A stretch of DNA of 64,000 nucleotides from Longimicrobiales bacterium (GTDB lineage: Bacteria > Gemmatimonadota > Gemmatimonadetes > Longimicrobiales > Gaopeijiaceae): assembly GCA_965218295.1 (NCBI GenBank), contig CBDCKN010000015.1:320001-384000 (forward strand), read 5' to 3'. Position 1 is the first letter of the stretch. The number at the start of each line of letters is the position of its first letter. The notes below the pieces were generated by a model, which was given only the letters and a program-made list of their open reading frames with translations, was not told where the DNA came from and did not search any database. A program made the translations under genes and the position numbers. Shown piece by piece: positions 1 through 64,000 of this stretch.

Positions 1-322
1 TTGCCGTGGCGGAGTAGGCCACCAGGAGAAGCCGGGTGAACTCCTTGGCGAGCTTGTCGTACTTCTCCTCGCTCCCGAAGATGCCGATGGCCTCGACCAC
101 CACGGCGAACATTGGAACGCCAAGTACGAAGGCGGCGAAGAGAAGGTGCACCTGTGCCGCCACCCAGATCGCGACCCGACTCCCGACCAGTGGGAAATCA
201 CCGTACTCGCGGGCAGCGACCGCGTCCTGTGCCCAAGCGACCTCAGGGAAGATGTGGAATGCGAGGCCCATCAGGCCCAGGGCTCCCAGGAGCTTCAAAG
301 CCATCCTAGGGCGCGGGCTCAC
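1..322 (-). CDS. Cytochrome bd-like oxidase subunit I (CydA-like, Nitrospira/anammox-type), 5' part; runs off window
   Basis: Not in ORF track. Manual translation from GTG 322 (GTGA overlap with radical SAM stop): MSPRPRMALKLLGALG...REYGDFPLVGSRVAIWVAAQVHLLFAAFVLGVPMFAVVVEAIG...KYDKLAKEFTRLLLVAYSATA; CydA helix-1 His (QxHxxF) and YDxLAxEF pattern. Confidence 0.75.
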   Translation of the reverse strand, partial: MSPRPRMALKLLGALGLMGLAFHIFPEVAWAQDAVAAREYGDFPLVGSRVAIWVAAQVHLLFAAFVLGVPMFAVVVEAIGIFGSEEKYDKLAKEFTRLLLVAYSATA

Positions 323-1698
323 GCCGATCCTCCCCTGCCGAGGAAGAACGGAAGCTTTTTCGAGAAGTCCACCGGAAGGCTCTTACGGACCTCGGCCATG
401 ACCTCGGTATCTACGCGGGCATATCCCTTCTCGAGGGCAAATTTTTCCACGCGGGCCGTCACTACCCCACGGACGAAGCTCGGCACTCGCTCCAGGCGGG
501 CTCGAGCCTCCGGGGACCAAGACAATTCAGACGTGGCCGGCTGACCGTATGAGACCCGATCCCCCGGACTCACCAGGGGTGCCTCGCCCGTAGGCTCGTA
601 AACGCACGAGTCGTCCGGGCCCATGAAATCGCCGCCGTCGGCATAGGCGCGGGCACGGCAACCGCCGCACACCTCGCGATACTCGCACCGGCCGCAACGC
701 CCCGAGAGGCTTCCGGATCGGAGCTCTGTGAAGACCTCAGACGTCCTCCAGATCGTCTGGAAGCTGTCCGTCATGAGGTCACCGGCCACGACGGGCATGT
801 AGGGGCAGGGAGTCACCTTCCCTTCGGGAGTGATGCGGACGTAGTGCACGCCACATGGGCATCGGGTCTCGTAGTTGAGCAGGGGCGAATCCGGATCCCC
901 CTGCAGCACATGGCGCATGAGCTGTGGCTGGCACTTGGAGCGGACCATCATCCGGCCGCGGTAGGTCCTCTCCAGCTCGACCAGCTCCTTCAAGACGTCG
1001 TCGTTCTCGGACGGCGACATCCCGCGCATGTGCTCGGCTCTCCCGGTGGGAACCACGAAGTAGACGTTGAAGGAGACGGCTCCCGCCGCCGCAGACCAGC
1101 GCGCCAGCTCGGCGATTTCATGACGGTTCCCGGTGGTCACCGTGGTCTGGATGACGAAATCGAGCTCATGGCGGGCACAGCGCTCGACGGCCGCCATGGT
1201 ATCGGCCAGTGCGCCGCCCCCGTGGCGAAAGCGATCGTGATATTCGGGCCGAAGCGAGTCGATACTCACCGCCACGCCCTTGATTCCCGCCGCCATCAAG
1301 GACTCGATGCGTTCATCGGTGAGCCCGATGCCGTTGGTCCCGACGACCACGGTCGCGCCAAGGGACGTGGCTCTCTCGGCGAGGGCCTCCAGATCGTCCC
1401 GAACCAGGGGCTCCCCACCGGTCAGGATCAGCATGGGGTTGGCATTGACCTCGAGGATCTCGCCCATGATCAGGAAGCACTGCTCCGTGGAGAGCTCCTC
1501 GGAGGCAAGGTGCCACGATCCGGCGGAGATGTAGCAGTGCGCGCACTCGAGGTTGCAGCGTTTCGTCAGATTCCAGGCGACGATGTGGGGGACGTAGCCC
1601 TCCCCCTCGCCTCCGAGCCCAGGCTCTTCCCGACCGACCGGGGCCGGCCGTGACAGTGTCGCTGCCGAGGAGCGCTTACGGTCCAGGCCGCGGATCAC
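319..1698 (-). CDS. Radical SAM/SPASM enzyme (AhbC/AhbD/NirJ-like) with C-terminal PCP_red-like domain
   Basis: WNLTKRCNLECAHC (CxxxCxxC), LILTGGEP, SPASM cysteines CPCG...PCPY...CGRCEYREVCGGCRARA...C; tail LSWSPEARARLERVPSFVRG. Start set at GTG 1698 overlapping the upstream stop. Confidence 0.88.
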   Translation of the reverse strand: MIRGLDRKRSSAATLSRPAPVGREEPGLGGEGEGYVPHIVAWNLTKRCNLECAHCYISAGSWHLASEELSTEQCFLIMGEILEVNANPMLILTGGEPLVRDDLEALAERATSLGATVVVGTNGIGLTDERIESLMAAGIKGVAVSIDSLRPEYHDRFRHGGGALADTMAAVERCARHELDFVIQTTVTTGNRHEIAELARWSAAAGAVSFNVYFVVPTGRAEHMRGMSPSENDDVLKELVELERTYRGRMMVRSKCQPQLMRHVLQGDPDSPLLNYETRCPCGVHYVRITPEGKVTPCPYMPVVAGDLMTDSFQTIWRTSEVFTELRSGSLSGRCGRCEYREVCGGCRARAYADGGDFMGPDDSCVYEPTGEAPLVSPGDRVSYGQPATSELSWSPEARARLERVPSFVRGVVTARVEKFALEKGYARVDTEVMAEVRKSLPVDFSKKLPFFLGRGGSA

Positions 1699-3860
1699 GC
1701 TTCGCCGGCCTCTTCGCTCATGAACTGCTCGATGGCGGCCTTGGCGTCGTCGGGCGAGACGGTCTTGAAGTCCACCGGACACTGGTCCGCCGCTTCCGCC
1801 ACATCGCGGATGGGGCAGCGTGTTACGCCGCTGGCCTTGGCCTCCTCGATGAACCTCCGCATCTCGGGGGTGAGGCCGTCGACTCCTTCCGCCTCCGCCC
1901 TGATCTGCTTGGTCTGGAGCTCGCGGAACATGACCAGCATGGTGTCCATGTCGAACTCGTCCGCCTCGATCATGGCCTGCTTGTTCTCGTCCATGACCGG
2001 CGTCGTCACACGCCAGAAGTCGTGCTCACGGGCGAAGCGCTCCACGGTGTTGCGGGCCAAGGGTCGGGCGATGAGAGGAACGAGCCTGAGTCGTTCGAAG
2101 GCCTCCTGGGTCCACTGGACGGGATCCCTGGCCGTTCTCTCGCGGCTCTCGACGTGTCCCGTGTAAGGACACTTCGCCGAGACCATGGGGACCTCCGGCA
2201 GCGGGTCCGCGTCCAGACCCTCCACCACCGTGCGTTTCATGGCCTCTTCGGCCTTCACCTCGGCGAGGGCGAGCTCTTCCGCGGTGCCGATGCCCATGAT
2301 CAGCTGCATATGCGTAGGCAGGAGTTTCTGGATGGCCTCGTCCAGCCGCGCGCTGGTCACCATGGGGAGGCCGTCGGCTCCCAGGGGAGGCACGGCGGCA
2401 CCCGGCTCCGCAGGGGTGTCGGCGCCGGCCGTGTCGTTCGACCCGGCACCGTTCGAGGCGCCGCCACGCTCGGCACCGTTCGAGGCGCTGCCACGCGTCG
2501 GCGTGAGCGGGTCTTCCCGATACGTGCCGTTGGCCCCGGGTCCGTAGTTGTCGAGGACGTACTCCTCCACGGCTTTGCGTGCTATGCCGAGTGCGAAGGG
2601 AGGCACGCGCAGGATTCTGACCTCCGAGTCGGGCGACCACTCCAGGCCCGTTTCGCCGTCCTCTTCGATCCACGGGATGTCGTCCGGACGGACGTCCAGA
2701 GTGCCAACGAGAAGGATGTTACCGTGGGCGAGCCTGCAAAGGTTGTCCGCCTGCGAGCCCATGTCGGTGTCTTCGATACGGTGCCCACCGTGACGTGCCA
2801 GGATCAGGAGGCTGGGCCCGATCTCTTCGATCCACTGGAGGATGCACTGGAACGGCTTTCCGACGAGGATCTGTGTCTCCACCTCCACGTCGGGGAACTC
2901 GTCGGCCATGACCTGAGCACGCTTGAGGTTGGCCTGGGCGAGCTTCAGGAGGCCCTTGTCGATGATGTTGTTGTGGAGCTCCTCCTGTTCTTCGAACTTG
3001 AACACCTTCGAGGCCTGCGCCGAAAGGATGTCCTTGATGTTGCCGAAGACGGCGTGGTGGTACTCGACGTCGAAGGCGGAGCAGACGTGGAGCTTCGCAC
3101 CGAACTCCCGGGCCAGCTCGAGTGCCAGGCGCATGGCCTTGTAGGAGTACGACGAACCGTCGACGCAGACGATCCAATTGCCGTTCTCCAGTGGCCTCTC
3201 GTCTCTGATGAGGAGGGTGTCCTTCTCGACCTCGCGGATTACCCGGGAGACCATCCCGCCCAACTGGGAGTACGGCTGCTTGCCGATGCCGTGGGCTCCG
3301 ATGACCAACAGGTCGTATTGGCGACCACTCGAGCCGGCAAGCTTCTCGTCCTGCTCTTCATCTTCGGCCACGATTCGGCCGTCCTCGCCTATCTTCATAT
3401 CGCTCCGGACCGTCGCGCCCCCGTCGTACTTGTCGGCGATGTTCGGGTCGAAGCCGATGAGGCTTGGCAGTCGTCCGCTGCCACCGTTGGCCTCACGGAT
3501 TACCTCCTCGTAATTGATTCCTTCGAGGAGCTGTCTGGTGAGGAGGACGCCTGCGGAGTCGCAGGCCTTCGCCGTCTGGTCGAGGAAAGAATCTGAGATG
3601 AGCTGGAGGCCCTTCTCGATCAGCTTGTCATGGATCTTCCTCTGTCGCTTGATCTCCTGGGCGGTCTGGAACTGGGCCGGGAGGCCGGTCTCCAGCTGTC
3701 GAAAGCGAACGTCGTGTAGGCGGGCGGCATAGACGTGGTTTCCGGTGATCCGTCCGTCGAAGCGGGAACAGACCTCGATGGCCCGGTCCACGGCCCAATA
3801 GGAATGTTGGGAGTTGTCTACTGGTACGAAGACTTCACGGTACATAAATACCTCGGGCAT
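1695..3860 (-). CDS. Tandem universal stress protein (2x USP) fused to two PCP_red-like domains, with three Cys-Pro motifs
   Basis: USP1 VFVPVDNS...LLVIGAHG...LGG; USP2 IVCVDGS...LARHG...MGS; LEWSPDSEVRILRVPPFALG and VQWTQEAFERLRLVPLIARP; KCPY, RCPI, QCPV. Start may be Met at 3845. Confidence 0.85.
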   Translation of the reverse strand: MPEVFMYREVFVPVDNSQHSYWAVDRAIEVCSRFDGRITGNHVYAARLHDVRFRQLETGLPAQFQTAQEIKRQRKIHDKLIEKGLQLISDSFLDQTAKACDSAGVLLTRQLLEGINYEEVIREANGGSGRLPSLIGFDPNIADKYDGGATVRSDMKIGEDGRIVAEDEEQDEKLAGSSGRQYDLLVIGAHGIGKQPYSQLGGMVSRVIREVEKDTLLIRDERPLENGNWIVCVDGSSYSYKAMRLALELAREFGAKLHVCSAFDVEYHHAVFGNIKDILSAQASKVFKFEEQEELHNNIIDKGLLKLAQANLKRAQVMADEFPDVEVETQILVGKPFQCILQWIEEIGPSLLILARHGGHRIEDTDMGSQADNLCRLAHGNILLVGTLDVRPDDIPWIEEDGETGLEWSPDSEVRILRVPPFALGIARKAVEEYVLDNYGPGANGTYREDPLTPTRGSASNGAERGGASNGAGSNDTAGADTPAEPGAAVPPLGADGLPMVTSARLDEAIQKLLPTHMQLIMGIGTAEELALAEVKAEEAMKRTVVEGLDADPLPEVPMVSAKCPYTGHVESRERTARDPVQWTQEAFERLRLVPLIARPLARNTVERFAREHDFWRVTTPVMDENKQAMIEADEFDMDTMLVMFRELQTKQIRAEAEGVDGLTPEMRRFIEEAKASGVTRCPIRDVAEAADQCPVDFKTVSPDDAKAAIEQFMSEEAGEA
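2444..2497. repeat. 27-bp imperfect tandem duplication inside low-complexity insert of USP protein
   Basis: cggcaccgttcgaggcgccgccacgct / cggcaccgttcgaggcgctgccacgcg (RGSASNGAE/RGGASNGAG). Confidence 0.85.
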
Positions 3861-3965
3861 AGCCCTTTAGCCGAGCGTCATAATGGGGTCGGCAGACCCC
3901 CCGCGACCCGATGTATGGTGACGTGCTTTTCAGTCTCGGGGATATCACGAATCCTACCGGGGGCC

Positions 3966-3995
3966 AGTATACCCGGCCTTTCTGAGACCTGTCAA
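3966..3995 (-). promoter_or_regulatory. Sigma70-type promoter upstream of USP-radical SAM-cydA-like genes
   Basis: Minus strand TTGACA-N18-TATACT preceded by AT-rich ATTTA in intergenic gap. Confidence 0.7.
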
Positions 3996-4083
3996 TAAAT
4001 TCGGACGGGCACTGATACCGTGTGGGAAATCCCCATGTTAATCACGGCATCGGGGCCCTGCACGCACGGTCCAATATCGTCCC

Positions 4084-4554
4084 CTACATGCCCTCCAGGC
4101 CCAACTCCGTCCGAGCCCGGTCCATGACCTCGGGCGTTATCTCGGCTACTGCGTGCTCCTTGGCCCAGTCGACGTAGATCCGCTTCACCATCCCTCGGAC
4201 GAAGCTCGGGACCTTCTGCATCCGCTCGGTCGCCTCGGGGCTCCAGAGGACCGAACCGGCCTGGGAAGCTTGCCCGGCCGGCTGTCTGGGGATGTCCTCC
4301 GACATGCCGAAGGCCTCCTCTCTCCCCCCCTCCAGAGAGCTGCGAACCAACTCGAGGGGTTGAGCGGGCACCTCTCGCCCGCCGATCTTTATCCCCAGGC
4401 TCGACACGAGCTGCGTCTCCATGGGGTTCGTGAGCATGGCCACCTCCCTCCCGCACGAACCGCAGGAGAACACGGCGGCCAGGGTGCCGTCACCAGGAAG
4501 TTGCCGCTCGGCGAAGTCCATGACGTTGTCACACTCGATGCAGAGGAACTTCAT
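4084..4554 (-). CDS. Zn-ribbon/rubredoxin-like (CxxC...CxxC) protein with C-terminal PCP_red-like domain
   Basis: MKFLCIECD...FSCGSCG; tail VLWSPEATERMQKVPSFVRGMVKRIYVDWAKEHAVAEITPEVMDRAR; ATG overlaps Mrp stop (ATGA). Confidence 0.82.
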   Translation of the reverse strand: MKFLCIECDNVMDFAERQLPGDGTLAAVFSCGSCGREVAMLTNPMETQLVSSLGIKIGGREVPAQPLELVRSSLEGGREEAFGMSEDIPRQPAGQASQAGSVLWSPEATERMQKVPSFVRGMVKRIYVDWAKEHAVAEITPEVMDRARTELGLEGM

Positions 4555-5450
4555 CGGGCGCTCCCCTCCATCGTGGCGGCGACCCTGTCTGCGAGGGCGA
4601 GGAGGGCGCGGCTGGAAGCCGCCTCCGGATCCTCCGTTACCAGAGGCGATCCCAGGTCGGTGGAGGCCCCAAGGCGTGCGTCGAAGGGAATGTCGGCCCA
4701 AAGCGGCAGGCCCGACTCCTCGGCGAGGCGTCGTGCCCCGTCCCCGCTGAACAGCTGAGACGTGTGACCGCAGGACGGGCAGACGTGCTCCGTCATATTC
4801 GCCACGAGGGCCACCGTCGAGACTTCCGCCTCGCGCGCCATCCGCACGGACTTCGACACGACAAAGCGGGCCGCCTCCGACGGCGTCGTCACGAGGAGCA
4901 TCTGGTGGAGGCCCGGGACCAGCTCGAGAAGCCGCGCGATCTTGTCCGTTCCGGGCGGTACGTCCACCAGCAGAACGTCCAGGTCACCCCAGGCCACGTC
5001 GCCAAGAAACTCCCTGAGAGCGCCGGTCTCCATGGCGCTCTGCCATATGAACCGACCGGTGGACGGCTCGCGCCAGCGAAGCGGTGCGTCCTCGTCCTGC
5101 TGGAGCAGCTCCATGGACATGACCCGGACGCCGGTTGGGCTCAGGGCCGGTTCCACACCATCTGATCGATCGACGAGGCGGGCACCGGAAACCCCCAGCA
5201 TCCGGCCCAGGGAGGGGCCGTTGAGGTCCGCGTCCGCCGCCCCGACCTCCAGCCCCCGTTGGGCCAGGGCGGCGGCCAGGTTCGCGGTGACGGCGCTCTT
5301 CCCCACCCCACCCTTGCCGCTGGCGACGGCGACCACCGATCCTACCCGGGAGAGGCGGTCCGCCAGTCGCTGGTCCAGCTCGAGCACCTGCTCGAGGAGC
5401 TGCGATCCCGTCTCGTGGGTGACCTCCGTGTACGTCCGGATCTTCCGCAT
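4551..5450 (-). CDS. mrp: Mrp/NBP35/ApbC family P-loop ATPase (Fe-S cluster carrier)
   Basis: VASGKGGVGKS, DADLNGPS, WGDLDVLLVDVPPGT, NM...CPSC. Confidence 0.9.
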   Translation of the reverse strand: MRKIRTYTEVTHETGSQLLEQVLELDQRLADRLSRVGSVVAVASGKGGVGKSAVTANLAAALAQRGLEVGAADADLNGPSLGRMLGVSGARLVDRSDGVEPALSPTGVRVMSMELLQQDEDAPLRWREPSTGRFIWQSAMETGALREFLGDVAWGDLDVLLVDVPPGTDKIARLLELVPGLHQMLLVTTPSEAARFVVSKSVRMAREAEVSTVALVANMTEHVCPSCGHTSQLFSGDGARRLAEESGLPLWADIPFDARLGASTDLGSPLVTEDPEAASSRALLALADRVAATMEGSAR

Positions 5451-5473
5451 GTTCGATTAGCAACAGTCACCGG

Positions 5474-5710
5474 CTACGGGACGAGCTGCGCTCCCTCCTC
5501 GTCCAAGGCCGTCAGAGCGTCGACCGGGCAGGACGAGCAGGCGTCGAGCAGCACCTCCCGGTCCACGGCGGGATCGCCCGTCCTGAACGCAGCGATGCCT
5601 TCGTCGTCGAGCTCGAATACATCCGGGGCGACATCGATGCAGTCGCAGAACCCCACGCACAGGTCCCGCTCGATCCGGATCGTGAGACCCGCGAGAGCAC
5701 GCTCGGAAAT
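5474..5710 (-). CDS. Small single-cluster ferredoxin; start uncertain
   Basis: IERDLCVGFCDCIDVAPDVFELDDEG...ACSSCPVDAL; no ATG/GTG close to the domain start (in-frame ATT at 5710, next ATGs at 5827-5848). Confidence 0.82.
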   Translation of the reverse strand: MSERALAGLTIRIERDLCVGFCDCIDVAPDVFELDDEGIAAFRTGDPAVDREVLLDACSSCPVDALTALDEEGAQLVP

Positions 5711-5807
5711 GTTACTCGATTCCGCTTCAGCGAAGGATGAGATGAGGAATCTGCCCGTCGGGGTGATAAGGGGGTTAACGTGTTCGGAGCCAGCCGGGCG
5801 GGCAAGG

Positions 5808-5846
5808 GGTGAGCAGCCGGTGAGCATCGGGTGACGCGTGAGCATC
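5808..5846. promoter_or_regulatory. Direct repeats GGTGAGCA with 11-bp period in divergent intergenic region (candidate regulator site)
   Basis: ggtgagca 5808, ggtgagca 5819, ggtgacgc 5830, gtgagca 5838. Confidence 0.4.
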
Positions 5847-5994
5847 ACTCATCTCCGAGTGGGTCTCGGGATGCGAACACCCATACCGTGGCGGGGTAGT
5901 CCGTGGCCGTTCCAGAACACCTGGTGCGGGCGCGCGGCTGATTACGGGTGCACGTCCGAGATGGGCGGACACGTTTCGTTACGGAGAGTCGCAC

Positions 5995-6717
5995 ATGAGA
6001 GGTGTGATCCTCGGTCTCACGAGCCTCATCCTGATCGCCGTTCCCGCTTCTGGGCAGGAGAAGAGCTGGTCGGCCAAGACCGAGCTCGGGGCGAATGTCT
6101 TCTTCGGCAACACCAGTCAGTTGGCAATGACCACCTCCCTCGCGGGGACTCTGGAGCGGGGCAGTCTCGGTCTGGCCGGCCGGACCAACTTCGCGTATGG
6201 GGAGGCCAGCACCTCGGAGGGTGACAACTTCGTGAACAAGCGAGCGTGGGACGCGGCTCTGGACGTGAACTTCCATCCGGGGAGCGCCCTGAACGGCTTC
6301 GTGCGGGGGAAGATCGACCTCCGTTATAACGCTGGCGCCGGTGCGCGGTACCAGTTCGGATCCGGCGATGACACGCAGGCCGAGCTGAGCCTCGCCGTGA
6401 TCGGCGAGAAGACGATTCCGCGTGAAGGTGCCGGCGAAGAGGAGGGCGTGGTCGGGAAGTGGTCTGCCCGGTTCAAGCTCGTCAGGGGTGCCGGCGGGGG
6501 TCGGCTACGATTCGAGAGCGACACCGTGTACGAGCCCGAGGCGTCGGACCTCTCCGTCTATACCCTGACATCCCGCAACAGCTTCGCGCTCCGGCTCAAC
6601 GAACGAATCACCGTGCAGCTCTCCTTTGTGGACGCGTTCGATACCGAGGCCGTCGACCGCGGTGCCCGATCCAACAACGACGGTCAGCTATTTTTCAGCT
6701 TGGTCGGCACGTTCTGA
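5995..6717 (+). CDS. DUF481-like outer membrane beta-barrel protein
   Basis: Signal peptide, ELGANVFFGNTS, alternating beta-strand pattern, C-terminal Phe. Confidence 0.75.
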   Translation: MRGVILGLTSLILIAVPASGQEKSWSAKTELGANVFFGNTSQLAMTTSLAGTLERGSLGLAGRTNFAYGEASTSEGDNFVNKRAWDAALDVNFHPGSALNGFVRGKIDLRYNAGAGARYQFGSGDDTQAELSLAVIGEKTIPREGAGEEEGVVGKWSARFKLVRGAGGGRLRFESDTVYEPEASDLSVYTLTSRNSFALRLNERITVQLSFVDAFDTEAVDRGARSNNDGQLFFSLVGTF

Positions 6718-6759
6718 CCGGCTCGGCTCCGCGCTGCCACCGTCGCAGCCGGCCGCCGG

Positions 6760-7636
6760 TCAGGCCTCTCCGGGCGGCAGCACGAGGGTGCCCTCCGCCA
6801 CCGTCGGCGTGTCCGATGAGATGGATCCGCTCACCCGCAACCCGCACTCGCAGCCGTCCACGACGGCGGCCGCCCTGTCGGGCCGTGAACTCGGCTCTTC
6901 CGAGCACTCCGGCCCAGTAGGGTCCCAGCGCCGTGTGGGCAACGCCGGTCACGGGATCCTCGTCGATACCGGCCCACGGTGCGAAGACGCGTGATGCCAC
7001 GTCTACCTCGTCGGTGACCGCAGCCGCTATAGCACCTGCTCCCCCGGAGCCGTTGGCCGCTCCGCCCGGGGCCGTGACGGACAACACGATCACATCCTCA
7101 CCCAGGTCGATTCTGCCCAGCGCCGAGAAGTTCGGTGCGAGCCCGTCGACGACATCCCGGCTGGCGACCCGGACGATGTAGTTCAGGGAGCCCGACAGAC
7201 ACGTCACCGCCTCCATGAGGCGGAGGGCCGCCAGCACGTCGTCGCGGGGCTCGACCACCGTGCACTCGTCCGACGGAAAGTCGAGGCGTAGGGCCCCGTC
7301 CGGCTCGACGTGGACGATCAGAGGACCACTTGCGGAGCTGAAGCGGTAGGGAGGGGTGTGGCCCAACGACCGGAGGACGTGTCCGCTGGCCAGGGTGGCG
7401 TGGCCGCAGAGAGGAACCTCCGTCGTCGGAGTGAACCAGCGGAGTCGACGTACGCCGGAGTCATCGGGAGCCTCGACGAAGGCGGTCTCGGAGAGGTTCA
7501 TCTCCGAGGCCACCGCCTGCATGGCGTGAGGGCTCAAAGGCCGTTCGACGAGGCAGACAGCGGCGGGGTTTCCTTGATAGGGCACGTCCGTGAAGGCGTC
7601 GACCTGCCGGTAAAGAAGTCCGACCTGCTTCGACAC
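6760..7636 (-). pseudogene. PhzF/diaminopimelate epimerase-like protein with frameshift near the C-terminus
   Basis: QVDAFT...GNPAAV, MNLSETAF, EVPLCGHATLA, EDPVTG; expected tail IGHA(V)TVAEGTL continues in another frame after about 6805 (gcc g acg gtg). Confidence 0.75.
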
Positions 7637-7647
7637 GGGGCCAGCTC

Positions 7648-8940
7648 CTAGGCGATATTCCGCCGCTTCCGCCGCATGAAGTCCATCATGATGTACTGCC
7701 CGAGGGTCTGGGTCGAAGTGAAATACGCCTTCCCCCGGGCGATCTCGGACACCTTCTGGATGAACTGCACGAGGTACGGGTCCTGGGCCAGCATAAACGT
7801 GTTGATCAGGATCCCGGCCCGGCGGCACGCCGAGACCTCGCGGAACGTCTCCCGTAGGATATGCTGGTCCATTCCGCCGGAGTTCTTGTAGATCTGCCCG
7901 TCGGGCATTGTGATGGCGCTGGGCTTCCCGTCGGTGATCATGATGATCTGGCGCATGTCCTTCTTCTGCGCCTTCAAGATGTTCCGAGCCAGCAGCAGCC
8001 CTCCGGCCGTATTGGTGTGGAAGGGGCCCACCTGGGCCTTGGCCAGCTGGCTCAGGGGAATCTCCTCGGCCACGTCTCCGAAGGTGACCACGGTCAAGGA
8101 GTCACCCGGGAACTGCGTGCGGATGAGGTGGGAGAGGGCCAGCGCCACCCGCTTGGCCGGCGTGAAGCGATCCTCGCCGTAGAGGATCATGGAGTGGGAG
8201 ATGTCCAGCATGAGCACCGTGGCGCACGACGACCGATACTCGGCCTGATGCACCATGAGGTCCTCGTACTCCAGGTTGAGCGGCACGCCAATTCCCTCCC
8301 GCTCGATGGCGCTCTTCAGCGTGGCCGGCACGTCGAGGTTGAGGGTGTCGCCGAACTCGTAGGGCTTGCTCGAAGCGTCCGCCTCCACACCCGTGGCGAG
8401 GTGAGGCGTCTCGTGAGAACCGAGACTGGACTGACCCAGCGCCGAGAGGAGATTCCTTAGCGCTCGGTATCCCAGGAAGTCCATCCCCTTTTGCGTGAGG
8501 TTGAACTGCACGTGCTGGGCCGCCTCGCGCGCCTCGTCGACCTCCCCCATTCCAGTGACGTCCTGCACCGTTCCCGGCATGGTCGGGGCCCCGTCCTCCA
8601 GCGTAATGTATCCCTCCTCCACCATGCGCTGGGTGAGGTCGTCCAGAAGATCCGCGATCTGCTGCTGAACGGCTTCGTCGCCCTCGCCATCACCCCGGAG
8701 CTCGTTGATCATCTCGGGCGTGAGCTGGCCACTCTCCATGAGCGCCTTCAGAAGCGCGTTCTTGAGCGACTCCATGGAGTCGGTGTCCTCGAGCCCGGAC
8801 CATCCCCAATAGGGATGGTAGTTGGGTCCACCCGCGAACCCCCCGCTCAACAAGAAGTCCGACAGGAACTCCATGAGGTTCTCGAGGTTCAGGGCGTCGA
8901 GCCAGCGGCCCCGATACTTGGTGTAGGTCGTGAAACGCAT
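7648..8940 (-). CDS. VWA (MIDAS) domain protein, probable partner of the chelatase-like AAA ATPase
   Basis: LDISHSM (DxSxS), HTNT, MITDGKP; start at MRFTTY. Confidence 0.88.
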   Translation of the reverse strand: MRFTTYTKYRGRWLDALNLENLMEFLSDFLLSGGFAGGPNYHPYWGWSGLEDTDSMESLKNALLKALMESGQLTPEMINELRGDGEGDEAVQQQIADLLDDLTQRMVEEGYITLEDGAPTMPGTVQDVTGMGEVDEAREAAQHVQFNLTQKGMDFLGYRALRNLLSALGQSSLGSHETPHLATGVEADASSKPYEFGDTLNLDVPATLKSAIEREGIGVPLNLEYEDLMVHQAEYRSSCATVLMLDISHSMILYGEDRFTPAKRVALALSHLIRTQFPGDSLTVVTFGDVAEEIPLSQLAKAQVGPFHTNTAGGLLLARNILKAQKKDMRQIIMITDGKPSAITMPDGQIYKNSGGMDQHILRETFREVSACRRAGILINTFMLAQDPYLVQFIQKVSEIARGKAYFTSTQTLGQYIMMDFMRRKRRNIA

Positions 8941-9071
8941 AGTCACCGACGGCGAGAGAAGCCTCCTACCCTCCATCAAGAATAGTGGAGGGATGATCGG
9001 CCGGCCAACGAGCCGCGGGATTCGGCTCACCACCGTGGCTGGCTCATGGGAGCCTGCTTACGTTACCCGCC

Positions 9072-10214
9072 ATGAGCACAATGCCCGACCTCGCATCCAT
9101 GCGCCGTCAGCTGCTCAAGCACTTCGACGCTCATCGGCGGGAACTGCCGTGGAGGGAGAGCAGGGACCCGTACCGGGTGTGGGTCTCGGAGATCATGCTG
9201 CAGCAGACGCGCGTGGAGACTGCAGCTCCGTACTACCTGCGCTGGATGGAGCGCTTCCCGTCCGTGACGGAGCTGGCGGAGGCGGATGAGGAAGCCGTGC
9301 TGAAGGCCTGGGAAGGCCTGGGATACTACTCCCGAGCTCGTAACCTTCATCGCTCTGCGCTCATCGTGAGGGAGCACCTGAACGGTGTGCTTCCGGACAA
9401 CGCCTGCGGCCTGCGGGAGCTTCCAGGCATCGGTGAGTACAGCGCCGGCGCCATCGCCAGCATCGCCTACGGCGAGGCGAGGCCGGCCGTGGACGGCAAC
9501 GCCCGGCGTGTGATCTCCCGCCTCTTCGATCTGGCCAAGCCCTCGGCCGCCGAGCTTCGAGAGAGGGCTAAGGAGATCCTCGACGGGCGCCGACCGGGCG
9601 ACTGGAATCAGGCGATAATGGAGCTGGGCGCCACTATCTGTCTTCCCCGGTCACCACTTTGTCAGGAGTGCCCCATCGCGGAGCACTGCCGGGCCCGGGC
9701 ATTGGGGACGCAGGAGGTGAGGCCCCTGGCGAAGCAGCGGCCCCGCGTGCGAGGGGTGTCGTTCGCGGTGCTGGTGGCCGCGAGCGGCGCAGGGGAGCTT
9801 CTTCTGACGAGGCGGCCGTCGGACGGACTCCTGGGTGGGCTCTGGGAATTCCCATCGGTGGAGCTCGAGGTCCCCGACGACCTGGAGGAGGCCTGCCGAA
9901 GGGTGGCGGACACCTGGAGCGTCGCCCTGCCGCCGCCGGGGCCGCAGTGGAGGCCTCTCCAACACGTGAGACATGTCTTCAGCCATCTGAAAGCCGTGTA
10001 CCGACCCGTGCTCGTGTGCGACACATCCGGGGGCCCGGCGGGTGAAGTCCATGAGAGTCCGGGTGGTGAGACCGGGGCCGCCGATCGCCCGTGGCGCTGG
10101 GCCAAGCCCCACCAGATATCGACGCTGCCGATACCGGTGGCGCAGAGGAAAGTCCTCGGGCTGGCCCTTGGGGAGCTGGCCGGGCTGCGCGCGGAGTCCA
10201 GCGCTACGCGCTGA
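9072..10214 (+). CDS. mutY: A/G-specific adenine glycosylase
   Basis: LPWR, VWVSEIMLQQT, WEGLGYYSRARNL, LPGIGEY, VDGN, CLPRSPLCQECPIAEHC, GLWEFP. Confidence 0.96.
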   Translation: MSTMPDLASMRRQLLKHFDAHRRELPWRESRDPYRVWVSEIMLQQTRVETAAPYYLRWMERFPSVTELAEADEEAVLKAWEGLGYYSRARNLHRSALIVREHLNGVLPDNACGLRELPGIGEYSAGAIASIAYGEARPAVDGNARRVISRLFDLAKPSAAELRERAKEILDGRRPGDWNQAIMELGATICLPRSPLCQECPIAEHCRARALGTQEVRPLAKQRPRVRGVSFAVLVAASGAGELLLTRRPSDGLLGGLWEFPSVELEVPDDLEEACRRVADTWSVALPPPGPQWRPLQHVRHVFSHLKAVYRPVLVCDTSGGPAGEVHESPGGETGAADRPWRWAKPHQISTLPIPVAQRKVLGLALGELAGLRAESSATR

Positions 10215-11673
10215 TGCCTCCAAAGGGATCGAAGCCCTTATAGCCCTTTCCGGGAGAAGGTTCGTGGCGAGCCCGCACGTAGCGGCCGCTCATGGAGCGG
10301 CTGATCCGCCTCTCCGCCACCAGAGCCTCGAGGACGAGCTCACAGGCCCCGGCCCGGCATCCGTCGGAGCAGGACTTCGGCGCCAGTCCGACGTGCTCCA
10401 CGAGCTGGAGGAGGCTGGGCACCAGCTCGAATCCCTGAACGCATGCCTCCGCCGAGCTGTCGGCGCCCACCTGTAGCGCACCTCCCATTTCGAAGTACTC
10501 GACGATCTCCTCGACGTCCGCCCCGCCGGCCCTGGCCTGGAAGACCTCGTTGGCCGCCGCGCTGATAAGCTCTTGGGCGATGCGGTCCGAGCCGTGCAGC
10601 TCACCCTCGTACTCGAGCTCCAGCTTTCCGGTGATGGCCGGGAGGGATCCGTAGATGTCGCCGAGACGTGGCACGGCCCTCTCCTCCTTCAGCGTGAGCG
10701 CCCTCCGCTCGGCTGAGGAGACCACGCTCTCCAGCACGGCGATGGGCATGCGCTGGCTCACGCCGGAGCGCTGGTCGATCCGCTTGTCCTTCCGCCCGAG
10801 GAAGGCGATCCGCTCCACGACCTCGGCGACGAAGTCGGGAACCTCGATCTCGACGCAGCTCCGATCGAGCCAGGCTTCCTGATTGGTGATGTCCATGCCC
10901 ACCGACACTTCGAGGGGATAGTGGGTCTGGATCTCCGCACCGATGCGGTCCTTCAGGGGCGTGATGATCTTCCCGCGCGCCGTATAGTCCTCCGGGTTGG
11001 CGGTGAACACCAGGAAGACGTCCAGGGGCAGGCGAACGGGATAGCCCTTCACCTGCACGTCACCCTCCTGGAGGATGTTGAAGAGCCCCACCTGGATCTT
11101 TCCTGCCAGATCCGGCAGCTCGTTGAGCGCGAAGATTCCCCGATTGGCTCTCGGAAGGAGCCCGTAGTGGATGGTCAGCTCGTCGGCCAGGATGTGACCG
11201 CCGCGCGCGGCCTTGATGGGATCAACGTCTCCGATGATGTCTGCGATAGTCACGTCGGGGGTGGCGAGCTTCTCTACGAAGCGGGAGTCACGGGTGACCC
11301 ACGCCACCGGAGCGCCCTCCCCCTCGGTTTCGAGCAGGATGCGCGCGTACTTGGAGATGGGCCGGAGCGGATCGTCGTTGATCTCGCTACCCTCGAGGAT
11401 CGGCATCTCGGGATCCAGGAGGTCAACGAGCTGCCTGAGGATGCGGCTCTTTGCCTGGCCACGGAGACCGAGGAGGATGAAGTCGTGCCGGGCCAGGATC
11501 GCGTTCACGATCTGGGGCACCACACTGTCGTCGAAGCCGATGATGCCCGGGAAGAGCGGCTCTCCGGCCTGGAGCTTCGCGATGAGGTTGCGTCGTAGCT
11601 CGTCCTTCACGCTGCGGGGCTCGTAGCCCGCCGCTTTCAACTCTCCGACGGTATGGGGTCGGCTCGATGTCAT
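10204..11673 (-). CDS. Magnesium chelatase ChlI-like AAA+ ATPase
   Basis: GLRGQAKS, EKLATPD, RANRGIFALNELPDL, TANPEDYT, LKDRIG. Confidence 0.88.
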   Translation of the reverse strand: MTSSRPHTVGELKAAGYEPRSVKDELRRNLIAKLQAGEPLFPGIIGFDDSVVPQIVNAILARHDFILLGLRGQAKSRILRQLVDLLDPEMPILEGSEINDDPLRPISKYARILLETEGEGAPVAWVTRDSRFVEKLATPDVTIADIIGDVDPIKAARGGHILADELTIHYGLLPRANRGIFALNELPDLAGKIQVGLFNILQEGDVQVKGYPVRLPLDVFLVFTANPEDYTARGKIITPLKDRIGAEIQTHYPLEVSVGMDITNQEAWLDRSCVEIEVPDFVAEVVERIAFLGRKDKRIDQRSGVSQRMPIAVLESVVSSAERRALTLKEERAVPRLGDIYGSLPAITGKLELEYEGELHGSDRIAQELISAAANEVFQARAGGADVEEIVEYFEMGGALQVGADSSAEACVQGFELVPSLLQLVEHVGLAPKSCSDGCRAGACELVLEALVAERRISRSMSGRYVRARHEPSPGKGYKGFDPFGGISA

Positions 11674-11753
11674 TCCAGGTTCTCGTCCGTGGATAGCGTT
11701 GTGAGACGGAGGACCCGTACGTTCGATGCGGCGTCGAGTCGGAATCGCTAACA

Positions 11754-11779
11754 TAGTGTCCCGCTACCGAAGTGTCTCG
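11754..11779. repeat. Isolated left end of MITE-like element
   Basis: tagtgtcccgctaccgaagtgtctcg matches 13589-13614 with 2 mismatches. Confidence 0.75.
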
Positions 11780-11871
11780 TGAGCGGTTGGATACACCGGG
11801 GTCGATTCAACGGATCCCGAGACAACAATGGCCGTCCGAACCGGCCGGTCAGACCGAGAGAAGGAGCCAGC

Positions 11872-13554
11872 ATGTCCGATCGGAGCCAGCTCACGGGGCC
11901 GGTGCGGCCGGCGAAGTACCAACCTGCTCTACCCGGAGATCAGCTGATCCTACGGGAAGCGCCCGACTCCGAGGCTGTCCCCATGGACGTCATTTTCGTC
12001 GGCGGGGGGCCTGCAGGGCTCGCCGGGGCTATCGAGCTGGCCCGTCTCGTGGAGAGGGACAAGAACGAAGGCGGGGGGCTCGGCGACGTCGAGATCGGAG
12101 TGCTGGAAAAGGCCGGCCAGTTGGGCGAGCATTCCCTTTCGGGATCGGTGGTGAACCCGCGTGCCTTTCGGGAGCTCTTTCCGGAGCTCGAGATGAGCGA
12201 GCTCCCCCTGAGGGGACCGGTCACCAAGGAGTCGGTCTATTTCCTCACAGAGAGCAGGTCCGTGCGGATACCCACACCTCCCACGATGAAGAACCACGGG
12301 AACCAGGTGGCGTCGCTCTGTGAGATCGTTCGCTGGCTCGGCGAGAAGGCTGAAGGGTTGGGAGTGAACGTCTTTACCGGCTTCGCCGTGGGCGGATTGC
12401 TCGTGGAGGGGGACCAGGTCATCGGTGTGCGCACGACGGCCTCGGGACTGGATCGGGACGGACAGCCCGGGGGTAGCGACTACATGCCTCCCATGGACCT
12501 GACTGCGCAGGTCACCGTTCTCGCGGAGGGCACACGGGGGCCCCTGACGCAGGCGTTCCTGGAGTGGCAGGAGATCGGGGCCGAGAATCCCCAGATTTAT
12601 GCCCTGGGGGTGAAGGAGCTGTGGGAGACGAAGAAGCCCCTCGACCGGGTGATCCATACCATGGGTTGGCCGCTTCCGGGCGACGCCTTCGGGGGCAGCT
12701 TCATGTATCCCCTGGAGGACAACCTGGTCTCGCTCGGGTTGGTGGTCGGTCTCGACTACCGGGATGCGCGCTTCGATGTCCACGGGGTCTTTCAGCGCAT
12801 GAAGCTACACCCGCTCTTCAAGCCCTACCTGGAGGGTGGGGAGATGGTGGAGTGGGGGGCGAAGACCATTCCCGAAGGCGGATACTACTCGGTGCCGTCC
12901 CAGCGACACGGTGCGGGCGTCTGCATCGTCGGCGACTCCGCAGGGTACGTCGATGTGCCGTCACTGAAGGGGATCCACTACGCCATGGACTCGGGCATGC
13001 TCGCTGCCCGGGCCATCTTCAAGGCGCTCAAAGAGGGGGACGTGTCGGAGAACGGGCTCCGCTCCTACACCGACTCCATCGACGCCAGCTACGTCATGAA
13101 GGATCTCCGGAGGACACGGAACCTCCGCCTCGCCTTCAAGAAGGGCTTCTTCGGCGGCGTGATGCGAGCCGGCCTCATGACCGTCTCCGGCGGTGCGCTC
13201 CTGGGTGGCAAGATCACGGTCTCCGAAGACATCGGCGAGGCTCGTGTCCTCGGCAACGGGGGTCCGGGAGTACAGCCGGACGGGAAGCTCACCTTCAGCA
13301 AGGTCGACGCGGTCTACAAGGCGGGGAACCAGACCCGCGACGACATCCCGAGCCATCTGATCGTCGGTCGCGAGGTGAGCCCCGAAGCAGCCGAGATGTA
13401 CGTGCACATGTGCCCTGCGGGCGTCTACGAGCGGGACGGCGACGAGCTTCGGGTGAACGCCCCCAACTGCGTCGACTGCAAGGCCACCGATGTGCTTGGT
13501 CCCCGATGGACCGCTCGTGAGGGGGGGAGCGGTCCGGCCTACAGGCGGATGTAG
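11872..13554 (+). CDS. Electron transfer flavoprotein-quinone oxidoreductase (ETF-QO/FixC-FixX-like)
   Basis: VGGGPAGLAGA, HSLSG, YALGVKELW, GAKTIPEGG, KGIHYAM, C-terminal CPAGVY...NCVDC; AAGGAG before ATG 11872. Confidence 0.92.
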   Translation: MSDRSQLTGPVRPAKYQPALPGDQLILREAPDSEAVPMDVIFVGGGPAGLAGAIELARLVERDKNEGGGLGDVEIGVLEKAGQLGEHSLSGSVVNPRAFRELFPELEMSELPLRGPVTKESVYFLTESRSVRIPTPPTMKNHGNQVASLCEIVRWLGEKAEGLGVNVFTGFAVGGLLVEGDQVIGVRTTASGLDRDGQPGGSDYMPPMDLTAQVTVLAEGTRGPLTQAFLEWQEIGAENPQIYALGVKELWETKKPLDRVIHTMGWPLPGDAFGGSFMYPLEDNLVSLGLVVGLDYRDARFDVHGVFQRMKLHPLFKPYLEGGEMVEWGAKTIPEGGYYSVPSQRHGAGVCIVGDSAGYVDVPSLKGIHYAMDSGMLAARAIFKALKEGDVSENGLRSYTDSIDASYVMKDLRRTRNLRLAFKKGFFGGVMRAGLMTVSGGALLGGKITVSEDIGEARVLGNGGPGVQPDGKLTFSKVDAVYKAGNQTRDDIPSHLIVGREVSPEAAEMYVHMCPAGVYERDGDELRVNAPNCVDCKATDVLGPRWTAREGGSGPAYRRM

Positions 13555-13587
13555 CGTCGGTCGGAGTCCACGACTTCAGCTCGGGTC

Positions 13588-13755
13588 CTAGTGTCCCGTT
13601 ACCAAAGTGTCTCGGCCAGTCGAGGGCACGGTGCATCCGTGGGCTCGGCGTTGAGACTCCTTACCGTAGCTTGCGCTACGCCGCGTCGTCCCGCCTTGAT
13701 CCCACGGCGCCCCGACCCTCTTGGTGGCTCGCGAACTTCGGCAACGGAACACTAG
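13588..13755. mobile_element. MITE-like non-autonomous element, 168 bp, CTAG-bounded with imperfect terminal inverted repeats
   Basis: CTAGTGTCCCGTTACCAAAGT ... ACTTCGGCAACGGAACACTAG; internal inverted segments (gaggg/ccctc, ccgtggg/cccacgg, cgtagc/gctacg); ends recur at 11754 and 62071. Confidence 0.72.
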
Positions 13756-14609
13756 ATGATCTCCGGGATCCTCAGACCAATCCCGTCACGGGTACGGATC
13801 AGACGGGGCAGTACGCTCGGTATGGAGCGCCGGCGGAACTCCTTCAGGATCTCGGACGTGGTGCCAAAATCCGTCAGCGACTCCAGCGTCTTGATGGTGG
13901 GGAACACCATGGGAAGAGAGCCCTCTGCGGTCCTCTTCAGCGCCCCCGCAGGGGTGATCCAGATCGCTTCCAGCATCTCGGCGGTGTGGATGGCGGGCTC
14001 CGACCCGGGCGCCACCGCCGCAGCGAAGAAGCGCGCGTCGTAGCGCCGGGGCTCGGCTATCGGAGTGATCCAGTGGCCGATGTACTCCATGACCGCGTCG
14101 TCGATGAGCACATCGAGATCCTCCAGAGCCTGCGCGAAGGAGCATGCCCCATCCAGGAGGCGGTCCCGGACCTCGCGAACGCTCGAGGAGGAGGCGGCGG
14201 CGGTGGGCAACCGGTCGCCGCCGGCACTACGGCCCACCAGAATGCCGGTCTCCTCGAACGCCTCCCTGAGAGCAGCCAGGTAGTAGGCGGCGGCCGGTGG
14301 GCTGGCGTCGCGGAGTCCCATTCGCGCCGCCGCCCCTTCCATGCTGAGGCTCGCCGTCCGGCTCATGACGACGGGGTCCGCGTCCTCCGCGTCGACCCGT
14401 CCGCCGGGGAAGACGTACGCCCCCGGCACGAAGCCCGCGCTGTGGACACGCTTCAGGAGCAGGACTTCGACGCCCTCGTCCGCATCCCGCATGAGAACCA
14501 CCGTGGCCGCTGGACGGGCGGGAGCGGGGTTCGAAGGGGGATCGTCGATCCTCTCGGCGATCCCCCTCGGTAGTTGGTCCTCCGGAACAACAAAATCAGA
14601 ATCGTCCAT
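13752..14609 (-). CDS. NUDIX hydrolase (Nudt19-like)
   Basis: PAATVVLMRD, YVFPGGRVD, AALREAFEETG, HWITP...RRYDARFF. Confidence 0.88.
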   Translation of the reverse strand: MDDSDFVVPEDQLPRGIAERIDDPPSNPAPARPAATVVLMRDADEGVEVLLLKRVHSAGFVPGAYVFPGGRVDAEDADPVVMSRTASLSMEGAAARMGLRDASPPAAAYYLAALREAFEETGILVGRSAGGDRLPTAAASSSSVREVRDRLLDGACSFAQALEDLDVLIDDAVMEYIGHWITPIAEPRRYDARFFAAAVAPGSEPAIHTAEMLEAIWITPAGALKRTAEGSLPMVFPTIKTLESLTDFGTTSEILKEFRRRSIPSVLPRLIRTRDGIGLRIPEII

Positions 14610-16277
14610 TCAGCGACCGACGGCCATCCCGTCCTTTCTCGGGTCGGAGCCGGCGGCCCAGCCCTTGTCGAGCCTGATGATAGCCTGGGCTCCGCCGAAG
14701 CTCGAGGGACCCTCAACCGTGAGCTCGTGACCCAGCGCCGCGAGTCCGGCTCGGACCGCTTCGCCGATCGGGCTCTCGATGGCGACCTGGTATCCCGACC
14801 GATGGCGGAAGCGCGGGGCGTCGATGGCGTCCTGAAGGTCCATCCCGAACACGAGGATGTTGAGCAGCATCTGGGTGTGACCCTGGGGCTGCATCGATCC
14901 CCCCATGAGGCCGAAGGTCATCCAGGGAGCGCCCATCTTGGTGACGAAACCGGGAATCAGCGTGTGGAAGGGCCGTTTGCCGGGGCCAGCCTGGTTGGGG
15001 TGCCCGTCCTCCAGGGTGAAGCCGCCACCCCGGTTCTGGAGGACGAAGCCGGTGCCGGGGACGACGATCCCCGAGCCGAAGATGTCGAAGACGCTGTTGA
15101 TGAACGAGATCATGTTCCCGTCGCAGTCGGCGGCCGACAGGTAGATGGTTTCGGTGTCCGTGATTGCGGGGCCGGGCTGTACCCTCTCCACCGCTTTGTC
15201 GGGATCGATGAGGGCCCTGCGCGCGGCCAAGTAATCCTCGTCGAGGAGCCGCTCCACCGACACGTCCATATAGTCCCGGTCCGCCACGTACCGCTGCAGA
15301 TCCGCGAAGGCGAGCTTCTTGGCCTCGATGAGGTGGTGGAGGTAGGCGGCGGAGTTGTGGCCCATACCCTCGAGGTCCAAGGGCTCCATCATCTTCATCA
15401 TCTGGAGGGCCGCGACTCCCTGACCCGCTGGGGGAAGCTCCCAGATCGTGTACCCTCGGAAGTCGATCGAGATGGGATCGATCCAGACAGCCTGGTGCTT
15501 ACGGAGATCGTCCAGGGTCAGGTAACCACCGAGCTCTGCCAGGCCATCGACGACAGTGCGCCCCAGCTCTCCTCCGTAGAAGACACCCGGGCCCTGCTCG
15601 GCGAGCATGCGGAAGCTGTTCGCGAGGCCGGGATTGCGGAACCACTCACCCGCTTGCGGTCCTCGCTTGCCATCATACAGGAAGGTGGCCTTGGCTCCCT
15701 CGTTCCCGGCGAGCTTGTCCTCCTGGCCACGCCACTGCCCGGCGATGATGGGGGTTACCGGGTAGCCCTCCTCGGCGATCCGAATCGCCGGGGCCAGCAC
15801 CTCGGCCAGGGACATGGTGCCGTAGCGCTCCAGGAGCGCGACCCACCCCGATAAGGCCCCCGGAACGGTCACCGCCTCCGGCCCATCAACGGGCATCTGT
15901 TCGTACCCTCGGGCACGGAGAGCCTCGGGCGTCAGCAGCGAGCCGGACCTTCCGCTGGCATCCAGGCCCACGAGCTCCTGATCCTTGGCCGACCACAGGA
16001 TGGCGAACATGTCTCCGCCGATCCCGGTCATATGGGGCTCGGTCACGTTGAGGACGGCCGCGGCCGCCACTGCCGCGTCGACGGCGTTCCCACCCTTCTG
16101 GAGCATCTCCAGCCCGGCGCTGCTGGCGAGTGGCTGACTGGTGGCCACCGCCTCCCTCGGGGCGTAGACCGTGGATCGGCCCGCCAGGCTGGTCGGTGTC
16201 ACCTGTGCGTTCGCCGAGCTCGCCACGACCAGGACTGCGCTGAGCCCCATGTTGAGAATGGGTCCGGCACGGGACAT
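14610..16277 (-). CDS. ggt: Gamma-glutamyltransferase, exported
   Basis: GGNAVDAAVA, GIGGD, nucleophile ETIYLSAAD, PGKRPFHT, SDPRKDG; signal peptide. Confidence 0.93.
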   Translation of the reverse strand: MSRAGPILNMGLSAVLVVASSANAQVTPTSLAGRSTVYAPREAVATSQPLASSAGLEMLQKGGNAVDAAVAAAAVLNVTEPHMTGIGGDMFAILWSAKDQELVGLDASGRSGSLLTPEALRARGYEQMPVDGPEAVTVPGALSGWVALLERYGTMSLAEVLAPAIRIAEEGYPVTPIIAGQWRGQEDKLAGNEGAKATFLYDGKRGPQAGEWFRNPGLANSFRMLAEQGPGVFYGGELGRTVVDGLAELGGYLTLDDLRKHQAVWIDPISIDFRGYTIWELPPAGQGVAALQMMKMMEPLDLEGMGHNSAAYLHHLIEAKKLAFADLQRYVADRDYMDVSVERLLDEDYLAARRALIDPDKAVERVQPGPAITDTETIYLSAADCDGNMISFINSVFDIFGSGIVVPGTGFVLQNRGGGFTLEDGHPNQAGPGKRPFHTLIPGFVTKMGAPWMTFGLMGGSMQPQGHTQMLLNILVFGMDLQDAIDAPRFRHRSGYQVAIESPIGEAVRAGLAALGHELTVEGPSSFGGAQAIIRLDKGWAAGSDPRKDGMAVGR

Positions 16278-16322
16278 GTGGTTCCCTCCATGATCATGAC
16301 CCTGGGCGCGGAGTCCGATCTC

Positions 16323-16943
16323 TCAGCCTGACATGCCCGGCTCGAGGATCGCTACTTCCCCGTCGAAGAGCTCCTTCAGGCGCTCCGCGTCTTCTCGGGT
16401 GCCGACGGGGCCTCCCCAGTGCACGGGAATCACGAGCTCCGCCTTGCACGCCTCGGCGGCCCGGGCCGCGTCTTCGGGGCCCATCGTATAGTGGCCTTCA
16501 CAGGGGAGGAAGGCCACGTCGCACCGGATCTGGTTCATGGCGTCGAGGAAATCCGTATCGCCGGAGTGATAGTACGTAATGCCGTCCAGGGTGAACACGT
16601 ATCCCAGCCAGGCGTTCTCGGGGGGGTGGAACTTCTTCCCTCGGTTGTACGCCGGAACGGCCAGGATCTCGATGCTGTCCAGATGGATCATGTCGCCCGG
16701 CCGCATGAGGTGATCCACGTCGGCGAGCTGCTTTCGCATGGACGCAGGAGCGATGACGATGGTGTCGTGCCCACGGACCTGGGCGATGTCATCTTCGGAG
16801 AAGTTGTCGTAGTGGGGATGAGTGAGCAGGATGTAGTCCGCGACGCTCTCTTCCGATACTCCCCAGGGATCGACGTGCATCTCGATCCCGCCCCGGCGAA
16901 TCCGAACCGACGATTGCCTGAACCAGGTGATTCCTTCGAGCAT
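16323..16943 (-). CDS. MBL-fold metallo-hydrolase
   Basis: THPHYDN, YHSGDT, IPVHW. Confidence 0.85.
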   Translation of the reverse strand: MLEGITWFRQSSVRIRRGGIEMHVDPWGVSEESVADYILLTHPHYDNFSEDDIAQVRGHDTIVIAPASMRKQLADVDHLMRPGDMIHLDSIEILAVPAYNRGKKFHPPENAWLGYVFTLDGITYYHSGDTDFLDAMNQIRCDVAFLPCEGHYTMGPEDAARAAEACKAELVIPVHWGGPVGTREDAERLKELFDGEVAILEPGMSG

Positions 16944-17225
16944 TGCCGGACCCGGGGAGAGAAGCGTGACCAGAGGGGTGCGGGAAAGCTAAGCGCTGTG
17001 GTTGTGCCAAAAAAGGCCGACATTATGACAGGGGGACTGCAACTCCGGCACGTTTTTGCGCTCAGGGACTGGCAGGATTCGTGCAAGGGGGGTCAATTCT
17101 GGAACTAACTTGGCTCCGCGCCTTCCCGGAAGTGGTTCCGGAGAGGAGTCGGGGCGACATTTACTTACATGCCATACGGCCTCGGGCCTGTTCGAGGAGC
17201 CCGAGGGCGTTCGAAGTGAGGAATC

Positions 17226-19841
<2,616 letters not shown>

Positions 19842-19907
19842 GGCGCTGCCGACGTCCCGGCCTACGAAGGTCGCCCCGCTCGGGCGGCCCCGGGCCCCGA
19901 GGCCGGC

Positions 19908-20966
19908 TCAGAGGATCTTGATGGTTCCCGGAGCCCCTGCCGTGACACGGCCGATGACCGTGACGGCGGGGGCCTCTTCTTGCAGGTCGTCCAGAAGCTT
20001 TTGGACGCGGTCTTCCGGCACCGAGATCAGCATGCCTCCCGAGGTCTGGGCATCGGCCAGAGTGAGGCGCCGGGTCTCGTCACTACCGCCGAAGTCCACG
20101 CTATCCTCCAGATCCTCCAGGTTCCGCCGGGTGCCGCCCGGGACGTGCCCCTGGGCGATGAGCTCTTCGACTCCCGGAAGGACGGGAACCGAGGCACCCT
20201 CGACTTCGGCGGCGACACCGGATTGGGTGAGCAGGTTGGCCAGGTGCCCCAGGAGGCCGTAGCCCGAGACGTCGGTCGCGGCTCTGATGCCGGCCTGCAC
20301 CATCGCCTCGGCGGCACCCCGATTGAGCGTGGTCATGCTGGCGACGGCGGCGCTCACCGCCCCTGATGGAGCCGCCTCGGCCTTGATGGCAGTGGCGACG
20401 ATCCCGGTACCGACGGCCTTCGTGAGCACCAGGACCTCACCGGCCTGGGCCTCGGCGTTGGTCACCACGGTGTCCTCCTGCGCCTCGCCCACGACCACCA
20501 TGCCGTATTTCGGCTCCGGATCGTCCACAGAGTGGCCTCCCATGATGGGGATCCCCGCTTCGCGAGCGATGTCCGATCCTCCGCGGATGATCTCGTCCAC
20601 GATCCCCTCCCCCAGGAGCTCACGGGGGAACGCGAGGAGATTCAGCGCGAAGAGGGGTCGCGCCCCCATGGCATAGATGTCCGACAAGGCGTTGGCCGCG
20701 GCGATCCTCCCGAAGTCGTACGGGTCGTCGACCACGGGGGTGAAGAAGTCCAGGGTGACCACAAGGGCGCGACCGTCGCCGAGTGAGTACACGGCGGCGT
20801 CGTCGCTGGTGGAGGCGTCCACCAGCGCCTGAGCACTCTCGATGGGGACCAGGTGACGCAGGACCTGCGCCAGCTCGGACATGCCGAGCTTACTGGCTCA
20901 ACCGGCTCCGTGAGCCAGCTGGGTCAGCCGGATCCTGGGCCTCTCATCCCTGGGCTCTTCGGACAT
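19908..20966 (-). CDS. selD: Selenide, water dikinase (selenophosphate synthetase), selenocysteine-containing
   Basis: MSEEPRDERPRIRLTQLAHGAG-TGA(20898-20900)-ASKLGMSEL in one frame; UGA aligns to catalytic Cys of HGAGCGCK; DDAAVY, DFFTP, AANALSDIYAMG, DAQTSGG. Confidence 0.93.
20854..20897 (-). promoter_or_regulatory. Candidate bacterial SECIS immediately 3' of selD UGA
   Basis: mRNA after UGA: GCCAGUA AGCUCGG-CAUGU-CCGAGCU GGCGCAG-GUC-CUGCGUC; second hairpin resembles the E. coli fdhF GCAGGUCUGC apical stem-loop. Confidence 0.6.
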
Positions 20967-21085
20967 CTGCCTCACCATCTGGCATCCGCCGCGGCGGATG
21001 TAGGGTCTCGTCGGACGATCCGCGGATCGAAGGTGCGGCCAATGTAAACGGGGGCGCTTGGACGGGAAACACGGTAGATTCGTGT

Positions 21086-21943
21086 ATGCGTGCCCCAGCC
21101 CGATCTGCACGTGGCCTGCTCGGCGAGGCCGTCCAGAAGTCGGAGCGCGACCTCGAGCTCGGCCGAGCGGTTCTCCTCATCGCCCAGGAGGAGTATCCAC
21201 AGCTCCCCGTCGAGCGATACATGATGCGCCTCGATGCCCTGGCGGAAGCCGCCAAGGACCGCCTCGACGACGAGACGGCGGGTCCGGTGGTCCTGCGGGA
21301 GCTGATTCGCACCCTGTACGAACGCGAGGGCTTTCGCGGCAACAAGGAAGCCTACCACGATCCTAGAAACTCTTTTCTCAACGATGTTCTGGATCGCCGG
21401 CTCGGCATTCCGCTGACCCTCGGGATCATCCTCCTGGAGGTGGGATGGCGTCTAGAGCTACCCCTCGAGGGCGTGAACTTCCCGGGGCACTTCCTCATCC
21501 GATATCGGGGCGCGTCGCAGAACCTCCTCATCGATCCCTTCGACAACGGACGGATCCGTTTCGAGGACGAGGCTCAGGAGCTTCTGGACCAGGTGTACGG
21601 AGGCATAGTCCGGATGCAGGACGCGTTCCTTCGATCTGCCACGAAGCGGGACATGATCCATCGGCTCTTGGTAAACCTCAAGGGCTTGTACGTGAACGTC
21701 CGCGACGACGAACGAGCTCTGGCGGTGGTGGAGCGCCTGTTGCTGTTGCGCCCGGACTTCCCCGGCGAACGGCGCGACCGCGGCATGCTGCTCGTCAAGC
21801 TCGGCCGTTCGAGCGAGGCGAAGGAGCAGCTCCAGCGGTACCTGGAGTTCGCTCCGCAGGCCGCCGACGCTCCGCGCATCCGGTCCCTGGTGCGACGGCT
21901 CGAGCGAGAGGGCGACGCTGGACGGCCCGAGCTCGAGGAGTGA
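21086..21943 (+). CDS. SirB1/YchA-like protein (transglutaminase-like core plus TPR)
   Basis: GFRGNKEAYHDPRNSFLNDVLDRRLGIPLTL, GVNFPGHFL, IDPF, ERRDRG. Confidence 0.9.
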   Translation: MRAPARSARGLLGEAVQKSERDLELGRAVLLIAQEEYPQLPVERYMMRLDALAEAAKDRLDDETAGPVVLRELIRTLYEREGFRGNKEAYHDPRNSFLNDVLDRRLGIPLTLGIILLEVGWRLELPLEGVNFPGHFLIRYRGASQNLLIDPFDNGRIRFEDEAQELLDQVYGGIVRMQDAFLRSATKRDMIHRLLVNLKGLYVNVRDDERALAVVERLLLLRPDFPGERRDRGMLLVKLGRSSEAKEQLQRYLEFAPQAADAPRIRSLVRRLEREGDAGRPELEE

Positions 21944-21950
21944 GCGACCG

Positions 21951-23069
21951 ATGAGTGGGCCTTCGCGAGAGGATCACGAGCACGCGGGCGCCCTCTTCGG
22001 CCTAGTACGAGGGGTCGAGGTCGCACGACATTATGGCGACCCGGCGGAGGAGTATACCTCGGCCGTCAGCGGGGTCGCCGTGCGGGATCGTAGTCATAGA
22101 TCTCGCCTTCTGGTGACGGGACGGGCGCCCGTCGACACCCTGAGTGGCGTTCTCACCGGCCGGATGCCCCGTCCACCGGCGGGGTCACCCGGAGGCGCCG
22201 TTAGGGGGATGGCGGAGTACTCGGCGGTCCTCACTCCCAAGGGAAGAGTCGTCGCCGATCTAAGAGCCATGTGGGGGCCCAGTCCGGAGGAGGAGAGCCT
22301 TTTCCTGGATGTGCCCGCTCCCGCTTTGGATCCGCTGCTGGCGAACCTGCGACGCTACGTCCCACCCCGCCTCGCGGCTGTCGAGGACGTATCCGACGAT
22401 GCGGCACTTCTCACGGTGCTGGGACCGGAGGCGGCCGCCGTGCTGGGGGAGGTGCTGCTCGCCTCGGATGGGGTGGCGGAGGCCCTGGAGAGCTTGGGAG
22501 AGGATGAGTATCTGGTGAGCGGGAAGGGAGGGGAGCGCATTCTCAGAACTTCGGATGTCGACACTCCGGCGTGGGACCTCTTCACGTCGAATGAGCGGTC
22601 TCGGGAGCTGTGGAAGCAACTTCTGTACCGAGGGGTCAGGCCCGTGGGGGCCGGCGTATGGGACACCCTTCGGGTGGAGGCCGGGCGACCTGTCTTCGGC
22701 CAGGACATGGACGAATCCAAGATCCTCTCGGAGGTCGGCATCGTCGACCGGGCAGTGGACCACTCCAAGGGATGCTACACGGGACAGGAGGTGATCATCC
22801 GGATTCGTGACCGCGGCCACACGAACAAGACCCTTCGAGGATTGTACTTGGGTGACGGGCCTGCGCCCGGAACCGATGCCGAGCTCTTCCACGAGGGAGC
22901 CGTGGTGGGACATGTGACGAGCGCCGTGGACTCGCCCCGCTACGGAGGCGGAATCGCTCTCGGCTACGTTCGCCGGGAGGTGCCCCCGGGAGGGGTCGTC
23001 GCCGTTGGATCGGCCGACGGTCCGGGTGCCTCCGTTCGTGAGCTGGCACCGGGATGGGCCGTTCCTTAA
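21951..23069 (+). CDS. ygfZ: YgfZ/GcvT family folate-binding protein
   Basis: KGCYTGQEVI signature, LTPKGRVVAD, LRVEAG. Confidence 0.85.
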   Translation: MSGPSREDHEHAGALFGLVRGVEVARHYGDPAEEYTSAVSGVAVRDRSHRSRLLVTGRAPVDTLSGVLTGRMPRPPAGSPGGAVRGMAEYSAVLTPKGRVVADLRAMWGPSPEEESLFLDVPAPALDPLLANLRRYVPPRLAAVEDVSDDAALLTVLGPEAAAVLGEVLLASDGVAEALESLGEDEYLVSGKGGERILRTSDVDTPAWDLFTSNERSRELWKQLLYRGVRPVGAGVWDTLRVEAGRPVFGQDMDESKILSEVGIVDRAVDHSKGCYTGQEVIIRIRDRGHTNKTLRGLYLGDGPAPGTDAELFHEGAVVGHVTSAVDSPRYGGGIALGYVRREVPPGGVVAVGSADGPGASVRELAPGWAVP

Positions 23070-23479
23070 CCTGCCGTCACTCTCTCCAACAGCTTCTCGA
23101 CCCGGACTTCGATCTCGTCACGTACCGCGTTGAACTCGCCCGGTGACATGTCTCGGGGATCGGCTAGGTCCCAGTCGTCCCGTTCGGCTGCGGGTATGTA
23201 GGGGCAGTCATCGCCGCATCCCATTGTGATCACGAAGTCGTAAGGACCCGGAGGGACCTCCGAGACCGACTTGGACCGATGGGTGGAGAGGTCGTATCCC
23301 ACCTCGCCCATGGCCCGCACGGCGCGCGGGCTCACCTTGCCGGAGGGTCGGGAGCCGGCCGAGTAGGACTGGAGGGTCCCCTGGCCGTGGATTCGAGCGA
23401 ACGCCTCGGCCATCTGACTCCTGTTCGAGTTTTCCGTGCACACGAAGAGGATACTCGTCACACGTTGATCTCCTGACAT
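23066..23479 (-). CDS. arsC: Arsenate reductase / LMW-PTPase family
   Basis: LFVCTENSNRSQMAE (Cx5R), SAGS, ITMGCGDDCP, WDLADP. Confidence 0.85.
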   Translation of the reverse strand: MSGDQRVTSILFVCTENSNRSQMAEAFARIHGQGTLQSYSAGSRPSGKVSPRAVRAMGEVGYDLSTHRSKSVSEVPPGPYDFVITMGCGDDCPYIPAAERDDWDLADPRDMSPGEFNAVRDEIEVRVEKLLERVTAG

Positions 23480-23783
23480 TCTCGGCCGCCGGCCTCTCTC
23501 TGTGTCGCTCAAGAATACCTTTCGTTCTCGGCCATGCCACCGGCCGAGCGGTTGAGTGCCGCACGGGGGGCGCGATAAAGGCCCCTGGCTGAGTGACCGT
23601 TGGGCAACTCACCCGTCATGTGGTGTAAGAGAGGCGCTTGGGCGAGCCGGGGGGGATACCCGGGAAGCGCCTCAAGTTGCCGTCGGCCTGGCCGTTACGG
23701 GTAGATCCGGCCTGCCAGCGCCGCTATTGTTTCACGCTCTAGACCCGTGTTTTCAAATGATCTTCGCACAGAAGGAGTTGTCC

Positions 23784-24341
23784 ATGTTGCGCCGCGTGGC
23801 TTCGGGGAAAGGATTTCTGGCCGTCGGTTTCACCGCCGTGGCTCTGGTGGCGGGTGGTGGATCGCTATCCGCCCAGGAGTCAGCCGCCACCAAATTCGGT
23901 GTTTTCAACGCCGACCGTATCATGGCCGAGTCGCAGGCAGGTCAGCAGGCCCTCGCGCTGTTCAGTCAGCTCCGGGACCAGCGCGTGGGCGAGCTACAGT
24001 CCCAACAGGATGAGATCAACAACCTGCGCCAGCAGGGACTCGCAGCGGATCCCAATAGCCCGCAGGCGGCCCAGCTCCAGCGGCAGCTCGAAGACCGGAT
24101 GCTCCAGTTGAACCGCCTCCAGGAGGATGTTCAGCAGGAGCTGGGCAACCGGCAGAACGAGCTGACGGGAGAGATCACGCAGCGCGTTGGGCAGATCATC
24201 GAGGCCCTAGGGCAGGAGGAGGGCTACACCCTCATCTTCAACTCCATCCAGAGTGGATTGGTGTTCGTGGACCCGTCGATGGACATCACTCCAGAGATCA
24301 TCCGCAGGCTCGACGCCGCCAACCCGGCCGGCGGCCTCTAG
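23784..24341 (+). CDS. skp: OmpH/Skp periplasmic chaperone
   Basis: Signal peptide, KFGVFNADRI, coiled coil, GYTLIF...DITPEII. Confidence 0.88.
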   Translation: MLRRVASGKGFLAVGFTAVALVAGGGSLSAQESAATKFGVFNADRIMAESQAGQQALALFSQLRDQRVGELQSQQDEINNLRQQGLAADPNSPQAAQLQRQLEDRMLQLNRLQEDVQQELGNRQNELTGEITQRVGQIIEALGQEEGYTLIFNSIQSGLVFVDPSMDITPEIIRRLDAANPAGGL

Positions 24342-24362
24342 AGGCGAGCCTCACCGGAACGG

Positions 24363-24400
24363 AAACGAGGGGGGTCGCCTTGCGGTGGCCCCCCTCGTTT
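24363..24400. terminator. Hairpin between convergent genes (likely bidirectional terminator)
   Basis: AAACGAGGGGGGTCGCC-TTGC-GGTGGCCCCCCTCGTTT. Confidence 0.75.
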
Positions 24401-24441
24401 GCCTGTCGGGCAACGGGTCGAAATCCGCGCTCGGCTTCCGG

Positions 24442-25107
24442 TCAGCGGAAGATTCCGCGGTCGAAGCCCCGGCCGTAACCGCGTCTGAGCATCTGGCTTC
24501 GGTCGAAGCCCCTCATGCCCGGCCCGTCGAAGCCGGGTCCGAAGCCTCGCGCGCCGAATCCGGCAGCGCGCCCCATGCCCCGTCCTCCGAAGCCCCCGCG
24601 ACCTCCGGGGCCCCTCCTGAAGCCGCGGCCTCGGCCGGGGCCGCGACCGCGCCTCATCCCTCGATCCGGAGCGCCCCCTCCCCGCAGCGACTGCAGCTGA
24701 TCCTTCTGCTCGTCGGTCAGGATCGCGTCTATCTGCTCTCGGTAGGCGTTCTGCTGCTGCATCATGGCGTCCCGCTGTGCCGTCATCAGATCCAGGAACT
24801 GTCCCTGGGTGATCTCGCCGTCGCGAAGCTGATCCCGCATGCCGCGTATCTGGAGACGGGCACCGTCGTGTGCCTCTCGGTCCGCTTCCTCGGTGCTCTT
24901 GAGGCTCTCCACCTGCTCATCCGCCAGGTTCAGCTCCTCCCTGAGCCATATGAGCCGGTCTGCCGCCCGCATTCCCATCGGCTGGAATCCGCCCATCATC
25001 GGCTCCTGGCCTCGCATGCCTCGCTGGCCCCCCGGGCCGGCCTGACCCTGGAGGGGAACCGCGAGTAACAGCGCAAGAACCGTCACGGTTCCTGAAAGTC
25101 CCCTCAT
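24442..25107 (-). CDS. Spy/CpxP-like (LTxxQ) periplasmic protein with Gly/Arg-rich tail
   Basis: Signal peptide, ELNLADEQ, ILTDEQKDQL. Confidence 0.78.
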   Translation of the reverse strand: MRGLSGTVTVLALLLAVPLQGQAGPGGQRGMRGQEPMMGGFQPMGMRAADRLIWLREELNLADEQVESLKSTEEADREAHDGARLQIRGMRDQLRDGEITQGQFLDLMTAQRDAMMQQQNAYREQIDAILTDEQKDQLQSLRGGGAPDRGMRRGRGPGRGRGFRRGPGGRGGFGGRGMGRAAGFGARGFGPGFDGPGMRGFDRSQMLRRGYGRGFDRGIFR

Positions 25108-25244
25108 TGCTCATATCCTCCAACTGGATTCATCGCGTTCTCGGTCGTGCGTGCGGAAGGCCTTTGGCGAGACCCTTGTCCGACCTCTGTCTCCTTAGAT
25201 GGCCCGAGCTCCGGGGTCGTTAAGCGGTCCTTCGCGGGGTCCCG

Positions 25245-25499
25245 CTAGTCCTTCGGGTTCGCGGGCGGGAGCTCGCGGCGACCTTCTCTCGGCTCCAAGA
25301 GATCCTTGTAGAAGTCCCGCTCCTCCTCCAGGCGCTCGAGGCGCCCGCTCAGGTCACCTATCGTCTCCCGAATTCGGTGGAGCTCCTCCGTACCGACCTG
25401 GAGCGATTCTCCACGCCGCGGGTGGGAAAGGCGGCGTTGCACGATTCTCCCGGCGGTCGTGATGAAGACGAGGGCGAGAATGAATTCGAAGATGCCCAA
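25245..25499 (-). CDS. Small membrane-anchored coiled-coil hypothetical protein
   Basis: N-terminal TM helix then RLERLEEERDFYKDLL; TTG start. Confidence 0.65.
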   Translation of the reverse strand: MGIFEFILALVFITTAGRIVQRRLSHPRRGESLQVGTEELHRIRETIGDLSGRLERLEEERDFYKDLLEPREGRRELPPANPKD

Positions 25500-25744
25500 T
25501 ACCCCATCCTTGCTCTGTCGTGGCCTTCTGGTTGCAGGGCGCCCGGCTCGGTTCGCACGAGCTGCGTGGTGAATAGCGCGACGTACACCTTGGTGGCAAT
25601 CTATCGGATCCGCCGTGCGAGTCCATCACGGCTCCGCGCCGTGCGGGGCCGTCGGCGAGCAACGGAATGGGGGTCGCCGAGGGCCCGAGCGAGTACATTG
25701 GGAATGAATGATCGGTGATTACGTGGCCCTACAGGGAGCATGCC

Positions 25745-26215
25745 GTGAGGCACTTGATCGTTGGGTTGGTCCTCGTCGGGGCCCTTTCTGTGCCGTGCGA
25801 GGGGAGGGCGCAGATTTTCGGCGGGTTGTTCGGCGCGTGGGCACAGGACGCTTTCGATGGCACGGCGGGGGTGGGAGCCCAGCTCGGCCTCGACATTCCC
25901 ATCCTTCCCGTGGACGTCTATGGGTCGGGCACCTGGTTTCTTCCCGACTGTGACGACTGCAAGCTGAAGGGCTGGTCGCTGGGAGTGGCTCTGAGGCCCT
26001 TGCTCTTCCCCGTGGCGCGCCCCTACGTGGTCGGCGGATTGGCCTCCAGGGATCTCGAGAATCCCGCCGGTTTGGACATGGACTCCAGTGGCGCCTTCGC
26101 CGGTGTGGGGCTGGATCTGGCACTAGTGGGTTTTCGGCTCTTCGCCGAGGGGCGTTACGAGTTTCTGGATGGGGAGCTGCGTCAGACCGTGGTGAGGGCG
26201 GGCGTGCTTTTTTGA
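25745..26215 (+). CDS. Small outer membrane beta-barrel protein
   Basis: Signal peptide, RPYVVGG, FAEGRYEF, C-terminal VRAGVLF. Confidence 0.72.
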   Translation: MRHLIVGLVLVGALSVPCEGRAQIFGGLFGAWAQDAFDGTAGVGAQLGLDIPILPVDVYGSGTWFLPDCDDCKLKGWSLGVALRPLLFPVARPYVVGGLASRDLENPAGLDMDSSGAFAGVGLDLALVGFRLFAEGRYEFLDGELRQTVVRAGVLF

Positions 26216-26290
26216 GTTCCCCAGATCGACGACATGGTGAGCGGAAGGGTGAGGTGACTGGACTGCCCCGAGCGCGGTCGAGGTGCCTCG

Positions 26291-27274
26291 TCAGGATTCA
26301 GTGAGCGACTGAACGATCTTGGGCCCGTGCAGCTTCCCGTTCTCAATGATGATCTTGTTGGCGTTGTAGCCGGCGGCCAGGACTCCCGCCACGTAGATCC
26401 CGGGAACGTCGGTCTCCATCGTCTCGGGATCATGGGTCGGAATGCCCGTCTCCCCGTCGATGGTCACACCCAGGGCGGCCAGCAACTCCCGATTCGGACG
26501 CCAGCCCGTCATGGCGAGCACCCAGTCGTTGGGGATCTCCACGGTCTCACCGGAGCCCTCCTTGCGGATCACCACCGAGGTGGGGCGGATCTCTGCGACC
26601 CGGTGCTCCCAGTAGACCGAGATCTCACCGTTCTTCAAGCGGTTCTGGATGTCGGGCACGACCCAGGGCTTCACTCCACGGTCGATCTGGTCCAGAAAGT
26701 GGACGATCGTAACCCTCGCGCCGGCGCGGTACGTCTCCAGGGCCGACTCGACCGATGAGTTGCCTGCCCCCACCACCAAGACGTCCTGGTCGTAGAACGG
26801 GTAGGGCTCCTGGTAGTAGTGCTTGACCTTGGGGAGGTCCTCACCGGGCACGCCCAGGTAGTTGGGCTCGTCGAATCCCCCCGTGGCGACGACGACGGCC
26901 CCGGCGCGGATCGAGCTCTCGACGCCTGCACGCGAGCGGGTGCTCACCGTGAAGTCGCCTCGGGTGCCCTCGATGGAGGTGACCTCCTCGTACTGGCGAA
27001 CGTCCAAATCGCAGTACTTCACGACACGGCGGTAGTAGACCAACGCCTCCCGTCGCGTCGGCTTCATCTCGGCGATGGTGAAGGGCACGCCGGCGATCTC
27101 CAGCTTCTCCGCCGTGCTGAAGAACGTCATGTAGTAGGGGTAGTCCACCAGCGAGTTGGTGACGCACCCCTTTTCGTAGAGTGTGGCCTCGAGGCCGCCA
27201 GTGGCTGCTGCTGCTCCAACGGCGATGCCGCAGGGCCCGGCACCTACCACGACCAGGTCGATATGCTCGCTCAT
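26291..27274 (-). CDS. ypdA: YpdA family putative bacillithiol disulfide reductase
   Basis: VGAGPCG, EKGCVTNS, MTFFST, KPTRREALVYY, VKPWV, IENGKLHG; lacks TrxB CxxC. Confidence 0.87.
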   Translation of the reverse strand: MSEHIDLVVVGAGPCGIAVGAAAATGGLEATLYEKGCVTNSLVDYPYYMTFFSTAEKLEIAGVPFTIAEMKPTRREALVYYRRVVKYCDLDVRQYEEVTSIEGTRGDFTVSTRSRAGVESSIRAGAVVVATGGFDEPNYLGVPGEDLPKVKHYYQEPYPFYDQDVLVVGAGNSSVESALETYRAGARVTIVHFLDQIDRGVKPWVVPDIQNRLKNGEISVYWEHRVAEIRPTSVVIRKEGSGETVEIPNDWVLAMTGWRPNRELLAALGVTIDGETGIPTHDPETMETDVPGIYVAGVLAAGYNANKIIIENGKLHGPKIVQSLTES

Positions 27275-27438
27275 TTCCTCTCACGCGATGTCGGTTGGGA
27301 GCGTCCAACCTACCGAGGCCGGCCTCTGTTCCCAAGGGCGCCGAGCGGGCATTTTCACCATACGCCCTTTGTTCGAGTGCCCCACGCACGTCAGCCCATG
27401 CGCCCAATCCGGTCCCCAAACATGGTTCTCCCCCTCAG

Positions 27439-27705
27439 ATGAGCACACCCGAAAGCGAGGGCCGCAAGGCGCTGAATCGACTGCGTCGTGCAGTGGAGAA
27501 GAGTCGACGCGAAGTGGAGGCCCTTCGGGGAGCTCTCTCCCACGCCGAGGGAGAGGACTTTCCGGAGACCGAATATGAGGATGCGATGAACAACCTGATG
27601 GAAATCGAGGACTTCCTTGACCGCGAGGCCGCACGTTTGCAGGAGAAGATCCTGTCGTTCGGTGGCTTGGAGCCCGGTCGTGTCCGTCGGGGGTCGACGT
27701 CATGA
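27439..27705 (+). CDS. Small helical hypothetical protein
   Basis: MSTPESEGRKALNRLRRAVEK..., stop overlaps next ATG (ATGA). Confidence 0.65.
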   Translation: MSTPESEGRKALNRLRRAVEKSRREVEALRGALSHAEGEDFPETEYEDAMNNLMEIEDFLDREAARLQEKILSFGGLEPGRVRRGSTS

Positions 27706-29447
27706 GGCGCCGGGCGTTTCTGCGGGCGGGCGGAGCGTTGGGCGCGGCCGGTGCTCTCGGGGCCGTCGAGGCACTGGGTGCAGTCGGGGCGCTGGGGACG
27801 ACCAGTGTGAGGCGTGACGACCTGGGAGCCGTCCCCGCGGGTCCCGGTGGGAGCCCTCCGGACCTGGTCCTCCGCCGCGCCACGGTGTACGACGGGACCG
27901 GTGGCCCGGGAGTCGAGGCAGACGTAGCGGTCACCGCGGATCGCATCACGGCCGTCGGACGGATCGCCGAGGCCGGAGCCGAAGAGATCGATCTGGCAGG
28001 CATGGCCCTGGCGCCGGGCTTCATCGACATCCACTCCCACGCCGACCTCTCCCTCCTGGTCAATCCAAAGGCCGAGAGCCGGATCCGCCAGGGGATCACC
28101 CTCGAGATCGTGGGCCAGGACGGAAGCTCGGTGGGCCCGTGGTCCGAGGCCGGGTTCCAGGCCACGAAGGCGCGGTACCAGGAGAGCTACGGCGTCGAAA
28201 TCGACTTCCGGGATCTCGGGGGCTTTCTGGATCGCCTCGACCGGACCCCGGCGACCGTGAACCTGGCCACCATGGTGGGGCACGGCACCGTTCGAGGGTT
28301 GGTGGTGGGCTCGGAGGACCGGCCGGCCACCGAAGCCGAGCTGATCCGCATGAGAGGGCTCGTACGGGCGGCTCTCGAACAGGGAGCCGTGGGCCTCTCC
28401 TCGGGACTCGAGTACACACCGGGCTCGTTCGCCGCCACCTCGGAGCTCGTGGAGCTGGCCCGAGCCCTGGAGGGGACGGGCTACCCGTACGCGTCGCACA
28501 TGCGGAACGAGGATGACCGCTTGTTCGCGGCCATAGAAGAGGCGATCCACGTGGGTCTGGTGGCGGGGGTGCCCGTTCAGATTTCCCACCTGAAGGCTCA
28601 GGGCCGGCGGAACTACTGGAAGGCCGAGGCTGCTCTGCGAGCCATCGAGGAGGCCCGGGAGGCCGGCGTCGACGTGCACTTCGACCGCTATCCCTACATG
28701 GCGTACAGCACTGGGCTCTCCAACCTCTTCCCGACCTGGGCGCGGTCCGGGGGCAGTGCCGCTTTCCTGCGGCGCCTCCGCGATCCGGGCGAGCTTCCCG
28801 CCATCGAGCGCTTTGCCCGTGAGAAGGTCGCGCTCTTGGGGTCCTGGGACGCCGTCGAGATCACCTCGACGCGCACCGCGGCGAACGCCTACGCCCGGGG
28901 TCGGCGCCTGGGCGAGCTGGGGCAGGAACGCTCAGAAGAGCCGTTCGCTCTGGCCGTTCGCCTCATCATCGAGGAGGACAACGGAGTGGGCATGATCGGC
29001 TTCGGGATGTCGGAGGAGAACACCACGAAGATCCTGGCTCATCCCCTCGGCATGGTGTGCTCCGACGGCGGCAGCTACGCCCCCTACGGGGCCCTGTCGG
29101 GTGGCTCACCCCACCCCCGGGCCTACGGCACCTTCCCCCGTCTCATGGGGCACTACGTGCGAGACGAGGGGGCTCTCTCGCTGGAGCTCGCCGTGCACAA
29201 GGTCACCGCGCTGCCCGCCGCCAAGCTCGGCCTCGAGGACCGGGGCGTCATCCGGACCGGCGCCTATGCCGATCTCGTGGCGTTCGACCCCACGACGGTC
29301 ACCGACGGTGCCACCTTCGAGGCACCTCACCAGTATCCCGTCGGCATTCCGCTCGTGGTCGTGAACGGACAGGTGACCCTGAGGGAGGGTGAGCAGACCG
29401 GGATTCAGGCCGGGCGCGCGATCCGCGGTGGGGGGGCGACTGGGTAG
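27702..29447 (+). CDS. Tat-exported D-aminoacylase-like amidohydrolase
   Basis: RRRAFL Tat motif, APGFIDIHSHAD, SHMRNE, ISHLK, SDG, HPRAYGTFPR. Confidence 0.9.
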   Translation: MRRRAFLRAGGALGAAGALGAVEALGAVGALGTTSVRRDDLGAVPAGPGGSPPDLVLRRATVYDGTGGPGVEADVAVTADRITAVGRIAEAGAEEIDLAGMALAPGFIDIHSHADLSLLVNPKAESRIRQGITLEIVGQDGSSVGPWSEAGFQATKARYQESYGVEIDFRDLGGFLDRLDRTPATVNLATMVGHGTVRGLVVGSEDRPATEAELIRMRGLVRAALEQGAVGLSSGLEYTPGSFAATSELVELARALEGTGYPYASHMRNEDDRLFAAIEEAIHVGLVAGVPVQISHLKAQGRRNYWKAEAALRAIEEAREAGVDVHFDRYPYMAYSTGLSNLFPTWARSGGSAAFLRRLRDPGELPAIERFAREKVALLGSWDAVEITSTRTAANAYARGRRLGELGQERSEEPFALAVRLIIEEDNGVGMIGFGMSEENTTKILAHPLGMVCSDGGSYAPYGALSGGSPHPRAYGTFPRLMGHYVRDEGALSLELAVHKVTALPAAKLGLEDRGVIRTGAYADLVAFDPTTVTDGATFEAPHQYPVGIPLVVVNGQVTLREGEQTGIQAGRAIRGGGATG

Positions 29448-29470
29448 CCCATGGGGACGAACGGCTAGTC

Positions 29471-30586
29471 GTGGACGACGGCTTCGAGAGCCTGTCGGAT
29501 GACCTGAAGGCGGCCTTTCAGGGCGGGGTTCTCGAGCCCTGGACGGATCAGTCCTTCGGCGAGTTCGCCCTCAGGGTCCTCGAGCACCAGCTTGAAACGA
29601 ACCCCATCTACTCGAGCTACTGCCGGAAGAGAGGTGTCACTCCGTCTACCCTGGGGGATTGGGAGGCGATTCCGCCGGTTCCTACGTCGGCGTTCAAAGT
29701 CGTTCCGCTGATCTCCGGCGATCCCTCGCGCGTTCAACGCGTCTTTCGGACCAGCGGAACCACACATGGCCCCCAGGACCGAGGAGAGCACCACGTCCTG
29801 GACTTGGGGCTCTACAGGGCTTCACTCATCCCGAATCTCGAGGCTCATCTGTACCCGGACAGCGTGAGACTGCGCCTTCTCGCGTTGGTGCCATCACCGG
29901 AGAGAGCGACGGACTCCTCCCTGAGCTTCATGCTGGGAGAGGCTCTGGAGGTGCTCTCGGTCGGAGACGGCGGCTTCTTCATGCGGCCGGAGGAGGGGCT
30001 GGACGTGGAAGGGCTTCGCCGGGCACTCACCGAGGCCACGGCGGAGGAGCAGCCCGTGCTGCTGGCGGGGACGGCGTTTGCCTTCGTTCACTGGCTCGAT
30101 GCCCTGGCCTATGCGGAGCATCGGTTCGAGCTTCCTCCGGGCTCCCGCGTACTCGAGACGGGGGGCTTCAAGGGGCGTTCTCGCACTCTGTCGCGGCCCG
30201 AGCTCTATGAGGCGCTCTCGACGGCTCACGGCGTGCCGATCCACCGCATCGTGAACGAATACGGCATGACGGAGCTGCTCTCGCAGTTCTACGAGCCCGC
30301 GCTGTCCGCTCCGCCGAAGTCCCTCGAAGGTCGGCGGCATGTTGCGCCGCCCTGGATGCGGACTCGCGTGCTGGACCCGACCACTCTCGAGTCTCTCCCT
30401 CCCGGCGAAGAGGGACTGCTGTGCCACTACGATCTGGCCAACGCCGGGTCCGTCATGGCCGTCCTGACTGAGGACATGGGCTCCGTCGACGCGGGGGGAG
30501 GGCTCTGTGTCGTTGGCCGCGCGGAGGGCGCCGAGCCCCGGGGCTGCTCCCTGGCTATGGACGAGCTCCTCTCTGGAGTTCGGTAG
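29471..30586 (+). CDS. LuxE-like acyl-protein synthetase
   Basis: IPPVPTSAFK, FRTSGTT, ETGGFKGR, NEYGMTELLSQFY, DLAN, TEDMG, EPRGCS. Confidence 0.85.
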   Translation: MDDGFESLSDDLKAAFQGGVLEPWTDQSFGEFALRVLEHQLETNPIYSSYCRKRGVTPSTLGDWEAIPPVPTSAFKVVPLISGDPSRVQRVFRTSGTTHGPQDRGEHHVLDLGLYRASLIPNLEAHLYPDSVRLRLLALVPSPERATDSSLSFMLGEALEVLSVGDGGFFMRPEEGLDVEGLRRALTEATAEEQPVLLAGTAFAFVHWLDALAYAEHRFELPPGSRVLETGGFKGRSRTLSRPELYEALSTAHGVPIHRIVNEYGMTELLSQFYEPALSAPPKSLEGRRHVAPPWMRTRVLDPTTLESLPPGEEGLLCHYDLANAGSVMAVLTEDMGSVDAGGGLCVVGRAEGAEPRGCSLAMDELLSGVR

Positions 30587-30588
30587 GC

Positions 30589-31989
30589 ATGGCGACCCTC
30601 GACGCCGCCTTCTTCCCGACGGGATTTGCCCCCGGCGTCACGTGGGAGAAATTCGAAGTGGAGCCGGGGATCGAGGTCCGGTATCCAAGGCTCGAACCGT
30701 CCGAGTGGAGACGGCTGCTCGAGGCGCTCCGGGACGCCGGGAGAGCGCTGAGGGACCGACCCGTGCGCGAGTTGACCCAGAGCATCGGCCGGGCCGCTGA
30801 GCGATTTCTTGATCCGGAAGATCCGGTGCGCCTCGAGGCCCTGGAGTGGCTCGTCCCCACTGCGGGAATCTCGGCGAAGATGGCCGCAATGGTACTGACC
30901 GGCATGGCTCGGGATTGGACGGGCGACCGCTTGGCGGAGCTGTTGGAGCGAGAGTTGGGGGCTCCCGAGGTCCTCGACGACTTTCAACGACTCGACTCGG
31001 GGCGAACGGTTCACGCCACCGGACCGGCCCTCAGCTTTCATGTGGGTGCCGGAACCGTGCCCGGGGTGAGCGTCTCTTCGATGATCCGTGCGCTCCTGGT
31101 CAAATCGGCGGTCCTTTTGAAGCCCGGCAAGGGAGACGTCGCCCTCCCGGTTCTCTTCGCTCGGGCTATGGCGGATGAGGACCCGGAGCTGGCTCGCGGA
31201 GTGGCCGTGGCGTACTGGCCGGGAGGGGACAGCCCGGCAGAGGAGCTGGCGCTCGAGAGTGCCGAGGTGGTCGTGGCCTACGGGCGCAGCGAGTCGGTGG
31301 CGGCGCTGAGGGCTCGCACGCCGGTCACGTCCCGCTTCGTGCCGTACCACCACCGCGTGAGCGTGGGCGTCGTGGGACGAGACGCGCTGAGCTCAGACGG
31401 AGCCGCACGTGTGGCCGCGGACGCGGCCGCCGCAGTGTCGATATTCGACCAGCGAGGATGCGTGTCGCCTCACGTCCTGTACGTGGAGCGCGGAGGAGCC
31501 ACGGACCCCGGCGCTTGGGCGGTAACCCTCGCCGAGGCGATGGCCGGGGTCGAGCTGGAGCTTCCCGGTGGGCGTTTGACTCCGGAGGAGGCATCGTCGC
31601 TTCACCAGCTACGTGGGGCGGCCGAGCTCGAAGAGGCATCGGGGAGCGGGGTGCGGGTGTACCATGGGGACCGGGGATCCTGGACCGTGATCTACCAGGA
31701 GAGCCCCACCTTCACCCTCTCATGTCAGAATCGGTTGGTCTATGTGAAGCCGGTGTCGGACCTGGCCGAGGTCCCCGAGCTACTCTACGATCTCCGGCGT
31801 CACCTCCAGACCGTTGCCATCGCAGGAGCCGGAGCTCGGCGAGAGGCTCTCGCGACGGCCCTCGGCCGCGTCGGTGTGACCCGCGTCACCTCGTTCGAGG
31901 GTGCGCCCTGGCCTCCGCCCTGGTGGCATCACGATGGGGCGTCGGTCTTCGATGGGCTGATCAGGTGGATCGATCTCGAAGACGAGTGA
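30589..31989 (+). CDS. LuxC-like acyl-CoA reductase
   Basis: HVGAGTVP, VVAYG, catalytic FDQRGCVSP, WHHDG; 2 bp after the luxE-like stop. Confidence 0.85.
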   Translation: MATLDAAFFPTGFAPGVTWEKFEVEPGIEVRYPRLEPSEWRRLLEALRDAGRALRDRPVRELTQSIGRAAERFLDPEDPVRLEALEWLVPTAGISAKMAAMVLTGMARDWTGDRLAELLERELGAPEVLDDFQRLDSGRTVHATGPALSFHVGAGTVPGVSVSSMIRALLVKSAVLLKPGKGDVALPVLFARAMADEDPELARGVAVAYWPGGDSPAEELALESAEVVVAYGRSESVAALRARTPVTSRFVPYHHRVSVGVVGRDALSSDGAARVAADAAAAVSIFDQRGCVSPHVLYVERGGATDPGAWAVTLAEAMAGVELELPGGRLTPEEASSLHQLRGAAELEEASGSGVRVYHGDRGSWTVIYQESPTFTLSCQNRLVYVKPVSDLAEVPELLYDLRRHLQTVAIAGAGARREALATALGRVGVTRVTSFEGAPWPPPWWHHDGASVFDGLIRWIDLEDE

Positions 31990-31995
31990 TCTCTC

Positions 31996-32261
31996 TCACG
32001 TCGCCTCCAGCAACCTCCTCAGGATGTCGGCCTGCTCGTCCAGATATCCGAAGAGCACCACGGTCTCGGGGTGACGGCGCCCTTCGGCGGCACGACGGAT
32101 CTCGTCCACCATGATCCCGGCTGCCTCGCCGAAGTCGAAGCGCGGTGGATGGCGCCCGCGACGCCAGCGCCCAGCAGGAGGTGGTTGTTGGCCGCATTTA
32201 CAACGGCGTCACCGTCGAACGTGGAGATGTCGCCCTGCTCGACAATGATGCGGACCGACAT
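31996..32261 (-). pseudogene. Macro domain (ADP-ribose-binding) gene with internal deletion and frameshift
   Basis: N-part GDIST...[21 protein letters not shown] joins at about 32140, out of frame, to C-part [14 protein letters not shown]...VVLFGY...*; central VIHA and GTGxGG motifs missing. Confidence 0.8.
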
Positions 32262-32296
32262 GGACTCCGGAGAAGGAAAGAGGGGGTCGAAGGCTT

Positions 32297-32488
32297 CTAC
32301 TCTTCTGGCTGCTCTTCTGCGCGCCAGATCACCATCTGCCGTTGGCCGTCCGATGTCTCTTCCACTCGAACGGTCAAGGCGTCTCCCGCGGCCAGTTTCA
32401 GGGTGTCCCGGAGATCCTGAGGGATCGTGATCCGTCCCCCGACCCCGATGGTCATGTCCGCGTATAAGAGCGTACGATAGATGGCCAT
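32297..32488 (-). CDS. AbrB/MazE/SpoVT family DNA-binding protein
   Basis: [29 protein letters not shown]. Confidence 0.85.
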
Positions 32489-32664
32489 CCGGCCTCCTCA
32501 TGGTTAGTCAACAACAGGCGAAATTTATAGAGTTTGGGGGTGGCGGCAACCGCTCTTCCCCATCGGCCGAGGAGCGGTGAAGAAGCGTAGCCACCCGCCC
32601 GTGGGGGGGAGGAAACGGCCGAAAGCCGCATCTATGGCCTATGCGTCCTAGGCCTTCCGTCGGT

Positions 32665-32970
32665 TCACTCCTCCTCGGGGAGCAGGGACCGTAGGAGCCC
32701 CTGAAGCTGGTGGTCCCCGAACGCCCGGGCCTTCCGGACCGCCTCTTCGTACGAGTCCTCGATGATGATCGTGGTTGTGCGGCGGGCGGCTTCCTCGCCC
32801 TCGTTGTCGGTCGGCGAAAAACACAGAAGGCCGCGGTAGCTCGAGGGCCGTCGGGGGTCGTCGCTGAACTCCAGGTAGACCTCCCAGAAACGGCCATCGT
32901 GGCTGATGGTCGCCAGATGCTGTCCGTTGGAAGGGGGTGGCGGCCTCGGAGGGTCGGTCGGGGTCGTCAT
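32665..32970 (-). CDS. Hypothetical protein
   Basis: 101-aa ORF with protein-like composition, co-oriented directly downstream of the transglutaminase gene. Confidence 0.65.
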   Translation of the reverse strand: MTTPTDPPRPPPPSNGQHLATISHDGRFWEVYLEFSDDPRRPSSYRGLLCFSPTDNEGEEAARRTTTIIIEDSYEEAVRKARAFGDHQLQGLLRSLLPEEE

Positions 32971-33003
32971 GATACGAAAACTAGCATCACCCCTACCGCT
33001 TCG

Positions 33004-35052
33004 CTACGAGAGGGCAGAGGGAGACGTCAGCACTGATTCACTCCGAAGGGCCCGACGCACGGCGGTCAATGCGGTCCTCATCTCCTCCTGGTCGGAATCG
33101 TCCAGGGTCTGGCCGCCGAACCGGGACCGGAGGTAGGTGGTAACGAGGCTGTGAGCGGGTCGATACGCGGGGTGCCTCCGACGAGCGAGCTCGTCGACCA
33201 ATGTGAGAGGTGCCAAACCGTCGCCCGGAACGAGCCCTGCTCTGCGGCAGCTCTCGCGCAACTTGAGGTAGAGGCGCGTCTCCGGTCCGGCATGGGACGA
33301 ACTCCGGCGCATCCAGTAGACGCCGAACGCGAGGGCGAGGGCCATGAGGATCCCCCAAAACATTGCTGCGGGGTCTCTAGAGGGGCGGCCGTCGATGGCC
33401 TGGCCGCCCGGCTCATCCCGGCGGAAGAGCTCAGAGACCCGGAGGAGCAGGCCCGACTGGGACTCTTGGTCGTAGTCGAGGATCCACTTGTTCCAACGGT
33501 GCTGGAGCACGTCCAAGAGGAACCGGCCCGGCCAGAGCCAAGAGGTCAGCGCCTCCGACGACCCCGCGCCGGCGGGCGTGGGGTCGAAGGGAACCCATCC
33601 GAATCCGGGAAACCACACCTCCACCCATGAGTGAGCCTCGTTCTGGGTCACGGCCAGGTACTGCCCGAAGTCGTTCCACTGACCACCGAGGAAGCCGTTT
33701 ACCTCTCGGGCGTGGATCCCCAGGGTGCGCAACAACACGACCATAGCCGTCGAGAAGTACTCACAGTGGCCCTCCCGCCGATCGAAGAGGAAGTACTCGA
33801 GCGTGGCCTGCCGTGCCGAGCGGGGCAGGTCGAGGGTGTATCCGAACTCGTTGTGGAGGAACTCCTCTATAGCGACGGCACGGTCGTAGTTGTTGTCGAG
33901 CCCCTGTGTCAGGGAACGCGCCAGGTCTCGGGTCCGCTGCGAGACGCGAGGCAGCTGAGTGAAGTGGGTCCGGGCCGGGGCGAACCCCGATCTGGCGGCG
34001 CGCAGGGCCTCGGACTCGGGCCGTCCGTCCACCGAGACCGCTTCGTACGAGGGGCTCCCTGAGCCCCAGTAGATATGGTCCCCGGCGTTGTCGAAGAGTG
34101 GCTGGATGCGCGGATTGTCGGAGCGCACTCCAAGGAGGGGGTGGAGAGCGAAAAGGACACGAACGTCCAGCGGAGCCGCGTAGATCTTCTGGCGGACCCG
34201 GTCCGGGTTCCACGCCTCGTACCAGCGCTCCATGCCGAGAGATGGAGGCAGTGACGCGGTGCGACTCCAGCGGACACCGTCGAAGCGGTCGTAGGAGCGC
34301 CCTCTCCAGTGGAGCCCTCCCACGTTGGCGGGCCGTCCGTCCGGAAATTCCACCCGCAAGACGATCGCGGGGTTGGGGTAGATCCGGGAGCCGTGGCTTC
34401 CGAGGGAGACCTGGTCGCTGAAGCCGGCGATGGAGGTGGCCAGAACGTCACCCCGGGACGCCCAGCCCCGCGAGAACCTGGGAAACGCGACGAAGACGAC
34501 CCCGCTCATCATGAGCGTGGCTCCGGAAAGGCCCGCCATGCCCATCAAGAACTTCCGCTCCAGCACGAGCTCACGCCCTCCCCTCGCGTCGGCCTGTCGA
34601 TGCAGGTGACCGACCATGAGGGCCACTGTGGCGAGGGCGATATAGCTTACGAAGGCCAGTGCGAAGAGTACCCCGGGGCGGTATGCGGTCGATGCCAGGA
34701 GGAGCGCGAAGGTGAGCGCGTACAGGCGTGCGTCGTTCGGTGCGTCGAGGGACCTCAAGGCCTCCGCACTGAGAAGGAGCAACAGAAGGTCCACCACCGG
34801 GATCACCACGTCGTCGCCGACGACGAAGACGTGATAGAGGGAGCGAACGACCAAGATCCCGGCCAGGGGTAGCCAGAACTGCTCCAACCTGAGCGAGAGC
34901 TCATGATCGGGCTGCCATACGAAGGCGAGGATGAGGGCGATGGCCGCGAGGACCGCGCTGGTGGGCTCGAAGCCAGCGCCACCGGCAAAAGCGAGAAGGG
35001 CCACGAGGCCCATGCCGACCACCAGACGACGGTGGAGCAGCTGAAGCCTCAT
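33004..35052 (-). CDS. TgpA-like membrane transglutaminase (DUF3488 + transglutaminase core)
   Basis: Multiple TM helices, HWRG, GHCEYFSTAM, HSWVEV, WVPFDPTP. Confidence 0.9.
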   Translation of the reverse strand: MRLQLLHRRLVVGMGLVALLAFAGGAGFEPTSAVLAAIALILAFVWQPDHELSLRLEQFWLPLAGILVVRSLYHVFVVGDDVVIPVVDLLLLLLSAEALRSLDAPNDARLYALTFALLLASTAYRPGVLFALAFVSYIALATVALMVGHLHRQADARGGRELVLERKFLMGMAGLSGATLMMSGVVFVAFPRFSRGWASRGDVLATSIAGFSDQVSLGSHGSRIYPNPAIVLRVEFPDGRPANVGGLHWRGRSYDRFDGVRWSRTASLPPSLGMERWYEAWNPDRVRQKIYAAPLDVRVLFALHPLLGVRSDNPRIQPLFDNAGDHIYWGSGSPSYEAVSVDGRPESEALRAARSGFAPARTHFTQLPRVSQRTRDLARSLTQGLDNNYDRAVAIEEFLHNEFGYTLDLPRSARQATLEYFLFDRREGHCEYFSTAMVVLLRTLGIHAREVNGFLGGQWNDFGQYLAVTQNEAHSWVEVWFPGFGWVPFDPTPAGAGSSEALTSWLWPGRFLLDVLQHRWNKWILDYDQESQSGLLLRVSELFRRDEPGGQAIDGRPSRDPAAMFWGILMALALAFGVYWMRRSSSHAGPETRLYLKLRESCRRAGLVPGDGLAPLTLVDELARRRHPAYRPAHSLVTTYLRSRFGGQTLDDSDQEEMRTALTAVRRALRSESVLTSPSALS

Positions 35053-36221
35053 CCGGCACGCCTTTCCGGCTCAGCGGCCGGGGACGAAGGCCCCGAGGCG
35101 TCGTCTAACCACCTGCCGGAAGGCACGTAAGCTCCGTACGAGGAGCGCCCAGCTCCGGAGATGGACACGAGAACGCAGCTGACAGGATCCGTGGGGGGAG
35201 CCAGACGGGGGCCGGATCGCTGGAAGTCCACTCTCGCGAGCACGTCCAACACGCGCTCGAGCTGCCCCGACCCAGTGCCGGCATCCACGTAGCCCGTCGG
35301 GGTGGCCAGGGCGAACCGCCTACCCTCTTGAAAGGCCCGGGCCAGCAGTGACGCGGCGGTCTCCAGCGCTCCCTCGGCCCGATCCCCCGGCTCATCCCGG
35401 GTGTCGAGGCAGATCCAGATCGTTTCGGTGGCGTCCTGATCGTACTCCCGCACCACCGGCTTCCCGGTCCTGGCCGTGGATCGCCAGTGGATGTCGCGCG
35501 GGTCGTCGCCGGGCCGGTACTCCCGGAGACCCCGGTACTCGCCTCGGGCCCCGAGCGTCATACCGCTCACGTCCGAGAAGCGAGGCCGGCTGCTTGCTCC
35601 TGGAGGCGCCGGAAGGGCCACGGGGCGGTCCGCCCTGGGCCAGATCACGAGCTCGCCGGGAAGCGCGATGTCACGCTCCTTGGTGAAGAGGCCGAAGGGA
35701 AACGCGGTCGACAGGGTGAGTGCTTTGAGCGGGTAGATTCCTCGTCGGATGAAGTGGTTCTCAGACCGGACCGTGATCGATTCACCGGCATCGAGTCGGG
35801 CGATGCACGCGGATCCGGGCAGGCCCTCCTCGATGAGATAGACGGCCAGAGTGGGAAGCCGGAGTTTACCATTCGTCACGTGGTACGTGATGCGAACCGT
35901 CTTCCCCACCGTGACCCCCCGGGGAATCCATCTCCTCACCTCCAGGCCCCGGAGGGCCTGCTCCGAGAGCCAGCCCGAGAGAGCGATGAAGCCAAGCATG
36001 GCTCCCAGCAGGAGATAGAGCAGGTTGTTTCCGGTGTTGACCGCAGCGAATCCGATGGCAAAGGCCCCCGCCGTGAAGACAGCTCCTCCAGTGGTGAAGC
36101 GGATGCGACGCCACGCGCGCAGGCGTCGCCAGGTGTCTCGCAGGATCGTGGGGAGAGCGGCCAAAGGCTCTAGGAAGTTCATCCGTCGGCGCTCCGTGGG
36201 TGGCTCGCGGACCTCCGGCAC
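35049..36221 (-). CDS. DUF58 domain protein
   Basis: NTGNNLLY, FPFGLF, LREYRPGDDPRDIHWRSTAR; start may be 36182. Confidence 0.9.
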   Translation of the reverse strand: MPEVREPPTERRRMNFLEPLAALPTILRDTWRRLRAWRRIRFTTGGAVFTAGAFAIGFAAVNTGNNLLYLLLGAMLGFIALSGWLSEQALRGLEVRRWIPRGVTVGKTVRITYHVTNGKLRLPTLAVYLIEEGLPGSACIARLDAGESITVRSENHFIRRGIYPLKALTLSTAFPFGLFTKERDIALPGELVIWPRADRPVALPAPPGASSRPRFSDVSGMTLGARGEYRGLREYRPGDDPRDIHWRSTARTGKPVVREYDQDATETIWICLDTRDEPGDRAEGALETAASLLARAFQEGRRFALATPTGYVDAGTGSGQLERVLDVLARVDFQRSGPRLAPPTDPVSCVLVSISGAGRSSYGAYVPSGRWLDDASGPSSPAAEPERRAG

Positions 36222-36227
36222 ACCGCG

Positions 36228-37199
36228 CTACACCGGGACCGCTACGTCCTCGAGGATCTCGTCGACGATCGCTCCGGCCTCCTCGTGGGCCTCGTGAGTG
36301 GCCGCCGTGGCTCCTATGGGAAGGATCCGATGGGCCAGGCATGGGCCTGCAAGATGCTGAATGTCACTCGGCACCAGGAAGTCCCGGCCACTCAGAAGAG
36401 CGTAAGCCCTCGAAGCCCTGAACAGGCCGATGGCTCCTCGCGGGCTGACCCCCATGCGGAGACGTGGCTCGATCCGCGTGCGTCGAACGATCTCCATCAG
36501 GTAGCCCATGAGGGAGTCCTCGGTCCGGACCTCGGCGACCTGGTTTTGGAGCGTTAAAACCTCGCCCGGCGTGAGAACCGCCTTGATGCGCCGCTCCCAG
36601 GCGCCCTCTTCCGTGGACTCCTGGAGAATCCGACGCTCCGCCGCCTCCCCCGGGTAGCCGATGGTGATGCGCATGAGGAAGCGATCGACTTGGCTCTCGG
36701 GGAGGGGATAAGTCCCATGATGCTCGAGAGGGTTTTGGGTGGCCATCACCATGAAGGGCTGCGGGAGCTGGAACGTCGTGTCGTCCAAGCTCACTTCGCC
36801 TTCCTCCATGGCCTGTAGGAGCCCGCTCTGGGTTCGAGGCGGGGCACGGTTGATCTCGTCGGCCAGAACCATGTTCGTGAAGATGGGTCCAGGCCTCGTC
36901 TCGAACTCCGATGTGCGCGGATTATAGATCGACACACCCAGAACGTCCGAGGGCAGCAGGTCGCTCGTGAACTGGATCCGGCGGAACGAGAGACCGACGG
37001 CTGTCGCGAGTGCGTGGGCAAGCGTCGTCTTACCCACACCGGGGACATCCTCGAAGAGGATGTGTCCGCGGGCCAGAAGGGCCGACACGGCGAGTCGCAC
37101 GACCTCTTCCTTGCCGTGAAAGACCTGCTCCACCTCGCCGATCAGACGCTCGACCAAGTCGACGGTAGGTAGTGTGTCCCTGATGGCTGTCGTGTCCAC
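36228..37199 (-). CDS. moxR: MoxR family AAA+ ATPase
   Basis: EDVPGVGKT, RIQFTSDLLPSD, LADEINR, ATQNP, GTYPLPESQVDRF. Confidence 0.93.
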   Translation of the reverse strand: MDTTAIRDTLPTVDLVERLIGEVEQVFHGKEEVVRLAVSALLARGHILFEDVPGVGKTTLAHALATAVGLSFRRIQFTSDLLPSDVLGVSIYNPRTSEFETRPGPIFTNMVLADEINRAPPRTQSGLLQAMEEGEVSLDDTTFQLPQPFMVMATQNPLEHHGTYPLPESQVDRFLMRITIGYPGEAAERRILQESTEEGAWERRIKAVLTPGEVLTLQNQVAEVRTEDSLMGYLMEIVRRTRIEPRLRMGVSPRGAIGLFRASRAYALLSGRDFLVPSDIQHLAGPCLAHRILPIGATAATHEAHEEAGAIVDEILEDVAVPV

Positions 37200-37300
37200 C
37201 AAATCCCAACTCCCGTCCGGGTTCTCCGGGGCTTCTTCTGGGGGGAAAAAGTATAACACTCACGCGGAGAAAAAGGTTCTTTCTGACCCCTATCGGAGCG

Positions 37301-37329
37301 TTGACACGGCCCTGAGGCTCCGGTAGCTT
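37301..37329 (+). promoter_or_regulatory. Sigma70-type promoter of act operon
   Basis: TTGACA-N17-TAGCTT about 60 bp before actA. Confidence 0.65.
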
Positions 37330-37389
37330 CCTGCCGTTTCAGACAGACGACTCTTGCTCCCACCCACCCCCATCCGGGCGGCAGGACTT

Positions 37390-37941
37390 ATGACGAAGCG
37401 ATGGATAGTTGCATCGATCGTCGCGCTCGCCACCCTGGGCTCTCTGGCCTTCGCTCGGACCCGGGACAGCAGTGCGGCGCAGGAATCGGAAGCACCGGGC
37501 GGGGCGGCTAGCGCCTTCGTCCAACCAATCGCTTTTCCTCATAACATCCACGCCGGAGTGGACCGGATCGACTGCCAGTATTGTCACTTTTCGGCAGAGC
37601 GATCGGTGGACGCCGGGATCCCCCCAGTCAGAACCTGCATCGGTTGCCATCAGATTATCGGTGGAACCGATGAGCGGCAGCAGGCCGAGATCCAGAAGGT
37701 TCGCGACTACTGGACCAATCAGGAGCCGATTCCGTGGGTGCGGATCTACAAGGTCGCCGACCACGTCCGCTTCCCACACATGAGGCATGTCGCGGCTGGC
37801 GTCGATTGCGCCACCTGCCACGGGGAGGTTCAGGAGATGGGGGTGCTGGAGGAGGTGAACCAGCCTCTTGCCATGGGCTGGTGCGTGACCTGTCACGTCG
37901 AGCGCGGCGTGTCCAGGGACTGCTCAGTTTGCCACTACTGA
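37390..37941 (+). CDS. actA: Alternative complex III pentaheme cytochrome c
   Basis: QPIAFPHNIH; five CxxCH (CQYCH, CIGCH, CATCH, CVTCH, CSVCH). Confidence 0.9.
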   Translation: MTKRWIVASIVALATLGSLAFARTRDSSAAQESEAPGGAASAFVQPIAFPHNIHAGVDRIDCQYCHFSAERSVDAGIPPVRTCIGCHQIIGGTDERQQAEIQKVRDYWTNQEPIPWVRIYKVADHVRFPHMRHVAAGVDCATCHGEVQEMGVLEEVNQPLAMGWCVTCHVERGVSRDCSVCHY

Positions 37942-37957
37942 TTCCAGGACCAATTCA

Positions 37958-40900
37958 ATGAGCGACGGGCTGAAGAGACGCGAGTTCCTGAAGGTTCTGG
38001 GCGTCAGCGGAGCGGGTGCCGGCGTGGTGGGCTGCTCGACAGAGAGCGTCGAGCGCCTGATTCCGTACGTGGTTCCCCCCGAAGAGATCACCCCTGGCGT
38101 CGCCACGTGGTACACGTCGGTGTGTGGCGAATGTGAGGCGGGATGCGGGATTTGGGTCCGCACCATGGAAGGCCGCGTCGTGAAGGTCGAGGGGAATCCC
38201 GACCATCCCGTCTCGGGCGGGGCCCTCTGCTCCAGAGGACACTCGAGCATCCAGGGGCTCTACAATCCCGACCGCTTCACGGGGCCCATGATTCGACAGA
38301 ATGGCCGGCTCCAGCCCATCTCGTGGGACGAGGCGGAGCAGATGCTGGCGGACCGTATTTCGTCAGAGGGACAGCATCTCCTGCTTACAGGATTCGCCGG
38401 GCCCTCGTTGATGGCGCTCTTCGAGGAGTTCGCCGGAGCCACAGGCGGCGGAGTCGTCCGCTACGACACGCTGGCCGAGGCGCCACTTCGCGAGGCCGGC
38501 CGGATCGCCTTCAGGGCCAACGTGGTGCCCTGGTACGATATCGGAGAGGCTCGCCTCCTGGTCTCGTTCGGTGCCGACTTCCTCGAGAGCTGGCTCTCGC
38601 CCGTGCGGGACGCGCGGGGCTTCGCTCGCATGAGCGGGGTGGATGAGCAGGGCAGGAAGGGGCGCTTCGTCTTCATCGGCTCCCGGCTCTCTCTGACGGG
38701 CCAGAACGCCGACGAGTGGCTTCCTATCCAGCCGGGAAGCGAGGCACTCGTGGCGCTCGCCATGGCGAACGTCATCTCCGGAGCCGGCGCTGGCGCCGGC
38801 CCATATAGAGACATCGTCAACGCCTACACCCCCGAGAACGTCGCGGACGCCACCGGTATCTCGGCCGAGAGCATCCGCGAGCTGGCCCTCCGGTTTTCCG
38901 AGGCGGAGCCTAGCCTGGCTCTGGGCCCGGGTGTCGCAGGACAACACCGGAACGCCACGGCCGCTAACCTGGCCGTGACCGTTCTCAATGCCGTAGCCGG
39001 CAACGTGGGCAGGACGGTGCACTACAACACGCCCCAGCTAAACGCCCCCGCCTTCGGCTATGCGGGAGTGCAGCGGATCATGCAGCTGATCGGCCGGGGA
39101 GCCATAGGGACGTTGCTGGTCCACGACAGCAATCCGATGTACTCGCTGCCGGCGTCGTCGGGCTTTCGACAGGCTCTCGAGAGCGTGCCCTTCAAGGTGT
39201 CCTTCGCGTCGGCTCCCGACGAGACGGCGGCCCTTGCCGACCTGATCCTCCCGGACCGGCACTTCCTGGAGTCCTGGGGCGATTCGGCCATCCGACCAGG
39301 CCTTTGGGCGCTGCAGCAGCCGGCCATGCAGCCTGTGCCCCACTTCGACTCCAGACCGACGGGGGACGTGCTCCTCTCGGTCGCCGCACACATGGGGCGG
39401 GACCTCGGCTCGGCCACCCTCTATGACCGGCTGCGCACGCGTTGGCAGGCCGTCGCCGCTTCGGCGGGAGCCACCGACTCTGATGCATTCTGGCACGAGG
39501 CGCTGAAGTCTGGGGTGGTGAATATCGGATCCGGCCTTGCTGGCGTGTCACAAACGCTCCGGCAGCCAGATCGCGCGCTGGTCTTCGATCCGCCGGACTT
39601 CGACGGCCGTGGCGACCTGCACCTGATGGTGTATCCGTCGTCGCGCTTCGGGGATGGAGCCCTGAACTCCAACCGGCCGTGGCTGCACGAGCTGCCCGAT
39701 CCCGTCAGCAAGATCACCTGGCACTCCTGGGTGGAGATGCACCCGAGCCGCGCCGAGTCCATGGGGCTCAAGGACGGTGACCTGGTGATCCTCTCCACGG
39801 ACCACGGCCGCGTGGAAGTGCCGGTTTGGATCTACCCGGGCATCCGCGAGAACGTGGTGGCCGTACCCATGGGAGGGGGCCACGACCGTGCCGGGCGCTT
39901 CAGCGACGGAAACGGCGTGAATCCCCTCGACTTGCTGCCGACCGAAGCCGAAGCGCTGTCGGGCGGTCTGGTTCACTTCGCCACCAAGGTCCTGGTGACG
40001 CCCACCGGCCGGCGCAGGCCCTTGGCCTCCATCGCGGGCTCGGACTCGCAGAGCAATCGTCCCATCACTCCGGCGGTGGCTCTGAGCGCGCTGGCCGGCG
40101 AGGCCGAGCAGGCCGAGGAAGGGGACGCGCACGGTCCGCTGAAGGAGCTGCAGGGGGTCGGTGGCTTCGTTCCGGTCGAGACCGAGGGCCGTCCCGAGGA
40201 TTTCCCTCTGGAGGGAGCCCGGCACGGCGAGTACGGTGATCCGGAGGAACCTCGGTGGGCCATGACCATCGACCTCGACAAGTGCACGGGGTGTAGCGCT
40301 TGCGTGACGGCGTGTCAGTCCGAAAACAACGTGGCATGGGTCGGAGAGAATCAGGTGACCATGGGCCGCGACATGGGGTGGATCCGCCTGGAGCGCTACT
40401 ACGAGGCCGTGGACGCGAGTCACGCCGGACCGTTGGACGTGCGCTTCCTGCCCATGATCTGCCAGCACTGCGGCAACGCGCCGTGCGAGCCCGTCTGCCC
40501 CGTCTTCGCTACGTACCACACGCCGGACGGGATCAACACCCAGGTCTACAACCGCTGCGTCGGAACCCGGTACTGTCTGAACAACTGCCCCTACAAGGTC
40601 CGGGTCTTCAACTGGTACACCTACACGGATGAAGAGCCGGTGCGGGAGGGCCTGGGACACGCTCCGGAGCCTCTCAACTGGGCGTTCAACCCGGATGTGA
40701 CGGTGCGCGAGAACGGCATCATGGAGAAGTGCTCCTTCTGCATCCATCGTATCCGCAATGTGCAGAACCGGGTGGCCGTCGAGGGAAGCACCCTGCGGGA
40801 CGGCGATGTCATCCCGGCCTGTCAACAGAGCTGTCCGGCCGAGGCCATCGTCTTCGGCAACATCCGTGATCCTCGCTCCCGGGTGGCCCAGTCGGTCCAG

Positions 40901-41005
40901 AGCGAGAGGGTCTATCGAGTGCTGGACGAGATGCTCAACACCCAACCAGCGGTGAGCTACTTGAAGAAGGTGACGTTCCACGACGTGGAATCGAGAGAGC
41001 ACTGA
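37958..41005 (+). CDS. actB: Alternative complex III subunit B (molybdopterin-oxidoreductase-like domain fused to Fe-S domain)
   Basis: Tat/lipoprotein leader RREFLK...GC; CTGCSACVTAC, CQHCGNAPCEPVCP, CVGTRYCLNNCP, CSFC...CQQSCP. Confidence 0.92.
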   Translation: MSDGLKRREFLKVLGVSGAGAGVVGCSTESVERLIPYVVPPEEITPGVATWYTSVCGECEAGCGIWVRTMEGRVVKVEGNPDHPVSGGALCSRGHSSIQGLYNPDRFTGPMIRQNGRLQPISWDEAEQMLADRISSEGQHLLLTGFAGPSLMALFEEFAGATGGGVVRYDTLAEAPLREAGRIAFRANVVPWYDIGEARLLVSFGADFLESWLSPVRDARGFARMSGVDEQGRKGRFVFIGSRLSLTGQNADEWLPIQPGSEALVALAMANVISGAGAGAGPYRDIVNAYTPENVADATGISAESIRELALRFSEAEPSLALGPGVAGQHRNATAANLAVTVLNAVAGNVGRTVHYNTPQLNAPAFGYAGVQRIMQLIGRGAIGTLLVHDSNPMYSLPASSGFRQALESVPFKVSFASAPDETAALADLILPDRHFLESWGDSAIRPGLWALQQPAMQPVPHFDSRPTGDVLLSVAAHMGRDLGSATLYDRLRTRWQAVAASAGATDSDAFWHEALKSGVVNIGSGLAGVSQTLRQPDRALVFDPPDFDGRGDLHLMVYPSSRFGDGALNSNRPWLHELPDPVSKITWHSWVEMHPSRAESMGLKDGDLVILSTDHGRVEVPVWIYPGIRENVVAVPMGGGHDRAGRFSDGNGVNPLDLLPTEAEALSGGLVHFATKVLVTPTGRRRPLASIAGSDSQSNRPITPAVALSALAGEAEQAEEGDAHGPLKELQGVGGFVPVETEGRPEDFPLEGARHGEYGDPEEPRWAMTIDLDKCTGCSACVTACQSENNVAWVGENQVTMGRDMGWIRLERYYEAVDASHAGPLDVRFLPMICQHCGNAPCEPVCPVFATYHTPDGINTQVYNRCVGTRYCLNNCPYKVRVFNWYTYTDEEPVREGLGHAPEPLNWAFNPDVTVRENGIMEKCSFCIHRIRNVQNRVAVEGSTLRDGDVIPACQQSCPAEAIVFGNIRDPRSRVAQSVQSERVYRVLDEMLNTQPAVSYLKKVTFHDVESREH

Positions 41006-42396
41006 TGGCCACGGCGACCGAACAGCCGAGGGGCGCGCTACCCCATCCGGATGTCCATCGCCTCGACGAGGTCAACCGGGATGTCCTGAGGGCGCTGGAG
41101 CGACCAGGACTGGGCTGGTGGCTACTCTTCGGCGTGGCCGTCGCCGGACTCGGGGTCTTCTTCGGGTCCTGGGGCATCCAGCTGTGGAAGGGGGTCGGAG
41201 TCAGTGGACTCACGAGTCCGGTGGGCTGGGGTGTCTACATCACCTCCTTCGTGTTCTGGGTGGGGATCGCCCACTCGGGCACACTGATCTCGGCCATCCT
41301 CTTCCTCTTCCGGGCGCCGTGGCGTCAGTCCATCTACCGTACTGCCGAGGCCATGACCGTGTTTGCTGTCATGACCGCGGGGCTGTTCCCACTCATCCAC
41401 ATGGGACGCGTCTGGCATGGATATTGGATGATTCCGTATCCGAACAGCCGCTTCCTGTGGCCCAACTTCCGCTCGCCCCTGGTCTGGGACGTCTTCGCCG
41501 TGACCACGTACTTCACGGTCTCGGCGGTCTTCTTCTACCTGGGGACGATACCCGACCTGTCCGCCGCCCGGGATGCGGCGACGGGTGTGAGGAAGAAGCT
41601 CTACCAGGTCATATCCCTGGGGTGGCGCGGCACGGACCGTGAATGGCACCACTTCGGCAAGGCATACATCTTTCTGGCCGCCCTGGCCACGCCCCTGGTC
41701 CTGTCCGTCCACTCCGTGGTTTCCTGGGACTTCGCCGTGGCGATCGTGCCGGGGTGGCACACCACCATCTTCGCTCCCTATTTCGTCGCAGGCGCCATCT
41801 TCTCGGGCGTCGCCTTGGTGATCACCCTCACGGTTCCCCTCAGGAAGGTCTTCGGCCTCGAGGCGTACCTCACGACCAAGCACTACGACGCCATGGCGAA
41901 GCTCTGCCTGTTCACGTCGATGATCGTGCTCTACGCCTACCTCGCCGAGTCCTTCATGGCGTGGTACAGCGGTGAGGAAGTGGAGCGGGCGGCCGCCTGG
42001 GCCAGATTCTTCGGTCACTACTGGTGGGCCGCCTGGATCATGTTGGTGTGCAACGGGATGGTGCCCGTCATGCTCTGGTTCAAGCGCGTGAGGTACTCGA
42101 TACCCGCCCTGTTCGCGATTTCGATCTTCATCAACATCGGAATGTGGTTCGAGCGCTATGTGATCATCGTCACGGGGCTCCACCACGAGTACGAGCCCTT
42201 CGCGTGGGGCGTCTATAGACCCTCGCTCGTCGAGATGGGGATCGGGTTGGGGAGCTTCGCCTGGTTCGGCTTCTGGTTCCTCCTCTTCACGCGGTTGCTA
42301 CCGCCAGTGGCCATCGCCGAGCTGAAGGAGGTGCTGCCCACGCCCATGCGTAGTGCCGGACTGGCTCACGCTGGTGGGGAAGGGGGTGAGCCATGA
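41005..42396 (+). CDS. actC: Alternative complex III subunit C (NrfD/PsrC family)
   Basis: FVFWVGIAHSGTLISAIL, NFRSPLVWDV, SVHSVVSWDFA, GWHTTIFAPYF. Confidence 0.93.
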   Translation: MATATEQPRGALPHPDVHRLDEVNRDVLRALERPGLGWWLLFGVAVAGLGVFFGSWGIQLWKGVGVSGLTSPVGWGVYITSFVFWVGIAHSGTLISAILFLFRAPWRQSIYRTAEAMTVFAVMTAGLFPLIHMGRVWHGYWMIPYPNSRFLWPNFRSPLVWDVFAVTTYFTVSAVFFYLGTIPDLSAARDAATGVRKKLYQVISLGWRGTDREWHHFGKAYIFLAALATPLVLSVHSVVSWDFAVAIVPGWHTTIFAPYFVAGAIFSGVALVITLTVPLRKVFGLEAYLTTKHYDAMAKLCLFTSMIVLYAYLAESFMAWYSGEEVERAAAWARFFGHYWWAAWIMLVCNGMVPVMLWFKRVRYSIPALFAISIFINIGMWFERYVIIVTGLHHEYEPFAWGVYRPSLVEMGIGLGSFAWFGFWFLLFTRLLPPVAIAELKEVLPTPMRSAGLAHAGGEGGEP

Positions 42397-42923
42397 GCGC
42401 CACGACCGGCCTTCTGGCCTCTTACGAGTACGTGGACTCCGTGGTGAACGCCATCGAGAAGCTGAGGGCGTCGGGGCTCAAGAAGATCACCGCCTACATG
42501 CCCTATCCCGACCTTCACATCGAGGCGGCTCTCGGTTACGACCAGAGCCCCGTGCGGGTCTGGACGCTCGCCGGAGGACTCTGCGGCGCGGCAGGAGGAT
42601 TCGCCCTCACGTCGTTCACGTCCATGGATTGGCCACTCGTCACGGGTGGCAAGCCGATCCTCTCCATACCGGCGTACATTATCATCGCATTCGAGATGGC
42701 GGTGCTGTTCGGAGTTCTGGCCACCGTGATCGGCCTCTTCATCAACAGCCGTCTTCCTTACGTGAAGCCCATGGTGGTCTACGATCCGGAGTTCAGCGCC
42801 GGCCGATTCGGTGTCTATGTGACCGCCCCTCCGGACCGATTGGACGAGGCCCGCCGAATACTGCAGGAGCAGGATCCGGTCGAGCTGCGGGAAGATCCCG
42901 CGGGGGTGGCCCATGCTTCGTAA
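42393..42923 (+). CDS. actD: Alternative complex III subunit D (DUF3341)
   Basis: YMPYP, WPLVTGGKP, IIAFEMAVL, operon position. Confidence 0.88.
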   Translation: MSATTGLLASYEYVDSVVNAIEKLRASGLKKITAYMPYPDLHIEAALGYDQSPVRVWTLAGGLCGAAGGFALTSFTSMDWPLVTGGKPILSIPAYIIIAFEMAVLFGVLATVIGLFINSRLPYVKPMVVYDPEFSAGRFGVYVTAPPDRLDEARRILQEQDPVELREDPAGVAHAS

Positions 42924-43533
42924 AGCGCGCCTCAGCGTGGTTCTGGCTCTGCTCGCGGCGACGAGCGCCTGCACGCCTCTCGACAACGTCATGGCGAGCA
43001 TCTTCGGTCGCCACATGCGGGACTCCAGATCCTTCGACCCCTACGAGAACACGCTCGCTCCTCCGCCGAACAGCGTGCCCTTCGCGGCCGGCAACATTAC
43101 TCCCGGGCCGGGCCAGCTGAATACCGGCCAGCCCGTGAGGGGCTTCAACGCCCCGCCCTTCACCCAGGCGGATCTCTTCCAGCCCGTGGTGCAAGCGCTG
43201 CCCAATCCGGTCGCGCCCGACGAGGCCTCGCTTGCCCGTGGTGAGGTGTTGTTCAATCGCATCTGCGCCGTGTGCCACGGCGCGGCCGGTGTCGGCGCCC
43301 AGGCCAACATCATCGAGAAGTACCCGCTCCTGATGGCGTTCAACCTGTCCGGACCCGTAGTGGCGGGCTACAGCGACGGGTACATCTATGGGATCATGCG
43401 CGTGGGCCGCGGCCTCATGCCGCCGTATGGACACCAGATCAGCCACTTCGATCGCTGGAACATCGTGAACTACGTCCGTGTGTTGCAGCGTCAGGCCGGA
43501 AACGAGCCGGCCGTGGCCGGGGGGGAGGACTAG
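42913..43533 (+). CDS. actE: Alternative complex III monoheme cytochrome c lipoprotein
   Basis: Lipobox TSAC, CAVCHG, GRGLMPPY, DRWNIVNYVR. Confidence 0.88.
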   Translation: MLRKARLSVVLALLAATSACTPLDNVMASIFGRHMRDSRSFDPYENTLAPPPNSVPFAAGNITPGPGQLNTGQPVRGFNAPPFTQADLFQPVVQALPNPVAPDEASLARGEVLFNRICAVCHGAAGVGAQANIIEKYPLLMAFNLSGPVVAGYSDGYIYGIMRVGRGLMPPYGHQISHFDRWNIVNYVRVLQRQAGNEPAVAGGED

Positions 43534-43536
43534 GCC

Positions 43537-44841
43537 ATGAGCCACATCCACGTCCCCTCCGAGATTCCGGTCCGCTATCTGCCTCGCTCCAAGAACGCGG
43601 ACATGCTCTTCGTGGGCATGTTCGTCGTGGGGTTGGCGGGCTTCATTTTCGCCCTGGGCAACGACGCCGACCGGGCCTGGCAGTCCTACGTCTCCAATTG
43701 GCTCTTCTTCACGAACGTGGCCATGGGGGCGATGCTCTTCACCGTGGCGACCTGGATAACCAAGTCGAAGTGGAACTGGTCGGTCCGGCGGGTGAGCCTC
43801 TCCTTCGTGGCGTTCCTTCCCATCTCCTTCGTCATGCTTCTGCCCATGCTGGGGCTCGGGGAGTCGTTCTTCCCCTGGATTGCGGAGATGGCCCACGATC
43901 CCATCCTCCAGAAGAAGGCGGCATACCTCAACATGCCGTTCCTGGTGACGCGGAACGTGGTGGGGGTGGTGGTCCTCTTCGGGGCTTCGCTGTACTTCGC
44001 CTACATGGCGCTCCGCCCCGACATGGGACTGGCCAAGGACAACGGTGACTCCGATCCGGGCCGAGCGGCTTGGCGGGAGCGTCTCACGCAGGGCTGGAGG
44101 GGCCAGGAGGCCGAGGAGGTCCACTCCTATCGGCGCATGACCAAGCTCGGTCCGGCCTTCGTGATTCTCTACGTCGTGGTGATGAGCATCCTCGCGTACG
44201 ACTGGGTCATGTCCCTCGAGCCGCACTGGTTCTCCACCATGATGGGCCCGTGGTTCTTCATGGGCGCGTTCTGGAGTGGCATGGCCGCGACCGCCTGCTT
44301 GGTCACGCTGCTCAAGCGGGACCAACGGTTCGACAAGGCCATGGGGCGGCAGCAGCTCCACGACCTCGGAAAACTGACCTTCGCCTTCTCCATCTTCTGG
44401 GCCTATCTGTTCTTCGCCCAATACCTGGTGATCTGGTACGGGAAGCTTCCGTGGGAGCAGGCCTGGATCATCCACCGGGCCGAGGAGCCCTGGGGACGGC
44501 TGTCGGCCATGGTAGTCGTGATGTGCTTCGTCGTGCCCTTCGCGTTTCTCATGGGGCGGAAGCCCAAGATGAATCCGGCGTTCTTGCGGACCGTCACGTT
44601 CGTCATCTTGGGGGGTCTCTGGCTCGAGAAGCATCTCATGGTGGCACCGTCCATCCGGGACCACGGCACGCCTCCCATCGGAGCGACCGAATTCCTGATC
44701 GCGCTCATGTTCCTCGGGCTGTTTCTCTACGCAGTGCGGTGGTTCCTCTCGACCTTCCCGGTGATCCAGGTCTGGCAGCCCATGGTGGATCCGGAGACTC
44801 TCGAGGTCGAGGTCCTGGGGGAGGGCGCATCGGTGGGTTGA
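43537..44841 (+). CDS. actF: Alternative complex III subunit F
   Basis: Polytopic membrane protein; DWVMSLEPHWFST, HDLGKL, QYLVIWYG. Confidence 0.9.
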   Translation: MSHIHVPSEIPVRYLPRSKNADMLFVGMFVVGLAGFIFALGNDADRAWQSYVSNWLFFTNVAMGAMLFTVATWITKSKWNWSVRRVSLSFVAFLPISFVMLLPMLGLGESFFPWIAEMAHDPILQKKAAYLNMPFLVTRNVVGVVVLFGASLYFAYMALRPDMGLAKDNGDSDPGRAAWRERLTQGWRGQEAEEVHSYRRMTKLGPAFVILYVVVMSILAYDWVMSLEPHWFSTMMGPWFFMGAFWSGMAATACLVTLLKRDQRFDKAMGRQQLHDLGKLTFAFSIFWAYLFFAQYLVIWYGKLPWEQAWIIHRAEEPWGRLSAMVVVMCFVVPFAFLMGRKPKMNPAFLRTVTFVILGGLWLEKHLMVAPSIRDHGTPPIGATEFLIALMFLGLFLYAVRWFLSTFPVIQVWQPMVDPETLEVEVLGEGASVG

Positions 44842-44865
44842 CAGCGGGTGTCATCCCGACCGGGC

Positions 44866-46356
44866 TCAGGTACGCCTCGGGCGGTCCTTGTTCTCGTACA
44901 TGTGCCGGTCGGCGGCCTGAATGAGCTCCTCGACCCCGATCATCTGGTTCGCCTCGAAGTGGGCCATGCCGGCGCTCACGGTCACCCCATGCGGCGCCAG
45001 AACGCGGTCCGCTCGGATCCGCTGCTCCACCCGTGCGAGATAACCCCGGGCGCCCTCTTCGTCGCTCTCGGAGAGGACGGACACGAACTCGTCGCCGCCG
45101 TATCGGGCCACGAGGTTCATGGCCCGGTTCTCGTCGGCCAGGACGCGTCCGAATGCCTTGAGGATCTGATCACCCACCAGGTGACCCAGGGTGTCGTTGT
45201 AGTGCTTGAACTCGTCCAGGTCGAAGAGCACTAGGACGAGACGCCGGCCCCTTCGCGCGGCGGCCACCTCTCGCTCCAGGTGGAGCTGGAGGTGCCTCCG
45301 GTTTGGGAGACCCGTCAACACGTCCGTGAGGGAGAGGGCCTGGATGCTCGCGTGAAGCTCGGCGTTGTCCAGCGCGACGGATGCCTGACCAGCCAGACGG
45401 GTGAGCAGTCCAATATCGTACTCGGAGAAGCCCCTGGGCTGCTTCGACCCGGCCGCCAGGGCGCCGGCGACGCGTTCTCCGATCACCAAGGGGACGGCTA
45501 CTCCGCTCCCGCTCTCCAGGAACTCCCTCATGTGCTCCGGAACGAGGGGACTTGCTGCCAGATCGTCGATCACGAACGGCTTGCCCTTATTCACCAGGGT
45601 CTCGTACAGCGGGCCTTCGAGATCCCAGGTGGCGCCCACGGGAACCTGGATGGGGCCTACCGAGGCTCTCACGGTCGCGAGAGTGTGCTCGAAGGTCCAA
45701 ACGCCGGCACCATCGACGTCCAATAGGTCAATGCCAGCCGAGGAGACCCGGCCCAGGACCTCTTCGAAGTCGAGAGAGCTGGTGAGGGCCCGCCCGATCT
45801 CCTCAAGCTTTTCCGCCTCGCGGGAGCGCCGATCCAGCTCGGCCACATGTCGTGCGTTCTCGATGGTCGCCGCCGCCAGATCTGCGATCCCTTCCAGGAG
45901 CTCCAGGTCCTCTGACCCGTATGCGTTGGGACGATAGCTCTGGGTGCTGAGAGCACCCCGGACCTCGCCCTTGTAGATGAGGGGAGCAGAGATGGCGGAC
46001 CGCGTGATCTCGGTCTCCTCTTCGCCCAGGAGCATGACGGACTGGGCGCTCAGCCGGTCTTCGACGGTGGTCGACTTTCCGGTACGGATCACCTCGCTGT
46101 CCGAGCCCTTGTAGGTGATGTCACACTGGCTCTCCTCGCCTCGGTCGGCATAGAAGACCACCGTGGCGAGATCCGCCTCCGCGTCGTACAGGGAGATGTA
46201 GAATCCGGCCGCCTCCACGACCCTTGCCGTCTCCCTGTAGATGGCCCGAAAAAGCTCTTCGGGACTCAGGGTGCCGGTCAGGGTACGGCCGATATCGAGC
46301 AGAACGCGATAGCGGTCGGCCAGAGGCGCACGAATACTCGTCTCGGCAGAGTGCAT
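44866..46356 (-). CDS. GAF-GAF-GGDEF diguanylate cyclase
   Basis: Two GAF-like repeats, TDVLTGLPNRR, DLDEFKHYND, ARYGGDEF. Confidence 0.92.
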   Translation of the reverse strand: MHSAETSIRAPLADRYRVLLDIGRTLTGTLSPEELFRAIYRETARVVEAAGFYISLYDAEADLATVVFYADRGEESQCDITYKGSDSEVIRTGKSTTVEDRLSAQSVMLLGEEETEITRSAISAPLIYKGEVRGALSTQSYRPNAYGSEDLELLEGIADLAAATIENARHVAELDRRSREAEKLEEIGRALTSSLDFEEVLGRVSSAGIDLLDVDGAGVWTFEHTLATVRASVGPIQVPVGATWDLEGPLYETLVNKGKPFVIDDLAASPLVPEHMREFLESGSGVAVPLVIGERVAGALAAGSKQPRGFSEYDIGLLTRLAGQASVALDNAELHASIQALSLTDVLTGLPNRRHLQLHLEREVAAARRGRRLVLVLFDLDEFKHYNDTLGHLVGDQILKAFGRVLADENRAMNLVARYGGDEFVSVLSESDEEGARGYLARVEQRIRADRVLAPHGVTVSAGMAHFEANQMIGVEELIQAADRHMYENKDRPRRT

Positions 46357-46447
46357 GCAGAGTCCATTAAGGCCGCGATGGGATCGCGGCAGATTCACTT
46401 AATCTCAACTATATGAGTCGCAGTCGTGAGGTACAACAAAAAAATGG

Positions 46448-47212
46448 CTAACTGGTTGGATCATTAGGGGTTTCGGCCCTGTCGAAATATCGTTGCATCT
46501 CGTAGCCGATGGCTCTCACGAGACGCACCTCTCGGAGGTCAGGCTCTGCCCGCGAGAGAAGGGTCCGAAGCGTCCGGAGCACCCCCTCGGGGTGCCGGTC
46601 TCCCTTGAAGAAGTCGATCCGGTAGAGCCCCTGCTCCAGGGCCGTATACATCTGTTCCAGGTCCGCGTGGGTGGCCGGACCCGCATCCCGCTTGTATCCC
46701 GGAAGGGGAGCCTCGTCGGTGGCTGCCAGGTAGATCTCGTAGCAGAGTACCAGGCAGGCCTGGGCCAGGTTGAGGCTGGAGTACTCGGCCGACGTGGGTA
46801 CGACGGCGATGGCGTGGCAGAGGTCCAGGCCCTCGTTCGTTAGCCCGCGATCCTCCCGGCCGAAGACCAACGCCACGGGGCCTTCGGCGGCCCTCAGCAC
46901 GATGGTGGGCGCCACGGACCGGGGCCGTAGGTAGTTGCGCTGAGCGGTGCGTGGGCGGGCGGTGGTCCCCACGGTGAACACCGTGTCGGCCAGGGCATCG
47001 CGGAGGGTCGGGAACACATCGGCTGACTCCACCAGTTCATCGCTCCGGTGGGCGATGCCGGTGATGCGGCGGACGTCGTACTCTTCGGGGTCCACCAGGC
47101 GGAGCCGCGACAAGCCCATGTTCATCATCACGCGAATGACGCCGGCTATGTTGACGACGTCCTTGGGCTCGTCCAACACAACGACGATGTTATTGAGGGG
47201 TGACATCGCCAT
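46448..47212 (-). CDS. SPOUT RNA methyltransferase, TrmJ/TrmH family
   Basis: NIAGVIRVMMNMG, VGTTAR, LVFGREDRGLTN, SLNLAQA. Confidence 0.9.
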   Translation of the reverse strand: MAMSPLNNIVVVLDEPKDVVNIAGVIRVMMNMGLSRLRLVDPEEYDVRRITGIAHRSDELVESADVFPTLRDALADTVFTVGTTARPRTAQRNYLRPRSVAPTIVLRAAEGPVALVFGREDRGLTNEGLDLCHAIAVVPTSAEYSSLNLAQACLVLCYEIYLAATDEAPLPGYKRDAGPATHADLEQMYTALEQGLYRIDFFKGDRHPEGVLRTLRTLLSRAEPDLREVRLVRAIGYEMQRYFDRAETPNDPTS

Positions 47213-47224
47213 CAGATGGATCGC

Positions 47225-47419
47225 CTACGGGCTGTCGTCGTCCCTGGGCTCCTCCAGAGAGCGGTCGTCGGGTGTATCCTCGCCCCCACGAAGCGCCCCC
47301 TTGAAATTCCTGATACCCTCTCCCAGGCCACGCCCGATCACGGGGATGCGCTTGGCGCCGAAGAAGAACATCACCACCAGGAAGATGAGGACCAGCTCCC
47401 AGACACCGAGGCCCATCAT
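47225..47419 (-). CDS. tatA: Twin-arginine translocase TatA/E
   Basis: MMGLGVWELVLIFLVVMFFFGAKRIPVIGRGLGEGIRNFK; ATGA overlap. Confidence 0.92.
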   Translation of the reverse strand: MMGLGVWELVLIFLVVMFFFGAKRIPVIGRGLGEGIRNFKGALRGGEDTPDDRSLEEPRDDDSP

Positions 47420-48585
47420 TGGAGCAGCGCCTTGGCGATGGTCTGGAGCTGCATGTTGGTCGTCCCCTCGTAGATCGTGCCGATCTTGGAGTCCCGATAG
47501 AACTTCTCCACCGGATACTCGCGGGTGAACCCGTATCCTCCGTGAAGGTCGATGCACAGGGACGTCACGCGCTGGGCCATCCTGGAGGAATGTAGCTTCG
47601 ACATTGCCGCAGGCACCGCGAAGTCCTCACCAGCGTCCTTGAGACGGGCGGCATTGTAGACCAGCAGACGCGAAGCCTCAAGTTCGGTCGCCACGTCTGC
47701 CAGCTGGAACTGCACGCCCTGGAACTTGCCGATGGGCTGGCCGAACTGCTTCCGCTCCTTCACGTACCGCAGCGTGTTGTCCAGGGCTCCTTGGGCCGTT
47801 CCCACCATCTGGGCGCCGATGCCGATGCGGCCCTCGTTGAGGGTCTCGATGGCCACCTTGTATCCCTTGCCCACCTCGCCCAGGACGTTGTTGCCGGGTA
47901 CCCGGACGTTGTCGAGGACGATCTCGGTCGTGGAGGAGGCACGGATGCCGAGCTTGTCCTCCTTCTTTCCGACCGTAAAGCCCTCCATGTCGCGATCCAC
48001 CATGAAGGCTGTGATGCCCTTGTAGCCGGCCTCGGGGTCGACGGTGGCGAAGACGATATAGGTGCCGGCCTCGCTCCCGTTCGTGATCCAGAGCTTCTGG
48101 CCCGCGAGGAGCCAATCGTCGCCGTCCTGTGTGGCCCGGCAAGTGAGGGCGAAGGCGTCGGACCCGCTTCCGGCCTCGGAGAGGGCATAGGCTCCGACCA
48201 TCTCGGTCGCCAGCAGGGGGAAGTAGCGAGCCTTGAGCTCGGCGCTACCCCAGCGCTTGAGCGCGTTGATCACGAGCGTGTTCTGTACGTCGACCAGGGT
48301 TCCGACGGATGGGTCGATTCTGGAGAGCTCCTCCACCACCAGAATGGAGGTGAAGAAGGTGGAATCTGCTCCACCGAACTCCTCGGGCACCTCGATTCCC
48401 ATGAGGCCCAGCTCGAAGAGCATGGGGAGGAGTGAAGGATCAATCTCCTGGGCCTCGTCCATTTTGGACACGAGGGGGGCTACTTCGGATTGGGCGAAAT
48501 CCCGGACCGCCTCCCGGAACATCTCCTCCTCTTCGCTCAACGTGGTGACGGCTGGGCGGGCTTCACTGGCTAGCGTGGTGGGCAT
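47416..48585 (-). CDS. Acyl-CoA dehydrogenase (short/branched-chain type)
   Basis: YALSEAGSGSD, GQKLWITN, KLGIRASST, RKQFG, IYEGT. Confidence 0.93.
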   Translation of the reverse strand: MPTTLASEARPAVTTLSEEEEMFREAVRDFAQSEVAPLVSKMDEAQEIDPSLLPMLFELGLMGIEVPEEFGGADSTFFTSILVVEELSRIDPSVGTLVDVQNTLVINALKRWGSAELKARYFPLLATEMVGAYALSEAGSGSDAFALTCRATQDGDDWLLAGQKLWITNGSEAGTYIVFATVDPEAGYKGITAFMVDRDMEGFTVGKKEDKLGIRASSTTEIVLDNVRVPGNNVLGEVGKGYKVAIETLNEGRIGIGAQMVGTAQGALDNTLRYVKERKQFGQPIGKFQGVQFQLADVATELEASRLLVYNAARLKDAGEDFAVPAAMSKLHSSRMAQRVTSLCIDLHGGYGFTREYPVEKFYRDSKIGTIYEGTTNMQLQTIAKALLQ

Positions 48586-48778
48586 GTCTGCTATCTTTCC
48601 AGCGGGCTGTATCAGTGCTTTCGTCGGCTACCGAACTCCACGAAAGTTATCCGTGCGGGTCGGGTGTGAAAAGGCGAGGCGCCGGATCTACGGGCGTCCA
48701 TGGGCCACCGTTTTGACCTTGACGCTTCTCGAGAATTCTCTATTGTGACCGCCCTAGACCTTCGACCATGGAGGAGCG

Positions 48779-49168
48779 ATGTCCGAAATCCCCGAAGGAC
48801 TTCGATATACGGAGGAGCACGAGTACCTCAAGGCCACCGATGAAGACGGGGTCTACCAGGTCGGTATCACCGATTACGCCCAGGGGGAGCTGGGGGACAT
48901 CGTGTTCATCGAGCTGCCGGAGGTCGGGGCGAGCTTCGACAAGGTGGCTACCTTCGGCACCATCGAGGCTGTGAAGGCCGTGAGTGACCTCTACTGCCCC
49001 TTGGCCGGCGAGGTGGTCGCCGTGAATCAGGCCCTGGATGACGATCCCTCGCTGGTGAACAGCGATCCGTACGGGGCCGGTTGGATGATCCTCCTGCGCG
49101 TCACTGATGAGAGCGCCTTGGGGGATCTCCTGGATGCGGCTGGCTACCAGGCTCTGGTCGGCGAGTAG
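48779..49168 (+). CDS. gcvH: Glycine cleavage system H protein
   Basis: GITDYAQ, lipoyl-Lys EAVKA, NSDPYGAGW. Confidence 0.96.
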   Translation: MSEIPEGLRYTEEHEYLKATDEDGVYQVGITDYAQGELGDIVFIELPEVGASFDKVATFGTIEAVKAVSDLYCPLAGEVVAVNQALDDDPSLVNSDPYGAGWMILLRVTDESALGDLLDAAGYQALVGE

Positions 49169-49230
49169 GAGCTGATCTCTAGTCCCACCGCGGAAACGGC
49201 ATTCGCGGCCCGACACTTCCGAGGAAGAAC

Positions 49231-52143
49231 ATGTCCCTAGAGATAGATACGGAGGGTCGATTCGCCAGCCGGCATATTGGCCCTCGTGATCATGAGATCG
49301 AGTCGATGCTGGCGTCTCTGGGTGTGAGCTCCCTCAGCGAGCTGGTCGACCAGACCATTCCCGACTCCATTCGCCTGCAAGGCGACCTCGAGCTACCCGA
49401 CGCCTCTCCCGAGCATCGGCTTCTCCACCGGCTCGAGGAGATCGGCTCCAAGAACCGGGTCTTCCGGTCCTACATCGGGATGGGATACCACGACACGGTC
49501 GTACCAGGCGTGATCCTGAGGAACATCCTCGAGAACCCCGGTTGGTACACACAGTACACGCCCTATCAGGCCGAGATCTCCCAGGGGCGCCTCGAGGCGC
49601 TGCTGAACTACCAGACCATGGTGATGGACCTCACCGGCCTGGAGATCACGAACGCGTCGCTCCTCGATGAGAGCACGGCGGCCGCCGAGGCCATGACCAT
49701 GCTCTCCGGTGACACCCGAGACGAAAAGCGAACACGCTTCTTCGTCTCCGAAGCCTGTCATCCGCAGACCATCGAGGTCGTGAAGGGCCGGGCGGCGCCG
49801 TTGGATATCGAGGTCGTGATCGGAGCACACGACAACTACGATCTGGAGTCCTTCGGGGACCGGCTCTTCGGTGGTCTGGTCCAGTATCCGGCCACCGACG
49901 GGGCGGTGCATGACTACCGGTCCTTCTGCGACTCCTTCCACGAGCATGGAGCCGGGGTCGTCGTAGCCGCCGATCTCATGGCTCTCACGCTGCTCACTCC
50001 CCCGGGCGAGCTCGGGGCCGACATCGCAGTCGGCAACACGCAGCGTTTCGGAGTGCCCATGGGCTATGGCGGCCCTCACGCCGCCTACCTGGCGGCCAAG
50101 GACAGGTTCATGCGAAGGATGCCGGGCCGCATCATCGGCGTCTCCGTGGATGCCGATGGAAACCCGGCCCTGCGGATGGCCCTCCAGACCCGGGAGCAGC
50201 ACATCCGTCGCGACATGGCGACGTCGAACATCTGCACGGCCCAGGTGCTCCTGGCCATCATGGCGGGCATGTACGCCGTGTATCACGGTCCCGAAGGGCT
50301 ACGACGCAAAGCCAGCCGCATCCATCACCTGGCCGCGACCTTGGCGCACGGCCTTCGCGAGCTCGGCCATACCGTCGTACACGAGTGCTTCTTCGACACG
50401 CTTCATCTGGTGCCCTCGGGCGTCTCGGGGGAGGACGTCCTCCGTCGGGCCCGCGAGCTGGAGATGAACCTCCGCGACTATGGCGACGGGACGGTGGGCA
50501 TCACGGTCGACGAGACGACAGAGCCGGAGGACATCGACGACCTCTTCAACGTCTTCAGCGACGGGGGGCCACGAGGCGGCGGCGTGAAGCTGAACGCGAG
50601 GAAGGTGTCGCAAGAAGCGTTTTCCGCCCTTCCCGACGCTCTCGTGAGGACGTCGCAGTTTCTGGAGCACCCGGTCTTCCACAGCTACCACTCCGAGACC
50701 GAGATGCTCCGGTACATCCACCGGCTGGAGAGCCGGGACCTCTCGCTGAACACGAGCATGATCTCCTTGGGGTCGTGCACCATGAAGCTGAACGCCACCA
50801 CCGAGATGCTGCCGGTCACGTGGAGGGCGTTCGGCGGGCTCCACCCCTTCGCCCCGACGGACCAGGCCGAGGGGTACCAGGAGCTTCTTTCGGATCTGGA
50901 GACCTGGCTGGCCGAGATCTCCGGCTTCGCTGCCACTTCGCTCCAGCCCAACTCGGGGGCCCAGGGGGAGTACACGGGCCTCCTCGTCATCCGGGCGCTG
51001 CACGAGAGCCGTGGGGAGGGCCACCGCGACGTGTGCCTCATACCCTCGTCGGCCCACGGAACGAACCCGGCGAGCGCGGTCATGGCCGCGATGAGGGTCG
51101 TCGTGGTGCAGTGCGACGAGATGGGGAACGTCGATCTGGACGACCTGACGGCCAAGGCCGATGCGCACGCGGAGGATCTGGCTGCCATCATGATCACGTA
51201 TCCGTCCACCCACGGCGTCTTCGAGTCGGAGATCCGGAGGATGTGCGAGATCGTGCACGGGCGGGGCGGACGCGTCTATCTGGACGGGGCGAACCTGAAT
51301 GCCCAGGTCGGCCTATGCCGGCCCGGTGACTACGGCGCCGACGTCTGCCACATCAATCTCCACAAGACGTTCGCCGTACCACACGGGGGAGGCGGACCGG
51401 GCGCCGGGCCCATCTGCGTAACCTCCGAGCTGGCGCCGTTCCTTCCGAGCCATCCCGTCATCGAGACGGGTGGGCCCGAGGCGATCCTGCCGGTCGCGGG
51501 TGCTCCCTGGGGGAGCGGTAGCATCCTGGTGACTTCCTGGGCGTACATCGCACTCCTGGGTAGGGAGGGCGTTCGCAGGGCCACGGAGGTGGCCATCCTG
51601 AACGCCAACTACATGGCGAACCTGCTGCAAGATCAGTTCGACGTCCTGTACCGTGGGGAGAACGGACGCGTCGCCCATGAGTTCATTCTCGATCTACGCC
51701 CGCTCAAGAAGAGCACTGGAATCTCGGACGAGGACATTGCGAAGCGCTTGATGGATTACGGCTTCCATGCCCCCACCATGTCTTTCCCCGTCGCGGGCAC
51801 GATGATGGTCGAGCCCACCGAGAGCGAGTCCCAGGTCGAGCTGGACCGGCTTTGTGATGCCCTCGTCTCTATCCGGGCCGAGATCGAGGAGGTAGAGTCC
51901 GGCGTGGCGGATCCGGAGGACAACGTGCTCAAGAATGCCCCGCATACCGCCGCCATGGTCACCGCGTCGGAGTGGGAGCGTCCCTACTCGCGAGAGAAGG
52001 CCGCATATCCGGCTCCCTGGACCAGAGAGTACAAGTTCTGGCCCCCGGTCCGGAGGCTGAACAACGCTCACGGTGACAGACACTTGGTCTGTGCCTGTCC
52101 CCCCATCGAGGCTTATGCTGAGGTAGCAGCCGGAACAGGCTGA
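49231..52143 (+). CDS. gcvP: Glycine dehydrogenase (decarboxylating), single chain
   Basis: [37 protein letters not shown]. Confidence 0.97.
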
Positions 52144-52173
52144 GGGCTCTCAACGACAGTGGAGGATCCGAAA

Positions 52174-52863
52174 ATGGCGAAACTCGATTATCACGGTCAC
52201 GCGACTTTCACGCTTACCACCGATGACGGCACCCGCATCGTCATCGACCCGTTCTTCGACGGCAACCCCTGGACGGAGATCCAAGCCGCCGATGTCGAGG
52301 CCGACTTCATTTTCTGCACCCACGGCCACGAAGATCACTTCGCCGATGCCATCCCCATCGCCAGGGCCACGGGTGCGACGCTGGTGGGGAGCTTCGAGCT
52401 GGTCAGCTACGCACAGAGCCAGGGCATCGAGAATGCCCACCCCATGCACATCGGTGGCGGTTGGGACTTCCCCTTCGGCCGGGTGAAGATGACGATCGCC
52501 CACCATGGGGGGCTGATACATGGCGAGGGGGCCGAGGGCTTCACGACCAACCCCGCGGGCCTGCTCTTCGACCTGGGCCCGGGCAAGCGGCTCTACCATG
52601 CCGGAGACACGGCCTTGACCATGGACATGCAGCTTCTGAAGGGGAAGGTGGACGTGGCGCTCCTTCCTATCGGCGACAACTTCACCATGGGGCCGGAGGA
52701 CGCTGTGACGGCCATCGAGTTCATCGGTCCGTCGGTGGTGATCCCGATCCACTACAACACCTGGCCCTACATCGACCAAAACGCTGAGGACTTCCGCACG
52801 CTGGTCGGGGACCGGGCCACCGTCGAGGTCGTCGAGCCGGGCCAGGGCTCGTACGAGTTCTGA
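52174..52863 (+). CDS. Metal-dependent hydrolase, MBL fold (UPF0173-like)
   Basis: THGHEDH, YHAGDT, LPIGDNFTMGP, PIHYNTW. Confidence 0.9.
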   Translation: MAKLDYHGHATFTLTTDDGTRIVIDPFFDGNPWTEIQAADVEADFIFCTHGHEDHFADAIPIARATGATLVGSFELVSYAQSQGIENAHPMHIGGGWDFPFGRVKMTIAHHGGLIHGEGAEGFTTNPAGLLFDLGPGKRLYHAGDTALTMDMQLLKGKVDVALLPIGDNFTMGPEDAVTAIEFIGPSVVIPIHYNTWPYIDQNAEDFRTLVGDRATVEVVEPGQGSYEF

Positions 52864-52912
52864 GCGCCGTTCCTGACGCGGCTCGCCCCACTTCTTCAAC
52901 AGGCCCCTAGCC

Positions 52913-53734
52913 GTGGCATCGACTGCGCAGGCCATCCGCCGCGCGAGGAGCGCGCCCGACACGGGGGCGCTCCGCTGGCGGGTCCTTGTGGACGCGCCGG
53001 CTTCGGGGGCGGTGAACATGGCCGTGGACCATGCCTTGGCCCGCTGTCTCGGCCAGGGGGAGGGCGTGCTTCGGCTCTATCGATGGGCCACACCCACCGT
53101 CTCGTTTGGCCGGAACGAACCCGCTCGTGGACGGTGCGACCTCGAGATCGCCCGGCGAGCTAGCATCGACTTTGTGCGCCGTCCGACAGGGGGACGGGCC
53201 GTGCTCCACGACAGAGAGCTCACGTATGCCGTGGCTCTTCCGGTGACCAGCGGTATGAGCCTGCGGGCCGTATACCGGATGGTGAACGAGGGGCTCGTGA
53301 AGGCCCTGGATGCGCTGGGTGTACCGGCCTCCACGGCGCCGGCGGAGGGCCGGGCTCTCCCTCCTGCCGCCGGCCCGTGCTTCAGGCGGCCCTCGGAGGG
53401 CGAGGTGACGGTGGCGGGCAGGAAACTCGTTGGAAGCGCGCAGGCCCGTATCGGGAGCGCGATCCTGCAACACGGCTCCCTGTTGTTGGGTCCGGGGCAG
53501 GAGCGGCTTGCGGACTTGCGGGGCGAGGTCGAGGAGGCTTCCGACCCGACCTGCCTTGAGGAAATCCTGGACGGGGTGCCTTCCTGGGACGTTCTTGTAG
53601 GGACGGTCACAGCGGGACTGAGCGAGGTTCTGAGCGGAGAGTGGCATCAGGCAGTGCTCACGGAGGCAGAGCGGGGGCAGGCTCGAGCACTCCAGACGCA
53701 CTATGTGTCGACGGAGTGGACGTGGCGCCGGTAA
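52913..53734 (+). CDS. Lipoate-protein ligase/octanoyltransferase family (LipM/LplA-like, catalytic domain only)
   Basis: NMAVD, LRLYRW, VRRPTGGRAVLH, PCF, KLVGSAQ, LQHGS. Confidence 0.88.
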   Translation: MASTAQAIRRARSAPDTGALRWRVLVDAPASGAVNMAVDHALARCLGQGEGVLRLYRWATPTVSFGRNEPARGRCDLEIARRASIDFVRRPTGGRAVLHDRELTYAVALPVTSGMSLRAVYRMVNEGLVKALDALGVPASTAPAEGRALPPAAGPCFRRPSEGEVTVAGRKLVGSAQARIGSAILQHGSLLLGPGQERLADLRGEVEEASDPTCLEEILDGVPSWDVLVGTVTAGLSEVLSGEWHQAVLTEAERGQARALQTHYVSTEWTWRR

Positions 53735-53786
53735 GTGATCCCGATGCCTACAGGCACATACTGGCTGATGCCGTAGGAGAGCTGGG

Positions 53787-55574
53787 ATGAGACAGTCGAG
53801 GTGGGCATTATTGATAACCGCAGCCGCGTTCTCGGGAGCGTGCGCCGGTGGGGAGGGTAGCCCTTCCACAGAGGCGGTGCCGTGGAGCTTGGATCGGGGC
53901 GTGGCGGAGATCGGAGACGGTATACCGTTCTGCGATGCCGCCATGGCTAATGTCGCCGAGTTCATGGGGCGGTTCGAGGGACAGCTTCCCCCCGACGACC
54001 GCTACGGCGGTGTGGCTGTCGTGGGCTCGATCGGTGAGCTCACCGACGGCATGAACGGGCACGTTTCACAACTGTATTCGTCCACACAGCACCAGAACTT
54101 CGTCAACCAGATGACCCTGGTGCAGTACGGAGATCTGAATCCGATCCCTTACCTGGCCGAGTCCTGGGAGGTCTCCGACGACAACACGGAGATCACCTTT
54201 CACGTCCGGGACGACGTCTACTGGCACGACGGCGAGCTCACCGACGCCTACGACGTTGCCTACACCTACGAGCGGGCCATCGACCCGGCAACGGGGTTCC
54301 CGAACTCCACGTTCTGGACACACTACGATCAGGGACCCGGTGGGGTGGAGGTGGTCGACTCGTTCACCGTGAAGTTCCGCATGCGTCCCCACGCCGACTT
54401 CATCGACCCGTGGCGCACGACCACCATCATGCCGCGGCATCTGCTCGAGGACGTCCCCTCCGCGGAGCTGAGACAGCATCCCTACGGTACGGTTTGCCCT
54501 GTCGGGAACGGCCCCTTCGTTTTCGTGCAACACAGGCAGGACGCGAGCTGGACGTTCCAGGCGAGTCCGGCCTTCCCCGAGGGGTTGGGCGGCCGGCCGT
54601 TCCTCGACCGGCTGGTGTACCGGATCATCCTGGAGCAGACGACTCTCCTGACTGAGCTGCTCACCGAGAACATCGACGTCCAGATCGCGCCCCGGCCGGA
54701 CCAGGCTCAGGCGATCCTCGACTCGGACGCCCTGGAGCTCCTTCGCTATTCTCGACGGCAGTACGTCTTCGTGGGGTGGAACGCTCGTCGTCCCCAGCTC
54801 GCCGACAAGAGGGTCCGACAGGCGATCACGAAGGGTACGAATCGTCAGGAGATCGTGGACGCCCTCCTCCAGGGCTACGGACGGGTCGCCAACGGAAGTG
54901 TGCCACCCTTTCACTGGGCCTATGACGAGTCGGTCGGGGCGGACGCCGCGGCATACGACCAGGATGCGGCTAGGGCCCTCCTGGATGAGGCCGGGTGGAT
55001 CGACCGGGACGGCGACGGGGTTCGGGAGAACGCTCAGGGTGTCCCCCTTGCCATCACGATCAAGTACAACTCGGCGAACCAGCAGCGTCAGGACATAGCC
55101 GAGATCATGCAGGCCCAGCTCGCCGAGATCGGCATCGAGGTCACCCCGGCCGTGGTGGAGATCTCGACGCTCATCGGCCAGCTCACCGATTCCGAGGCGC
55201 GGGACTTCGACGCTGTGGTCATGGGCTGGGTCATCGACTTCAAGCTCGACGACACCGACTTCTTTCACAGTACCAAGATCGACGGCCCCTACGCATGGTC
55301 CGGCACGAATCGTCCGGATATGGACGTCTACATGGACCGGCTTCCGTTGATTCTCGATCGGGAGGAGGCTAGGCCCGTCTGGAGTGAGTACGAAGCGCTC
55401 GTCGTAGACGAGCAACCCTACACGTTCTTCTGGTTCCCGGACCGGCTGGACGGCGTGAACCGGCGGCTTCAGGATGTCGTCATGGACGCTCGGGGGGAGT
55501 GGCTGAACGCGAAGGACTGGTGGATTCCGGCCGATCGACGGAGGGGCAGTGTGACCCGGGAGCGTGGTAGGTGA
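53787..55574 (+). CDS. Peptide/nickel ABC transporter substrate-binding lipoprotein (family 5)
   Basis: Lipobox SGAC, LAESWEVS, WHDG, PVGNGPF, VRQAI. Confidence 0.9.
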   Translation: MRQSRWALLITAAAFSGACAGGEGSPSTEAVPWSLDRGVAEIGDGIPFCDAAMANVAEFMGRFEGQLPPDDRYGGVAVVGSIGELTDGMNGHVSQLYSSTQHQNFVNQMTLVQYGDLNPIPYLAESWEVSDDNTEITFHVRDDVYWHDGELTDAYDVAYTYERAIDPATGFPNSTFWTHYDQGPGGVEVVDSFTVKFRMRPHADFIDPWRTTTIMPRHLLEDVPSAELRQHPYGTVCPVGNGPFVFVQHRQDASWTFQASPAFPEGLGGRPFLDRLVYRIILEQTTLLTELLTENIDVQIAPRPDQAQAILDSDALELLRYSRRQYVFVGWNARRPQLADKRVRQAITKGTNRQEIVDALLQGYGRVANGSVPPFHWAYDESVGADAAAYDQDAARALLDEAGWIDRDGDGVRENAQGVPLAITIKYNSANQQRQDIAEIMQAQLAEIGIEVTPAVVEISTLIGQLTDSEARDFDAVVMGWVIDFKLDDTDFFHSTKIDGPYAWSGTNRPDMDVYMDRLPLILDREEARPVWSEYEALVVDEQPYTFFWFPDRLDGVNRRLQDVVMDARGEWLNAKDWWIPADRRRGSVTRERGR

Positions 55575-56213
55575 CCACGTACATATTGAGGAGGCTCCTG
55601 GGCGCTGTTCCCCTGGTCCTGGGGATCGCCACCATCATCTTCTTCGTCGTGAACCTGGCGCCGGGGGATCCGGCGCTCCGGTACATGAACCCGAATCTGT
55701 CCCCTGAGACTTTGGAGCAGATTCGGGTCAATATGGGCCTGGACCGGCCCGTCCACGTCCGATACGTGAAATGGATGGCGGCCCTGGACCCGGGGTGACC
55801 TGGGATACTCCTTCACCCGGAATCGGCCGGTCCTGGACATCATGAAGGAGATCCTGCCCAATACGCTCCTCCTGTCCGTGACGGCCATCGGGATCGCCTT
55901 CGTCGTAGGGATTCTGCTGGGCATCATCCAGGCCGTCCGGCAGTACTCGATTCTCGACTCGATCACCTCGGTCCTGGCCCTGTTCTTCTACTCCATGCCG
56001 TCGTTCTGGCTGGCGTTGATGATGGTGCTCACGTTCAGCCTCTTCGCACGGAACGTGTGGGACTGGCCCATCTGGTTCCCTGCTTCGGACATCCAGGACA
56101 TGGCCCGTTATCCCTTCATGACTGTCTGGGAGAAAGTGCAGGATCGTCTCTGGCACCTTGCGCTCCCGGCCACGTCTTTGGCGCTCGTTCTGGCAGCCGG
56201 GATCGCGCGCTAC
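55571..56213 (+). pseudogene. DppB/OppB permease, frameshifted and 3'-truncated
   Basis: YILRRLL...APGDP; frameshift about 55790 before GDLGYSF...LPNT; ends at AGIARY without EAA motif. Confidence 0.82.
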
Positions 56214-56955
56214 TCTCAACCCGGTCTTTACGGTAGGGAATCAGATCGCCGAGGCCCTGAGGACACACCGGGGCCTCAACAAGCGAGATGCCCGGAAGGT
56301 GAGCGTCGGGTTGCTCAAAGAGGTCGGTATTCCGGACCCCGACCAGCGCTTCGACGAGTATCCCCATCAGCTCTCCGGGGGGATGCGGCAGAGGGTCATG
56401 ATCGCCATGGCCCTGTCGTGCGAGCCCAGGCTCCTGATCGCCGACGAGCCCACAACCGCTCTGGACGTCACCATCCAGGCCCAGATCCTGGATCTCCTCG
56501 CCGGACTGAGACGGACGCACGGGATGGCGGTCCTCCTCATCACACACGACCTGGGCGTGGTCGCGGAGGTGTGCGATCGAGTGGTCGTCATGTATGCAGG
56601 GCAGGTGATGGAGACGGGCACCGTAGATGAGATCTTCGCAGATCCCCGGCATCCCTACACGCAGGGGCTGCTGGCCTCCCTGCCCGAGCTCGGAGGGCGA
56701 GATCGGGAGCTCCATCCGATCCCGGGGGTCGTACCGAGTCCTGTGAGCTGGCCGGGGGCGTGCCGCTTCAAAGAGCGCTGTCCATTCACGTGGGAACGCT
56801 GCCACCGGGAGATGCCCGGGCTGCTGACCGTCGGCGGGGAGGCGGGACGGTCCGCTCGCTGCTGGCTCATGGACGATGCCGAGCCGGACTCGAGTTCCCC
56901 CCACTCGACGGCGGCGGGATCGCCCCCCCCTGGTCCCACCGGAAAGCTCTCATGA
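56214..56955 (+). pseudogene. DppD/OppD ATPase lacking N-terminus (no start, no Walker A)
   Basis: Begins abruptly at [38 protein letters not shown]-terminal Cys motif. Confidence 0.82.
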
Positions 56956-57974
56956 CTCCCGGATCGGGGAACGGAAACGGGGCTTCGGGTGAGATCCTCC
57001 TGGACGTGCGGAACCTGAAGAAGTACTTCCCCGTCCGCAGGGGCATCCTCGGTCAAACGGTGGGCCATGTGAAGGCGGTGGACGGGGTAAGCTTCCAGCT
57101 CCGTCGTGGTGAGACTCTGGGACTCGTCGGCGAGTCCGAGTGCGGCAAGTCCACCACGGGCCGGGCCATCTTGCGCCTTATCGAGCCGACTGCCGGACAG
57201 GTGATCTTCGATGGGGAGGATCTCGCCACGCTGGACCACGATCGGCTACGCGCACTTCGGAGGCGAGCGCAGATCGTCTTTCAAGACCCCATCAGCTCCT
57301 TGAATCCCCGCATGACCGTCGGCACCATGCTCCGGGAGGTGCTCAAGGTCCACAGACTGGCGCCCAAGGGCCCGGCCCGCTCCCGGCGGGTCAGTGAACT
57401 GCTGGAGATCGTGGGCCTACATCCCGAGGACGCCGACCGCTACCCCCACGAGTTCAGCGGTGGCCAGCGACAGAGGATCGGCATCGCCCGCGCTCTGGCA
57501 GTCGAGCCGGACTTCATGGTGTGTGACGAGCCCGTTTCTGCGCTGGACGTGTCGGTCCAGGCCCAAGTCATCAACCTTCTCCGGAATCTCCAAAAGGAGT
57601 TCGGCCTCACCTACCTCTTCATCGCCCACGACTTGGCCGTGGTAGAGCACGTGAGTGATCACGTGGCGGTGATGTACCTGGGCAAGATCGTGGAGTCGGG
57701 CACGGCCGAGGACCTATATGGGTCTCCCCAGCACCCGTACACGAAGGCCCTCCTCTCGGCTGTGCCGAGACCCGATCCGAAAGCGGCACGGGCCCGGCAG
57801 CGTATCATGCTTTCCGGAGACGTGCCGAGCCCCATGAATCCTCCCTCGGGGTGTCCGTTCCATCCTCGCTGTCCGCATCCGGGGAAGGATGAGGAGTGCA
57901 GCCGCGTCGTTCCTCCGTTGGAGGAAAAGGCGGCCGGTCATTTCACGGCCTGTATCAAAGGTGCGATGCCGTAG
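56952..57974 (+). CDS. DppF/OppF ABC ATPase with variant Walker A (GESECGKS)
   Basis: [41 protein letters not shown]. Confidence 0.9.
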
Positions 57975-57983
57975 AGCCGGGGG

Positions 57984-58012
57984 TTGACAGGGTTGTCGGC
58001 CCGCTCCACAAT
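57984..58012 (+). promoter_or_regulatory. Sigma70-type promoter upstream of exbB/tolQ-like gene
   Basis: TTGACA-N17-CACAAT. Confidence 0.55.
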
Positions 58013-58084
58013 TCGGACTCCTTGAAAAATCAGGAGGTCTTGGCCTCCCGCTTATCGGGCCGGGACGTGTAGTGGAAACATTTT

Positions 58085-58801
58085 GTGCTGGAGGTCCCCT
58101 TGGTTGGTTTGATGCGTGTCTACAGTGCCCTGATGCAGCTCCCTGGGTTGGATCAGCCGGATCAGACCCTCGGAGAGCGGATGCAGTTCGTCTGGGACGA
58201 GACCGGCTTCATGCGCTACCCGTTGGCCCTCTGCGTGGTCATCGGTTTCATCGTCATCATTTGGAAGTTCTTCGATCTGCTCATGAAATCCTCCCGGACG
58301 AAGAAGATCCTCGGTGAGGTCGACGAGCTCTTGGGCCAACATCGGATCGACGAGGCGCTCGAAGCTACCCGGAATTCTGACGCCCCTGCCGCGAAGATCC
58401 TCTATGCTGGCCTCGATCGGCACGAGGAGGGCACGGAGCGTGTGATGAAGGCCATTGAGAACCAGGGTCTCATCGAGCTCAGCAAGCTCGAGAAGGGACT
58501 GGTGGTTCTGGCGACGCTGACCAATGTCGCGCCGCTCCTCGGCTTTCTCGGGACGGTGATCGGGATGATCATCGCGTTCCAGTCCATCGAGGCGGCCGGA
58601 GAGGTAGAGGCTACCCTGGTGGCTGGAGGGATCAAAGTGGCGCTCCTCACAACGGCGGCCGGACTGGTGATCGCCATTCCGGTGAGCATCTCGCACAACT
58701 ACTTCGTGTCGCGGATCGATAGCCTGGTCATCGACATGGAGGAGTCGGCACAAAAGATGATCGATGCTCTCCATGCCATGGAGGCGGATCGAGCCGGTTA
58801 G
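58085..58801 (+). CDS. MotA/TolQ/ExbB proton channel family protein
   Basis: APLLGFLGTVIGMI, GIKVALLTTAAGLVIAIP. Confidence 0.92.
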   Translation: MLEVPLVGLMRVYSALMQLPGLDQPDQTLGERMQFVWDETGFMRYPLALCVVIGFIVIIWKFFDLLMKSSRTKKILGEVDELLGQHRIDEALEATRNSDAPAAKILYAGLDRHEEGTERVMKAIENQGLIELSKLEKGLVVLATLTNVAPLLGFLGTVIGMIIAFQSIEAAGEVEATLVAGGIKVALLTTAAGLVIAIPVSISHNYFVSRIDSLVIDMEESAQKMIDALHAMEADRAG

Positions 58802-58829
58802 TAGCCTGGCGCTGGCTCAGCGAGCGCAG

Positions 58830-58869
58830 GAGGGGGCCACCCGGCAGGGGGGGTGGCCCCTCTTTTTTT
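58830..58869 (+). terminator. Rho-independent terminator
   Basis: GGGGCCACCC...GGGTGGCCCC stem followed by T7. Confidence 0.82.
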
Positions 58870-58971
58870 CTATCTAGCCGATCGAAGGGCACTTCCGGGC
58901 CCCTGTGCCCTATTCTTAGTACGTAGAGTCGTTTGCTTAGCTCGGTACGAATCGGTGGGGTTGGCAGCACG

Positions 58972-61350
58972 GTGAGATTCGGCGGTTTACTTCTTCTCCT
59001 CGCCCTCCTCGGAGCCGGCTCTTCCGGCCCGCAGGCCTGGAGGACCTCCCCTGGACCGCAGGCGCGGAGCACCTCCCTTGGACCGAGGCCGGCCGATACC
59101 CTCGGTACCACCGCGGCCGATCTTGTCCTGGACTCGGCCAGGGCCGAGCTGGCCGCTGGCCGCTACTGGCACGTGAGTCGCCTGCTGCGGTCGAGGAACC
59201 AAGGGGGCGACCGTACCGATCCTTCGGAGACCCTTCTTCTGGCTCGTGCGGATGCGGGCTGGAAGAACTGGCCCGGGGTGGTTGAGGGCCTCGAGGGAGT
59301 CGACTGGCTGGATGAGCTGGAGGGTGGCGAGGGCCGCCGGCTGCTGGGCCGTGGGCTGGAGGCGGCCGAGCGCTGGGACGCCGCCGCCGAGAGCTTCGCT
59401 CGATTCCGGGAGACCGGACTGAGTAGGAGTGCGGTGGCGCCGGAGGCGTCACGGGAGGCCCGGTCCTCGGCTCGGGCCGGCCGATGGGAGTCAGTTTTGG
59501 AGGCCGTGGAGGCTGCCGGTGAAGAGTCGTCGGAGCTGGTGGGCTGGACTGCCCTGGACGTCGCGGAGTGGATGTCCGACAACGGTGACGTGGAGCGCGT
59601 CGTGGAGTTGCTTCCGTGGATACGGCGAGACTCCGCGGCGGCGGACATCGCATGGGAGGTCGAGGCCCGGACCCTTCTCGTGGCCGGGGACTCCACTCGA
59701 GCCTTGGACGCGTATCTGCAGACCCTGGAAGCCGAGACCAGGGCCTCGCGTCGCGGGCGGGCCTTCTCGACGGTGGGAGCGCTGAGGCTCGCGCGGAGAG
59801 ACTCCGCCGGAGCGCGGCAGGCGTTCCAAGCCTCACTGGCCGTCCATCCTCGCGGCGCCAGCGGTGCACGGGCCGCGGCCGCATTGCTCGACATGGGCGA
59901 CTTGGATGCCGATCTCACGCTTCTGGCTGCCCAGACTCTCGATCGTGCCGGGGACAGTCGACGCTCCCTGGTGGCCTACAGACGATACGAGGATCTGCTG
60001 CCGGACTCGATGGCCATGGATCCGGAAGTGGGGTTGGTCATGGCCCGTCTCCTCTCTGCAGTGGGGCAGCGCGATGCGGCGGTCCGTGAATTCCGGCTCC
60101 TCGTCGAGACCGACGATCCCGAGTTCGAGCTCCGCGTGCTCGATCAGTGGCTCCGGACGCGTAGGCGCCAGGGGCGGCGCGATGCCGCCCGCACGATCCA
60201 GGGCTGGATCATCGAGCGCTTTCCCGAGAGCCGCCAGGCCGTCGACATCGTGTTCGCACGGGCGGCGGCGGCTCAGGATGGGGGGGCATATGCCGAGGCT
60301 GCCGCCGGGTTCGAGAGAGCCATGACCATGGCTCCATCTCTCAGCTCCGCCGGTCACGCCCGGATGCGCCTAGGGCAGATCCACCTCCTGCGTAACGACG
60401 TCGTTGCGGCAGCCGCGGTATTCCAGGCGTATCTGGACGACTTCCCGGACGGCCGGCGGTGGGAGCAGGCGGCGTACTGGGCTGCCCGGAGTCTCGAGGC
60501 GCTGGGAAAGGATCGGGAGGCCAGGGGGTACCTGGACATGATTCGGGAGAGGAATCCGGTGTCCTACTACGGGGTTCTCGTTTCGGAGCGCCTCGAAGAG
60601 CCGTACGACCCCCCGGTCCCCACGGGGCCGGTCTCCGATCCACCCGAGTGGCTACGAGCTGGCCTGTCCACGGTGGATCTCCTGACCGCCGCCGGCCTCG
60701 ACGATGGTGCGGAGAGCTTGGTGGCCCAGCTCATCGCGCGTGCAGACGGCTCGGTGCCGGTGAGCCTGGATCTAGCCGACAACCTGATCGAACGTGGCTT
60801 CACCATCGACGGGATAAACGTGGGCTGGAAGCTGCTGGGGGAGGGGAGCCCCTACAGCCGGCGACTCCTGCGGGTGCTCTATCCGTTCCCTTATCGGGAG
60901 ATCGTGACGCGAGAGGCGGAGGAGGCGGGCATCGAACCCTTCTTCCTTGCGTCCCTGATCCGGCAGGAGTCGGCGTTCACGCTGGCGATCCACTCCCCCG
61001 CGGGCGCCATCGGCCTCATGCAGGTGATGCCGGAGACGGGACGCGAGCTGGCCAGGGGACAGGGGATGCGGGGATTCACCCCGGCCAGCCTGGAGACGGC
61101 GGAAATCAACCTGCACCTGGGCACGACGTTCTGGGTGGACATGGAGCGTCGCTACGGTGACGGCAATCTGCCACTGGCGCTCTCGGCGTACAACGCCGGC
61201 CCGACGCGAGCGCGAAGATGGAGGCAGCTTCCGGAGGCTGAAGATCCCCTGAGGTTCACCGAGCGGATCCCCTTCGACGAGACTCGCGGCTACGTCAAGA
61301 ACATCACCCGCAACATCCAACTGTACCGGTTTCTCTACGGAGAGGACTGA
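58972..61350 (+). CDS. Soluble lytic transglycosylase (Slt-like) with TPR repeats
   Basis: IRQES, GLMQ, AYNAG, ETRGYV; helical repeats; N-terminal hydrophobic leader. Confidence 0.9.
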   Translation: MRFGGLLLLLALLGAGSSGPQAWRTSPGPQARSTSLGPRPADTLGTTAADLVLDSARAELAAGRYWHVSRLLRSRNQGGDRTDPSETLLLARADAGWKNWPGVVEGLEGVDWLDELEGGEGRRLLGRGLEAAERWDAAAESFARFRETGLSRSAVAPEASREARSSARAGRWESVLEAVEAAGEESSELVGWTALDVAEWMSDNGDVERVVELLPWIRRDSAAADIAWEVEARTLLVAGDSTRALDAYLQTLEAETRASRRGRAFSTVGALRLARRDSAGARQAFQASLAVHPRGASGARAAAALLDMGDLDADLTLLAAQTLDRAGDSRRSLVAYRRYEDLLPDSMAMDPEVGLVMARLLSAVGQRDAAVREFRLLVETDDPEFELRVLDQWLRTRRRQGRRDAARTIQGWIIERFPESRQAVDIVFARAAAAQDGGAYAEAAAGFERAMTMAPSLSSAGHARMRLGQIHLLRNDVVAAAAVFQAYLDDFPDGRRWEQAAYWAARSLEALGKDREARGYLDMIRERNPVSYYGVLVSERLEEPYDPPVPTGPVSDPPEWLRAGLSTVDLLTAAGLDDGAESLVAQLIARADGSVPVSLDLADNLIERGFTIDGINVGWKLLGEGSPYSRRLLRVLYPFPYREIVTREAEEAGIEPFFLASLIRQESAFTLAIHSPAGAIGLMQVMPETGRELARGQGMRGFTPASLETAEINLHLGTTFWVDMERRYGDGNLPLALSAYNAGPTRARRWRQLPEAEDPLRFTERIPFDETRGYVKNITRNIQLYRFLYGED

Positions 61351-61507
61351 GCGTGCCGCACGCTCCCGCAGGGTCTCCTTGACGGTGGACCCGTCCAGTG
61401 CCTAACCTTTCGGAGCGGGTCGGCAGACCCGGTCGTCGCCCTCGGCCGGATCGAGAGCCCGGGGCGCCGGAGAGCTAGTGTTTCATGCTGCAGAAGGAGT
61501 AGTCGGA

Positions 61508-61708
61508 ATGTCCAAAGGGACGGTCAAATGGTTCAACGATTCGAAGGGGTATGGCTTCATCTCTCAGCCGGAGGGTGAGGACGTTTTCGTCCACTTTTCG
61601 GCCATCGCGGGAGACGGGTTTCGAACTCTCACGGAGGGCGAGGAAGTGGAATTCGACGTGGCCACGACTGAGAAGGGGTGCCAAGCCTCGAACGTAATCA
61701 AGGCCTAG
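61508..61708 (+). CDS. Cold-shock protein (CspA family)
   Basis: [33 protein letters not shown]. Confidence 0.96.
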
Positions 61709-61731
61709 ACGCTCCTTAACCCAAGCAGTAG

Positions 61732-61768
61732 CGCCCCGCGGACGAGACGGTCCGCGGGGCGTTTTTTT
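61732..61768 (+). terminator. Rho-independent terminator after csp gene
   Basis: CGCCCCGCGGAC-GAGACG-GTCCGCGGGGCG followed by T run. Confidence 0.88.
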
Positions 61769-61918
61769 AGTTGCCCCGGCGCAGCGAGATCGAGCCGTCT
61801 CCGGTCCTCACGTCGATGGTCGGCCCGCCGCCGTTCAGCGTCCCCTGGACCGAGTGCTCCCGGATTCGGCCCAGACAGCTCCAGTCCCTGTGCGACGCTA
61901 GTTGGGTGGTGTGTTCAT
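61767..61918 (-). pseudogene. Remnant of a DUF4097 (beta-strand repeat) gene, C-terminal end only
   Basis: SVQGTLNGGGPTIDVRTGDGSISLRR* resembles DUF4097 C-termini; nearest RBS+ATG (61918) stops after 6 codons. Confidence 0.55.
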
Positions 61919-62070
61919 CGTTTCCCCTGCGTCGAGATGGAGCTGCCTTGTGGTCCCCGTTGGACCGTGCGGGCATCGTGAAGGTTGGAACCTCCCGGGC
62001 CCACTGAGGGCGCTGGCAGGGTGTCGGCCGCGTGTCTAGATTGCTCCGCCTATGACGTTTGGTCGGCAGT

Positions 62071-62105
62071 TTGGTGGCTCGCGAACTTCGGCAACGGAAC
62101 ACTAG
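62071..62105. repeat. Isolated right end of MITE-like element just upstream of polA
   Basis: ttggtggctcgcgaacttcggcaacggaacactag, 35/35 identical to 13721-13755. Confidence 0.88.
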
Positions 62106-62108
62106 CGC

Positions 62109-64000
62109 ATGGACGTCCCTCCAAAGGAGGCCCCACGCCTTTTCCTGATTGACGCCTACGCGCTGATCTACAGGGCATTCTTCGCCTTCATCAACCGTCC
62201 CCTCACCAACTCCAAGGGGGAGAACACGTCGGCTCCCTTCGGGTTCGCGAATTTCCTCATCGAGATCCGCGACAAGTACCAGCCCGACTACTTGGCGGTG
62301 GTCTTCGATGCCGGCAACAGCCACCGGGAGAAGGTCTATCCGGCATACAAGGCCACCCGAGAGAAGATGCCCAATGAGCTCCGGGCGAGCCTGCCCCGGG
62401 TCCGGGAGCTGGTGGCGGGCTTCAACGACGCCCTCGTCGAGCTCGATGGATACGAGGCCGACGACGTCATCGGGACGCTGGCCGTGAAGGCCCGGGGCGC
62501 GGGGCTCGAGACGGTGATCGTGTCTGGTGACAAGGACCTGTACCAGCTAGTGGGGCCCGGGATTCATCTGCTGAACCCCGGACGGGGGGGACCCACCGGC
62601 GTGGCGGCCGAGTGGGTGGATGAGAGGAACGCCCACGAGAAGTTCGGCATCCCCTCCTCCCAGGTCGTCGACTACCTGGCCCTGATCGGCGACTCCTCCG
62701 ACAACATCCCCGGCGCGAGGGGCGTGGGTCCCAAGACGGCGCTCAAGCTCCTGGAGGAGTACGGCAGCGTGGACGCTATCCTCGAGCATGCAGAGGAGAT
62801 CTCGGGCAAGCGAGCTTGTGAGTCGCTCACCGAGAATGCCGACGAGGTTCGCCTCTCCAAGGAGCTCGTGACGATCATGACCGACCTCGACGTCGAGCTC
62901 GATCTCGAGGCGCTGAAGGTCCGCGAGCCGGACAAGGAGAGGCTGCACCGCTTCTTCGTGGAGATGGAGTTCCGCCGTCTCATGGAGCGCTTCGCTCCTC
63001 GTAGCACCCCGGCCGCGGCGCCTGGCTCCACCCCAGTCCCTCCACCGGGGGATGTTTCGGAGGTAACGTCCGCCGAGGGGCCCGAGGAATCCGCTCCGGA
63101 GCGGGCGGTCGGGTTGATACCCGGAGCTCCCACCGAGCCTGCATCGGTCAGCTACACGGTGGTCACCGAACCGGACGATCTGGCTGCTCTGGTGGATCGA
63201 GCCCGGGTCGAGGGTCGTTTAGGCCTGGCGGTTCACACCACCTTCCCCGACCATCATCGTGCCAGCCTGGTGAGCCTCGCCCTGGCCGTCGAGCCTGGAG
63301 AGGCGTTCTACCTTTCCTTCGGCCACGTCCCCCCCGGGGAGCCGACGCTGGCCTTCGAGTCAGCCGGGATCGCCAACCTCGCGGAGCTCGACACCGTCGA
63401 GCTCCGCCCGCTCGTGGAGCTCCTGGAGGATCCAACAGTCGAAAAGGTGGGAGCGGACCTCAAGGCCACGGCCGTGGTCCTGGATCGGGTGGGCGTGGTC
63501 CTGGCGGGGATCGGCTTCGACGTGACGATCGCTTCCTACGTTCTGGACCCGGGCCGGCGGACCCAGGATCTGGAGGCTCTCTGCCAGGATTTCCTCGGCT
63601 TCTCCCTGCCGCCCTACAACGACGTGGTAGGGACCGGCAAGAAGCGGGTCAGCTTCGCCGAAGTGGACCAGGAGGTCGCCGGGGACTACGCCGGCCAGCA
63701 GATCGACGCCGCGCTCCGCTTGGCCGAGCGTCTCGCTGTCGATCTGGAGGATCAGGGCCTGGGTGGACTGTTCCACGAGCTGGAGATGCCGCTCGTTCCG
63801 GTGCTGACCGGGATGGAGCGCGAGGGGATCCGTATCGACACAGGCTTCTTTCAGGACATGAGCGAGCGGCTCGACAGGGATCTGACCCTCATACGGGAGG
63901 AAATCTACAAGGTGGCGGGAGAGGAGTTCAACCTGAACTCGACGCCCCAGCTACGCGAGGTTCTCTTCGAGAAGCAGGGTCTCCCAGTGATCAAGCGGAC
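62109..64000 (+). CDS. polA: DNA polymerase I, 5' part; runs off window
   Basis: Not in ORF track. MDVPPKEAPRLFLIDAYALIYRAFFA, YEADDVIGTLA, VSGDKD, GDSSDNIPG, LEMPLVPVL..ME..GI.ID, FNLNSTPQL. Confidence 0.96.
   Translation, partial: MDVPPKEAPRLFLIDAYALIYRAFFAFINRPLTNSKGENTSAPFGFANFLIEIRDKYQPDYLAVVFDAGNSHREKVYPAYKATREKMPNELRASLPRVRELVAGFNDALVELDGYEADDVIGTLAVKARGAGLETVIVSGDKDLYQLVGPGIHLLNPGRGGPTGVAAEWVDERNAHEKFGIPSSQVVDYLALIGDSSDNIPGARGVGPKTALKLLEEYGSVDAILEHAEEISGKRACESLTENADEVRLSKELVTIMTDLDVELDLEALKVREPDKERLHRFFVEMEFRRLMERFAPRSTPAAAPGSTPVPPPGDVSEVTSAEGPEESAPERAVGLIPGAPTEPASVSYTVVTEPDDLAALVDRARVEGRLGLAVHTTFPDHHRASLVSLALAVEPGEAFYLSFGHVPPGEPTLAFESAGIANLAELDTVELRPLVELLEDPTVEKVGADLKATAVVLDRVGVVLAGIGFDVTIASYVLDPGRRTQDLEALCQDFLGFSLPPYNDVVGTGKKRVSFAEVDQEVAGDYAGQQIDAALRLAERLAVDLEDQGLGGLFHELEMPLVPVLTGMEREGIRIDTGFFQDMSERLDRDLTLIREEIYKVAGEEFNLNSTPQLREVLFEKQGLPVIKR

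Follow-up and report, generated by a model that had tools for sequence, protein, structure and literature searches.

The window, a stretch of 64,000 nucleotides from a Longimicrobiales bacterium, carries at nt 1–5848 a cluster of six genes, all of which are open reading frames on the minus strand. The first-pass annotation had described them as co-oriented without stating the strand, and had proposed three start/stop overlaps, which we found as ATGA at 4551–4554 and GTGA at 1695–1698 and 319–322. The cluster begins with a single-cluster ferredoxin (Fer4_13/Fer4_15, nt 5474–5848), followed by an Mrp/ApbC-family P-loop ATPase with a C-terminal CxxC (nt 4551–5450), a CxxC...CxxC ribbon protein with a C-terminal PCP_red domain (nt 4084–4554), a tandem-USP protein with two PCP_red domains (nt 1695–3845), a radical SAM/SPASM enzyme of the AhbD clan, also with a C-terminal PCP_red domain (nt 319–1698), and the 5' end of a 597-aa bd-like (OR-N-type) subunit (nt 1–322). 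Reading the locus past the window edge, we found a dihaem cytochrome c, a monohaem cytochrome c, a cyt c-EB_dh protein, a carboxypeptidase-regulatory-like protein and CoxB, CoxA and CoxC. A near-consensus sigma-70-type promoter candidate (TTGACA-18-TATACT, 11 of 12 matches) lies on the minus strand at nt 3995–3966, between the CxxC and USP genes; one was found versus 0.5 expected, and this internal promoter suggests that the cluster probably forms two transcription units. Similar hexamers were seen by eye 5' of the USP gene in several relatives, e.g. L044, L053 and L073. In RNA data, short near-identical contigs appeared in four runs of one study, mixed with pieces of other organisms, and these runs gave no support on the level, strand or co-transcription of the cluster. 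Plasmid carriage was not indicated by nine records, each with only a generic USP match below 28%.

The neighbourhood is conserved together with the bd-like gene, as the first-pass annotation had anticipated. Among 151 Gemmatimonadota genomes, 43 contain the bd-like gene and all 43 have PF08369 (PCP_red) matches; the PF08369 genomes without it number five, of which three were examined: G048 has a divergent cluster where a contig ends, G099 a BchB and G087 a short BchB-like frame. The radical SAM gene follows the USP gene in 80/80 Gemmatimonadota loci, and the bd-like gene comes next in 71, eight of the other nine ending before it. In a second lineage, whose USP is 35% identical, the helper genes lie downstream of the complex, and in 65 of 80 loci the gene immediately 5' of the USP gene encodes the cyt c-EB_dh protein; the link between helpers and complex outlasts this rearrangement. 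Counting against a strict tie, a second bd-like complex is present in three genomes, and in the two examined the helpers are absent from the 18 kb around it. We consider it very probable that the helper genes are functionally tied to the bd-like complex. The notion that they serve the operon's A-type cytochrome c oxidase, or are co-located passengers, is very improbable: CoxA occurs in 58 of the 80 loci from Gemmatimonadota, and the second-lineage clusters too have Cox genes on their flanks, but the presence of the helpers follows the bd-like gene, the second-lineage USP gene lies directly behind the bd-like complex while the side and strand of the Cox genes vary, and CtaA and CtaB-like genes are present elsewhere in the genome. 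As to the taxa of the second lineage, a cluster look-up gave a name for 1 of 10, and Atlas clusters suggest Acidobacteriota, Nitrospirota and Methanobacteriota, which we take as leads only.

The motif repeated across the cluster, which had been likened to PCP_red, indeed belongs to this family of small helical domains, as three proteins exceed the PF08369 cut-off of 32.5 bits: the radical SAM protein (52.2 bits, nt 385–519), the USP protein in its second copy (50.5 bits, nt 1980–2114) and the CxxC-ribbon protein (45.4 bits, nt 4111–4245). A fourth copy had also been proposed, the first one of the USP protein (nt 2322–2639), split by a low-complexity insert (about nt 2370–2546), and this copy was not reported by Pfam in this genome. 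Our own profile, built from the window's three copies and one round on the fetched loci, matches its first 31 positions at residues 403–433 (E 4e-12, a partly circular value), and the third helix aligns past the insert. The insert stretch measures 31–92 aa in the 22 rows from Gemmatimonadota and 8 aa in the 25 from the second lineage, and most relatives have four PF08369 matches per genome. Since the three matches of this genome, which is 90.7% complete, are all inside the cluster, BchB, the DPOR nitrogenase-fold B subunit, was not found genome-wide, and the reported absence of bch/chl genes from the window thus extends to BchB in the genome. The domains pass the Pfam cut-off and give sequence matches to the C-terminal domain of BchB/ChlB (PDB 2KRU, 2YNM) and the stand-alone Asr4154 (2L09); unlike in DPOR BchB/ChlB, four copies are here spread over three non-photosynthetic proteins. 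The accessible portions of PMC12022308 and PMC13474568 state no role for the domain, and a literature search showed no occurrence of PCP_red among the 20 entries listed of 2,201.

The radical SAM enzyme has a CX3CX2C motif and eight SPASM Cys with spacings of 23, 17, 36, 2, 5, 2 and 17, in agreement with the AhbD motif CX20-33CX17CX36-37CX2CX5CX2CX17-35C as given in the accessible part of PMC10452713. All eight Cys are invariant (42/42 rows), and the CxxxCxxC is invariant in the alignment too. The top NCBIfam matches were AhbD (TIGR04545; 266.7 bits versus a cut-off of 500, and 287.6 for a second-lineage member) and NirJ2 (TIGR04055; 278, cut-off 500), followed by TIGR04053 (249, cut-off 395), NirJ (166, cut-off 515) and AhbC (130, cut-off 650). 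The AhbD-like proteins of the phylum, to which the enzyme is about 31% identical, score 438–459 on TIGR04545, likewise short of 500. In a tree of 31 rows, the enzymes with PCP_red from the two lineages cluster in a single branch (support 98/97), the AhbD-like and TIGR04053 rows group apart from it (91/88) and the AhbC-like rows fall outside, the references being uncharacterised Gemmatimonadota proteins labelled by HMM, with five labels checked. NCBIfam scores, SPASM motif and tree thus uphold the earlier placement in the AhbD/AhbC/NirJ clan of tetrapyrrole enzymes. While the enzyme shares the two Cys motifs and the clan with AhbD, TIGR04053 and NirJ2, it differs from them in falling below every cut-off, in its own branch and in its C-terminal PCP_red domain. 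The siroheme-pathway intermediates suggested earlier are unlikely substrates, since no AhbA/B-type (PF17805) match was found in the genome, a further difference from AhbD systems.

Haem b synthesis appears to be already covered in the module-bearing genomes, because ChdC was found in 38 of the 43 bd-like genomes and a second AhbD/TIGR04053-like enzyme in 10; replacement of ChdC by the radical SAM enzyme is ruled out by the former count. ChdC is present in 36/36 HemE-positive bd-like genomes versus 15/42 other HemE genomes, although kin are not independent in this comparison, and ChdC, HemE and HemH genes close the operon in some relatives (HemY was judged by its N-terminal motif alone); both observations fit coproheme as the substrate. 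They would suit an AhbD isoenzyme that makes haem b independently of oxygen and peroxide, backing up ChdC at low oxygen, with the USP delivering ordinary haem b to a high-affinity oxidase, as would the complete eight-Cys motif and the leading AhbD and NirJ2 matches. We nevertheless regard this isoenzyme as unlikely in view of the low AhbD score, the sequence divergence and separate branch, its coexistence with the TIGR04053-like paralogues and five genomes (G071, G089, G105, G131 and G145) in which HemB, HemC, HemE, HemH and ChdC gave no match, yet the module is kept, again unlike AhbD systems. This argues against a plain coproheme decarboxylase. The five are fragmented MAGs from four genera, 94–97% complete in 80–230 contigs, and hem genes clustered on one lost contig may instead explain the absence.

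The USP protein gave 92.3 bits with PF00582 over two stretches, passing the cut-off, with USP domains at nt 3207–3845 and 2700–3179, and the best fold matches of its model were TTHA0350, Rv2623 and UspE, in keeping with a tandem USP fold. Each USP domain bears an inserted helical hairpin with two conserved His (H44/H72 and H263/H291), of which H72, H263 and H291 are kept in 47/47 rows and H44 in 46/47. The His sit on the hairpin helices in this modest model (mean pLDDT 63.9; hairpin blocks about 44–80), making the protein a candidate haem or metal carrier; the His pairs may instead serve in metal binding or mark an interface position. No USP acting as a haem carrier appeared among the nine papers listed in a literature search. 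USPs are regulators as a rule, with the ATP-binding motif G-2x-G-9x-G(S/T), and the module could accordingly be a redox-, oxygen- or metal-sensing control device, with PCP_red contacts joining the USP and CxxC proteins, which would be the sensors, and a radical SAM protein that binds haem without catalysis. The second-lineage USP P0250 keeps G-2x-G-9x-GS in its first domain and the USP gene is the first after the internal promoter, but the window's USP lacks the exact motif, Pfam and NCBIfam found no DNA-binding or kinase domain in the five proteins, and the invariance of the CxxxCxxC and SPASM Cys is as expected of an active enzyme, so that we judge such control quite improbable.

The remaining helpers would supply the enzyme. 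The Mrp ATPase (PF10609, 235.9 bits) resembles the Mrp/ApbC/NUBPL Fe-S carriers in its deviant Walker A, GKGGVGKS, and its C-terminal CxxC, both in at least 90% of 36 rows; it differs from them in scoring below the NCBIfam MrpORP and ApbC cut-offs, in a family-specific N-terminal helix and in a predicted dedicated four-Cys partner. A second Mrp is encoded elsewhere in the genome (C17), and strict matches to the cluster type occurred in 32/151 genomes, every one with the bd-like gene; the cluster protein is a dedicated paralogue. The partner is the CxxC-ribbon protein, whose four Cys are invariant (41/41 rows): a complex model of two Mrp chains with this protein scored 0.69 (best of three controls, 0.00). 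Of solved pairs, 116 of 157 attained this mark, and of mismatched pairs 2 of 215, figures that hold only roughly here. At least 87% of contacts are common to the runs, and partner pLDDT is at least 70. The Mrp dimer is thus predicted to bind the CxxC-ribbon protein, which lends modelling support to the physical link proposed between members of the module. The modelled interface consists of CxxC-protein residues 1–85 and names no residue of its PCP_red domain (104–148), and neither Mrp nor the ferredoxin has such a domain, so that the shared docking tag proposed in the first-pass annotation gains no support from the model; we give a shared docking role of PCP_red somewhat less than even odds. 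BchL docks on BchB, and an Mrp-docking tag by this analogy was set aside on the same interface; residues that the model leaves unnamed are uncertain, and hence it is not refuted. The ferredoxin was confirmed by Pfam, but its proposed start at 5848 was not; since homology with relatives spans only about nt 5474–5710, this start is probably too far upstream. It was found in 56 of the 80 Gemmatimonadota loci, with no match in the 80 second-lineage loci, and probably passes electrons to the radical SAM enzyme.

The bd-like subunit matches PF01654 only over positions 2–248 of 418, its His59 and Glu146 align with His21 and Glu108 of 5DOQ, and an invariant Tyr139 (25/25 bd-like rows) stands where Geobacillus CydA has its channel residue E101. 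A PDB sequence search returned canonical CydA chains only (five sequences). Many SPASM enzymes modify proteins or peptides, and the radical SAM enzyme might modify the bd-like protein, e.g. by cross-linking it close to or at the haem site, with the other genes as chaperones; the invariance of Tyr139 would fit this, and such a reaction would require no haem precursor, fitting the five genomes without detected haem genes. However, tetrapyrroles are the substrates of the closest families, peptide maturase models reach about half the score and the target would be in the membrane, and protein modification is thus improbable.

The operon encodes cytochromes c and no CydB, and the subunit has the CydA-like first helices and haem-ligand His of OR-N, a family of the cytochrome bd superfamily (Murali et al., bioRxiv 10.1101/2021.01.16.426971, as far as accessible); a crude hydropathy scan gave 11 segments, 14 membrane helices being expected for an OR-N protein. 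Like OR-N, TO_1 of Ca. Manganitrophus and bd-like_3/alt_NxrC_2 of Nitrospira, the subunit shares only N-terminal helices with CydA, and two cytochromes c and a cyt c-EB_dh protein are encoded alongside; unlike in those clusters, the helpers and an A-type oxidase are joined to it here, and the genome lacks NXR. The suggested NXR/Nar link did not hold up, as no such alpha subunit was found in the genome; the only matches were weak (E 1e-4) and fell in the window's ACIII gene. The accessible portions of the papers on OR-N, TO_1 and bd-like_3 mention neither the helpers nor Gemmatimonadota, the genes beside bd-like_3 in Nitrospira moscoviensis, as far as described there, differ from these helpers, and PMC10839748, in its accessible part, calls the composition and function of OR-N complexes unconfirmed, oxygen reduction included.

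The balance of these results favours cofactor maturation as the role of the helper genes. Their more specific reading as a dedicated cofactor-finishing system of the neighbouring bd-like complex, converting haem b into a special haem with the USP as carrier, stands at about an even chance and builds on domain content, linkage, co-occurrence, motif and tree position. The AhbD-related enzyme would convert finished haem b, probably the substrate, by abstracting H from a side chain of the haem, the chemistry of the AhbD/AhbC/NirJ clan, and the His-hairpin USP would carry the special haem to the complex. The Mrp and CxxC-ribbon pair would load the three [4Fe-4S] clusters of the enzyme, the ferredoxin would give the electron for SAM cleavage, and PCP_red on enzyme, carrier and Mrp adaptor may act as hand-off modules. 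A product other than haem b falls a little short of even probability; it may be an undescribed haem type, because the genes are kept where no haem-synthesis genes were found. Dedicated haem-maturation cassettes are known, namely NirJ and its partners for haem d1 and CtaA/CtaB for haem a. As in these, a tetrapyrrole-type enzyme is encoded with the respiratory enzyme that it presumably serves; unlike these, the parts are a His-hairpin USP, a private Mrp with a CxxC adaptor and a common PCP_red domain.

We found no paper on the module as a whole in literature searches. A more far-reaching proposal, which we hold only speculatively and rather doubt, is that OR-N complexes use an undescribed haem made from haem b by a third AhbD-clan branch, with a USP haem chaperone and PCP_red as a general hand-off tag of tetrapyrrole enzymes. 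In major nitrite and manganese oxidisers (Nitrospira, Nitrospina and the manganese oxidisers), oxygen reduction is presumed to be the work of OR-N complexes, the proposed terminal oxidases, and a defined helper set would tell what to co-express for an active enzyme and what to seek in a haem extract. It would also provide a radical SAM branch, the His-hairpin USP family and PCP_red outside photosynthesis with a role open to testing.

The host genome (3.57 Mb; Gemmatimonadota), whose nearest named relatives are Longimicrobiales MAGs, carries on the minus strand, in reading order, genes for a ferredoxin, an Mrp ATPase, a CxxC-ribbon protein, a tandem USP, a radical SAM/SPASM enzyme and a bd-like (CydA-like, OR-N-type) respiratory subunit. 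The three four-base gene overlaps described in the first-pass annotation were all found. When we searched with the Pfam model of PCP_red (PF08369), the cut-off was exceeded once in each of three proteins, the matches falling where a recurrent motif had been read in the enzyme (window about 386-525), the USP (about 1985-2125) and the CxxC protein (about 4108-4250), with no further match elsewhere in the host genome. The fourth copy read in the USP (about 2330-2650) proved real and split: its first two helices were recovered by a self-built profile, a partly circular test, and the third by alignment past an insert that is absent from the second lineage.

A near-consensus promoter precedes the USP gene. 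In many relatives this spot is interrupted by further genes, frequently a pair encoding an ABC transporter (permease in 28 loci), so that the set probably forms two transcription units, ferredoxin-Mrp-CxxC and USP-enzyme-oxidase. In the related locus L022 (7447-9104, plus strand), an ABC ATPase and an ABC-2-like permease, of the cluster seen in 28 loci, separate the CxxC gene from the USP; elsewhere among the relatives this gap holds a 128-aa membrane protein matching no NCBIfam family. A divergent gene for a DUF481 outer-membrane protein (window 5995-6717, plus strand) adjoins the ferredoxin gene and flanks the cluster in 7/80 related loci.

The neighbourhood was surveyed in 80 loci and 151 genomes, and the tie of these helpers to the bd-like gene that the first-pass annotation had inferred was supported by co-occurrence. 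USP relatives are encoded at 486 genome loci, and in the best 80 of these the radical SAM gene follows the USP in 80/80 and the bd-like gene then follows in 71/80, while Mrp is present in 66/80 and ferredoxin in 56/80. Eight of the remaining nine loci end first; L004, where the enzyme frame is shortened, is a real exception. Among 151 Gemmatimonadota genomes (the host's included), the bd-like gene occurs in 43, all of which have PF08369 matches (43/43), and the 32 genomes with strict Mrp matches all belong to these 43. PF08369 also occurs in five other genomes, including G048 (a 9.6 kb contig bearing a divergent cluster), G099 (BchB) and G087 (a short BchB-like frame). These counts are given without a P value, since kin are not independent. 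Counting against a strict helper/bd-like rule, a second bd-like complex is present in three genomes, with no helpers around it in the two genomes read. This complex (L088 1-13209, L089 and the upstream part of L033) is about 50% identical and has outer-membrane-like genes and the gene for an 850-aa cytochrome as neighbours.

Past the window, the operon encodes the 597-aa bd-like protein, two c-type cytochromes, a cyt c-EB_dh protein (the haem b domain EB_dh fused to cytochrome c), a carboxypeptidase-regulatory-like protein and CoxB/A/C. That the helper genes serve the A-type oxidase, or are passengers, seems highly improbable beside the bd-like linkage. The bd-like protein covers only the first 248 of the 418 positions of the CydA model; in an alignment with Geobacillus CydA, its His59 and Glu146 fall on His21 and Glu108, and the Glu101 column is an invariant Tyr139 in bd-like proteins (25/25 rows). 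The operon layout is shared with Ca. Manganitrophus TO_1 (bioRxiv 10.1101/2021.11.15.468770) and with the Nitrospira moscoviensis bd-like_3/alt_NxrC_2 cluster (PMC6606698). In the supplementary rows for N. moscoviensis, the bd-like neighbours are other genes, not helpers, which also counts against a strict rule. Such bd-like proteins constitute the OR-N family of Murali et al. (bioRxiv 10.1101/2021.01.16.426971), and the function of this family is termed unconfirmed in PMC10839748. No NXR/Nar alpha subunit was found in the host genome, and the complex is therefore not an NXR anchor. Some 14 kb past the window, a further, convergently oriented operon encodes a caa3-type oxidase (CoxB-cyt c, CoxA, CoxC, CoxD; L001 1105-5108, plus strand; G000:C15:301505-305508), and a CtaG gene separates the two Cox operons; a 320-aa membrane protein without Pfam or NCBIfam match follows the Cox genes (L001 9127-10089, minus strand). 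A run resembling alternative complex III, named from sequence features alone, occupies window 37327-44838 (plus strand; pentahaem cytochrome, 1038-aa molybdopterin-like subunit, membrane subunits, monohaem cytochrome), and similar genes precede the bd-like gene in loci of the second lineage.

This second lineage, whose USP is only 35% identical, was found through G048. Here the bd-like and cytochrome genes come first, then the USP, with Mrp, CxxC protein and enzyme behind it, the reverse of the host arrangement. In the best 80 of 555 loci, mostly on short contigs, we matched cyt c-EB_dh in 65/80, bd-like in 26/80, Mrp in 22/80 and enzyme in 15/80, with no ferredoxin match. In either lineage, PCP_red sits on the USP, the CxxC protein and the enzyme. 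The G048 USP (L085 8129-9643, minus strand) carries an additional CxxC...CxxC ribbon and what seems to be a third, weak PCP_red-like repeat; its contig may be foreign to this MAG. A GNAT-like gene lies between USP and Mrp on L169 (12095-12979, plus strand), with a similar frame on L085.

The top families of the enzyme are NirJ2, AhbD and TIGR04053, each scoring below cut-off. It matches exactly the eight-cysteine AhbD motif, as given in PMC10452713, and this motif is invariant in 42/42 rows. In a midpoint-rooted 31-row tree (references labelled by HMM, 5 checked; one AhbC locus without a row), the PCP-bearing enzymes of both lineages formed a single branch (98/97), apart from a group of AhbD-like together with TIGR04053 rows (91/88), and AhbC-like rows lay outside. 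The enzyme thus represents a third branch of a tetrapyrrole-acting clan, in line with the tetrapyrrole link made in the first-pass annotation. That the enzyme is an AhbD isoenzyme, as the shared motif might suggest, appears unlikely beside this separate branch.

As for its substrate, HemE, HemH and ChdC are all present in the host, where no match of the AhbA/B type was found; haem b is therefore produced independently of the radical SAM enzyme. By hand counts in which unpublished G093 and G053 enter "others" only, ChdC occurs in 38/43 bd-like genomes versus 25/108 others, and HemE in 36/43 versus 42/108; HemE-bearing genomes also hold ChdC in 36/36 versus 15/42. In some relatives the operon closes with CtaB, ChdC, HemE and HemH. 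Coproheme would fit as substrate, since all HemE-positive bd-like genomes hold ChdC and hem genes close some operons. Five bd-like genomes without HemE and ChdC (94-97% complete, four genera, two sharing one genus) retain the enzyme, the PCP_red set and Mrp, with HemB, HemC and HemH each in 0/5. If these are true haem auxotrophs, coproheme would be absent and the substrate would have to be imported haem b or the protein. That the enzyme cross-links protein seems rather improbable. A second AhbD/TIGR04053-like enzyme is kept in 10/43 bd-like genomes. Since the five genomes keep the module and ten keep the second enzyme, we favour a step after haem b; the chief reservation is that gaps in the assemblies may explain the missing genes. 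One operon ends with a Rieske-type ferredoxin fused to a ChdC/HemQ-like domain (L171 9065-10141, plus strand; G042), and frames of about 360 aa for ChdC are found repeatedly in family f4.

The Mrp gene overlaps the CxxC gene in the host and directly precedes it in both lineages. A modelled complex (two Mrp, CxxC protein, ATP, Mg) scored 0.69, versus 0.00 for the best of 3 controls; the mark was reached by 116/157 solved complexes and 2/215 mismatched pairs, counts that apply only approximately to a complex of this type. Contacts agreed at least 87% between runs, with partner pLDDT at least 70. In the model, Mrp Tyr7 (35/36 rows) contacts Leu41 and Asn43 (41/41) of the CxxC protein, and the lowest-error contacts use poorly conserved partner residues 66-74. 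An Mrp dimer is thus predicted to bind the CxxC protein, with PCP_red hanging free, since the interface names no PCP_red residue. We know of no solved complex of this kind, the PDB being covered by partner sequence searches.

In the USP, each domain has an inserted helical hairpin with one His per helix (H72, H263 and H291 in 47/47 rows; H44 in 46/47), which we infer to be a candidate haem or metal site. A fold search matched tandem USPs and USP-like domains only. That the module serves in sensing is about as improbable as protein cross-linking.

A search of the open-access literature yielded no description of these helpers as a set; all parts come from known families, and the membrane complex is of an already described kind. 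In the mechanism that we consider most likely, the Mrp-CxxC pair would supply the enzyme with three [4Fe-4S] clusters, ferredoxin would reduce it, the enzyme would alter a haem b side chain, and the USP would deliver the resulting haem to the bd-like subunit; PCP_red domains would mediate the hand-offs. Reaching beyond composition, linkage, motif, tree position and the predicted Mrp-CxxC contact, this scheme of cofactor finishing for the bd-like subunit is one to which we give roughly even weight for and against. On this reading, the gene set would be a dedicated cofactor-maturation cassette, itself a known kind.
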